Source: Camelus dromedarius (taxonomy: Eukaryota). Taken from it: DNA of 64,000 bases. The stretch is from contig NC_087436.1 in the NCBI RefSeq assembly GCF_036321535.1, forward strand, positions 77,936,001-78,000,000. The letters are read 5' to 3'. Position 1 is the stretch's first letter; the number at the start of each line of letters is the position of its first letter. Below the pieces are notes generated by a model, which was not told where the DNA came from, searched no databases, and worked only from the letters and a program-made list of their open reading frames with translations. The translations under genes were made by a program, and so were the position numbers. Shown here one piece after another: positions 1 through 64,000 of the stretch.

Positions 1-194
1 TCTACACTTTAAAAAATGCTTTTTTAGGGAAGAAGTAGAGGAATGTACAGTGGAGGATTCAGCTAGTGAGCAAAAAGCAGCAAAATATAAGGGGGAAATG
101 TATATAATGTGTGTAATATGTACATAACATATGTATATAATGTATATATTAGGGTATAGGGGAAAAGCTATTCAAATAACGAAGTACTAGTCTC

Positions 195-226
195 TGTGTG
201 TATGTGTGTGTGCGTGTGTGTGTGTG
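195..226. repeat. Imperfect (TG)n microsatellite
   Basis: tgtgtgtatgtgtgtgtgcgtgtgtgtgtgtg. Confidence 0.9.
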
Positions 227-794
227 AGTCTGAGAGAGACAGCAGGAAGATGCAGGCATGTGACCTTTTAAACGTTTGCTGCTACCATTTGGTCCCATTT
301 GAGAAACCAAGCTCCGTGTTACTAGGCATGCTTCCTTACCGAATCATATATTGCTAAATAAGTACTTATTCTTTTTAATAACTTCAAATGCCAGTGACAG
401 TAATTACCTGGCAAATAAAGATAGAATAAAGATCAGTCCTTTAAGGAAGAGAAAATTGCATTCTACCCACTACAGTCATTTGTCATGTAATTCAATCATT
501 AGTTTCATTTCAGCTTTCTTGCAGGCAAGTCCTAATAAACCACTTCATTTTGGGCAAAACTCTAGAGGGGAAACATATTAAGCCATATTAGGCGGAACTG
601 TCCTACCAAATTCAGAACCCATCTCAATTATACACAGGGCACACCTGGATCCACTGACTGCCAAAAAAAAAAAAATCCCTAAAGTCCCAGGCAAGAAGCA
701 ACAAGTCCCAACCCAAGCTCACACTCCTTCCCACGGAGGGAGATAATTTTTTCAGTAGAGGAAAATTTTTTTTTCCTATTTCCTAACTGATTAG

Positions 795-1060
795 TTTGTT
801 CACTCATTCGTTCATTCATTCATTCAAATACACCTAAGTGCCTATTAAATGCCAGGCACTGGGCTAGGAGCTAAGGATGCTGCGTGAACAAAAGAGGCAC
901 AGCAGGGAGTCTAGTGGGGAAAACAAGCCATAAAGAAAGCAAGCAATGACTAATCACAGAGGGCTATGAAGGTAACAGTGGTGACGGCCAATAATAGGGG
1001 TGGGCAATGATCGTGGCTGGGGTGGTGAGGGAAGGTCTCTCTGAGGACAGACACTTAAGC
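795..1060 (-). mobile_element. L2 LINE 3' fragment
   Basis: (cattcatt)n tail followed by ...tgccaggcactgggctagg..., the typical reverse-complemented L2 3' end. Confidence 0.75.
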
Positions 1061-2862
1061 ATGTGATAGAAGCAAGAACTGAGGGAAAAAGCATCCATCA
1101 CAAAAGTTTAGAACTGAAAGGGGCATTACTACAGGGAAGTTACCTCTATGATTTAAGAAATGAAGAAGGGGCAGGGAATTTAGGAGACTCACCAAAGCAC
1201 TCAGATCAATCAGCCAAGTGTGGACCCAACTCCAAATACTGGATATAAGTAGCTGAAGGAACATCTCACTGGGAAACCCAACCTGATCAAGGCAGGTGAC
1301 AACTCTCCACTCAAGCCTCAGGTGAACCAGCTTCTTGGTTAGACCTGGCTCATCTTCTCATCTCTTTCCACACTCAAAACCATCTGAAAACCTCAAGGTT
1401 TATCAAGGATTTGTTATTAACACAGGAGGGCTGATAAGAAGCCGAGGCACAAGGCTGTCTGGTGCCCTGGCCTGGTTCCACCCAATTCCTGAGTAGCTTG
1501 ATCCTGTTAAAAGGATCAGATGCAATCTGGTCAACACAGGTAGAAATGACCCCCTCATGGGCTCCCATGACAGGAACAAAAAGCCATCCATTTGGCATTT
1601 TATCTGAAAAAGATTCTTAAGGTGCTCCTCTGGGGAAGAACCAAGTCACTATTTCTACCTTTTAAAAAGGCAATAGAGGGGAGGTCAGTTAACTGCCATA
1701 CCAAGTTAAGTTGTAATTAATTGTACCTAAATGTTTCTTAACTGAAATGAAACAATGACTGAGACACGGCTCAACCTTCACACGAGAAAAAGTCCTTATG
1801 ATGCCACTAATCTTTTGAGCAGCTTTTCATAAACTTAGGTCACTAAGCCAGCGCACACCCTGCCAAGCAAACCAACAGCTCACCCTGTGAAGATAAAATT
1901 TACTTACAAGACTATGATGCTTAACTTTTGCCTTTGTGAGTGAAGGACCTACCAATTCCTACCTGGTAGAACCTGTTATGCGCAAACTAGCAAAACGATT
2001 AGAACAGTTGTAACTTGCAAAAGGACTCAGGACCACTCATTCAGCCTTAAAGAAGCAACGGCTGCCTGGAGCACCAGCGTTCAATGTAATGTCATAGGGG
2101 AACTGTAAAAGGACGCAAGTGCAGATTTTTCAAGTACTAATCTTGTATAATTTTAGTATGATTTTTTTTTAAGTCAGAGAAAGTCTATTAAAATGGACTC
2201 ATGAGAAGCAGACAAAATAGGCAGAATGTCTTGTTACATGATCTTTATAGCCCAGCTCTGAAAGAATGATTTCTCCAGGAGGGTCGTTCATAATGCAAAA
2301 TGTATTTTAAGACAATGAAACAAGACATCACTGCCATTGCCAAGTGCTTTATCTTTTTCTACGTGAACATGTTATGTCTGTGCCTCAGAAACGTGTTCCC
2401 AGGAGCTCGCCAGCAACACAGAAACTACAAAGACATCCCTGCCCAACAAGCCTCAGCACAGCACACCAGCCCTCCAGGCCTGCTTCAAAGAGGAGAGCTT
2501 TGAATTTGTCAGAGCTGGTTAGTGCTTATCAAAGGCTCAAGTGAGAGAAGAGATATTTATGAAAGATTATCTAACAGCCTTACTTTCCATCTCCTCCTAG
2601 TCTAGCTGCGAGCCTTGAATCGACTTCTGGCCACAAGACTTGGAACCTTTTTTCTTTGTCTTCTCCACTCCCAAAGAATTAGCTTTGCTAATTTATACTT
2701 TAATCTTATGGCTTCAGTTTTGTTTTGTTTTGTTTTATCAAGGAACATTTGTTATAAACACTATACAGAGCACTTTTTCATGATCCTATTCACAAAGTCC
2801 TTGTCAGAAAGCTTTTTAAAATTTCATTTAATTAATGCCATGAAGAATTAGTGTGCTTTTTC

Positions 2863-2985
2863 GGGGGGGGGGTGATTAGGTTTATTTATTTTAATCATTT
2901 TTATTTTAATGGCAGTATTGGGGATTGAACCCATGACCTCATGCATGCTAAGCATGCGCTCTACCACTTGAGCTATACCCTCCCC
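2863..2985 (-). mobile_element. tRNA-Ala-derived SINE, camelid Vic-1 type
   Basis: Minus strand reads ggggagggtatagctcaagtggtagagcgcatgcttagcatgcatgaggtcatgggttcaatcccc (A and B boxes, AGC anticodon), then an AT-rich tail ending aaacctaatcacccccc. Confidence 0.85.
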
Positions 2986-3557
2986 ACCCTTTTTTCTTTT
3001 CTGACAGTGAAAATTATATAACCAATTGTATTTCCCTTTTATCTGGAGCTTACAGTCAAATCACAGCAATCTTGTCCTACTGTGCTGGTTCTCAATATTA
3101 GCATATTTGTTTTCTCTCTTCCATGGAATAAACTATTTCTGATTTATTAATCTATTACTTATTACCTGTTAATATATAAATGTTTTTTTACATGTACTAG
3201 TGTTTACATCTACTGGTGTGATATTTATTATCTAACTTGGGTCAAACCTTCTTGGAAGGAAGAAAGGGATAAGTAAAATAAAATGAAAACACACTTGCAA
3301 CATGAATCCTGTGCATGAATTGACATGACCACACCCCCGAATTAATCACATAGAACTCAAGATCACATCCCTTTGAAGTGGGATTCCATCATCATCTGCC
3401 TTTGACACACGAAGCAGACCAATATGCTATGAAGAGGACTTGCCCAAAGGCAAAACAGAAAAGACACAGTGGAGATTCTGATGCAGAATTTAGTACCACT
3501 TCCCACCAAGACCCTGCCTGGAAATCTGAGTTGTTGTACTCAATTCAGGTTACCAAC

Positions 3558-3695
3558 CTCCTCGCCACTGGCTATTCGGTGAGCCAGATCTTTTAAGTTT
3601 CTCATCATTCTTTCATCCCGAAAATCATAAGGAAATGTTTCTGTCCATTCTGTCAGGAGTTGAAGAATCTTGGGTGCAATTTTTCTTATCTGGTT
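3558..3695 (-). CDS. RASGEF1B: RASGEF1B exon 4 (codons 101-146); the gene continues beyond the left edge of the window
   Basis: Translated by hand (not in the ORF track): NQIRKIAPKILQLLTEWTETFPYDFRDERMMRNLKDLAHRIASGEE. Acceptor cttcctag|AAC; donor GAG|gttggt; 138 nt, phase 0. Confidence 0.96.
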
Positions 3696-4054
3696 CTAGG
3701 AAGAAAAAGCAAATATAATTCAGCGATAGCTCTCAAATAAATAACTGCGAACAGCGCCATTGATAAATTTCCAGTGCAAAGTCTTTGGGGTTAAAGAAGC
3801 TCTAGTCCCCCTCCCCCAAGTCAATGCCAATTGCTACCAACTAAAGGCAGGACCTAGGGATCTTCCGTGGCACTAGATTTATATTGTGTTCTTTACACCA
3901 TCCCCAGTTCCCTTTGCATAGCCGGGATACCATTCCTGGACCTCAGCCTGGGGATAAGCTATGGTTAGTGGAGGAAACCAACTTCACAAAATCTAAGCCA
4001 AAAAGTTACCAAACCTAACAGAAAAAAACTGTAAAGTTCAAAACACACCATTAC

Positions 4055-4177
4055 CTTATCACCATTAGGATCACTTAGTCTCTGGTGCTCAACACATAAG
4101 TGGCAAACTTTGGCCATTAGCTCATATGGATGCATAAATAACCGAGAACTGAGTAGGAAGGTAAATATGTACGTTCT
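4055..4177 (-). CDS. RASGEF1B: RASGEF1B exon 3 (codons 60-100, REM/RasGEF_N domain)
   Basis: RTYIFTFLLSSRLFMHPYELMAKVCHLCVEHQRLSDPNGDK. Acceptor tttgccacag|AGA after a polypyrimidine tract; donor AAG|gtaatg; 123 nt, in frame with exon 2. Confidence 0.97.
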
Positions 4178-5870
4178 CTGTGGCAAAAGAAAACAAAAAG
4201 TCATTGTTTCACTCTCTCTGAAACTAGTATCTTTCCTATAAATTTTACATCTTGTTTCATTAAGCTCTCTTAAAGTTAAAACGCTGTTTCAAAAGTGATG
4301 CTTACTAGTAGTAAAACAACCCGAGACGGAGTTTTCCTTTACCTTCAGATGTATCATTCCCCTTGAGCTATACTAAAAATAACAGAGGTACAGGGTAAGT
4401 TTCACTACTGAATTATTCACAGCACATTTTTACGTCTATCCTCTGGGAGCCAGGATACCAGGACACATAACTTGGTCTAGTAAAAAAGAATGAAGTTCAG
4501 CCTGAGGAGATAAATCTAACTTAAATACACCACCCGTACAGAATCTCTTTCTGTGTCCAAATATTATGGTAACCCAGTGGAAGCCAAAAAAACAAAAAAA
4601 CAAAAGAACACTCAACCCACACCAACTCAAGAATTCTCCAGTGTGTCCATTATAACACACTGGAGCATTTGTGCGCTTGTGTCAGAATGTTCAAAGACTG
4701 GCTTTCAAATAATCTACTGACTTGCTCAAAGGCTAAGCAATTTGATAAAACACAATAACACCCTATATACTTTTCTTTAACCACATTGTCTCCCAAGAAG
4801 CCAGTAATGAAGTAGTGCTTATTTGTTATAATAGTTTCAGACTCCCCAATAAAAAGAAAAATTCCACGGGGTTTTCTCCCCCTTCGGCGCCTTCTGTAGC
4901 TCATAAACACTTACAGGGCTGAACAAGGGATGCCTTTTACTTTTGATTACAAGTTTTCCCTGTGTGGCAACATATTTGAAAACGCTATGTAACAAATCAC
5001 ATACAGAGAGATAACTCAGTAAGAAACACTATGGTGAGCTACAGAGTCAAGCACAAACGATCCTTTCCACACCAAGGTCATTATTACATTTATAAAAACG
5101 TGTGTATCTTGTGTCTGGCTATTTTCATGAAATCTTTATCAACAACCAGCTTTTGAGTAACTAGGGCAGCTGCAGCACAAGGAAAGGGGATAAAACTATC
5201 ACTTGCCCCAGAAATAAAACACCTGGCTTTGATGGCTGATGCTGGGAGTGAGATCATGTGTAAATTATGCAACATTTCAAATTCCAATTTTCTCCTTTCC
5301 AGTCTCTTGGAATTGCTATAAAGGCTGAGAAAATGTAAATGAATTTCCTAAATTAGAAAATATTATCTATACAAATGTTGGTTATCAAAGTAAAACAAAA
5401 CATAAGCAAGCAATGTTGTCTGATGTCCAATCAATAAAGAATTGCATCTTGAATATTGTTTCTGCTCTCTTTTTTATGAAGTTTCCCTGTGTAACTTCCC
5501 TTTTCTCAGCACAGTGATAGTCTTGGAAACAAAAAAGGGACTAAACATTCAAGCAGCATCCAATGTTCTCCAGTGTTTCTATTTAAGGACCAAGGTGTAT
5601 GTATGAATCAAACCTTACAGAAACTTCACTGAGATGGTATCTGACGGCCTACAATGTGATATCAACCCTTAAAAAAAAAAAACTGATACGCAGATATATC
5701 ACATCCAAGCTCAGTCTGATCTCAAAGCACTCAATAATCAAGATGCAATATTTCATTAGGAAATCCTGAGAAGCCTAGACATAACTCCGTAGTATCTAGG
5801 GTCCCTGTCTACTCTGTTGGAATCTCTACTGGACACCAAGGATGTGTTTCAGAGGCACGTGGATACCTAC

Positions 5871-6047
5871 ATCCGGATAGTAATCCACGTTGGGTACTAA
5901 GTGCTGGATGAGAGCTTCCAGGGATCCGGAGAGGAGGTTGTTGTCATGGTAACACAACCCTCCACAGCTGTCCTCTGCAGACTGATAGAGGTTTCTGTTG
6001 TAGCCACTACTGTCAAACATTGCTGAAAAGGGAGGAGTCTGAGGCAT
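5871..6047 (-). CDS. RASGEF1B: RASGEF1B exon 2, coding part (codons 1-59). The full exon is 5871-6053 and includes 6 nt of 5'UTR (GAAAGC)
   Basis: Translation MPQTPPFSAMFDSSGYNRNLYQSAEDSCGGLCYHDNNLLSGSLEALIQHLVPNVDYYPD matches the RasGEF1B N-terminus as I recall it. Acceptor ttttag|GAAAGCATG at 6054/6053; donor GAT|gtaggt at 5871/5870; 177 coding nt, phase 0. Confidence 0.97.
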
Positions 6048-8104
6048 GCTTTCCTAAAATGAATTTAAAAAGAAAAAACAAAACATAGTGTCAGTAATAT
6101 GCAGTCCAAAAGAAAAGTAAACTTTAACAGGCATTAGGCTTCCAAAGTAATGAAACAGGCAATTTTAGAAACAGGTTAAGTGCTGAGACAATATCAGAAC
6201 CCAGCAAGAAGCAAACTGCTCTCTGAATAGCGTATTTTTGAGTACTAATCTCATCCAATCAAATACCATAAAATACCTGGATCAAAAGATCCAATCTGCC
6301 CCTAGATTCAAGTCTCTGGCTGCCATGTGCAGATATCACTCCTTCACATTCGCTTGTGGAGGGGAACTCAGCTTCAATCTGCTTTATCACACTGAGTCAA
6401 GCACTATCCTAAGGTGGAAAGGCGTACGCCTTCAGAGTTGGTTGGGAAGAGTAACACAACACTTAAGAAATAGAGAACTAGCACTGGGGCATAGGAGGAG
6501 AAAACCAAAACAGAAGATGAAAAAATGAAATGATAAAAGAGGCCTCAAATTAAAGGACATAGTCTGTGTCTGTGTGTGTGTGTTTACAGATGTATGTACA
6601 TACCAAGAGATTTAATGCTGACTTTCCAGCTTTCACTGGAAGATCAGATACTACTGATTCACCCCTTGTGTCAAATTCTTTTGGGGTTGGAGGGCTCTAT
6701 AAAGCCTCGGTTCTCAGTAAACACACGGGCCAAGAAAGCACCTGATCTGGGGAACAAGAGCACTGTGCCGTCCTCTCCATCTGTGCGCTCTGCAGCTCAC
6801 AAAGCCCTTGTGAGAGGGCGCTCAGTGGGGGCCAGGCGCTATTAAATTATTACTTGGATTCCTAGGGACAGAGCTCCCGGCCAGAAAACAAGACTCCCGG
6901 TTTCTGGCAGCCTGTCTGGACAATGGAGGCTTTCAGGAGCTGACGAGACTGAGGGTTTCAGAGGCAAACAATGAGGGGAAGCCCAAATCCAGGTCTCCAG
7001 GACTGACAGGGATGGGGTGCATGGAGGCTGCAGGAGGACACAACCTGGGCTGATCCTTCTTTTCGAGATGCTGAAAGATACTTGCACCCGAATGGGGGAG
7101 GGGGGTGGAGTCTGAGAGACACACGCATCACTCCTAGCGCATCTGTTCCAGCTCCAGCTAACAGGGGTCACAGCATTGTCACTATATGTGTGTGTGCCAG
7201 GGCAGGGGGTGGCCAGGGGTGGGGTGTTGGAAAAAACAACGTCCACTATAGGGCCAGCCTGGCAGATGAAAATGGCCTTTAGGGAAAGGAACACCAAGAA
7301 AGAGAAACAGGAAAGAAGCTTCAGCATTTTCTGCTCTATCCCATCCACAAAATCATGCTAAGGGAGTTTGTAAAATGATCCATGAAAAAATAGCCACATT
7401 TGGGAAGACAGAGAGGATGGAGACTCACTTTGTCTGGGGAGACATGTCACTACCAGAGCCATCATTGCCATCCCTCTCACTTGGGCAGGACATGATCACA
7501 GCCTAAGGATCAGGAGCTACGGGATGTAAACGTTAACACACATGCCCCGCACTTGGTAAGACCTCACACGTAGAAATTACGGTGAAATAAATAACTCAAT
7601 GTTAATATTTTATAAGGCAACGGACAAAGTTATGTTTCCACCCTCTTCCAATTGCCAGTTTTCTGTGAGTATGATGCACGTGCAGTACAATCTCCATAAA
7701 TGTGTTGTCCTTGGTGGGAAGAGAAACAGGAGGCCATGTACCGTTCCCCTGAGATGCTCAAAACTGAGACTCGGGACCTGAGATGAGAAACAACTAAAAG
7801 CCACTTCTGATGGCCTGGAAGGAACCTTCTGTCTGGATGTGGTTACCCGTCTCTGGCTTAAAAAGGTTTAGATGGTTAAAACCACACAGCATCCCTGGTA
7901 TCCAGGACGACAAGTAGAACTCACTCTGTCATGCTCTTTCGAGTTTTTTTTTTTTTTTTTTTTTCTGCCAAGAACTATGAATTTTCCTTGATTTCTCCAC
8001 TTCTTTATTGCTCCTGAAACTATCCCAATAAAGTGCTTTGAGGAGATGATTGGCCAAGTTTGGGAATTTCAGAAAAATCAGAAAATGTTAAAAGAAATAA
8101 TCTG

Positions 8105-8300
8105 GTTCAAGACGGAAAATAGATTGCATTTCACTTTCTAACTGCAATCAATCAGAAGTGGCTGCCCAGAGGCAAGGATGAGCGGGAAGGACTGAAAGGC
8201 TGTACTGGGGGGCGGAATGTGTCCTGAGGGATTAGCGGTGACTGCAAAACAGTCTATGGGAGAAGCCAAGCCCGAAGCATCATGGTAGTCGGGTCCACTG
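8105..8300 (+). mobile_element. Degraded hAT-Charlie (Charlie4z-like) fossil
   Basis: Partial similarity to the recalled consensus (aaatag...tttca...agtggctgcc...gattagcg). Confidence 0.4.
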
Positions 8301-8303
8301 CAC

Positions 8304-8323
8304 TCTGCACATCGATGTGCAGA
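8304..8323. repeat. Perfect 20-bp palindrome TCTGCACATCGATGTGCAGA
   Basis: Self-complementary 10+10 bp with no spacer. Confidence 0.95.
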
Positions 8324-9812
8324 CTGAGACCCTGAGACCTAGGAGGTGAGGGAAGTGACAAGGCAAGGATCACACAGCCATTTGGCTATAGCACCAGGTG
8401 AGCCCAGTGGAGCTCCCTAGAATAGTGTACTCCTGCTGCCTTTGGTTGATTGACAGGAAGCACTAACACACAAAATAGTCACAAGTCACTCAGGCTTCCC
8501 TTTCAAAGAATCAGCACCAAACGCCATCAAGCATTTGTGCTTTGTAACTATTTACTCCCATAAAGTGGACAAGAACTCAGATTTAATGAAGTCCTAATCT
8601 GGGGCTTAACAGCTGTGAAAACATCAGAAAGTCGTTTACTTTACTCCCCACCCCAAGTATGTTTGTCATCTGGAAAATTACTTCCAATTTTGCTCCCTCC
8701 TTCCATAATTCTAAATGATAACACCACCACCAATTTTCTTCATAGCAAAGTTAGAGTATTTTTAGAGCAATGACAAAAAGCTTTTGTATTGTTCCCTGGA
8801 AATCTGTCACAAGATTTCTTTGAGGAGGTACAAAATATCAACACAGTAAAAAAAACCCAAAACACAAAACACCTCTCCAACCAGGCACCAAAAGAAAATA
8901 CTGCCAATAGCAACAGACACCAAACGGAGATGAGTTAGCTGGGGTTACAGTTTATTATACTTAAAAATTACATTTAGGAAGAGTATTTATCACAGATCGT
9001 TTTCTGTCTCTTCTAATTGGCCCAAAGTTCTGTTGCTAATCGCTGACTGATTTAACCATGAACCACCCTTGATTGTTGAACTTGTATATTGTGGCAACCA
9101 ACTGCTGAGATTTATGTCACTCCCAGAGACCCCAGCCCCTTACTTGTGCAAAATGTGGTCCTGTCTTCCTACCTTGCCATATACTTTCAACTCCTTAGGC
9201 TGTCTCCCCCTTCCTTAGTCGTACGTTCTTCTACTGTGGAATCCTGGGTGCTGGAAAAGGTCCCTCTTTTCCACAGTCCTTCATTCCTCTGATTCCCCCG
9301 AGAATGCGCCCCAAGAGACACCGAGATGCGCGGGGCGGAAGGCTCTGAGAATGTCAGCACTCCCGTTGCGTAAGGCTCACTGCCTGCGGATGCCTTTCTG
9401 GATACTCCATCTGCCTTGTTTGGCAGGGATTCTCACTGTGTTTTGACTGCATAAGCTGAGGTTCAGAACAACTGAACAGCCCGGCTGTGGTTGAACACTG
9501 GGTAAAGGACAAACAAGGCAGGGTCTCAAACCTAGGTCTTCAGATTCTGGGCTCAAATTTTATTACACTACATCAAGTTATCCTGCAAATGGTCTTCTTT
9601 GAACTTCTAATGTTTAGCCATAAAATGAAAAGCCTGTCAGTCTGTCCCAAATTGTAGGCTATTAGGATAATTTATAGGTTTTACACGTTCTGCGTAAATC
9701 CTTGCTCCAAAGACGTATTCATGCCATTAATTACTCTTATTAAAAAGCAACACTGTCGACAAAAGTATTTAGACTACTGACCTTTGCAATCAAAACCTAG
9801 TCCTCTCTAGGC

Positions 9813-9990
9813 AGAGATTTCAGAGATTCTAATAGACACTTCTTTATATTTTAGTATCTTTGAAATTGGGATGCACTTCAATAGTCAAGTGATAAGAAAA
9901 TCTGTTTAGTTGACAGTGGTTTTTTTAGCAATATATGAAATAAAAGAGCATCTTACAATGGATGATACCTTAGATGCAAGGAAATACAGT
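9813..9990. mobile_element. MER104-like (TcMar-Tc2) DNA transposon fossil
   Basis: tgaaattgggatgcac ... gcatcttacaatggatg ... cttagatgcaaggaaatacagt resembles the MER104 consensus. Confidence 0.6.
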
Positions 9991-11553
9991 GATACTTGCC
10001 TGTGTGTGCTTCATAGATTTCCAGTCAAAAAAGTCTGATGAGACAAATGATCAAAAGAAAGATCATGGACCACAGTTTTCATAACTAATTTCTGGACAAT
10101 CTCTAACAAGTGATTTTCTGGAAAGATCAACTGCCTTGTGTAATAGATGCGCTTGATAAACACGGAGAAAGGTCAGCAGAACAGTACAGAGAGTACTGTT
10201 TGTGAAGTGTATTTTTAAATATCTAAGAAGATAAACAGTGTAGATTTTTTTTCTCAAGTATCTTTCCTCCTATTACCCACATCGAGAACCACTGTTGGCT
10301 CAGTATTACTCAAATTTGATGTCCAGGACTTTAGTTCTATTTGCTTCAGTTCTGGAATTAAAAAGTGAGTCTCAGAAGATTAAATATTGGCTTAGTTCTT
10401 GTTTAAGAAGATAAACTCATACAATTTCCAAGTACTGGACATGAGGGTCCAGAGACACTTTCACCCCTGGGTGCTACCGACTCCAGGAATCATCTGCTAA
10501 CACTTTCCCCAGCGGAAGACGGACTGAGGGAGAGGCTGCTCCTACCCCACAGCTTCCACTTATTTTTTAATCTCAACATAGTTCTGATTTCTTCTTTTCT
10601 ACAGCAAACCTCTTTACAGCTCTCACAATTACTATTTTCTGTCTCTTGGGTTCTGGAAACTCTCAATTTACCTTTCTCTACCCTTTCCAACATAATCTCA
10701 AAACCAACTTCTCCACTATCTGCCATCCTTCCTCAGCACAAATTTTGCCCAACCCAAGGGCCCTATCTGTGGGGACCTGTTAACCAAAACTCTGGTTTAA
10801 GAAAAGCTGACTTTCCCCCCAAATCAGCATGTGTGACTGCATTAAATAAAGTACCGGCATTAATATATTGTTAAGTCAAACTTCAAAGTGGTTAACTCCT
10901 TTGGGAAAAGTGAGATTTCTATGAGACACTTGAAAAAGCTCCTGACTTTATTCAAATCACTATCAATAAGATAAGGCAGAGGACAGGTTAATCTCACAAG
11001 CAATTCTCACCTTGCAAAGTTTCCTCTGGAAGTCAGTTCCTGGAAACTCAGAATATATTCTATTTGGCCAGTGGCTCTGAACTTTTAGGGAGATCACCAA
11101 CTTCTCCACACACTGCCCCCCGAGAAATATATCAACAAGTCTGCATACACTTTCAGGGAGTTCAGACCCCAGATTAGGAAGTACTGTGTTGTACATGTGC
11201 TGGCCTGTCCAGAACCTAGACAGTGTCTATCTCCTTATCCTCACAGAAGTAGAACAAGATGGTTCTGAAGGGAAACTTGGTCTAACACATTCAAGACTGG
11301 CTGCTCAGAAATCAAGGAATACTTGTATCTCCTAGTAGTACCAATCTAATGGATTTAAAGAGAATTAAAAAGACACTTCTTTTAGTTTGGGTAGAGAGAT
11401 TTAAATAGGCCTTTTTTCCTCCTAAGTTGAGGCAGCCCTGTGGGAAAGGGAGGATGTAAGGAGACACTGGGAAACAGATTTTGGTTTTAAAACAATGAAC
11501 CATGCAAATAGAAAGCTCTGAGCCACCCAAATTAGCATACAGATTATAGGTTC

Positions 11554-11580
11554 TTCTGGGAAATTCCCCAAGAGGAAGTA
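11554..11580. promoter_or_regulatory. Candidate intronic immune enhancer core: GAS + kB + PU.1/ETS
   Basis: TTCTGGGAA (11554-11562) overlaps GGGAAATTCCCC (11558-11569), which abuts AAGAGGAAGT (11570-11579). Confidence 0.5.
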
Positions 11581-13710
11581 AAAGATATATCCAACCCATG
11601 TATGCAAGACGAATGTTCTTTCTTAAAATCAATTCAGTAAGCTGAAAAGTTGGTTGACAGACAAGATACCTTACAGGGGCAGCTAATTCAGTCGCAAAGA
11701 TATATCATGTTCTTCCAAGGACCCTGAAAAAGTTCCGCGTGACATTGATCAGCAGCAAGGAAGCAAGCGCTGGGTGATTTAAGGGATGAATGGATTTGAA
11801 AGGCATGCCTAATGGTTTCAGACCAACTAAAGCACCAGATGAAAAGCTGCCTTTTTCTAAACAGCAGATTGTGTTTGAATCAGCGACTGCTTTTGCACAA
11901 TGTTATTTACGATGAGGCAGGTGCACCAGGCCAAGGTGGTTTCAGGTGACAATTCAAATTGGGAAAGAGGGTCGGGAAAAGCTGGGTGTGGGAAGTAAAT
12001 CAAAAGCCATCCTTCAACATCTGTTTGAGGAGCTTTGTAAATCTCTACCAGAATGTCAAGTCAGCACTTCCTTTACACTCAGGAAAATGAGATAGCATAG
12101 ACAGGAATCCAAGGAAAAAAAATATAAAGTTTTTTTTTCAATCCCTATTTCATCATAGAGTGTTACAGTGAAATATTTAATAAACTCAATGCTTTTATAT
12201 TAATTACTATCATTTAGTTCCTGTTCAAATGCTGGGCATGTGTCCCAACTTAAAAAAAAAAAAAAAAGAACCACTGAGGTAGAGGAAGTCTTCCCTATCG
12301 CAATTGAACTTTGAAAGCATGTTTATTTAGTGAGGAGAGGCTTAATTTAATACCCTGGAATGACTGGTTCCCAAATTCCCATATTGATTCCAAAGGAACT
12401 TTGCACTTTGGTGAGATGCATCCTCTCTGCCTTTTTTCATTTGAGGTTCCAGAGATGGGAACGAGAAAGAGTCCACATATTTCAGCTGTACTCCAGCAGC
12501 AATCACAAGTACTTTTAGCCTCCTTTTGGCGCTGCGGGATCTCAGCATACAAGGACTGACTGTACGCTGAGAGAGTGTTTATCTAACTATGAATTTGAGT
12601 CAGGGCGAAAGTAAAAGTCAAGTTTCTGACACTATCTATAAAACATGCTTATTTTCAGCTTGAAAACATCTTGAAGATTATCTTCTCATTTCTTTCCAGC
12701 AGCATCTCTGGAAACTAGAAATGCTACACCTCAGCTAACCTCCTTGAAAAAAAGAGGTATTGTGTTGAGATTACAAACAATACAGAGTGGACAACTCAGA
12801 ATCAACTCATTTCTTTGGCTTGTGAACAAAAAGTAACTCCCAGATAAGGACGTTCTTTGGAACTGAGCCCCAAATGCTTAGTAGATTTTACAGTCAAGGG
12901 GGAAAAAACCCAGTATTTTTGAGGAAGGAAGGTCCTGTTTCTCTCTACAGTGATGAAATGGGATATTTCCTGATTTGTTACAGGTTCCCACATAAAAAAT
13001 GAACTTGCATTTTGCTTGATTTGTTCTAGATGCTACTTAAAAATCTTTACTAATTCCTAATTGATGGAGGAAGAAGATTCTGACTCAAATAATTACTATC
13101 TTTGGTTCCCTTGGGAGAAAAACAAAGCTACAATTTGTCCTCTCTTGTCTTGGGAATATCTTGTCAGCAGTTTATTAAAACATAAAACTATTCAGTACAT
13201 GGCAACTCAGAATGGGCCAGGACAGTCATTTAAAGCTTTTCTATGAGATAAATCTTGACTAGTTTTTTTTTGGTGGGAACTGATCACAGAATATGCTGAC
13301 ATTCTTCATGCATTGTTTTTAATCATCTACAATTTCCATGCAGTACCTGAACTTCACAGTAGATGGCTCCATATTCCTTGTCTTTGAAAAGGTTGGCACT
13401 TTCTAGCAGTAACAGTAGGTGTTGGTTTAGAAAAGTAAAAGAAGGACACTTGAGAGTTCTGGGGGTGAAATTTGAGAAATCAGTATTTGTGATCATGGTA
13501 AATTACTGAACTTAGGAAAGTGGCATTGCTCATGCTGATCAGTTGAAAACATACAAAGCCGGTTTTATTTCCTGTATCTTTGGTGCCATTCTATGATGAG
13601 AATTAATTGTCATTTTCCCAGAGGAATAAAAGTGATCTTCTGGATAATCAAAATCATCATTATCTAATTAAGTGCTGAACTTCTGGGGATATTGGAAATG
13701 TTCCTTTTCT

Positions 13711-13863
13711 GCATTGTTCAATACAGCCGCCACTCACCACACGCAACTATTGAGCACTTAAAATGTGACTAGGGCCCTTTTTTTAATTTAATTAACTTTA
13801 AGTTCATATATCCCCATGTGGTTATTTACTGAACAGCACTGGCTACCATTCTGAACAGCACAG
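13711..13863. mobile_element. MER3-like hAT-Charlie MITE
   Basis: ttgttcaatacagccgccact...tattgagcacttaaaatgtgactag ... tggctaccattctgaacagcacag. Confidence 0.7.
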
Positions 13864-16800
13864 ATATAGTTAGTTGAATCATTCATACATAACAGATCTT
13901 AAGCCAAATTATAGAATATCCAATGGGGAGCATCCTTTACTAAAGGGTTTATGTTCACCTCAGCAGGAAAAATGACCTGATACTTAGTGAGGACATTTAG
14001 TAAGCAAGTAGAATTTTCTACTTACATTTTATTATGGAACATAGTTAATGTGATAATTTTATTTTGGGGTTGCAAGTTCTTGAAAAAATACACATAGCCA
14101 CCTCCTCTATTCTTCCTCTTTGAAGGATACTCGCAGTCTATAAAGTGCTTTCCTTCCTTACAAGACTAATTTGTTCTTTCCCTGTGTTAAACTAATTTTT
14201 ATACCAGGGCTTCCTAATAAAATTTGAATCAATTGAATGATTTCTAGATGCAGACATACTATGAAATGAAATAGTAAATACACCAATCTAAGAGAAAAAT
14301 GGTCAAAAGGCTGGTTTAAAAAATGACAGAATAGTAACACTGACTTCAAAGATCAAACTATTTTTCCTGACTCCCTTCTTGATAATCAGCTTTTAAAATA
14401 CACTCATAGGAAAAAAAAAAAAAGAAAAGCAAAACCCAGCTCAAGAAAATAATAAAGCTCTGTATAATTTTAATGAATAAAAAGAAATATCACTCTCCTC
14501 TCTTCATTTCCACACACCCAGAAAGTAGCTGAACATCTAACTGTAGACCATTACTTCATGGGTACAAATGAATGCAGTGATAGCACAGCAAAATAAACCA
14601 GTTAACACATAAATCATCCAGTTTGACACCTCATCAATTTCACAGCCATTGCCAGTATAGTGAGGGAGTAAGTGACTTGTCAGGGCTCCAGACTGGCCAG
14701 AATCCTAGTTTCTCTATTCCCAAGGCAGAAATGTGCCCAGCACTAGACTACATCTCTTGTTTTAGGAAAATTAAGGGTTGCACAAATCTGATTTTTGTAG
14801 ATTTAACTGGAAAACCAAAATGGACAACTATAGTTCTTGAAAAGTGAAAGGGAGATAACACCTGAATTCAACCACTAAAGACAAAAATCCCCTCAATCTT
14901 CAGGATTTTCAACAGCCCAATTTGTCTCTCTAAAACCTCACAAAATGTTATAATGGCCTTTTCACTTACTATTTGTAGCATCAGAAACAAGGCTTTAAAC
15001 CCCTGCTTCAGGGACCCTAGGTTCTTCTCCTAAGTAAGGGAGAACACCCTCATTTCCCCATCTCCCGCCCAAGCAGATACTCTCTTTGGGGTCACCCAAA
15101 TGCTCCTCTGAAGTCCACTTCTTCCAGGTCACATTTGGAGACTGATAAAGTTGATCCCACCACTTCCTCTGCCATACTGGGTACCTCACCAACAAAGTCA
15201 ACCTAGCTTCGCCTCATCAATTTTCTCGCCATTTCTTTTTTCCCTAGATAGGTATTATTCAACTGATTTTTTCTGGACTATTGTAGTTTATTAGCCAGTA
15301 GTTAACACTGTAAGAATGTAATGTTAGTAGTAATATAAGAAATGTGTATTATTATGATAAATAGATACTTAGGAATATTTAATAATATATGCCTAAGAAT
15401 GAATTAAATTTAAAAAGATAATAAATATAAATGTTTTATGATGATTTTCTATTCCAAAAGACAGTATCATCCCACGTATTAGAATAAATATCTGGTGGAG
15501 TATATAAAATGGAGCAAGACTGAAAATGCACCATGGGAGAAATAAACTCTAAGCATTTAACACCTCATTAGACCACTGGAAAGTACAAAGCTTAGTAGCC
15601 AGAAATGTTGCCACCTCTAGGAAAACAAAGGATTGACCAACATGTCCTGGAAGAATGTCAACAAGAAACTTGCTAATCAGTAGCTGATCTTCACTTTGCC
15701 AGAAAATCTGCTTGAAAGGCAGATTAACTAATAATTAATTAATAGGGCACTGCTTGTGAACCTTGATTTCTGTCAAAAGTGCCCTAGGTCCTCCTTGGCT
15801 CAACCACTGTCCCCTGAAAAATAACACAGCCATTAATGATCTGCTCCACTTTTTGTTATGAACATCTTAACAGCCAAGATTTTTTTATTACTTCCTTTGA
15901 GGAATCGATTTCTACATTTGCTCTAAACCTCACCTGACTACTTGTTTTCCTCCCAAATCTCCAATCAGGCATATACTCTGGTTAACTGTAACCTCCTTGC
16001 TTCCCATAGGCTTATCACGACGGTCTGTGTTTTAAATTAAGACACAGCCATCACATGCTAGGCTCCGGCTACTGTTTGGGAGGAAAGAATAATTATTCAC
16101 CCCATCTGAGTCTGACTGTACTAGACATCATTCAAGAGAGCAAAACCCTGATCCCTGAACTCTTCCCCTTTATGCACCCGGTTCAGGGACCCTCCCTTGG
16201 CCATGAGACATCATCCAGGGCTAAATATAGATCTACGCACACCAGCAGTTCTGACCGTCGTCACATGGTGCTGCTGACGAAGGACTCCTTGGAGACGCGT
16301 TCGACCCAAACACACATACACAAATCGGTGTGCATATTCATCTATACACACACCATACCCACTCAATTCATCGGTGAAGACGGACACATCTACATTTAGG
16401 AGAAAGTCGCTCTCTAGAAATCTCTTTCTGCTATTTACTACACTTGTGCCGCCCTCTGCACCGTCAGAGGACTTAGCTACGTTGCTCCTTGCTCTTGTCT
16501 GAATTGCGCCGATCAGGTGGGGTAAGATGGGAATCAATATTCCAGTGGTACGCGTTCAGTCAGACAGACACACGTACACTCCAGCCCCCCTGTTCCGCCC
16601 CTTTTCTCTTGTACAGCACTGAAATTGTTTCCACGGTTCCCCTAGAAAGAGGCGCCTTCCTCCCGCTAGCAGCCCGGGGGGCTCCCAAGTACCCCCAGTT
16701 CACGTTATCATCGCCTGGCCAGGTGACCCGAGGCGACTCACCTGAGCTCAGGCAAGAGCAAGACGACATGTAGTGTCCCCAAGTTTGCCAGCTGAACGGA

Positions 16801-17436
16801 GGAATGAAACAATTTCACTTCGTCAGTGGCGAACACATAACTTCTGTTCCCTTGTCTCTTCCCAAGAGTTAGACCTTAGATTATAAGGCTCCGACACCAA
16901 AAATAAACAGTTCCCCCCACCCACCCACTCACGAAAACTAGCCAAAAAGTAGGAAACAACCTAGCTGAGCACAGGAAGGGAGGAGAGGACGAAGAAAGGA
17001 TGAACGCTACTAGAACTCACACAAATCCTCAAAAACTACCAAGAGCTCGGAACAGAAAGCCTGGCTGCGGGACGAGGGTGAAAGAAGCAAGCCAAAACCC
17101 AAGCCTGTCCCCGCCCTGGCCCCAGTGGCTGGGCCCCGCACCTGTTGGCACCGGGTGCGCTCCCAGGGACACCCCCGACGCCCTCGGCGGCCAGGCAGGC
17201 GGACTCCTACGGTCCCCTGCTTTTGCGGGGGGCTTTGCACCAATCAGCGCTCGCTGGCCCTGGCTCTCCCGCCGCCTCCAGGGGCACCGGCAGCCGGGGC
17301 GCAGTCAGAGAGCTTGGCTCGCTCCGCGCCCAGCTCCCCGGTCCCCGGAGAGTGCACAGCGCGCAGGAGGGTCGTGCGTTCCCGCTGCCGGGCTCGGGTT
17401 TCTCCTGGGAGAACTGATGACCGGAGAACAACCCAC

Positions 17437-17590
17437 CTGCAGATGGACCCCGGGTCCTCGAACTTCCCGGCTGTTTGCCGCGCGCCCACCAACGCAACCA
17501 AAGGACAGGGAGCGAAAGCGCGCGGGAAGAAGGAAAAAGATTCCGCCCAACCAGTCGGATGCCTTGTTTATACTGAAACTACAGCCGCAG
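17437..17590 (-). other. RASGEF1B: RASGEF1B non-coding exon 1 (5'UTR); 3' end exact, 5' end/TSS approximate
   Basis: Strong donor CAG|gtgggt at 17437/17436 inside the CpG island. Joined to exon 2 it gives ...CTGCAG|GAAAGCATG. No upstream ATG in this segment. Implied intron 1 is 6054-17436 (11,383 nt). Confidence 0.78.
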
Positions 17591-17700
17591 CCGCCGCGCA
17601 CACCCCCTTCCTCCCAGCGCCCGCCTCCCGCCGCCAGCCCCGCCCCGCACGACCAATCACGGCGCAGCTTACCGCCCACTCTGCCACCGCCCCCGGCGCC
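17474..17700 (-). promoter_or_regulatory. Core promoter motifs: TATAAA (minus, 17567-17572), CCAAT (17653-17657), GC boxes (~17638-17647, ~17687-17693), E2F-type sites TTTGCCGC (17474-17481) and GCGGGAA (17522-17528)
   Basis: Motifs read directly from the sequence. Function is inferred from position; the TATAAA may lie inside the 5'UTR rather than upstream of the TSS. Confidence 0.55.
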
Positions 17701-18039
17701 CGGGTCCCGTCCATGCGTCCCTGGGGGCCGGCGACTCCAGTGGCGCGGTTGCCCGGGTGCCCTCCTACGCTGCGGAGGCCGGCGGCCGCCGCGCAGCCGT
17801 GTTTACCAGCGCCGGTTGGGCTCGCTCCGCCGCCGTGCGCTTCCTCCTGGGTGCACCTGCCGGGGGCTGTTTGTGCAGTCATGTGTATGCCTGTGTGTGT
17901 TCATTTACCTGTGTGCTACCTGTAAATACCGGCCCGACTTGTTATACAGTATCTATTAACATAATTATGAGCTAGAGGTTACTGTCCGTGTAACTTTCAG
18001 AAGAGAGCTGAGAGAAACCACAAGAACATTCCCTCAGCG

Positions 18040-18280
18040 AATATTTATGAAAACCTGAGTGCTAGGTGTTGTGTAAAACGCTGGGGGCACACTCCAGGCA
18101 AAAATAGACGGCTCCCTGTCATGAAGCTTATAGTCTGGTAGAGGAAAAACGTTAAGCAAATGGTCACCCAAATACAATGTAAAAGTGCGGCTGTTCTAAG
18201 TTCCACAGAGAAAGGGAACCTGTGCTGTGAAATACGATTCTGGAGGCAGAGGGGAGATCTGTCCTCAGTAAAGGCTGTGC
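18040..18280 (-). mobile_element. L2 fragment
   Basis: atatttatgaaaacctgagtgctagg...ccctgtcatgaagcttatagtctggtagagga, an L2 3' region signature. Confidence 0.6.
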
Positions 18281-19274
18281 TGCCATGGTAACCGTATACT
18301 CTTATCAGAGGATACTTGATAACTGAAAAAAGGTAAAAACCCCAATCCTTCACCTTGTACAAATAAAAAGAGGCTGGAGGGAAGAAACAACTAAACAAGG
18401 GAAGGAGGAGACGGAGAAAGAAGGAAACCTTCAAATAGCAGGAGACTCTCTTGCCTGCTTTGTGACCTTAAGTAGTTTTCTGAGCTTCAGCTTTCCCGTG
18501 TGTAGAACAACACTGCTCATACCTGTCCTATAATGCTATAGTTAGGATTACTGCGGTGGAGGAACCTCTTTGTCCCTGCTCCGTCTCCCACCCCCACCCC
18601 CCAACTCTCCTTCCCCGGGATGGAGACAGTCATTTTGCCTAAACTTAGCTGGTGCCTCCTCTCATTCTCTTCATCTGTGCCTCCTCTCATGTCTCTTTCT
18701 CTAATTATACTCCCTCCTCCTCTTCTGCAGACGGGTCTTCCCTGACTCAGAAATCCACTCTCACCTATTTGAGCTTCTCTGCAGTTTAAAGAAAGTCGAA
18801 AGTCCAAGTGAAATTGGCCCGGCCAGCTATTCAGCGTAAAGCATGGAGGCTTGGCTGGCCCATGCTGTTGTGGTTGTGCTGGTTGGTTATTCTTTCAAGC
18901 TTAGTTTTCCATCCTGGTTTTGCAACAAACAAGCCATAGGAGGTTGGGCAAGTCATTTACAATCTTGAGGTTCCTGGTCCTGTAGCAATAAATTAAAGGA
19001 GTTGGACTAAATCCTGATTTCTTAATGGAAATATCTGACATCACCTTTGTAACCTCTGGATACACCCACCAGCCCAGAAGATTTTGCCTAGCTTTACTTT
19101 CTGAAGTATTTTTTCCCCACCAAAACCAAAGATGTTTATTTTAATTTCTAAAAAATATAAGATGGATCCTATGATACTATTGATTCAATGCTTTACTAAA
19201 CCGCATTCTTGCTCCCCATTCTGGCCGGTCCCCCAGGGCCCCTTCCAGCTCCTGTCTGAGAGGTAATACACAAG

Positions 19275-19800
19275 GAGACAGCTCCAGAGTCAGGTGGCCA
19301 AACCCTGATCCTGTCTCGACCACTGAGCCAGCATCAAACCTTAGTAAAGGCAAGGAAGGATTCTGGGCCCCAGTTTACTCATCTGAAAAATAGCAATCAC
19401 GGTTTCTTCACAGAAGAAGATGAAAAGAGATAATACAGGAAACTAGTTGGGAACCATGTCCCTCAGAGAAGTCTTTCCTGACCTCCCTATTTCAAACTGC
19501 AGTCACCCCCACTACATCTGGTCCTTCCCTGTGTTGTTGTCGTTTCCTCCATAGGACTTACCACAATTAACATTCTGTATATTTTACTTATTTTTGCCTC
19601 CCTCCCTTCACCAGAATATAAGCTCCAGAAGAGCTTGGTATGTTGTTGTCATTATAGTTGTTGTTTTCCTGCCGTATTTCTGATGTCTAGAATACTGTCT
19701 CATACCTAATAAGCACTTAATGAATACATGTTGGTTGGATGAATGAACGAATGCCTAGTACATGGTAAGCACTTAATAAGTAATAGCTATTATGATTATG
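19275..19800 (+). mobile_element. MIR interrupted by a nested L2 3' fragment (~19458-19750)
   Basis: MIR core (cagtttactcatctgaaaaat) breaks at ~19457. L2 follows and ends in gaatgaa repeats, then the MIR tail resumes (tgcctagtacatggtaagcacttaataag...gctattat). Confidence 0.7.
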
Positions 19801-20049
19801 TATTAATTATTCTCTATCATGAAAAGATATTCTTTCTATTCTCTACTTGTCAGTTTCTTTCTGCTCTTTTGACTCCATTGGCTCAACTCTTGTCTCTGTA
19901 AATGTTGCTGAGCTCAATAGTACCAATCAAACTAATGAAAATAAACACTTGCTGAGTAGGACCCCACTCCAGTAATAAAAATAACCACTTGTATTGAGCT
20001 TCCGCTATGTGGCTGGCTCTTTGCTAAACATTATTTTTCTATTTCTCTC

Positions 20050-20415
20050 CTCTTGGACCTCGGGTACACAAAATTAGAACAATCATCATGACTGATCCAT
20101 GTCCAACATTCTTCCTTTTATTTTAGTCTCTTTCATTTCCCATCTAAGATCCCACTTTTCACTGTCCCCAAGGCACTTTCCTTCACACTGTATTTAGTGT
20201 GAGTTTTTCAATCTGCCTTTCATGAACAATGACGGTATTGTTTTATGTGAGTACCACATGAGTATACCTGTCTAGATGTTATCATGCAGTCCATGTCATT
20301 CAGTTTCTCACTGTTTCCTCGCTAAGTTTTGATTTTGATCATCTATCCATGTTGACAAATATTGATATTGTTCACTCCATTTATTTGCTGTTGAGTATTT
20401 CAGCATATTTGTGTA
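20050..20415 (-). mobile_element. Ancient L1 (L1ME-like) fragment
   Basis: atctatccatgttgac...gttcactccatttatttgctgttgagtatttc, a typical antisense old L1 3' region. Confidence 0.55.
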
Positions 20416-20424
20416 ATGAATTTT

Positions 20425-20600
20425 TTGCTTACATTATCTTTCATCCTCACCAAGACCCTGAGATACAGAAACTATTTTCTCTATTTCTCAGATGAAGGAA
20501 TGAGGCTTAGGAAGGTAAATAACTTGCCAAGGCCACTCAGCTGGAGAAGCCATGAATTAAACCCATGTCTCTCTGATTCCAAAGTTCCCATCTTCCCACT
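20425..20600 (-). mobile_element. MIR
   Basis: cagatgaaggaatgaggcttaggaaggtaaataacttgccaaggccactcagct core. Confidence 0.75.
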
Positions 20601-22552
20601 CTAGAAAATGGATTTAATTACTTAGTGCAAGATTTATGAAATAATGTCTGAAAAAAATCTACTTTTAATTTGAGTCATTTTACATGCCCTAGATATTGCT
20701 GTTAAAACTAGTAGATGTGTGTATTTAAGTTAAACCAGAGGCTGTTTCTTATCATTGCAAAGCAATGTTTATTATTTGTCTCAGACACAAGTTTAATATC
20801 ATTATTTGTAGTTTATGATTTTCTTAAAACACTTGAACTTTAAATGAAAATCTCACAAAGCATAACTTCCTTAAAATACTTAAAACTTATCCTGTGGAAG
20901 AGGAATGAAGTTCCAGGACACCAGGCAGGACTAAAGAGGGAAAAGCGTCAGGGGATGGACCATGGCTTCAGGGTAAGAGAAACATTAACTGTATTCCATG
21001 TGGAATGGCAGCCTTTTTCAAGATTAAATTCCCTCTCTCTGGATCTTGAAGGGCCTCGTGAAATGGCCAAGTAACTCTCCAAAACACCTCCACATATTTT
21101 CTGTCATTTAGTTTCTTAATGTCACTCTGGAAACTTTACGCCAGTTTATAAATGGCAGAAAATGAAGGCATTGGTCACAGCCCATCTAGACCATAGCCTC
21201 AGCCTTCTCAATTTCAAAGCCAAGGAAGACAAACCTATTTTTCATAAATATAACATACTGTTTCTCATGTATCTTGACAAGAGATTGCAAGAATTTCGTA
21301 AAGAAAAAAATGTGAAGAATGATCAGATGCAATTCTGAGGAAATCATTTTAACAGTTCCCAAGCAAGGTAGGTTAATATAAATTTGTAGCTGGTTAACTT
21401 ATCCTTTAGCATTTCTGAACTAATCACAGCTTCTCTGGAACACATAAACCCAATTATTATTTTTTTAAACAGTTTAAAAATAAACAAAGCCATATAGTAC
21501 CTACAGTACTGCACAGACACCAAAGTATTTATTTTATGTAAAAAGGAAGGAGGGAAGAAATAGCAACTGCACAGAGAATAGATTTAAAGGAAAAAAAAAA
21601 AAAAAAAAAAGATCCTACCCCCAGCCCTGCCCCTTTCACCAAGGAGGAGGAAACACTCTAGTGTTGTGGCTAAGTAGAGACTAAGACATTCTGGAGCCAT
21701 AGGTCTCATTTCTCCAGATCCAGGCTCCATTTCTTGGGAACCCCTCTCTTTGGACTCTCTCCCATCTGCAATAGTATGTTGAGGGCAGGTCAGTTAGACC
21801 AGCTTGACTCTAGACCTTGGAAAAACTCCTTATCTTCCCTTGCTTTTTAGCATGATTTTCCTTGACTTCCCTTTCCTCATCACCTGAGAGCCTGAAGTGA
21901 AAGGGGGAAGGAGGCTGCTTGACATGCTTTGGTTTCGGTCCCTCTTCCTGCTTCTAGCCTGAATAAACAGAATTCTCCCCATGGGCCAACCTAGCTTACA
22001 AGGGGGTCATGTTGGATTTTCATAGTGATAAAGTGTGTATGTGTTTGGCATTGACCTACATACATACACTTCCCCGGAACCTGAAAGAAGGATGATGAAG
22101 GCAGGACGTGAAGATTTAGATATTCAAGATCCTGAGTCCCTACCCAGGCACGTCAATCCTTTCATAACTAGAAAATGAACTCTGCCACTTAGAAGGGATT
22201 TTTGTGATGAAACACATGATTGGTTCAGCTTTGGAATGGTCTCCTCAATAATTCCTAATAATTGTTACGTCTTTTCACATTCATTGCCTCATTTAGGAAG
22301 ACTATTATGTCAGTGACAGTCACTGCGTTCTAACAGTGGTCATTACAGAGGTATGTGTTTTCTTTTCCTGGGATCACTAAAAATACTGCAGACAGCCATT
22401 GATTTAGATTTGCTAAGAAGATACTACTAAATAGAAAAGATAAGTTCAGGGAGGTTTCTTCCACATATCCATGTGATCCTCTTTCACTGTCACTTTTTGT
22501 CTGCCAGATCTTAAAGTTGAACAAAAGAATGTAATGACTGCATGAGAAGTTC

Positions 22553-23013
22553 TGTTACCAACCTGGGCCCTTGGACTCTTTAATCAATAGAAATTGATAT
22601 GAGGCCAGATGAAAACGTCAGGCAAGACTTTACTGGGGCTCCTGTTGCAGCACAGGAGAGTGAAAGCAAGAGTCAATTGCCCATGCTTGCTCCCTGAAAG
22701 GAGCTGCTTGGATCTTAAGTGGATTAACAATGGGGGCTGAACAGAAGGCTTGGCTTAGGTGGTCTGCCCACCCAGTTGGTGGTGCCCCGTGCAGGGACCA
22801 TGCACGGTACCCTGCTTTTGCTCCCGACACCTAGAAACTGCAGTCGGCTTGTGGTCTTTTTGTATTTTATTGTTCATAATTGTCCCAACTGACATGTTTG
22901 CAGCTATTTTTAGTCCCTTACAGTTGTGTTGCATTCTGTTGCTGGAGGAGATGTTTGTCCAGGTGCAAGCACCCCGGTGAAGGGTCTCATGTCCTGGGTC
23001 CCAGCCTATCTCA
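22553..23013 (-). mobile_element. ERV1-class solo LTR, MER41-like (cetartiodactyl type), 461 bp
   Basis: TG...CA termini and perfect 4-bp TSD GTTC (22549-22552 and 23014-23017). Minus-strand start TGAGATAGGCTGGGACC; AGTAAA and ATTAAA signals near the 3' end. Family name is from recall. Confidence 0.85.
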
Positions 23014-24529
23014 GTTCCACAACAGGTACAGTAGGTTTTCAAGGTCCTCTAGGAAGATGTAAAAATTTGCTATATCTTCATTTATACTAGACAAGAACTG
23101 TGAACGGCACATTACTTATTTTTCCTTTATATGCATTGTTATTTTGCTCTTTTGTCAATTCTTATTTACTCTTACAAAGTAATTATTTTTAACATCCCCT
23201 GGAGGGATAATGATATTGAGAAATAAAATAACTTGGCCTGATCATAAGGTCATGAGATAGTGTCATCATCACTGATCACATAATGCATAGTGACTTATTT
23301 TCTCTCTACGAACAAACCATTTCATAACTTTAAACACACATTATTTTGGTATGATGTATCACTCTTTGGAGTAGACATTCAGCTATGTTTAACATGAGTT
23401 TATTGAGATAAATATTCTTCATCCTGTAAAATCTTTATAGTGAAAAATAAATATACATATATTTCTCTAGTTCTAATTTCTCTTTCTAGTGGTTTTTGTC
23501 TGGTTGCCTGTGAATGAGTTGATCTTACAACTTAAGAAAAGATTTTTCTGTTTCAAATTCTTATAGCCTTTAATGTTAAGTGTGATTATTTTGCTAGAAA
23601 ATTCCCTCAGTTTTGACTAATTGCCAATCTATGTCCTAGAACATTAAGTGGGGAGGGAGAAAATGAATAATAGAATAATAAAATTTTAGAGCTGGGAGAA
23701 ATATTAATGATCATCTCTTTTAATCTTTCCCCACCCTAGTGCCACCAACCAAGGCATTTTTGAGGTGAGAAAATTGAATTTTAGAGAGATTAAATGATCT
23801 CTCCAAGGCTATCCAACAAGATAGCAGCCAAGTTACACAAGTTGAAGAGTCTGGATGATAAGCCGAAGACTTCAAAAACAGCACGATTTTTCTTCCTGAT
23901 TGTTCCTGCAGGGCTGAAATCTGTGGAACTACTTCAACGTTACAGAAGTATAATTTGTTTTCAAATATTTATGACAACTATTCTCTACTAAATACTTCTT
24001 GATGAAATGATAAAGGAGAATTCTTCAGATGTTTCTAGTATCTTGAATTAGAATCCTCTAAATATTCCTAATGCCATTTATCTTATTTAATATTCAAGAT
24101 AATGAAATAGTAAAGCCTTAGTTGCTTCATCATTAAAGTTACCATAGTCTAGACTATTAATCAGACTTCATAAACTATATTCAAGAAATTATGCTAATCA
24201 AAAAGCTTCTCTAATAAGCATTTACTGTTGTCATCATGAAGACCTATATCTCAGGTATTTTCTGTTTAATATAATGAAATAATTGATTTTCATAAGTCTG
24301 TATCATTTTTCATAAATATTACAGCATTGTTATGATTTCTAGATAATTCTGTGAAGTTTAAGTTTGCAAATTGTCCAAACATTCATTTTGACTCATGGAT
24401 AATCATTATTTTCATTGTAAAATCAGCATTTCTGTACAATATATTTAAATATTGCTGTGAAAAAACATGATGCTAAGTATATTTTTCTACACAAAAACAA
24501 ATGGAGCAGAGCACACAGTCTCACTATTT

Positions 24530-24935
24530 CACTAGAGAATGAAAATAGCTGTTCCTGGGAAGGGATGGGGTGGGACTGGGGATGGGAGACAGAGGGGGCT
24601 TCGACTTTATGTGTAGTGTTTGACTTCTTTCATAAACAAAGACCTAAAGCAGACATGACAAAATGTTCAGTATTATCATTTGTGGGTAGCAGGTACACAG
24701 GTGTCAATATATTTTTTTCTATTTTATGAATTTCTCCCAAAAACCAGAAGATTTTTATGATCAAAATTGGATGTTTTCCAAGCAACAAAGAATTCAAAGT
24801 GATGCCTCTGGAGAGAAGCAGTGGAGAAGATGGGGCTTGGGGGGGAGGGGCAGGGAGTCTGAGGTTTAATAAAAAAAACTTGGATACAGTTGTATTCTTT
24901 AAATCACATTTATGCATAACTTTGATTAAAGAAAG
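24530..24935 (+). mobile_element. Two degraded ancient L1 (L1ME-like) 3' ends
   Basis: G-rich tracts followed by AT-rich termini typical of L1ME 3'UTRs. Confidence 0.45.
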
Positions 24936-27168
24936 AAAAACAAAGCATAAAAATTGGATGTTTTCATATAACTATATTACATAACCTTAAACTTCTGTAT
25001 TTAAAGCTTACATTTTAAGGCAATATATACTGGAAAATTATTGTTTTATCTTTTTTGGTTCATTGATTAATCACATTTACATTATATAACAGTTAATCAA
25101 ATTCCAGAGATTTTGGTTTGGTCCTGCTATACACAATTATAATATTTGAAAAGTTTGTTAAAGAATGTTGTACATCTCACAGAATTTATAAAAATTAGCC
25201 TCCTCTTGCTTTTGGATGTGATTATGTGTATACCTTCTCAGGCTGCAATGTGTACCATGAGTAAACACACAAAAGAACTTGGATTCTTGACTGAAGCCTG
25301 CTTTAAAGTCAAATCTTCCACAAACTAACACCACTAGCATATGACTAATGTTTCCAGGGCTTGGACATAACTAGTGATAATTTTAGAATCTACAATTACT
25401 CACATAATTATCTCCAATCAGCTGTCTCTGAAGAGTGGTCAAGAACTAAAGGAAAATGGAGGTTGAATGTGTGGAAATGTCTCCCTATTGGTGGACTGGT
25501 CCGGTGGCTTCAGGTCTGTTCGGAGAGTCAAGGTGTATGTTTGGAGATGTGTTTGGATGAGTAAATAGGGTGGAAGGACATGGCTGTTGCTTGGAGACGT
25601 GAAGTTTGGAAAGAGTTGAAAGAAATAGGAATTTTCTGGCCCAGACTATTGCTCAATGACCTTAAAGAGATTATCTCATAAGGAAAAGCAGGTAAGGAAA
25701 TAAGCCTAAGAAAGACCAAGGCCTTCTCTGTGGAGGTATGAATTTAATACCTCTCACAGCAAGAAATTCATAACAGAGGGTCAAATAAAATATCTTAGTC
25801 TGGATAACGTTACTCAGATAAATAAAACAATTGTCTTAAGTTCTGTTTTGTTTTGTTTTGTTTTTTAAGAACTCATAACAAATTCTTTTTGAAATGCCCT
25901 GCCTTCCTAAGTTAAAAGTCAAACACCAGTTGTAAGCCCAACATTCTAACTTCCAAATACTAAACAAGCTGTACTTCCCCCCAAAATAGCTGAACTAGGA
26001 CTTTCTGTTTTGAAAATATCTCTAAATAGGTACGATTTTGTTTAGCCCTGCCCCTGCTCTTACATTAAGACTACTTGTTATTTTTTGATTTAGAACATAC
26101 AAGAAGATAAAAATGAATGTGAATTTTGGTCTTCGTCTTTTCATTGGTGAGGGGAAAAAAAAAACCCACCCATATATATTGCCAGAATCAAGCCTTTAAG
26201 ATATATCACAATGACATAAATTCCAGAATCTTCTGGCCTGATAAGTAAGGTGCCTATATTAGGCTTCATAAACTTTTATAGGAGTTTTTAGACTTTCTTT
26301 TTTCTTTTTGTTTCCTTTTCTTTCATCTTTATCTTTCTTTCTTGTCTACAAATTACATAGTGGTGAAATTTTTTTTCACTCTGAATTGCAGAGTAATCAA
26401 CCTATGCTTCAAGGAAGAGATAATGTTTGAACCTGTTACACAGTTATTTTAGGGAGAACTGACCAGTATATTGAAATAAGTCATTTGCAAAAAGGCTAGC
26501 AGAACTTGTTCCAGAGCATACAAAATGAGGAAGGAAATGCAAAATAGGACAGCCTGTTGAAGGCAGACAACGGAAGGGACTCATTTTCTCACCGGGAGAG
26601 CAAGAGCAGTGACCATTCTTTCAAAAGGGCCAATTCGTGTAGGAACAAATAACAAGGATCCTGCAGATCGTGGCTCTCTGTTGGAGACATTAAGATCTCA
26701 GATTCTTAGTTTCCTCAACTGTAAATGAGGAGACTGGAGACATGACTTCAGAGGTGTTTTCTAGCTGGTAAATGCTACATCGTATTAAGACTGTATTAAA
26801 TTGTCAGTTTTTAGACTGGCTCCATCGGATACCTCAGCAGTCAGCCAAGAGGCCTGAGGAGGCCCGGAAGCGATGGACTTGACCCAGCTCCACTGACTTG
26901 GTTATAGTTATGGGCATATCTTTTCCCTGGAGTTCGGTGTCCATAGTATTATAGTGATTATGATGCTTAAAAGAGTCCCTGGGGACTTTTCACTTTTCCT
27001 TAAGGCTCGGCCTGTGCTAGAGGCAGCAGCTGCAACTAAACATCCCGGGGCATAGTGATACCTCTGCTCCAGGTCTGGTGAATGAGAGGTGGCATTCCAC
27101 TTCAATGATAGAATGTCTGGAACTAATTTGGGGGACTAATTTCTGATCCAGTGGATATGCATTCCACG

Positions 27169-27281
27169 TAGGGTGACCGGTCATCCCTATTTCCCTGGGC
27201 CTGTCCTGGTCTTAGCACAGAAAACTCTATGTCTTGGGCAAACCCTCAGCTCTAGGCAAACTGAGAGGGTTGGTCATCCTA
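27169..27281. mobile_element. MER81-like hAT-Blackjack MITE
   Basis: Terminal inverted repeats TAGGGTGACC ... GGTCATCCTA, 113 bp. Confidence 0.8.
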
Positions 27282-27289
27282 ATTTGCAA

Positions 27290-27590
27290 ACATATTTACT
27301 GCGACCCTTCAATGGGTCAGGCCCTGGAAAAGGCATTGGGAACCCAAGGAGCACACAACAGTCAAGGTTCCTGCTGTGATGGCGCTACCATCCAGGTGGG
27401 CGAGATGGACATTAAACCAGGGAGTTAAGTCAATGAGCAGTCATCGCAGATGGTGATTGTTCCTGGGACGGAGAGCAGCTGCGAGGCCCTGCTGGGAGGA
27501 GGTCACGGAAGGTTCCTCTTAAGTCACACCTGAAGGATGAGGAGTCAGTCATGAGTATTGCCAGGACAGCTAAATTCCAGGTCATTTCTA
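27290..27590 (-). mobile_element. L2 fragment
   Basis: aacatatttactgcgacc...tgggtcaggccctg ... gaggtcacggaaggttcctc...acctgaaggatgaggag. Confidence 0.6.
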
Positions 27591-28477
27591 AGAAGGAAGA
27601 GGCACTTCAAGGAAACTTTAGGAAGGTATTATAACTCTCAAATTATCTTATTTACCCATTTATGTGCTTTCTGTTAGAATTAGATTTAGAATAAAAATAC
27701 TAATAGAATAATTTGAATAAAATTGCACTTGAGCAAAGACCTAATCTATAATGCCAATGCCTACAATAATTGGTATTTAGTAGGTGTTCAGTACCTACGG
27801 AATAAATTAAAATGTGGAAATATTGCTACCTTTTGATCTACTATGTAGCTCCCTGAAATTCACTTTTCCTGAATTATACCCTTTTTCTTAACCAGACTGT
27901 CCGTAAAGCAGATGGAGTTACAGATCTTATGGGCCATGGAAACCCATAAGCCTCGGGCTATGGCTATTCTGAGTCAGTCTGTGCCTACTGACTCCAAGAG
28001 AGACTTTTCAAGCTCTTTCCTTTGCTCTGTGCCCTTGCATCAGCTCATAAGATGTTAGGTGCTCTGCTACCTAAGTCGAGGAGAGATAGATCTCATAGTT
28101 TTAAGCCTTCAGCTTTTTGATGACCTGCCTCTGTCAGTGGGTTGTGGTGTTACAAATTAAAAGAAGGCAGAGGTCTAACAAACTCACATTTCCATTAGGA
28201 AATTTCTCACCAACCTCAAAACAGCTCACTGTTATGACTTTCTTATTTCTGATCATAGTACCTTTGTTCTCCAGGTTACTCAGGCTTGAGACCTCAAAGC
28301 CAGCTTGGCCTCTTTAGTTTGTTGCCTACATCCAGTCAGCGGCTTTTTCCTCTTGTTTTTCTACTTCCAAATTTCCCTTATTTTTCCCTCACCATTTCCG
28401 GTCCTATTGCATTCAGAGATTAGAGAAATGATGACCTACTTAACTGCCACCCCACATCCCACCCCAGCGAGACACAT

Positions 28478-28568
28478 ACAGGTACCCATACAATGTACTG
28501 CTAGGTTAGAGTAGCCCTGATCACACAGGTACCCATACAATGTACTGCTAGATTAGACTAGCCCTGAT
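28478..28568. repeat. Direct tandem duplication, 47-bp period, 2 copies
   Basis: acaggtacccatacaatgtactgctag(g/a)ttaga(g/c)tagccctgat at 28478-28521 and 28525-28568; 2 mismatches in 44 bp. Confidence 0.95.
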
Positions 28569-29164
28569 ACGCAGTATCTTAGGAATCTAAATTGCTCACT
28601 TACTCCAAAACTGACAGTGGTTTGCTATATTGAAGCAGTCTTGGTTTTCCACCAAATTTTCCAATCTTATCTCTTATTTATGCTTTTACATACATAGTGA
28701 ACCAATGGAGTGGACTGTCTGTCTCTGGGAAAAAAACAGTTTACATTTTCCCATCTCTGTGACTTTTCTCATACTATTCCATTTGCCTGGAATAAAATTT
28801 CATAGCCCCAAAATATATGTACAAAGAACTATTTCTGCCTGAATTTTAGAAACCCATTACAAATATCTTCATTTTAAGTTCCTAGAGAGAAATTTTAATA
28901 CCAGACACAACCTTAATAAATGAAGTCACAATGACTGTCATACTGATAATTTAATACTAATAAACATGTATTTTTTAATACTAGAGTTCTGTTGTAGGTT
29001 TTAGGGATTCAAAGCCATGGTCCCTGATGCAGAGTTGACAGTCAATGGACACAATTGCAGGATCCAGCATTGACCATCACTTTGGACATCAGGGGTTTCT
29101 CTGTATAAGCAGGAGATATTTGTGGCCATCCAAATTAAATTTTTTGAAAAGTGGAGAGGGGGAG

Positions 29165-29400
29165 ACTAACATTTCCTGAGCATTTACTATACACCAGGAT
29201 TATGCTAAGTGCTTTCTCTAGATATTTCTTTAATCTGCATAATGATCCTACAGAGCACTTCATATTATATCCATCTGGACAGAAGAGGCAACTGAAACTG
29301 AAGGAAGTATTTAAAAATAGCCTAAGAACAAAAATCTAGTAAGGACAGAGCCAAGATCTGGACCCAGGTGGGCCAGACTCCAAAGACCATGGTCCTCGTA
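29165..29400 (-). mobile_element. MIR
   Basis: ctgagcatttactatacaccagg...tttaatctgcataatgatcct...gaggcaactgaaactgaagg. Confidence 0.7.
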
Positions 29401-29959
29401 TGACAAGGAGGACACAGTCAATAGAGCAGACACATACACATTGGGTGGATTTGCACTGTAATAAGTGCTGTAATGGAAACTAGTTCAAAGCGTGTGTGCG
29501 TCTCTTTACCGCAAGAGTGGTTACAGTGCAGTCTGGGGGCGGAGCAATGATCAAGATCCCCCACGACGGAAACAGGAAGAATTTCGTTTAAATTCTGACT
29601 CAGTGTGAACTTGAACAAGTTGTTTATCCATTACAAGCTTCAGTTTTCTCATTTGTGAAATTGAAATAATGCTGCTTGCTTTAAAAATGAAATAATACGG
29701 AAAACATCTGAAAAAGAATACATATAAATCACTTTGCTGTACATCTGAAATGAAAATAGACTACACTTCAGTTTTAAAAAGTGAAATATCATATGTATAA
29801 AGAAGTACGGTATCTGGAACATAGAACGCAACCAGTGGAGTTAATTAAATGTAACTATCATCACTATTCAACAGCCTCTTTCATCTTTAATACCTCAGCC
29901 GCCTATAGAATATGATGGTATTTGCTTATCTGTGTGATTTCATTTTGTGTTGTTGAAGA

Positions 29960-30485
29960 ACTGTTTGAAAGTTGCTGACACCCTTAAATACTTTAGCGTG
30001 CATCTCCTAAAAAATAAGGACATTCTCGTCCATAGATAATGATACAGCTAAACACCTAAGAAAAATCAGCAATATTAACTAATGTCATCTAATTTCTGGT
30101 ATATATTTAAGTAATTAAATTTCCTAAATTGTCCCCCCAAGTTATTCCCGAGAATTTGTTTTGAACCAGGGCACATATAAAGTGTTCCATTTGGTGGTTG
30201 TTTCTTTATTCTCTTTCCATGTATTTCAGTCCCCATCCCACTCCCAGCCCTTTTCTGCTTCTCTTGACATTGTCTTTTGTGAAGAAACCAATCAGCCTGT
30301 CCTGGGGAAAGCACCACTTTCTGGAATTGTCTGATATTTTCCCTTGAGGCACCATTTAACTTGTCCTTCTAGCCTCTAAGTTATCCATAGATTGTAAGGC
30401 GGGTCTTAAAGCTTTATTGCATTTGAGTCAAACATGGCAAGAATGCTTCAAAGTCCATGCTATGTAGTTCAGATTACATCACAAG
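29960..30485 (-). mobile_element. Ancient L1 (L1MC4/5-like) fragment
   Basis: cccttaaatactttagcgtgcatctcctaaaaataaggacattctc ... ggcaagaatgcttca, L1MC 3'UTR signature. Confidence 0.65.
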
Positions 30486-30556
30486 AAAATTTCCATGACC
30501 ACTTCCTCTTCAAAATATTTTGCGGTTTCATAGCTACCTCTGGGGTATGGTTAGAC

Positions 30557-30722
30557 CAGTGGTTTTCAACTCTGGCTTCACTTAAAATCACCGGGGAGTT
30601 TTAAAAAAATACTTGTTTCTGCTGCACCCCTAGAGTTTCTTGCCTCAGGCCCAGACATTGGTATTTTTGTAAAGCTGTTCCAGATGATTCTCAGTGTAAT
30701 CAGGGTAAAGAGGGACAGGTTT
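30557..30722. mobile_element. MER5A hAT-Charlie MITE
   Basis: cagtggttttcaac...aatcaccggggagttttaaaaaaatac...ccagatgattct. Confidence 0.75.
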
Positions 30723-31482
30723 AGGACACCAGCTCTGAGAAGGCAAGGGGCACACCTTTCTTATCTGCTGATACCTATTCCTAGTGTTCAGCAGAAAGCC
30801 TGGCTCATAGTTACTGCTCGATAATACATGCTGAATCAATCAATTAATTACTAGGCAGCATATACGCCACCTCATCATCCTTTCATACTCCAGCTTTTCC
30901 TTTTTTTCTATGTGGTGAACCATGAAGCCAGTAGGTTAATTTTATAGCCATGTTTAGAGAAATCAGAACATGCCATTATGTTTCCAAGTTTCTGAAAACT
31001 GTATATTGATTGAAAAAGAATCGTTTTCAAACTTCTAAGAGAGGGAAAAAGAGCAATCACTTAGTGATAGTATTAGACTCCTTCTGTAGTAGACAATTTC
31101 ATTTTTTTTTTCTTCTCAACATTATCAGTTCTTCCAGTTCTTACTGTAAGAACAGGTGAAATGATTTTAAAACTGCTTTCAGAAGAAGAAAGAATGGGAG
31201 TTTGTCATAGTTGTCATGGTTTTTTCTTTCAAATATACTGAGCAAATTTCAACCCTGTGGACGAGCGCAATAGAAAGAAGGACCTTAGGGATAGTTACGC
31301 TTTAGTTTATTCCGATTCAACTTTGGCCATATCTTAAAAACAGAATAAAAAGATGTATGATTCATTAGGGCTTGCCAAAACTAACCACCTGTAGCTTTAA
31401 ATACAAAGGAGGTAAGAATGACCACCTTCTCCTAAAACAGAAGCCCATCCCATAGCAAACTTAGGAAACTGTGAATATACAC

Positions 31483-31588
31483 TTATTTGTTTATTTATCT
31501 ATTTATTTTATTGAAGTAAAGTTGATTTACAGGGTTGTGCTGGTTTCTGGTGCACAGCTTAGTGATTCAGTTATATGTATATATTACA
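31483..31588 (-). mobile_element. Short L1 3' terminus (cetartiodactyl type)
   Basis: (ttta)n tail then ttgaagtaaagttgatttacagggttgtgctggtttctggtgcacagcttagtgattcagttata. Confidence 0.8.
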
Positions 31589-31619
31589 CTGACTTACTGT
31601 CCTTCACCTGGATGAAAGG

Positions 31620-32330
31620 CATCAACAATCCAAAAGAAAATCAACAAAGGATATGAACACATAGTTTGTACCTGAAAAGGCTTTTACACAGAAGAAAAAT
31701 GCTCAATCTGACTCATGCTAACAAAAATATAAATTAATACTATACTGAGACACCTTTCTCTTTAACTCATCAGATAAGCAAAAATCCACTGTTACGGAGG
31801 ATAATGAACTCACATACCTTTTGATCCAGCAATACAAGCTAAAGGAAAATTATTCGATGGATATCCTCCACTCTTATTTCAAATAACACATGAAAAAAGT
31901 AATTCATTTCTTTAGGTAAAATATTAGAAACAACTGGCCATAATTAGAAAACTGGAAAAATACATTCTGATGCATTCAAAGAACCAAACACTTTGCAAGT
32001 GTAATAGACAATAATAAGGAAATGATGCACTGATATGAATTACTCAGATACTGTTCAGTGGGAAAAGGTACAGATTACTATGTAGTGTGTGCTATAATGT
32101 ATATAAAAGAAGGAAACAAGAAGGAATATCTTTGTACTATATTATTTTTTACCTAGAACAATCTTTGGGCAGATAAACAAGGAACTGATAAATGGATAGC
32201 TCTTTGGGGGAAGAGATGGGAACTAAGTAAGTGGAAGACAGAGGAAAAGACAGGAAGGAAACTTCTGAAGACACCTTTTCATACTTATCATGTTTGCATC
32301 GTGTGAATACATGACACATTTGAAATGTTA
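31620..32330 (+). mobile_element. Ancient L1 (L1ME-like) ORF2 end / 3'UTR
   Basis: aaaggatatgaacaca...aaaaatgctcaa...catacctttgatccagcaat motifs, heavily degraded. Confidence 0.6.
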
Positions 32331-34204
32331 AAGATTTCTTGAAAACTCTATCAAAGGTCATGAGAAAATGCAATTTTTAAAAAATAGAAAACAAATCCCA
32401 GATAGTCTTATCGTTTTATTCTTGTTGTGGAGTTTTAAAGTCAATTCTATTACTTCTCAGTTTCACTAAAAATGAAACTGAAACTTCTGGGTACATACTT
32501 CTCATAACCCAGACCTAAAAGAGGGGCTCAAGAAAAAACTCACAAGAAGATTATTAAGATAATTTCCAATCTTGATTTTTGTTTTTATACGGAATTTCAA
32601 AGTTTTACAATATAATAAAACATACACCATTTAAAGTCCAAACAGACCCCTGCTGAAAGATATCCATCCCAAGGCTAGTGCTTACAGAAAATCAAAATAA
32701 TGATGTGAAGTAAAATTAATCCCTTTATCCCATGGGGCTCTTCATGGAATCCACAAGAGATGGGGCCCTGACAGTGGAAGTCATCCAAGAAAAAAGAAGG
32801 GATTCTTTCTTCACAGACAATCAATAAGATGAAAAGGAATTGTGGCTTACTGATTTGGCTCTTAGCATCTATTACCTTTGGTTAGCAGTTAGTGAGTGTG
32901 CTCTACTACAAAGACGTATGGGATGGTTACCGTATCGCTAGCACTGTGTCCGGTGCAGTGCATACAACAGATGTAAAAAGAAGTCTGCCAGACCACAGTC
33001 AATGCATCTGTGTTCTAGGGTCTCAGTGACCTTGCCTGGTCATATATCCTCTCCCTGTCTCAGCTCACTTTCCTTATCTGGAAATGGAGTGATAGTGCTC
33101 AGCTGGAATACCTCAGAATTCTGATATGGTGACCAAGGAAGACAACAAATATGAAAGATTCTGGAAGGTGCAAATTGAAAACAGTACTATTGTTACTGCT
33201 GTTCTGACACAGATATACACAGATAGGGCAGAGGATGGAAAAAAAGGTTCCAGAATATGCTTCATGGAAAATGAGCCTCATTTTCATGGAGAATTAATCG
33301 CATTTTCACAGGTGGGCAAAAGAAAACTTAGAAAAGTTAAATAACTTGTTCAAAATCAAGTAGCCAGGCAGAAGCAGAAGTGAAGACAAATTCCCATTCA
33401 AGTGTTTTGATCGAATGTCTCATTTTTCTTTCCACTCCTCTACTTCTTTTACTTTGAACCTTGAGAGCACATGGAGGACAGGACAAGGGAGAAGGGCCAC
33501 GTGATGATCCCAGTCCTAGGAAGGCTGGAGGAACCGTGAGGAAGTGATCAGAGAAGGCACAAAAGGTCAAGTCCTGGTTGGAACGGTTATAAAAAGGAAA
33601 ATAAGAGGGGAGAGTCTATTAGAAAACTAACTTTTACTAAGTATGTCTGACTTACCAGGGCCTTTGGAACGTTCTCTCATATAACCACCACAAGCATCTC
33701 ACTGGCATCTCCATTTTCTAGTGGAGGAAACAAGACTGGAAGCAGTTATCAAGCCTACACAAGACTAGACCGCTAACAGATGGCAGGGCTGTGATGAACT
33801 CTGGGACTGTGGGACTCTGGGTCAGGTCCCTGGTCACTCTGCCCAGTTCCGCGATTGTTGATAAAGACTCTAGAGGATCCTGGGCCCAACTGGGAGAGCA
33901 TTAGATATTCTTAAAAGAATATTTATAATACATGCTCAAATTTTTAAAATAATTTATCTTCACTAAATATTTTCTTTCTGAACTTGTAGGGTGTAAGACT
34001 AGTAAAAATCTCAAGATGGACTCATGTTAGGTATTTTCTATTTGAGATGAGAACCTGGGGCCACATGTGTAAGATCTACACCTCTAGGATCCTCCCCTAA
34101 GAAGGAACAGGGGATTTGAGTCGATAAATAAACACTATCACACAGGAGTTTTTGAATGAAGGTAGCCTGGGATATTTTATTTTTTTGTACTAAGTTCCTG
34201 AATA

Positions 34205-34425
34205 ATGATAATATCTAATATATACACAGAACCTTTTAAGCACCATGCACTGTTCTGCGAGGTTTCGCATTCATTTAATCCTCATAATTGTATGAGGTGA
34301 ATTGTATTACTACGTTTATTTTGCAAATGAGGAAACAGACACAGAGAAGTTGAGTAACTTGTCCAAGATCAAACAGCCAAAAAGTGGTGGAGCTGGGATT
34401 CCAGCCCAGGTCCTTTAGCTGGCAC
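34205..34425 (-). mobile_element. MIR
   Basis: catttaatcctcataa...tttgcaaatgaggaaacagacacagagaagttgagtaacttgtccaagatc. Confidence 0.85.
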
Positions 34426-34549
34426 TACTCAGTGTGGCATGTTATAGAGCGCTTTGCACATTCTGTCACCTAGGACTTCATTTAAAAAGTAATTTTGCTG
34501 CGTACACTAAAACTCTCAAATTCCGGAGTTGGACAGATAAGGATGCATT

Positions 34550-34830
34550 TATTCGCTAATTAAGTCATTCCATTATTCATTCATTCAATACGTATTATAA
34601 TCTTACTATGTACGAGGCTCAGTAATAGCTAAAACAGACGTGGTTCTGCTGTCCTAGAATTCAGAGTCTAGTGGGGAGAAATACTTTAATCAAATAATTA
34701 CATAAATGTAAAATTACCAACTCTCTTAAGAAATATGAAGGAAAGGTACAAGATGTTATAAGATTGTAAGAACATTTAAAGAGGTACACATCCTAACTGA
34801 GGGTGAGTTCTTGAGGAAATGACCTTGAGC
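34550..34830 (-). mobile_element. L2 fragment
   Basis: ttcattcattcaata...ttactatgt...agagtctagtggggaga. Confidence 0.65.
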
Positions 34831-37800
34831 CGGGGTTACAAAACCAGGGACCTTGAGCTGTTAAACATTTCTAAGCCTCAATCCTTACCTGTAAAACAGG
34901 GGTAATGGAGTGCCCTAAAATCTTAGTGAGACACTCCAAAGAGGTTAACCCAGCACTTAGTAAGTACTTAATTAATGATAGTTAATTAGTAGGCCTTATT
35001 TTTATTTTTCTCATTACTCCTTAAGCAGTATCCATCCAGTTAGAGAACAGGATAAAAGAAACAAAGATTTATAATAATAGCAATCATAAAAGTTTCTAGA
35101 AGAGAAAAATAAAATATTTTGAAAACGCTGTGGATTTTTATTTTTTAAAAATAGAATGTTTCTGTGAAATGAGCAGGCTACTGTAAATACCAAATGGGGA
35201 AATAAATGCACACAGGAAATGTAATGCTTTGTTGCTGTTTTTTCTGACACACCTCTTGTCCTAACATTGCTTAGGTTGGCTGTAGCATATTCTTCTGTGT
35301 TTATAAGTATTTCTTTCCATATTAGTTCTCAGTTGATTGATTGATTGATTGATCGATCTACTCTTACCCAGAGCTTGCTACTGCAGCACATAGGGGACGG
35401 GGTTAGATTGACATGACTTGGGTGCGTGAGGGCAGAGAGGGTGATGATGGTACAGCACCAGTAGCTCTAATGAGGAGGAACGATGTTTCAAAGCTAATAT
35501 ATGGATCACAGAGCTTCCAGCCCGACTGCTCTCTGCTTCAGCTTAGCAAGGGAAAGAAGGGAAGCTGTTGTAAAGCCAGCAGATAGAAACTTAATTACTC
35601 TTCCCTGAAATGCAAGGTGTCCCTGAAAGAGTGCCTTGGGGGATGGGTTAAGCAATGCCACATTTTTCAGAGAGAAATTTGCCTATGCTCCCTTGGGGAG
35701 AGCACTTCAAAGGTTCAGAGGACACTTAAAAAGGCCAGGAGCCTCACCCAGGACTAGCGTTAAAGCGATGGAGGTGTGCGCCCTGGAAATCCATGAGTAC
35801 ACAGAGCTGCAGGGGCGAGGAGGTGGGGGGAAGGGGCTGTTTCTCGTGGGGCGCAGTAATGATGTGGACTCCAGCACGTTCTTGTCCAGAATCCAAACTC
35901 TACATCACTACCTCTGAACTGTTGGGACAGGGGCGGCAGTGGGGAGGGGCCCACAGGAGTCATCAGGGCCACCTCTCTGTCCTGGTTAAGTCTGGACTTC
36001 AGCTTTCACTCTGTTTAATCCAGCCCGTTTTGTCCCCATTTGTCCAGTCCTTGCCCCGCATCTTTCAGGAGTTTAACTGACTCAGGCACCCTGGGAGAAA
36101 GTTCCCTGTCCTTGATCCCTGTATTCCTGGGCACCTTTAACCCTGCAGTATCCATCAGTAAAACATGGGCTTTTCTTTAAGTAGTCCAAAAGCAACTTAC
36201 AAATGTGCCTAACTTCCTCTCTTCTACCCCTTCTGGGAGAAACTCTAAAATATTAGAGGGGGCTAGGTTACAGTAGGAGATTAAGTGCAGACAGCCCTAA
36301 AAAGCTACCATTAACTACAAACGGAATTGCCATGTTCCTTTCAAGGCAGTTGTGTTTTCCTCATCATCAGGGATAAACACTGGAGGTGTCTCATGTTTCC
36401 AGGGTGTTTCTGAGGGACCTATCCTTTCATTTAAAACGTAAGTTTTGTAACACATGTTCATTTCCCCCCTTGTAATTAGACCATTGATTCCGAGTATCGG
36501 CCAATGAGAACAGTATTTTTGCCACCCCCCAACCGCCACCCCCAGCACACATATATACATACACAGAGGGATGGGGTACTCGGTATATAGACAAGTTAAA
36601 AAAAAAAAAAAGAGTAAAGGACAGGAATAGAGCTTTCCAGGCATAAGGAGGCAATACATAGAATCACCATAGCAAATCCGGAACTAAGAGGAGCTTTTAA
36701 AGGCCAGATTGCCTTTAAGGCTCTTTCTCTGAAGCTCTGTCCCCCAAGCCTTCTCACCACAGGCGAGAAGACAGGCGCTGTCAAAGTGACATGGGTGGGA
36801 TTCTACTTAGTTTAAATTCTTAATCTTAAAACCACACAGCTAAGAGGAAGCCTTTCCCTCTCTAGAATTTAAAGAATGTGTTTTAAAATACATTTCTGTG
36901 TACATTGAGTCGCTGAGTTATCTGCCACGCCCAGCACATAGCAGGTATTGAGTAAGCCGTGGTTGAATGAAATAGAGAAGGTATGGAAAACCACATGTGT
37001 CTCCTGATGACCAAGCACCTGACTCCTGCTGCCCTGTCAGGCAAGAACTTAAATTCTTTGTCATGCGTCAAAAACCAAAGGCCCCAGGCACGGAGCACTT
37101 ATCGTGAAGGTCTTCAGAAATAGGAAACCACGGCTTGTTTATTTCTTGACCTGTGACTGGTGTTGAGCTCTAGAAATAAAAGGGAAATAAAATATCTTGA
37201 AACAATTTATAAAAGGAAAAAAAGGGCCCTCCCCCAATGCTGTTTGCTGCCACCTTCTTTTTTTTCTCTGCTTCCTTCTTTTCAGCTTGACATCCTCTCA
37301 AACGCTACCTGACAGACTGCAGCAATCACCCTGTGAATGTAAGTAATTTCCTTATTGACAGCCTCCCATTCTCCCTGACATCTGCCAGCACTCCCTGACA
37401 CTTGAATAAGCATTAAGACATTAACAGTCTGGCACAGGCTTAAGGGCTGGAATAGTAATGCTTGGCAGGCTCGCTGAACAAAGCCGCACGCTCGAGTCCC
37501 CACTCATTCAACTCTGCCGTCCTTCTGGCTAGAAACGTGGCAGAGCCCAGAGTAAATGCCGATTACGCGCTCGACTGCTCTGGCATTTTGGTGTCTCCTT
37601 CGACAGGACAGATCGTACATCCAAGGAAAAGTAAAGAAGAACAAGAAAATGCCTGGTTGTGAGACAGTGTAAGTGAGGAGTGGAGGTTCGTGAAAAGACA
37701 GGTCTCTCTTCTCCGGGAGGAGTTAGTGTTTTCAAGGGATTGACTCAGAATGAGAAGCAAGGTCAAGCTCCCCTGACTTACACACAGAACAATTTGCATC

Positions 37801-39629
37801 GTGCTTTCTTCTGATCAGATCAAATTCTTCCCAACACTGGCTGGCAAATGTCATCTCTACACCATGGATCTTTGGAAGCCAAGTTGTCAGATCTTCATAC
37901 GGAAAATTATTAGGAAAGAACACTACAGTAGACTTTGTTGCCAGAATCTGTTCACTGAGAAATGGCAAAAGATTGATATTAAACTGTTAAGTGAGTCAGA
38001 GGGCTGCCTCCATTCTGTCCTAAGTAGGGCTTGTTTTTTGGATTAGACACCTGTAATCTGAACAGGTAATGCTAAAATTAACATCACTACAGAAGGGGCA
38101 GAACTGTGAATGTGACACTTTTTCTTGAGTGAAAAATGACTCAACATAGCTGCACTTGGGAAACAAAAGAAGAGTTGAAATAGGTTTTACGTAAGTTCAA
38201 GGTAGTCTAAGCAAAGGGTCGGGTGGGATGTTTCCCTTGGGAGCATTCTGTGGCTCAAGACTTTGACATCTTCTGGGGGCTAAGAGCCTATATTTGCCCC
38301 CCTCCTCCACCTGGCCAGTGTCGGCCACTATTTACATAGTATTTCCTTCTGCAAACCACTTTATTTTCTCTGTTGTTTGATCTGAGCCTGGGATCGTTAT
38401 CTGATTTGAAAATGAGGGAGAGAGACAGGCTCAAAAAGGATAAAGGACTTTCCCCAAATCACACAGGTAGTAAATGGTGGAGGCCCACACTGAACCTGGT
38501 CTTGACTTCTTGGATTGGTGTATTTCCACGGCATTGGCTCCCTGCCCCAGGAAGCTTGATCAAAATGACCAGATAAAGGAGAGTAAACCTGGAAAGACAG
38601 TGACTACCTTTCCAGAGCCAAAAGAGCTGTCTCTGACTGGGAGTAGGCATCTGCCTGGAACCGCAAAATCTGCTCCAGCCCACAAAAGGTGTTGTTCAGA
38701 TGGGCACAGTGGTTCCCTTACCAAACACGGCAAGAGAAACAGGGCCAGCCTCATGGAGGGTGTGGGAGGTGTCTGAGGGTGGGTGGGTAGGCAGGGAGGA
38801 ACCGTTCTTAAACCAAACGAAGTGCCACTTCTGCGTTTGCCACTTGAAACTTTCTTTTTTTTTGAATGTTTAAAGGCATGGGCGTTCAAGTCAAGGGGAC
38901 CTGAATTCAAGTTCTGCTTCTTATCGGCTGTGTAGGCTGGACTAAGTTTAGAGACGAAACCTGTTTCTTCATTTTAAAATAATGATGGCAACCAAATCTT
39001 CCTTAGAGGCTGGCCAGGAGAACTAACCGAGCCGGAGCTTGTCAAATGCTTAGCACAGTAGATGCTTACAAAATAGACGTGAATACGTTGTTATTATTAA
39101 TTTAGGGGCTCGTGTAAGACTTCCATCTTTCTGATAGTCCACCTAACACCTCCCTTTGGATGCCTTGCAGTTATTTCAAATGCATACCCCAAGCCGATTC
39201 ATCTTCCATGTCACCATAATAATCACAACAAAAAGCTACTGAGAGCTTAGTCTGTGTTCTGAGCATTATATTTATTACATTATTTAATCTTGCAAGTTAG
39301 GGATTATATTTCACTTCTCTAGATGGGGCAGTTGAAGCTCAGCGAGGTTAAACAATCTCCCCAAAGCTTCACCACTGTCAGTGTCAGGCCAGATTTCAAA
39401 GCTATGGTCATCTGGTGCCAAGGCCCAGTCTGCATACTTCTGGGCTAAACCTCCTTACTGCCACCGGAGACTGGGCTGCACACCTCTCACTGTATCTTCC
39501 CGTGGAAGACCTTCAATGACTACCCACAGTCTTCAGAAGAGAAATGAGACTAGTCAGCTTGACAGTCAAAGTTCACTTCCCCCATAAATGTGCACCCTAG
39601 CTTTTTGGTTCTCACTATTTCTCTCTGTG

Positions 39630-39760
39630 TATTCAGCTGAATGCAGACTCCATGGGGGCAAAAATTTCTGCCTCTTGTTCACTGCTTCATCCCCAGTACT
39701 TAGAATAATAGCTTGTTTATAGTATGTGTTCATTAAATATTTGTTAAATGAATGAATGAA
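39630..39760 (+). mobile_element. L2 3' end
   Basis: actccatgggggca...cttgttcactgc...cagtacttagaata...taaatatttgttaaatgaatgaatgaa. Confidence 0.8.
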
Positions 39761-40078
39761 AACAATCTTCCCAGCCAAAATTATTGAACTTTCTTTCCAC
39801 CATGCTTTACTGGAGAGCCTGCTGGACATTGCAAGACAAAAAACCTGCACTCATTTTTTGAAGATGCTGGTATATTTTTTTAAAAATGAAGAAAAAACCA
39901 AAACAGGATTTTTAAATGTTTGATAAATTTTAGAAAATAATGTTTACCAAATTAGTGCTTTTAATATTGATCAAACACAATGTAATATAATTGTGTCATT
40001 CAAGGATAATTACAGATGTTATAAAAATACTCACTCCTAGTCACTGTAGGCAGTGTGATCCAGTACTAGAACACCAGG

Positions 40079-40322
40079 GTTTTTTTTGGGGGGGTGGGGT
40101 GGGAGTATAGCTGATTTACAATGTTGCATTAGTTTCAAGTTTACAGCAAAGTGATATAAATAATTATATATATATTTATATATATTCTTTTTCACATTCT
40201 TTTCCATTATAGGTTATTACAAGATATTGAATATAGTTCTCTGTGCTGTACAGTAGGTCCTTGTTGTTTATCTATTTCATGTACAGTAGTGGAGGAGGGA
40301 TAAATGAGAAGTCTGGTATTAA
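40079..40322 (-). mobile_element. 5'-truncated L1 with a short 5' inversion (40291-40322)
   Basis: Antisense L1 3' end at 40104-40290, then a sense-oriented piece ggaggagggataaatgagaagtctggtattaa. In the L1 copies at 43.6 and 46.9 kb that piece lies just upstream. Confidence 0.8.
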
Positions 40323-41129
40323 TGGAACAGCAGTTTAAAATAGGGTGACAAGGTCCTCTTTACTCTTGCCACTGTATCCGTTGCTGAGATGGAGCACAGA
40401 CTCTACTGAGGCCCCTGCTGAATGTGCGCCTTGAACCCTGCTGCCCCCCTACCCCCAGCCGCGTCCCCCCAGCCCTGTCTTCCTGCATCCCATTCCCTCC
40501 TCTCCACCTTCACATCTTCATACCCAACGCCTCCTTCAAAGGCCAAACTAAATACCCCTCTCCCATCCTTTGCTAGGCCTCCCTCCTCAGAAGAAATCTC
40601 TCGATTACTTCCCTGTAGCAATTAACAGTAGGTTCATAGGTGCCGGTGATTTATCACTTTATTCCATGCATTATAGTCATACATATCCTGACTAGGTTTC
40701 TGAGAACAGGACCCATCATCTACTTCTGATGCATCTTTGTAACCACTTCCTGCCTGCTGCTTTGTACCATGTCGTGTTCACAGATGCTTGATATATATTT
40801 TTTGAATAAATAAATGAACGTGGCAATGCAGGTGAAAATAACAGATGGCTGAAGTCTCGGCATGAGGCATTAGACAGACTACTAGTTGGTGGGGGTGGGG
40901 GGGACAAGGGAACTTGTCAGAGGACTATCAGATTAAAGGTGTTGGATTATGAAAAGCGACAGAGCCTACTGATGAAGTGTGAGCTCTTGAGCCAGACTGC
41001 TCGGGTTCAGATACCAGCTCTGTCTCTTTCAGTGTTGTATAAACTCTGAACAACAAATGATATTTTTATCTACCTCATAGTTTTTGTAAAGATTAAAGGA
41101 GCTAATAAATATCAAGTGGTGATTCCCAC

Positions 41130-41183
41130 TGTGGTAGATTGAAATACTGTTTCAAATATTTTGGTGCCTTTCGTGTTAAAAAA

Positions 41184-41231
<48 letters not shown>

Positions 41232-41550
41232 GCATGACTTACTGTGTTTCTTTCATTGGCAGCAGGCTTGGCCATAGGACCTGCTTTGACCTGTGGAATT
41301 CGAGTGACATATGTCATGACTGGGCAGAGGCTTTCAGAGCCATTGTACCCTTTTTCTTCTGCCACAAGGTTGGCACATCTCAAAGAGGCTCATCTCATTC
41401 ATGCTAGATCCTGAGAGAAGGAGTCATGTGGAGTGGAGCCTCAACCATACAACCAACAACCAACACATGAGAAATAAGCCAATGTTGTTACAGGCCACGG
41501 AGATTTGGGGGTTGTTACTGAGACACAACCTGGTGTAGCTGACTTACTGC
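41130..41550 (+). mobile_element. MaLR solo LTR (MLT1-like) inserted into a MIR (~40965-41110 and ~41575-41630)
   Basis: Starts tgtggtagattg; ends ...gagaaataagcc...gccacggagatttgggggttgttactg...ctgact; near-TSD cccac/cccat. Confidence 0.75.
41186..41228. repeat. Perfect (AC)21 microsatellite inside the MLT1 LTR
   Basis: Uninterrupted AC run of 43 bp. Confidence 0.95.
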
Positions 41551-43073
41551 CCCATGAAAGGAGTACTCCATCCACGTAAAGCGCTCAGAACAGTGCCTGG
41601 AACATCAGAAGGACTCAGTAGTGCTTCTCATTGCCGATGTGCCCTCACTTTGGACACAACTTCTTAATTGGTCCTTGCTTGTCTTAAATTAAAACACTCA
41701 TCTTTGGATTCTTTGAAGTATTTCACTGTAGACAGTCATCTGGCTAAGAGTCAGAAAGTGTAGATTCCAGTCCTAACTTGCTTTTCCTGGAGCTCTGTTT
41801 CCTCACAGATAATTGTCAAGGTTCCTTGCAGCTCAGAGAGGTTTCAAAGTGTACAGACCAGCAGCTGTGGGATCTTACACAGCAGTGAACAAGGGTGAGC
41901 TCTACCAGGTACAGAGCTGGGGGACTTGGGGACCTCTTTTCCCTTCACAGGGTTTATATTAGGCTTTGGCCATTGTCAATTTTCAAGGCAATGGCCTTTG
42001 CACAGGCTCCTGCAGCCCAGCACTGTTTTTGTTTGTTTGTTTACTTGTTTGTTTGTTTATTTCTAAAATTAAGTTAGGTAGCAAAACTCTCAGCCAGAGG
42101 AAAAAAGTGATTTCCCAGAGAAAGGGTTATGAAAAATCTTTAGCTAACCACATATGTATTTGACTTAAAGAACTTAAAATAAAAAGTAGGGTACAAGCAG
42201 AGAAGAAAGCTAGCCTGCTGTGGTGGGCAGAGCTCTGGCTTAAAAACTAAAGCTCTGGGTTCCAGCCTTCTTTCTGCTGTTAGTCAGCCCAGTGACCTTG
42301 GGCAATCACTTATTTCTCTGGGCTTCAATTTCCCTCTGTGTAACAATAAAAAATCTCCAAACTCCTGTGTAGCACTAATGTTTTATCACTGTGATTCCAT
42401 CAGAATTAATTGACAAGGTTGTTTTTTATAAGCTTTAAGTGGCAGTTCTCTTAATCTGTAGAGGTGGGGAAATACAATAAGGAAGGAAAATATTTACGGG
42501 GGAACGCCCAGCCCACACAAATCTTCTGAATTGTTAATAAATTCTGATCCTAAAGGAGAAACAAAGGAAAGAACTTGATTTTTAACCATTTAACAGAACA
42601 AGCACTATTCGGTTTGCCAGAAGAACAGGTGGCCTACTATCTTCTCCTGCCCACTCACTGGAGATTTTCTGCTCCAGCTCAGGAAAGCTGATCTCTGCCA
42701 CACTCCTCCCAGCTCCACTGAAATGTATCCAGAGCCTCAAAGTCTTAGCCAGAGGTGTGTCAAGTAGAGTGTGGGCACCAAAGCTGCTCCATGGTTTGAT
42801 GTATTACTGGTTTCAAAAACAAGATCCTCCTCCCATCACTTAGAATGGTAAGTGCCTGCTGTTTCCATGCCGCTGACCTCATCAGAGTGGACAGGTAGTC
42901 CAGCTTCTATGCCCCCTCCCCCTTGATTCCCACCACCATCCTTCCTCAGCCTATCCCACTCTTGTTTGTAGGCAAGGATGGCTCTAAGATTGGCTTTGGT
43001 AAATATACAATCTGAGTAAGACCATGTGGTCTAAGATAAGCCCCTAGAATCTCCCCTTATAAACATACTATCC

Positions 43074-43370
43074 CTGGATCATATGGTAACTCTATGTTTA
43101 GTTTTTAAGGGAAGCTCCATGCTGTTCTCCATACTGTCTGCACCAATTTACATTCCCACCAACAGTGCAGGAAGGTTCCTTTTTCCCCACACCTCTCACA
43201 TATGATCCAGCAATCCCGCTCCTGGTCATATATCTGGAGAAAATTCTAACTTGAAAAAATACATGCACCACATGTTCATAGCAGCACTATTTGCAATAGC
43301 CAAGACATGGAAGAAACCTAAGTGTCTATCAGCATATGAATGGATAAAGAAGATGTAGTGTGTGTATGTG

Positions 43371-43410
<40 letters not shown>

Positions 43411-43880
43411 GAATAGAATACTACTAAGTCATAAAAAAGAATGAAATAATGCCATTTGCAGCAACATGGATAGGCCTAGAGATTATCCTACTAAGTGAAG
43501 TAAGTCAGAGAGAAAAAGACAAACATCATATATTTATATGTGGAATCTAAAAAAAAAAATGACATGAATGAACTTATTTATAAACCAGAAATAGACTCAG
43601 ACATAGAAAACAAACTATGGTTACCAAAGGAGAAGGGAGTAGGGAGGATATATTAAGAGTTTGGGATTAACATATACATACTACTATATATAAAATAGAT
43701 AAACAACAAGGACCTGCTATGTTGCAGAAGGAACTACATTCAATGTCTTATAATAACCTATAATGGAAAATAATCTGAAAAAGAATATGTATGTATGTAC
43801 ATATACAACTGAATCACTTTGCTATACACCTGAAACTAACACAACATTGTAAATCAGCTATACTTCAACTAAAAAAGAAA
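43074..43880 (+). mobile_element. L1 3' part with a 5' inversion (inverted segment 43074-43197, sense segment 43199-43880)
   Basis: Antisense L1 (ctggatcatatggtaactcta...cccaccaacagtgcagg) is joined to sense L1 (catatgatccagcaatccc...tatacttcaactaaaaaa). Contains an internal (TA)n(CA)n tract. Confidence 0.9.
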
Positions 43881-43889
43881 TCAACTTAT

Positions 43890-44434
43890 TGTCCCTTCCA
43901 CATAGAGATTTTATGATTACCAAAACTTGTGAAAGCCAGTGGGCTTTTTAAAGCAGAAGGGAACTCCAGAAGAACAGGTCATGAAGGTATCCTGATTAGA
44001 AAACCTGGCGTGGAGTGTCGCTGATTGAAAGCTTCCAGCTGCCATGTTTTGGATCCACTGCAGTGTTCACGCTGAGGCCACACTTCCCCAGGGCTGCTCG
44101 CAGCCAGCAACAGAGCCCAGTGAGGGAACTAGAGTTGGGTCATTCCTGTTTTAAGGGGGGATTCCTCAAATGGGCACTTTTGGCTTGGGGATCTCCATCA
44201 GGATAACCAGAAGTTTCTCAGAACTGTGCTGTGGTCTGAAACTCTTCCTACTCAATCCTTCCTTCCCTCTTTCCTGTCATAGGTCTCAGACCTGTATCGT
44301 AGGCTGAAGGCTCCCCTCGCCCACTCCTGCTCCTTCCCACTTTACCCCTTATCCTTCACAGGCACTCCTCTCAGTAAACCTCTTACACATTTAATTCCAT
44401 TTGGCATCTGCTTCTAGGAGAAGCAGGGCATGAC
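43890..44434 (+). mobile_element. ERVL solo LTR (LTR16A-like)
   Basis: 3' end agtaaacctcttacacatttaattccatttggcatctgcttctaggag...gaca resembles LTR16A; 5' boundary uncertain. Confidence 0.6.
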
Positions 44435-44463
44435 ACTTTCAAAAGTTTGTATGCCTGGTCCAA

Positions 44464-45009
44464 TGTGTTAGTTAGTGTTCTCCACAGAAACAGAACCAAT
44501 AGGAGAGATATATTTATTAAAAGGAATTGGCTCACATGATTATAGAGTTTGAGAAGTCCCAAGGCCTACAGTTGGCAAGCTGGGAACTCAGGAGAGCCAA
44601 AGTGTACTTCCAGCTGGAATCTAAAGTACTGAGAGCTGACAGTGTAAGTTCCAGTCTGAAAGCTGGCAAGCTTGAGATCCAAGAAGAGCAGATGGTTCAG
44701 TCTGAGTCCAAAGAACAGACAAGACCAATGTCAAAGTGCTCAGGCAGGAGGAGTTCCCTCTTACTCCTGGTGGCGGGGGAGGATGGTGATGGTGGTGGTA
44801 GTGTCAATGATTTTGTTCTGTTTTAGGCCTTCAACTGACTGGATGAGGCCAACCCACATCAGGGAAGACAATTTCCTTTATTCAGTCTACTGATTCAGAT
44901 GTTCACCTGATCCAGGAACACCATCACACACACACCCAGAATAATATTCAACCAAATATCTGCATACTCCACGGCCCAGTCAAGTTGACACATAAAACTA
45001 ACCATCCCA
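44464..45009 (-). mobile_element. ERVL solo LTR (MLT2B-like)
   Basis: tgtgttagttagtgttctccacagaaacagaaccaatagg ... ggcccagtcaagttgacacataaaactaaccatc, a near-complete MLT2. Confidence 0.85.
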
Positions 45010-45194
45010 CCATGCCAGCAGATAATCATGTAAATCACTTTTGCTACAGTCATGAATACAAGTTAAGTTCTCATAGTATGAGTTGCATTTATGTTTCTAT
45101 CCATCTCTCCAAAAAGCCTATGAATGCTTTGGAGGTGGAAACCATGTCCTATTCATTTTCAGATCCTAAGTGCATAGTGGTGGGAATAACTTAT

Positions 45195-45430
45195 ATTTAT
45201 TGAGTTCCTACTGTGGGTAACGCTAGAGGTATAGTAATGAACAAAACAGAACAGGTCTTTGTGCTCATGGAGCTTACACTTAGCTGAGAGAGACAAACAG
45301 TATACAAAACAATTGAATATATAATATAACGTGGCAGTGATAAGTGTGAAAAGGAAAGAATAAAGGAGGGCAAGGGGCCTGAGAGGGATGGAGGTGTCAT
45401 TTCATACAGGTTCCCAGAGATGGCTTGAAT
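45195..45430 (-). mobile_element. L2 fragment
   Basis: atttattgagttcctactgtg...gctcatggagcttacact. Confidence 0.7.
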
Positions 45431-46249
45431 GAATAACGGAGTGGGTGAAGGTGTGGAGGAGGTTGTGGAAGTGTGTCGGGGCACAAGTCGGGACCTGCAA
45501 CTACACAGGGCAGAGGGAAGACTCCCCCTCCATGCAGGGAATCAGCTCAACTCAATTGTTATTTCGCCCAATTCAGCCTGTACAGTGTTCTTCCCTGACT
45601 CCCACTTCTACAACTTTTTTTTTTTTTTAAACAAGAGTGGGCCCAGATTGTCGTTTCTTAAGGAGCTTCTTCACAGTCACTTTTCAAGTCAACTTTATCA
45701 CCTGCACTGACCTCCCCCACCTGAGGGCTTGAGGCCAGTTTTCTCTTCTGAAGAAATTCTTCTAAAAGTGGTGACTTGGAGACACTTCCGAAAATGAAGA
45801 TAGACTTGGCAAAGAAATTCCAAGCCTACAGGCAGATAATTAAGAGAGATTTTCAAAGCCTAGGGGGAAATCAAAGACCATTATATATGTACAGTTGGCA
45901 TTAAACCACTTTCATTACAGTTTGAGCTCCGTACAGCTGTGCAGCAATTGAGAGATGAGAATACCCAGCCAGTGAAAAAATAAAAGGCACGTGGATGCCA
46001 ACTTTCTCATGGCCTGCAGGAACCACACGAAAAGTTTCATCGCTTGTCCTGGGGAATTACAAAAACCAAAATAGGAAATTTTATTGCAGTTCTAAGAAGG
46101 AAATGATTACGTAGCAACCGAGAAAAATACGTTTAGAATTTCCCTTTCCCTCTTCCACCTCACTGACCCAATTCCTTAGTCTCAACAGGGATGTGGTAAG
46201 AGGGGTGAGATTTTGTATGGAGTCATCTGAAGTCTTTGGGAGGTTTAGC

Positions 46250-46430
46250 GGAGAAGTCTGAGCTTTGGAACCAGGCAGGTCTAGCAATGCAATTTAGTTC
46301 TGCCAGTTAAGAGCTTAGGCAAGTTACTCCGTCTCTCCAAGCTCCACTTTCCTTCTCTGTAAAATACCTGCTTGATGGGGTTGTTGTGATGATTACATGA
46401 GACAGCGTAGGTGCTTAATAAATGATGGTT
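46250..46430 (+). mobile_element. MIR
   Basis: gctttggaaccaggcagg...ttaggcaagttact...ctgtaaaat...gttgttgtgatgatta. Confidence 0.7.
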
Positions 46431-46521
46431 CATCTTCCTGAAAAGGAAGTTACTTGAGGAACTCGAAAAAGTACTTATCATACTTTCTTTCTTGTTATTG
46501 CTAATAAAGATTATGATATCA

Positions 46522-47172
46522 TCCTTAAAAACTAAAAATAGATTTACCTTATGATCCAACAATCCCACTCCTGGGTATATAACCAGAGAAAACTCTAATT
46601 TGAAAAGGTACATGCACCCCAATGTTCACAGCAGCACTATTTACAACAGCCAAGACATGGAAGCAACCTCAATGTCCACTGACAGATGACTGGATAAAGA
46701 AGATGTGGTGTACGTATACAAGGAATACAACTCAGCCATAAAAAAAATGAAATAATGCCATTTGCAACAACATGGATGGACTTAGAGATGATCATACTAA
46801 GTGAAGTAAGTCAGACAGAGAAAGACAAATACCATATGATATCACTTACATGTGGAATCTAAAAAAAAACACAAATGAATTTATTTACAAACAGAAACAG
46901 ACTCACAGATATTGAAAACAAACAGTTACCAAAGGGGAATGGTTGGGGAGGAATAAATTGGGCGTCTGGGATTAGCAGATACAAACTACCATATACAGAA
47001 TAGATAAACAACAAGGTCCTACAGTATAGCACAGGGAACTATATTCAATACCTTGCAATAGCCTATAATGAAAAAGAATTTGAAAAATAATATATACGTA
47101 TATAACTAAATCACTATGCTGTCCACCAGAAACTAACACAATATTGTAAATCAACTATACTTCAATTAAAAA
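46522..47172 (+). mobile_element. 5'-truncated L1 with poly(A) and a perfect 16-bp TSD
   Basis: TSD AAAGATTATGATATCA at 46506-46521 and 47173-47188; L1 ORF2 end and 3'UTR ending tatacttcaattaaaaa. Confidence 0.93.
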
Positions 47173-50100
47173 AAAGATTATGATATCAAAAAGTACCTTG
47201 TCAAGAATAGTGATCACAGAAGCAAATGTCTTTGGTAAGCCTATGGTAGAATTTGATCTGTGACTTTGGCCAAAAACCGCAGTAAATAAGAAGGCCTATG
47301 ACCATCTTAAAGGAGTGACTGGAGGACCCACGTCCCATTTGAAGGCGACAACTAGAGGATTTCTGCCTGATATAAGGGGGTCCACCCCCATCTACAGGAG
47401 GGCTGGAGCCCCATTCAAAGGAGGCATTTGCTACTTTGCTCCTACCTCTGGGTAGTGTAGACCCACTATTTTTTTTTAAATTCTGAAACTCACTTCTATA
47501 TGAAATTTCCAGTTCACATAAAATGGCTCCAAAGCCAATTAATAAAAAACACATAGACCACAAAAAGCACGTCTGCAGGCTAGACATGGCCTGTGGACCA
47601 CCAGCGAGCGACGTCTGGAAGAGGAACATTCCATGACTGCATTCTCCTCTTAGAATGAAATATTTTAGTTTTGAGATAATTCTTCAAATAATTCCACCCA
47701 GAGCAGAGTTCAACATACAAATAAATCTCTTCCCACAGATTCCTATATCTAGGACACCAAGGGCCAAAAATAACTGAAAAACACCTATGAAGGATTTTGT
47801 TGTTATTTATTCCTCAGGATTTAGCTGGTTGCTGGTGGGCAGACTGTTCAAAGTCTGTGCATAGGTAAAGATAAGTTGATGCCTGCTGATAAGGCTATTT
47901 TCTAGATATGTGCTTAGAAAATGTAATGTTTTTCCAGGCTTTTCATGGTATCAGAGAGGGGTTAAAGTATTAATAAATAGTCCACAAAGTTATTGCCTTT
48001 AGATCTTTAAAAGAGAGGGCAGAAAGAGTTCAGAAGAAATTATCGTGTTTGTTAAAGAATCTTTCTAGGGGCTCCAGATGAGCTTCGCAGCAACACAGAA
48101 TGCTCCCAAGAGGTGCTGATGGGAAACTATCAGTGGCTGAAAAGTATTAAGCCAACGGTGTTTTAATTAACTTGTTCCACTCTATTTCTGAGCTTACAGC
48201 AGACAACAAAAAGGAATCACATTTCAATATAAAAAGTCACAGTAAATGTTAAGCTCCATTTTTGATTGACAGTCTCCCACAACTCACACACCTTAAAACT
48301 AGCATCTATACCTTCAGCACATTTGTAAAACCCAACAGGTTTCTCGAGCATGTGACAATCCAGATCCCTGTGCTCATCCATAGAAGCCATTTCCTGCGGG
48401 GGAAATGTACTGTGACATCCATTTTGATAGGTTGCAGGCACATTAGGTGGAATTACCTCAGTTGGAACAAGAAGAGGAACATGCTCTGTTCACTTAACAC
48501 GTACAGGCATTTGTTCAGAATTGGCCGGGAGGGACTGAATTACCGATGTGTTTTCCCAAGGCATCTTTGTGTTCTACAGACATAGCTTCACCAAATAATT
48601 GCTCAATCTATAACTATCCAAATAGTACTGGGCACTGACTGGATCTGAGTTGCTACTGATTCACTTTATAAACTGGCAACTCTACTTGGAGAAGGACATG
48701 CAACACAACGAGTTGATTCTGTAAAATCTCCTGCTTATTTTCCCATGTTTCCAACACAGAATTGAAAACAAGTCCCATAAAAAGACTGTGGCCGGAAGAC
48801 GTTCATGTTCCTATCCATTCTAGGCGGTCGAGGGTTTCTTTCTCTGTTGAAATATTAAGTTAGGAAACAGCAACAAGGATCCATAGAAAGGGACAAAAAG
48901 ATTATTCTACCAAAATGATGTTTCAGGGATCTGCTATAAAAAAGAGTAAGAGATTCTCTTTTATGACTGGGAAAAGGCATATTTTTGAAGTTATAAAATT
49001 CAGAACCTGAGACACAGTAATAAAAGGATATTTTTAGTAAAGTGTATTGAGATCTTTGACAAGCAAGCACTAAAATAAAACAGCCGATCATAAACTAGCA
49101 TATTGAACAAAATTTATATTTGAAAAACTAATCTTCAGTTACTTCTCTTGGTTCCCACACTCTTTTTCTCTCATGAGTTCCTATCTCTAATACTGTAATT
49201 ATACTACTAATAAAAATACCTTGCCTAAGAAATCTGTTCATTTGAGTGTTGAATATATTTTAATTGTGATATTAAATATACCTTAGTTTGAGAAAGGCTT
49301 TTTGGAAAAGATGAGTCAAATGCAAGTAAGTGTAAATTGATCTTTTTGCAACCACGTCCCCTAGGAGTATGGTGTTCCCAAGCTGTTTCATAATCTCAAT
49401 TGGGTCAACACTGCAACTGACTTGAATGGCAGACCGCCAAGGGAAATTGCTAAGTTGGGTTTGACACTTAATGCTGGAGTTGTGCTTTCCCTTGAGAGAG
49501 CACCCCATTATGGAAATAGGGTCACCAGAAAGGGATTTTAGAAGGTGCTGTAAACATTGCTTTGCAAGGTCTATGAAGATCTGATTGACCATTGAGGTAG
49601 AAGGCAGGATGCATGCTCTAACTAGGATGGTGGTAATATCTCAGTGCAGACTGCTGCATTCTGTTCAAATTCCTGCTGTCAGTTCCTTTAGAATCACTGG
49701 TCGTCTTTCTCACCAATTCCCTCAAATGTATAGTGTTGTAGTGACCTGCCAAGACTGTATTAGGTTCCCTTAATAAAGATAGATACATCACAGCAGTGGG
49801 TTAAGTGATGGAGCTAACAGTTAATTCTTGCTTCACTAGGCCAAACCAAATAATTCTCATTTAAATGAAAAAACCCATCCTGCTGCCCAGTAAATATTTG
49901 GTATCAGAGCAGCAATGAAAGCTCATGCTCTGTAAACCTTATTTCTCTTTGGGGGCTCCTAGGACATTTCCACGAGTACCCCACTGAGAATGATAAACAT
50001 TCAGAACAAAATGACACTTGTCCAAATAAACAGGAAAAAGCAGCTTTGTGAAATCTCTTCCTAGAGTTTGTAGGTTTTTGTGTTTGTTTTTATGAGCGTG

Positions 50101-50181
50101 TGTTTACTTTCTTGTTCAAATGTGGAAACACTGCTATCCTCCATGGGCTTCTCAGCCATTAGTATGAATTAAAAAGTCCTA

Positions 50182-50511
50182 ATGAACTTACTACAAAACA
50201 GAAACAGACTCACAGACATAGAGAACAAACTTATGGTTACTGGAGGGAAAGAGGCTGGGAAGGGATAAACTGGGAGTTTGAGATTTGCAAATATTAACTA
50301 TTATATATAAGACAGATAAACAAAAAATTTCTTCTGTATAGCACAGGGAACTATACTCAATATTTTGTAGTGACCTATAATGAAAAAGAATATGAAAATG
50401 AATAGATGTATGTATATGTACGAGTGAAACATTATGTTGTACACCAGAAATTGACACATTGTAATTGACTATACTTCAATTTAAAAAAAATCACAAAAAC
50501 TAAAAAAAATT
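50182..50511 (+). mobile_element. 5'-truncated L1 3'UTR (camelid-type subfamily)
   Basis: aacagaaacagactcacagacatagagaacaaacttatggttac...tgactatacttcaatttaaaaa; near-TSD aattaaaaa(g)tccta at 50167-50181 and 50512-50525. Confidence 0.88.
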
Positions 50512-53500
50512 AATTAAAAATCCTACTGAAAAATCTCTGCAAATCATCCTACAGAAAGTGTCTGGGCTTTTCAGGCTAAGTGAACATTGTACATATAAAT
50601 CATGATCACTTTGGGGCTGATTAGAAAAGGACAGGTATTTTGCAGTCTTGGCAATGTGTGTATGCCCATGGCAACTGATTAGCTATTTCAAATTAATAGC
50701 TTAAAATTAAAACAAGCCTGAGGTTAGAATAAAAGGAAATGGGTTTTCTATTTTAAAAAAGCTTCAACCTTCTCAAAAAAGCCCCTTCCCTCCCCTCATC
50801 CTTTCCCTTCCTCTTGCTATCCAGCCTCAGAATGCTGTCTGTCAGCTGGAGGACTTACAGGGGTATGGCGTTTCACGTGAATTTCCAGACCTCACTGGGA
50901 GGAAAGGCAGTGGGAACAACGAGAAACAAAGATGTCAATAAAATGGATTTTTCTGTAGTCATTTCACAACAGGGGCTTGAAAGTTTCTCAGGGGGAGGTC
51001 CTGGCTGTGAGTCATGCTGCATCCTTCCTTCCGTCTGCCATATGCCATCCTGCCTGGGTCAGGCAGCTTTTAGAGATACAGTCTGCCTACACCCAGCACA
51101 CCCGCCACATGACACTGGAGTCTCCCCTTCAGAGAAAGGAAAAACCCCACAGAGAAAAAAGGAGAAAACAAACATAGACTGTTTCTGGGTGGGTAGCGGG
51201 CTCAGGGCAGGGAAAATGGGTAATGTGGCTGAGGTTTATAGTGGAAAAGAGGATCTGGGTTTCAAGAAAGATGTTTACAAGTTTTTTTGTTTTTGTTTTG
51301 CTGTTTTTCCTTCTTAGCATATTGGGCCTAGATTTTATTTGGGGAAGATTAGAAATTAAAACTAAACCCACTATCTTAGTTTGTCTTCTAAAATTAAACA
51401 AGAGAGAAAGAAAGAAAAAAAACTGTCTTTCGAAGACCCTTTTGCAGGCAGTAGAAAATTTACCTCGATATTCTTGCTGCCTCTCCAAGAAATCAGGGAG
51501 ACTGAAGTTCATCTAAATTCAGGACTTTTTTGTTAGTTAACTAAGATGGGCAAGGCTTTATTTCTCTAACTATTGGCCTTATTTCCCTAATGACCACCCC
51601 CTTGTTTCCATATTTTATTCGATAAAGAGAAGCTGTCCTTTATGCAATTTTGATCTTATTTTTAAAGAAAGATAAGAATGCCATTTTATAGGCAAAACTA
51701 ATTTTTTTTGATCAATTTACCTACTAAGAATGCATACTAACATTTTATATCCTTCAGTCTGAAAGATATCACCATTGTCAGCTACTAATAAAAGACTAAG
51801 TGGAAAGAGAGAGAAAAAAGCTTTGACATCAAGCAGATTTTCCAGCCCTGCCACATACGAGCTGTGTGGTGTAAGGTGGGTTGCTAATGTTTGTGAACAT
51901 CTGTCTTCATCTCTTAAAGATGGGGCTAGTAGTACATACTTGGCAGCATTCTGTGAGCATGACCTTAGTTAACAAAGAATAAACACCTATCATGGCAGGT
52001 ATGATGTATTCATTTTATTCTTCCCAATTAGAAAATGCTTTTTTTTTCAATTTAATTGGTATCCTTAGGACAGCTACTCAGTCCAGCCAGCTCTGTGGTA
52101 GGCCCTGCAAGAAATAATAAAGAAGAAGAAGACACAGATTATGTCTCAGAAGAACAGTCCTTCTATCTGAGGAGATAAGAGGTATAAATAAATTCCTATT
52201 TGCAACCGGGAAGCAATTAGGGCACATAGAGACAAGTGTCAGATGTTATGGTATAAACAGCAGGTGCCAAGAAAGATGGGAAAGAGATGGGTTTTACTTA
52301 GGCTTTTATGACATATAGTTTTAATTGGCATAAACAAACCACTTTAAAAACAAACAAATCTCTTTAAAAACAAACAAACCTCAGGATTTTTTTAAGAGGA
52401 AGAATGTGGTTGAAGATTTAAGGGTAGAAATGAACAGAACACATGTCTTCAGGAAACTGACAGAACCAGAGCAGACAGCTTTATTGGGGGAAATGGCAAC
52501 AAAAGAATAAATTGGACCAGTTGATAAAGAGCCTCGGATATTATCCTAATTAACAGAATATGACCTATGAAGTCTTCAGATAGACAGTGAAAAGCAGAGT
52601 TCTGGAGAGGTTTTGGCTCTTCAGGATGGATGGGAGACATGGTGCAGACCCAGGGGCTTTGCTAGACTCACGTGAGGGGGTTAAGCTGTTTGTGTTTCTC
52701 AAATGCCTCCTTCGAGGTGTCCATTCCAAGCCAGAGGCTTAGTGAGTCTCAAGACTGTTTTCACCAATTTCCTTACAGATGCTTTTGTCCATATTAACTA
52801 AGCTCAGGAGAGACCGGTTAATAAAAAGCCAATTTAATAATTTAGGAAGCTGCACATAATTATTAGGAAAAATGGGTTGTATGCATGGTAAAGAATTTGG
52901 CCCAGCTCCTTCCTCTCTGGTAGGAGCAGCATTCTGGAAAATCCAATCAATAGGAGAGAGTTTATTGGCCATTCATTCATCAATTTATCAAATACTGATT
53001 AAGCATCCACCGAGCGGTAGGCACTTGGGTGAGAAACAGAATGGGGTGCTGTGACGTGCAAGTGGCCTGGTGCTGCTGGAAGGGCAGGGCAGAGCCCCCG
53101 AGAGGACAGCAGTCCCGGCCCCAGGGTGTGCACGTTCTCCTAGGGAGCTAGCACGTGCTTCTCGCTACAACTGCAAGCCACTGAAATGTTTTAGTGTGTT
53201 TATAAACAATTCTTTTCACTGTTGAGTATGTTTTTATTTAATTCAATACAGCATGGGTAAATAGGATTTTACCCACTCCAGAATACACGTGTTTGTAGCA
53301 GTAATGCTCCCGGAGTGAAATAACAGTAGATAGAAAAGGACCTGAAAACCAGATGTGACAAGCTCTCAGACACTTAGGTTTTAGTTATAAAAATAAGCCA
53401 CTGGCTAAGAATCACTATTATCCATAGGAGTTATTTCTATAACAAAGAAATTGGGATACTTATGTTTCCAAATCAAGGAATAAATTAACTCCAAAGTAAA

Positions 53501-54298
53501 TAAATAAAAACAAAAAGAATAAGATGAAATGAAACATATATATATATCTCATAAAATTGAGTAGGCCTGTTCAGTAGTAGGGAGGCTCTAAAATACATAG
53601 GTCCCAAATCGAACCTTATTACATATCTTTCATTTAATTTTTTTGATAGCAAATATATTTACATGGCTGAAAATCAAAACAATATGAAAATAATAGGCAG
53701 AGAAGCAATGTGTCCATTCCTGTCCCTGTCTTCCCTGTACTCAGCCCAGTGCCTCCCAATAACCATTGGTATTAATTTCTGATGTACTTATAGTCTTTCC
53801 ATAACCCACGTACATTTTGTAAATATTTAATTAGAAACAAAAGGGGAAGAAAATAAACCAACATTTGTTGGGCAACCACTACTTGCCAGACACTGTTAGT
53901 TCTTCCATGAGTAGGTCGCTGATGCTTTATGACAACTGTGTAAAGTTGCTCTTATCTGCCCTAAGACCAGACCTCATGCCTGGTGGGCAGAAATCCCAGC
54001 CCTTGGCCTTGTACTTAAGAAGCAGTTTCTCATTGCTCTCTGACCTCCAGAGTTTTATGTGGATTGAACACACCACGCACCTTTTGATTTTTAGACTTCA
54101 ACTCATTGCCCTACCTTCAAATCATCTTTAAAATGCTTACTTTTCAGGGTGGTTTTGAGGATTAAATTGGGTTGCTAGTAAGTATGTGGACTATTGTAAG
54201 AGTTCTGTAAGTGGGAGCTAGTCCAATCATAAAGGACAGTCAAATGTGCTTATGCATAATCAAGAAATAAATCATCTAAGTTATGTTATAATAAGTGG

Positions 54299-54723
54299 TT
54301 CATTTGTGTCCCTTTTTTTTTTTTAAGATTCACATATAAGGCATTTTTCTTTCTCTTTCCAGCTCACTTCACTTAGAATGACGATCTCCAGGTCCATCCA
54401 TGTTGCTGCAAATGGCATTATTTTATTCTCTTTTATGGCTGAGTAGTATTCCATTGCGGATATATACCACACCTTCCCTATCCAGCCATCTGTTGATGGA
54501 CATTTGGGTTGCTTCCATGTTTTGGCTATTGTAAATAGTGCTGCTATGAACTTTAGGGTGCATGTGTCCTTTTGAATTATATTTTCTGGGTATATGCCCA
54601 GGAGTGGGATTGCTGGGTCACATGGTAACTCTATTTTAGTTTTTTAAGGAACCTCCATATTGTCCTCCACAGTGGCTGCACCAATCTACACTCCTACCAA
54701 CAGTGTAGGAGGGTTCCCCTTTC
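54299..54723 (-). mobile_element. L1 internal fragment lacking the 3' end, inserted with extra DNA into a MIR tail
   Basis: Antisense L1 (ccatccatgttgctgcaaatggc ... gtgggattgctgggtcacatgg); 13-bp direct repeat TAAGTGGGAGCTA at 54208-54220 and 54727-54739. Confidence 0.88.
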
Positions 54724-54993
54724 TTATAAGTGGGAGCTATTATTATCATCTCTCTGGGAGAACTTCCTCAGGCTAAGCACATTCAAAATGTATTGATTTC
54801 TGTTTAACTCACAGAGGTGGACCCCTTTTGGGACTTAGTCTATTTTGATGCTGATCTTACCCCTGAGTGAGTAATAAACTTTGTCCACTCCTTACATAAA
54901 TAGAAATAAGTCTGGGTATTAGGTGACCAGATCCTCTTGTAGACAGCCAGCTTTAAAACCCAAGAACAAGAATTACCACATTCACTCTACATA

Positions 54994-55303
54994 AAGGGTT
55001 AGTAAAGTTTTATAAAGGTCCAGGCAGTAAATATTTTAGGCTTTTTGGGGTTTTGTTGCAACTATTCAACTGTGCCCAAGAGCAGTCGCATAAATGAGGA
55101 GGGGTACGTATATTCTAATAAAGCTTTGTTATGGACACTGACATTTGAATTTCATGTAACTCTGGTAATATTTGGTAACATGTGCTACCAAATATTTTTC
55201 TTTTGATTTTTTTAACCATTTAAAAAGGTAAAAATTATCCTTAGCTCATGGGCCATACATCAGATGGTGGCTGGATTTGGCCTGTGGAAGTTTGCCAACT
55301 CCT
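54994..55303. mobile_element. MER58B-like hAT-Charlie element
   Basis: aggcagtaaatattttaggcttt ... gcaactattcaact ... ggctggatttggcctgtgg...gtttgccaactcct. Confidence 0.8.
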
Positions 55304-56647
55304 ACCCTAAATGACAATGATTTGATAAAACATCTTTTGAACTTGGTCAGTTCCCTCTCTTCCTTTCTCTCTCTCTTTCTCGCTCTCCTTCTCTTCTACT
55401 ATAATTACAAGCAGACAGGGAAAACAAAAGGGCCTTTGGGAAGAAATCCTCCTACTCACCCAGGGAGCTAAAATTTTATTTCTCTCATAAGCAGCTTAGG
55501 GTTTTATAAATACAGTTGAATGATTCACATACAAATTTAGATACAGTTTGAGGTGGTGTCAACTAAATATCACGAGTGATGCTGGAAAAAGCAGAAGTAG
55601 ACAGTATGTCCAGCTGCTAGGAAATTACACACCAGCCTCTGAAGTGTGTAACTACCTTATTGAAAACTGAACCTCAGAGGAGAGGAAGGTTGTCTTACAT
55701 CTTGTTAACTGTGTCCCCTGAAGGCGAGGGGTTGTGCACTGTGGTGCCAATCTGGGCAGGGGACGCAGGGAGCTCGGGAGCACCCTGGTCTGGCCTCCCT
55801 GGGCCTTTGTCCTGGCTGAGAGACTAGCAGTCAGACTTTCGGGGACACCCAGCCACGGCCACCTCACTGGAACTCTGTGCAGCAGCCCTGCCCTCTCTGA
55901 GTCTCCACTCAGTTACTTCTCCCGCCTCCAACCGCCTTCATCTCTCCTCTCCCACCACCATGATTTCCTCAGGGGTTCAGGCCTCTAGAAACAAAAATCA
56001 CAAAGGCACGTTGTCTGAGGAGAACTTCTGCTTTCCTTAACACACACCTATCCTGAGGCAAAGGAGCCCCGAAGCCTTTCTAACTGTTTGGAAATGGTTA
56101 GGGAAAAATACTTTAATAATCCAGTAAATTATTCTGCAACACAAACATCTCTTCATCATCCAGGGAAGTCAACCGTTTCAAAGCGGCAAACAGTCCGCGG
56201 CAGTCCACTCAGGAAAATTCTATCTGCTTCTGTGGATTTTTCAGAGTTATGGATTCTTGGAAAGAAGATCTGGAATGAGAGGGTGACCAGTAAATACTTT
56301 CAGAATTCTTTTTAGAATCTTTGTCATTAGCACGGAACCTAGCCCTTCACAGAACTCAAACGAAGTCGAAATGTTGCAGTTTTGAAGAAGAAATATTGGA
56401 ACTGGGGCTTAAAGAATTACAATTGGCAAGAGATGAGTGAGGCATAGGGAATGAACCAAAAGCATAGGGAAATGAAAGCACAAGGTATTTTAAGCTCCAG
56501 GAGAGCAAGGACTTTATCTATATTATTCACTTGATATTCTTCACTACCAGCCTTGGAAGAGTACCTGGTTCAGTAAATGTTTGTTTAATGAATAAATGAA
56601 TATGTTTCTGTAGAGAGGAGAGAGGAGTAAGACAAGAAAGACAAAGT

Positions 56648-57035
56648 CTATCAGTCAGGTCTTAGCAGGAAACAGAACTTCCCCTGGATAATTCAAGTTC
56701 CACTTTGGTAAAGGGGTGACTTAAGGAAGTTTGGTTAAGGAGAGGAATAGTGATGTTGAAGCACCCAGAGACTATCAATAGGAGGCTGGTAGCACCCATA
56801 AGGCTCAAAGGAGCAGCCATTTGGCAGAAAAGATGCAGTAATTACTTGCAGAGACAAGTACTGAAGTAGGAAAACGTGGGGAAAAATACCTGGACCTCTC
56901 TCTCCTCCACCCTCCATTCTCCTACCAGATCCTCCCATTGGCTGAGCCCAAGTAGAAGCCAGAGGGCATGAGAGCAGGATGGAGAACATTGGAGAATGGA
57001 TCTGGGACCAGGGGGAAACAATCAACAGCCCACTG
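56648..57035 (-). mobile_element. ERVL LTR (LTR33-like)
   Basis: tatcagtcaggtcttagcaggaaacaga ... cctcccattggctgagcccaagtagaagccagagggca. Confidence 0.6.
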
Positions 57036-57051
57036 GGTGAACTGAAAGCTG

Positions 57052-57253
57052 TTTTTTTTTTTTTTAATTGAGATATTATGGACATACAACATTATATTAG
57101 TTTAAGGTATACAACTTAATGATTCAATATTTGTACATGTTGTGAAATGGTCACCACACTAGGTCTAGTTAACATCCATCACCACTAATAGCTTCAAACT
57201 TTATTCTTCCTGGTGATGAGAACTCTCACAATTTCTTCTCTTAGCAATTTGCA
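57052..57253 (-). mobile_element. 5'-truncated L1 3' end with poly(T) and TSD
   Basis: Poly(T), then aattgagata...catacaacattatattagttt...atccatcaccac; TGAAAGCTG repeated at 57043-57051 and 57254-57262. Confidence 0.82.
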
Positions 57254-57434
57254 TGAAAGCTGGTTTAAAAAAATTGTGCCTTCAGTTCCCTATGCCTTCC
57301 TTCATTCTCTGTTCTCCAAAGGTATCTCCAAAGAGATATATTATCTCTTGTTGATTGGATTGATAGGCTATTAGCTGCCATTGGAGATTTTGAAGGAGGA
57401 AGTAACAAAAAATAAGGGATTGGGAAACCTTATC

Positions 57435-57600
57435 TATGTTCACATTCCAGCCCTGCCACTCCTTGACTGTAAACGTGGGCTAGTGACTGACAATCTCTGT
57501 GCCTCAACTTCCTTATCTGTAAAATGAAGGAAATTATGGCAGCTGTCTCATATGGTCGTTATGAGGATCAAATAAGATAATCTAAGTAAAGTGTGTGGGT
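57435..57600 (+). mobile_element. MIR
   Basis: tctctgtgcctcaacttccttatctgtaaaatg...gttatgaggatcaaataagataat. Confidence 0.8.
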
Positions 57601-58934
57601 CTAACATTACTGCTTTTTAAAAGCCTACCTTGGATCAGATTTAAGCAAATTTGTCTTATATTGAAGAACTGACTATCAAATCAATGTTAGAGCAAGGTTT
57701 TAGCAAATGTGGCAATCATAAGGAAAAGATTAGATTTTTTTATGACTTCGTGACCATGCAATTTTACTCTGCTTTTGTCTATCCAGGTTAAGAAGTTCCC
57801 TTTCTTAAGCATTGATTTTTCCACCTTTAAATAATATTAGAATGTTATAGAGGCTTTAGGTAACGCTAATGAAATCCACCTCCATGTGATCTCAATGTAC
57901 AGCTGCGATTTAGCTACCAATGCATTTCTGAAAATTGCTTCCTTAGCATTTCAGCATTTTATTTGAAAGAACAACTGAAGCAGAAAGAAAATCAAGCAAC
58001 AACAGGAGGACTTCATTTTTAAACTCATTAGTTCACAAGCTAAAAATTTGCTCAGATTACTTGGGGTTTCAGACGTAAGAACTGGTTTCTGATGCAAAAG
58101 TCAGTAGCTACAGTTTAAAAGTCTGAAGCACATTTTCTTCCCCTTCCTCCACCCACTTCCTTATTTTTCTAATAAGAGTTTCATGTGCTTTCTTAATAGA
58201 GGAGATGTGTACCCCACAGAGTGCAATGTACTCCTCTTTATACCATCGTTAAAAGTTAAACAGATAAACACTCTATGGAAAGACTGACTATAATTATGAT
58301 TTTGTAAATCCCCTCCCCTATTTCCCATTTATAGCACTGCTTATAAAAGAGACATTATTTTTACTGAGTTCTTGATGAAAATTTGTGGAACTTTCTAAAA
58401 TTATAAATGCATTTACAATTCTGATGCATGAATTTAACTTACAAAGGTTAAGTCACAAGAGGATATAGAAGTATTTAAATATCATTTTGATACCTGAGAC
58501 TTTCTGTTATTTCAATATGTAGGTGGGCCTTCATGATGATTCATAAAGATAAATTGCTTATTTTTATAATATATACTTTGTCCAAGTAAATGAATACTTC
58601 CCCAATGAGTTAAGTTTTTTTTTTTAACGTAGTGTAAAAAAATAGTATCTCTTGGGCCATGAAAGCCTTAAACAATGATTTTCAAGGACTTTCTCTGTCA
58701 TTGCTTAAAGACACTCAAGGCCTACAGACAGACTTCAAGATTACATGTTAAAAATTGTATGTACAATATAATTGCAGCTTTTTTTTTTTTAGAGCAGCAA
58801 AACCAGGTACGTAGACTGGTTGAAATGGAAGAAAATTCACCAAACTCTGAACAGTAGTTATATAAGGAAGATGGGACTGAAACAAAGGCTAATCCGTCCC
58901 TAGGTATCCCCGATCCCCTTTCTATGCTTTCCTT

Positions 58935-59340
58935 TTAGAATATGGTGTCAGAGGCAGAGTTGGAGGTCATGGGGTCTGGGTTTGAATCCTGATTCCACCA
59001 CTTACTACCGTGTGACCTTGAACCAGTACAAACACCTCTGGGCCTGAGCTCAGTCATCTGTAGAAAAGGATAATAATCAGACCCACCGCATATAGCTGTT
59101 GTGAGCTTAAGTGAGCAAGTGCATGCAAATCCCTTAGAACAGTAACAGGAACTCACTTGGCACGAGTAAATGAGAGCTATTATCTTGTTATTTATATTCA
59201 GTCTCTTCCAGTAAAATATGACCCCCTGAGGGCAGAAATAATCCTGTTTTAATTTAGCTTCTGTACCTTGGGACCCTAATACCATGTCTAGCAAGTAAGA
59301 GATGCTCAATGAAGATTTGTGAATACGTGAATGAATAAAT
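58935..59340 (+). mobile_element. Near-full MIR (58935-59190) followed by an L2 3' end (59200-59340)
   Basis: tgggtttgaatcctgattccaccacttact...gtgaccttg...catctgtag; then ccctgagggcag...gctcaatgaagatttgtgaatacgtgaatgaat. Confidence 0.8.
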
Positions 59341-62300
59341 TCCACATGTAGTAAAGTGACACAGAATGCCACTACTTCATCAGTAATGATCAAATTGTAA
59401 CTGTTCTGCCCCTAGTCCATGACCTTTCTGTATTTTGGCCTTCACTGTTCAGCATCTGCTCAGTAAGTGTCCCAAGGCTGTCTGCACTGCTCCGGGTCGC
59501 TAGCAAGTGGTTTGACTCATGATGACAGCAGACCAACAAAGAGCACTTAGGAGGCGTGTGACTCTAAAACCTACTAGCCTTGCTAGTCTTAGAAACTTCA
59601 GTCACCTTTCAGATTCTCACATGGGGTATAAAGACTAGCTCACATTTCAAGTGTCGGTTTGACAGAGTCAATCCATGTGTAAAGTCAAGGTTTAGAAAAC
59701 AGTATTTTTCTTTAGTGCCACTCTCCTCTCCAGCCGCCGCAGTCCAAAGCTATTGGGCAAAGCTGCATTTGCCTCAGAAATTTTCTGGAAAGAGTAGGAA
59801 TTTCTATAAAGATTGAATTACACCTTCATAGAGAATGGGTTCGATTACCTGACCTTTCTCCAAACCCCACTGGATTTTTAAAACTAACAGTATTTTATAA
59901 AAGTGTAACATGCTTCAAACCTGTTCAGAATTTCTGGTGATGAATCAAAAATGGTCAAGTTCAACGACTATATATTGTGATTGCTAATAGTTGTCTCCCC
60001 TTGCAGAGTTGGTCTTAGGAAAAAATCTCTTCAGCTTTTTTCTGTCTGTGTTTCAGTCCTGTTTCCTGCCCTCTTGCTCATGCAGAGGTTGAACTTTAAC
60101 AGTATTAAGCCCACATACATATACCACACTGACATCTTCACTGGTTTGAATGAAGAAGAGCTATATCATTATCACCCCCTTTAAGACGAAGTACCTAAGG
60201 CACTCAGAAGAAGGAGTGAACACTTCACCTTAGGGAAGTTCCTTACAGACCTTCAGAGGGCTATACCCTAGCATACCTAAGTGCCCTTTATTAACCCATT
60301 ATGAGTTATTACTTTATTAAACAAAACTATTAAAGTACCCAAGGGATGAGGTGGTAGAAATGGATTGGTCAGAACTGGTTAAGTACCAAGTATGCAGAGT
60401 GCGATGGGGGGAGTTCAGTACAGGAGAGGAGTGTGATTAGATCACACAGGCTAGCATTTACATAATGTCTAGTAATGTCCAAAGTGCTTTTTACATCCAG
60501 GAGGAGAGTAAAGAAAAGCAGTGGAGAAGAGGATAGTGGGTTACTATAGGTAGGGAGGCTCCACTAACTCATACTGTCTTTAGACCTTAAAATTGCCTCA
60601 TTGTGATTTTAAGTTACTGTGGTAATGAAATGTATTGGGACTACAAAGAAATCTAGGTAGCTCCTAATTAATTTAAAATATAAAAGATCAAAATCTGCCT
60701 TCAAGTTTTATAAACTTTGATACCAACACCTCTTCTATTATATGGACATTTTTTAATAGAACTCTAAATCTTGGTACATAAAGTGGGTTTCCAAAAGCTT
60801 TCATTCATCTGTTTCACAAGGCTCTCCCATGCCATGGACATGGTAAATTCAGGTAGCATATCGAAGTGTAGCAAAAGACAAGAATGACCAATGACCCTTG
60901 GGAGGTCGAGCGAGAAGAAACTCTTGTTTCTAAGCACTTCTTCTGAGGCAGGCCCTGACTCAGTAAGATGGGTCAGTATTTCCACTGAGAAGATCCAGGC
61001 AGCCCTCAACTCAGCGACAGTTTGTCTTCTCAAATCCCAGCCCAGAACATGGCCCCAATCCATCCCCACCCTCTCCATCCCCATTCTGAGGTGAAATCTT
61101 ACTCTGTATGAAACTTTTGAAGAAGGCCAAGTGTGAAAGTCTGAGAGCCAAGCCTACCCCCACCCCAGGGGGCCATCATGTACCATTTTACTGCAATTTC
61201 TCTTTGTTTTTTCCAATGATGCATTTAGATACAGCCAGCAGGAAAAAAAAAAAAAATCCCTGTTCAAGAGAGTGGAGTCATTATCCACACACAAAAGGCC
61301 ATTTAGAGAAAGAACAGCTCAGTCAGTTCAAGCTGTGGCTGCCAGAGTCCAGACCCATTAGAAAAGAAAGGTTAGCTGTTTAAGTGGGAATGTGAAACAA
61401 AATGTCATAATTAGGGCTAACTGGGCACCCTCCCCCCTGCCAAGAAAGCTGCCTGGGATCATAAACTAATTCCCCAAAGGTCCTAAGCTCAGGGGAAAGC
61501 AAATCATCAACTCTCAATGACAGTTTAGTTGTTAACCTTTACCCTAGAGGCTAGGTTTTCATTCTTTTTCTTTTGGGTATGTTTTTTATAGATGTTACTT
61601 TTATAGGGTTGGACTGGTTTTTTTTCCTAGCTCACCACCATTGGCATGTTTCAGACCACTGGGGGTGTGTGTGTGTATAAATACCATGAAAGGAAATATG
61701 TACCCAAACAACAGTAGCTACCTTTAATGATGAACTATATGGGAGAACTGGGAATTCATTTTTGTTTCCCTCTCTGTGCTTCCTAATTGCTTTTTTATTA
61801 ACGTGATGTAAAAGGGAGGGAAAAAAAAAGACAGGTAAACTGTTTCAGATACAATTTTTTACCATGCTTCCCTTAAAGGAGAAAAAAGCAATTATAGTTT
61901 TGACATGGTTCATCATGAGAAGTAAGGGGGTATAAGCCTCAGAGAAGAGGCAGCGTTATGAAGGGATGAGCACCCATATGACTGTTAACCAGGCTTCACC
62001 TCTTTTCCTTCAGCCATTTAGCAGCATCGGGATAAAAGTAATTTGAGGCTAACAGAAATTCGCAGTTGTAAGTAATACAGTAAATTCTCAGCATTTAGCC
62101 TGCTCACAGACACAGTGCTCTGCTTGATGAAAACAACGCAAGGATGAGCACATGGCAGTCATTAAACAGATACTTCCTGTCAGATTGATTGCTTGGAATA
62201 CTCTGGTTACTATAGGGTAGCCATGTACACTGGACAGGGAGAGCCAACAGTCAATAAACAACATGAGGCCAAAAATGCTATTGAAAATTTAATGTTTAAT

Positions 62301-62854
62301 GATTCAGAAGGCACTTTGGGATCTTGTAGAGCCTTGACTAATTATTTTGAAGACCAGTGATGAATAGAACATAGAATGGCAAAAGTACAAATTCAAGAGA
62401 GATTTCTTTTGCTGGATTACTTAATTTTGCTTTTTATGTAACCTTTCTAAAGTGACTTGCAGATAAAATGGAGAAAATTGCTTAGAAAATAGAGATTAGA
62501 CATTTTACTTGCACTTTTATGGACTCTCATTAACACTTGCTTTCATTTTTATTGCCTTCATAACAAAATATTAACTGAATGTAGGACATTTAATGAAAAA
62601 AGCATGATTCTTGTGTTCACATGGCTTACTTAATCATTTAAGATGTATGTATGGTAAGGGCGTTTCCTTTAAATCATGAGACTTCTTCTAAATTTTTTGT
62701 ACCATAAAATTTTGTCTAGGTAAAGTTTTGTCTAGGTATAGGAACAGGCAAGGGAGAATATTTAAATCTAGAACTGCCATTTGGGTTGTAAGAAAAGCGT
62801 AGATGTGAATAAAGAGGTACAGGCCAGTCAAAGGTTGCAAAAAGGACACTGATT

Positions 62855-63220
62855 TAATTCATGCAGCAAATATTTTTGAAGGCCTACGATGTTCCAGGCA
62901 CTGCTGGAGGCCCTTGAGATAACAGAGATTTTATTAGAGGCAACAGACAATAAATAAGCATCATAAAAATATAAATGATGCTAGATGATAATAAAAGTTA
63001 TCAAAAAACTGAACAATGTATGGGAGATTCCGAGAGAAGGTTGCTCCAGAAATTTTAAATAGTGTGGTTAAGAAAGGTGCCACTGAGGACCCAGAACGGC
63101 AAAAGGACACATTCATAAGAGGCTTCTTGTGTTAGATAACATGACAATTTGAGCAAAGCCTTGAAGGAGGTAAAGGAGTTAATCCCATGGATATGAGGGG
63201 ATGGGTGGGGCATTCCAGAC
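62855..63220 (-). mobile_element. L2 fragment
   Basis: attcatgcagcaaatattttt...tgttccaggcactgctgg ... tttgagcaaagccttgaagga. Confidence 0.7.
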
Positions 63221-63526
63221 TACAAATAAGAGATAATAGAAAGTGGGGAATTATTTATTGAGAAAAACACAAAGAGCAGAATATAGGAAGAAGAAGAAAG
63301 GGACAGTCACTGGAGGCAAGTAGGCTGCCAGGAAGTTCCTAAATAATGTAATTTTGCAATGCTTGGCTTTGGAAACTGTGATTGGAAAAAATAATAAAAA
63401 TAATCCCATTGTCCAAAACATGATTAGCATATGGACATGGATCTCCAAAATAAACAGGTGAATGTGGTCCACTTGTACACACCTAAAGACTGGCATGTTT
63501 CTAGTCAGCGGCTAGCAAACTGAATG

Positions 63527-64000
63527 CATTCATTCTTTGATCATTTATGCTCTGAGAACCACATGTGTCAACACCGTGCTGGGAACTGGGGTACAGAGAT
63601 GAGCAGAACAGACGTGATTCCTACATTCACAGTGGAGAAGTACTTTAAATGATGTATTTGTTGTCTTATTATAAGTGCTGTGGAAAACTACACAGAAGTA
63701 GGAGAGCATACTGGGGAGGTACTTGACCTACTTTGGGAGTCAGGAAAAGCTTCCACCTTGCAGTTGATATTTGAGCTGAGACCTGAAGTATGAATTAGTG
63801 TTAACTAGGGAAAGAGAAAGGTTCATCTGGGCAGAGGTGGAAAGTACCATGGAATATTCGAAGAACTGAAAGGCCAGTGGCTTAAGGAGGAAAGAATGAT
63901 TTGGTCAGCAGAAAACGGGGGCCACTGAGGTCAGTTTAATGAAGGGACCCTTTGCAATGGTGTCTGAATGGTTAAAGGAGGCCAACAGGGACGAAAAGCT
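63527..64000 (-). mobile_element. L2 fragment running off the window end
   Basis: cattcattc...gtgctgggaactggggtacagagatgagcagaacagac...tttgagctgagacctgaag. Confidence 0.75.

Follow-up and report, generated by a model that had tools for sequence, protein, structure and literature searches.

The stop-free reading frame with its own AUG that exons 2, 3 and 4 of the dromedary RASGEF1B gene give when joined as a circle is not beyond what the exon architecture of the gene predicts. It is highly probable, in our assessment, that this frame is a by-product of a block of phase-0 exons and of a 6-nt leader kept by a long isoform, and that the circle, if it is made, acts as RNA or is near neutral. The original prediction had read the frame as a pointer to rolling-circle translation. 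This step is unsupported, since phase-0 introns and a coding leader account for the frame. A by-product origin is nevertheless compatible with the frame being used, and the likelihoods that we attach to the four explanations discussed here overlap. The case calls for caution: a circle that is conserved, free of stops and equipped with an AUG resembles the outcome of selection for translation, but it is explained by the phase of the introns together with a coding isoform that begins upstream.

The window, meaning the whole stretch of DNA analysed, consists of 64,000 nucleotides of the Camelus dromedarius genome (contig NC_087436.1, positions 77,936,001 to 78,000,000). The features in the window are as follows.

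6053-5871, minus strand: RASGEF1B exon 2, 183 nt, phase 0/0, AG/GT; its acceptor is the predicted back-splice acceptor.
4177-4055, minus strand: RASGEF1B exon 3, 123 nt, phase 0/0, AG/GT.
3695-3558, minus strand: RASGEF1B exon 4, 138 nt, phase 0/0, AG/GT; its donor is the predicted back-splice donor.
6048..6053, minus strand: the 6-nt leader, which belongs to the 5' UTR of the mRNA from the proximal promoter and encodes Glu-Ser in the gene model of the long isoform.
6045..6047, minus strand: annotated start AUG of the RASGEF1B short isoform, with A at -3 and C at +4.
6054..17436, minus strand: first intron (11,383 nt) of the transcript from the proximal promoter.
17437..17613, minus strand: 3' portion of exon 1 of the proximal transcript, within a CpG island; its splice donor follows 17437.
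1..3557, minus strand: portion of intron 4 inside the window, out of about 5.7 kb in total.

The gene was correctly recognized as RASGEF1B from the outset. Exon 2 is present in one copy genome-wide. Many RASGEF1B proteins of mammals match it at 98% identity, and it also matches vertebrate RASGEF1B proteins. The two internal introns (exons 2-3 and 3-4) measure 1,693 and 359 nt. Exon 5 lies 2.2 kb past the window edge, and exons 5-13, all outside the window, are stop-free on translation. Proximal exon 1 was placed with a pangolin gene model that aligns there and then runs into exon 2, and its island has a GC content of 0.64-0.67 and a CpG o/e of 0.75-0.99. In a Pfam scan of an orthologue, the RasGEF_N/REM domain occupies residues 38-136 and the CDC25 domain residues 209-403. 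The host gene carries both the RasGEF_N and RasGEF domains, whereas the exon 2-4 circle unit carries RasGEF_N only, which agrees with the earlier description of a unit with REM and without CDC25. The 28 structure matches contained distant GEFs only and no solved RasGEF1 structure. An AlphaFold model of the orthologue, built on a 30-sequence alignment, was discarded (mean pLDDT 43.9, pTM 0.29).

Recomputation gave the same circle as first described: 183+123+138 = 444 nt, or 148 codons, with no stops in the AUG frame. The other two frames contain 9 and 12 stops. The AUG lies at circle nt 7 and is one of six in-frame AUGs, and the circle has 11 DRACH sites, a bare motif count made with no control set. 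Only two codons of the circle lie outside the short-isoform CDS. The A at -3 that had been pointed out is present, but it is situated in exon 2, and the linear mRNA therefore has the same start context. It was rejected as a circle-specific signal. Phase 0 is found in 13 of the 16 RASGEF1B introns, upstream exons included. All introns from the distal first exon through exon 7 are in phase 0, so that any block of exons in this range closes in frame. All seven combinations of exons 2-4 tested form stop-free circles, nine of 12 exon ranges starting at exon 2 are phase-matched, and the same holds for 46 of the 78 contiguous ranges within exons 2-13. In the window beyond exon 2, six-mers following a YAG are stop-free in 1,696 of 1,897 cases. 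With regard to the features of an rcORF, the 444-nt circle has a start codon, contains no stop and is divisible by 3 in length. Conservation of the frame beyond the need of the linear gene is absent, as the phase-0 introns, the paralogues and the long isoform predict the frame.

The long isoform came from a genome search with the blue whale extension, which returned four minus-strand matches in collinear order, besides a weak, unrelated match on another contig. The upstream coding exons are as follows.

G000:C1 78408322-78408254, minus strand: upstream coding exon 1, 69 nt.
G000:C1 78305131-78305084, minus strand: upstream coding exon 2, 48 nt.
G000:C1 78231768-78231715, minus strand: upstream coding exon 3, 54 nt.
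G000:C1 78056460-78056377, minus strand: upstream coding exon 4, 84 nt.

These four exons (69+48+54+84 nt) encode 85 aa. Their splice sites are canonical, they contain no stop, all are in phase 0, and their frame continues into the two codons of the leader (Glu-Ser) of exon 2. The distal first exon lies within a CpG island (GC 0.77, CpG o/e 1.0), 466 kb upstream of exon 2. The original prediction called the leader six UTR nucleotides. This holds for the proximal-promoter mRNA, the only one in which the leader would be untranslated, but not for the distal-promoter gene model, in which it is predicted to code for Glu-Ser. The splice of the upstream exons into exon 2 is probably used in the dromedary. 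The evidence for the long isoform consists of automatic gene models and genome sequence; the 87-aa N-terminal extension is already present in automatic annotations, and conservation of its first exon reaches from mammals to fish. The 85 aa are identical at 77/85 positions in blue whale, 66/85 in naked mole-rat, 36/56 in duck, 34/57 in sturgeon and 27/39 in eel.

An alternative N-terminus starting with MAKFL, followed by two residues and then MPQT, is seen in eel, sturgeon, cavefish, gecko, duck and several mammals. At least two residues stand ahead of MPQT in 105 of 177 homologous proteins, a non-independent set in which many entries are isoforms of few species and some models merely read into an intron. 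These residues are ES in 54, ER in 35, EN in 6, GK in 3, DR in 3, DK in 2, RN in 1 and FF in 1. Upstream-exon motifs occur in 62 of the 177, and 60 of these 62 run through two residues into MPQT. A homologue search with the 85 aa alone found six proteins among 66 candidates, all from mammals; it missed the known fish and bird forms and therefore says little on taxonomic range. None of the proteins listed was a human or mouse long-isoform model, and none of the papers among the matches listed named a RASGEF1B long isoform. The start of the long isoform was also considered as an amphipathic membrane helix, but with a hydrophobic moment of 0.41-0.48 it ranks 86th among 549 windows and is unremarkable. 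In the cross-species check that had been proposed for the leader, it stayed 6 nt long and stop-free, as expected. However, this conservation cannot show rolling-circle translation because the linear long isoform predicts the same result, and it was rejected as support for translation of the circle.

The two paralogues in the dromedary genome, on contigs C8 and C27, which from their sequences we take to be RASGEF1A and RASGEF1C, have an acceptor six bases ahead of the MPQT start, as in RASGEF1B. Their exon 2-4 blocks form stop-free circles of 462 and 444 nt. Since both paralogues have the 6-nt leader and the stop-free exon 2-4 frame, the layout is older than the paralogue split. The C8 paralogue also carries a six-codon exon farther upstream, located by a motif search, whose donor is in phase 0. 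This exon fits the longer human RASGEF1A isoform, which gains eight residues via a different first exon (PMC11429621). In RASGEF1A, as in RASGEF1B, an alternative first exon extends the protein in frame through the 6-nt leader. However, the extension is 8 aa in RASGEF1A and 87 aa in RASGEF1B, where it is spread over four exons across about 466 kb.

The exon 2-4 circle of RASGEF1B is already known in mouse and human, as the original prediction stated (PMC10638313, PMC8026322, PMC6487579). The circRNA, formed from back-spliced exons 2 and 4, is induced by LPS in mouse macrophages (PMC10638313). Mouse circRasGEF1B is cytoplasmic, and its knock-down is linked to lower ICAM-1 (PMC5612941). Its positions are numbered to nt 444, and it binds ZFP36 and Bcl-2 mRNA (PMC8026322). 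The human circle (hg19 chr4:82377804-82380668) is described as an "AUG circRNA" in Table S2 of PMC6487579 (row 5812), supported by 266 junction reads in one dataset and 24 in another. A pair of human circle ends spaced by 138 nt corresponds to RASGEF1B exon 4. There was no mouse row among those listed from the same table. The mouse circle (mcircRasGEF1B) and the human circle come from the same gene and the same exons 2-4 as the predicted dromedary one. They were detected as RNA, whereas the dromedary circle is predicted from genome sequence.

AUG circRNAs are conserved and Alu-independent, and share an annotated start codon, a long upstream intron and the lack of a flanking inverted repeat (Stagsted et al. 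2019, PMC6487579). In the dromedary, the annotated start codon lies within the circle exons (nt 7, exon 2). The flanking introns measure 11.4 kb upstream and about 5.7 kb downstream, against a "long intron" cut-off of >6.5 kb in that study. Comparison of introns 1 and 4 revealed no notable inverted repeat (best opposite-strand matches 18-19 nt, E 0.19-0.67), so the flanking introns have no proximal inverted repeat across them. The comparison leaves intron pairing unsupported as a route to the circle. Unlike most AUG circRNAs, the RASGEF1B circle belongs to the 8% with an infinite ORF (PMC6487579); among human circles the proportion is 14% (PMC9242994). When the long isoform is counted, exon 2 is an internal coding exon as well, which places the circle in the "ambiguous AUG" class of PMC6487579.

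According to the by-product account, selection on the long isoform would hold the leader at a length of 6 nt and free of stop codons. Judging from mouse and human, back-splicing of exon 4 to exon 2 would take place without inverted repeats, aided by the long flanking introns, and the circle would be formed upon TLR/NF-kB induction of the proximal promoter. The circle may then act as RNA, for which effects on ICAM-1 mRNA stability and a ZFP36/Bcl-2 mRNA scaffold have been reported, or it may be near neutral. Rolling translation, if any, would be incidental, and its product would probably be degraded.

A first alternative is that the dromedary makes little or no exon 2-4 circle, in which case the frame would be a paper construct in this species. 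The genome-only status of the circle, the flanking introns with no linking inverted repeat and an intron 4 shorter than the cut-off of PMC6487579 all point in this direction. However, the junction reads in human (PMC6487579), the report in mouse (PMC10638313) and the conserved, Alu-independent nature of AUG circRNAs (PMC6487579) argue against it, and we regard it as unlikely. This reading is compatible with the by-product account of the frame.

We consider it improbable that rolling translation of the circle, starting at its AUG, yields tandem 148-aa REM units that lack the catalytic domain and serve as a dominant-negative or scaffold product after LPS. Such a product is consistent with the open frame and its in-frame AUGs, with a RasGEF_N domain (38-136) that falls fully within the unit while CDC25 (209-403) falls outside, and with the cytoplasmic, LPS-induced circle of the mouse (PMC5612941). 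Precedents exist among the rcORF circRNAs circPFAS, circPSAP and circABHD12, which likewise have a length divisible by 3, no stop and the host frame (Fan et al. 2022, PMC9242994). Rolling ORFs make up about half of the peptide-supported circles, initiation can be internal, and vectors carrying endogenous circle sequences have been shown to give rolling translation (PMC9242994). However, the linear gene predicts each of the sequence features invoked. The three precedents have junction peptides or vector validation, whereas RASGEF1B is absent from the same peptide table; it has no match in seven of the eight supplementary files of PMC9242994, including this table with its gene-name column. Some rolling products are degraded by the proteasome (PMC9242994), and translation signals from vectors may stem from linear by-products (PMC7544230, PMC6487579). 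Ribosome profiling of AUG circRNAs as a class showed no footprint phasing across junctions, although the human circle (row 5812) is probably outside the top 1,000 profiled (PMC6487579). The literature on RASGEF1B circRNA and rolling-circle translation, as far as its text was available, gave no ribosome or peptide evidence for circRasGEF1B. In the accessible portions of the two primary circRasGEF1B papers, the circle is treated as RNA, with no mention of an ORF, IRES or polysomes. The circle RNA itself is reported to bind ZFP36 and Bcl-2 mRNA directly (PMC8026322).

The functions ascribed to circRasGEF1B as RNA only are based on junction knock-down and on two deletions that abolish its activity, nt 244-302 and nt 311-444 (PMC8026322). 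These deletions remove 59 and 134 nt, and the remaining lengths of 385 and 310 nt are not divisible by 3. Both break the frame and therefore cannot separate RNA from protein action, a point that stands on the side of rolling translation. If the circle were translated in this way, a frequently cited immune circRNA labelled "non-coding" would have to be reinterpreted. Junction peptides have to be chosen with care in proteomics. The long linear isoform yields a tryptic peptide starting with the same Glu-Ser-Met, and therefore only peptides with exon 4 residues count for the circle.

A broader proposal, to which we likewise give little credence, is that the ancient phase-0 block has been co-opted. 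TLR4 signaling would then lead to rolling translation of the exon 2-4 circle into REM concatemers that are partly behind the ICAM-1 mRNA stability and ZFP36/Bcl-2 effects now ascribed to the RNA, and the reciprocal mRNA from the distal promoter, skipping exons 2-4, would supply a REM-less GEF. If true, one splicing event would divide RASGEF1B into its two domains. Least probable is that the circle arises as the partner product when the long isoform skips exons 2-4, made from the excised lariat, with the skipped mRNA as the protein output. Phase 0 is shared by the last upstream exon, at its donor, and by exon 5, at its acceptor; their in-frame join would give an N-terminally extended, REM-less CDC25 protein, and a grey-seal model (P0121) has exactly this join. 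However, it is an automatic model and the only one of the 177 homologous proteins to do so, and LPS induction is reported via the proximal promoter, where skipping would remove the start codon. Skipping on a smaller scale fits the exon 3 region, where nine of 149 models of homologous proteins lack 41 aa, as expected for in-frame skipping.

Upstream of RASGEF1B exon 2 lie four coding exons, the first of them in a distal CpG island; together they code for 85 aa that extend the protein at its N-terminus. An upstream coding exon was also found in the paralogue that we take to be RASGEF1A. These exons lie on two contigs of the dromedary genome:

G000:C1:78408322-78056377, minus strand: four upstream RASGEF1B coding exons, intact and phase-0, outside the window
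G000:C8:16802760: RASGEF1A-like paralogue, upstream coding exon of six codons with a phase-0 donor, 19 kb ahead of that gene's exon 2

The first exon of the RASGEF1B extension is conserved from fish to mammals. The extension is already present in automatic annotations, and none of the papers listed by literature searches was on it. The proximal exon 1 region (window 17437-17800, minus strand) is open over 364 nt, in frame with the CDS. The only AUG in it, at 17714, is out of frame. Since the region is GC-rich, its open frame is weak evidence; a non-AUG extension might still run through it.

In the grey seal model P0121, the last upstream exon is joined straight to exon 5, omitting exons 2-4 and keeping the frame. 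This join would yield a REM-less GEF, which would be the reciprocal product of the exon 2-4 circle. Many mammalian models carry an additional Gln at the exon 5 acceptor junction. The acceptor in this genome (L008, the stretch with exon 5 beyond the window edge; G000:C1 about 77933836) has a single AG, so an extra Gln via a tandem acceptor is impossible here.

Two circle deletions, of 59 and 134 nt, are both described as loss-of-function in section 3.6 of PMC8026322. Each also breaks the open frame of the circle, a confound that has gone unnoticed.

The exon 4 donor (window 3558) is read through into intron 4 by short homologous models, 12 of 120 among the matches listed (P0005, P0007-P0014, P0020, P0062 and P0081). 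Read-through of this kind offers a way to make a REM-only protein from linear mRNA. In the Camelus dromedarius genome, the read-through frame meets a stop after five codons. The big-headed turtle model P0001 contains two tandem copies of exon 2, linked via the Glu-Ser leader; this doubling is either a genomic duplication or an artefact of assembly or annotation.
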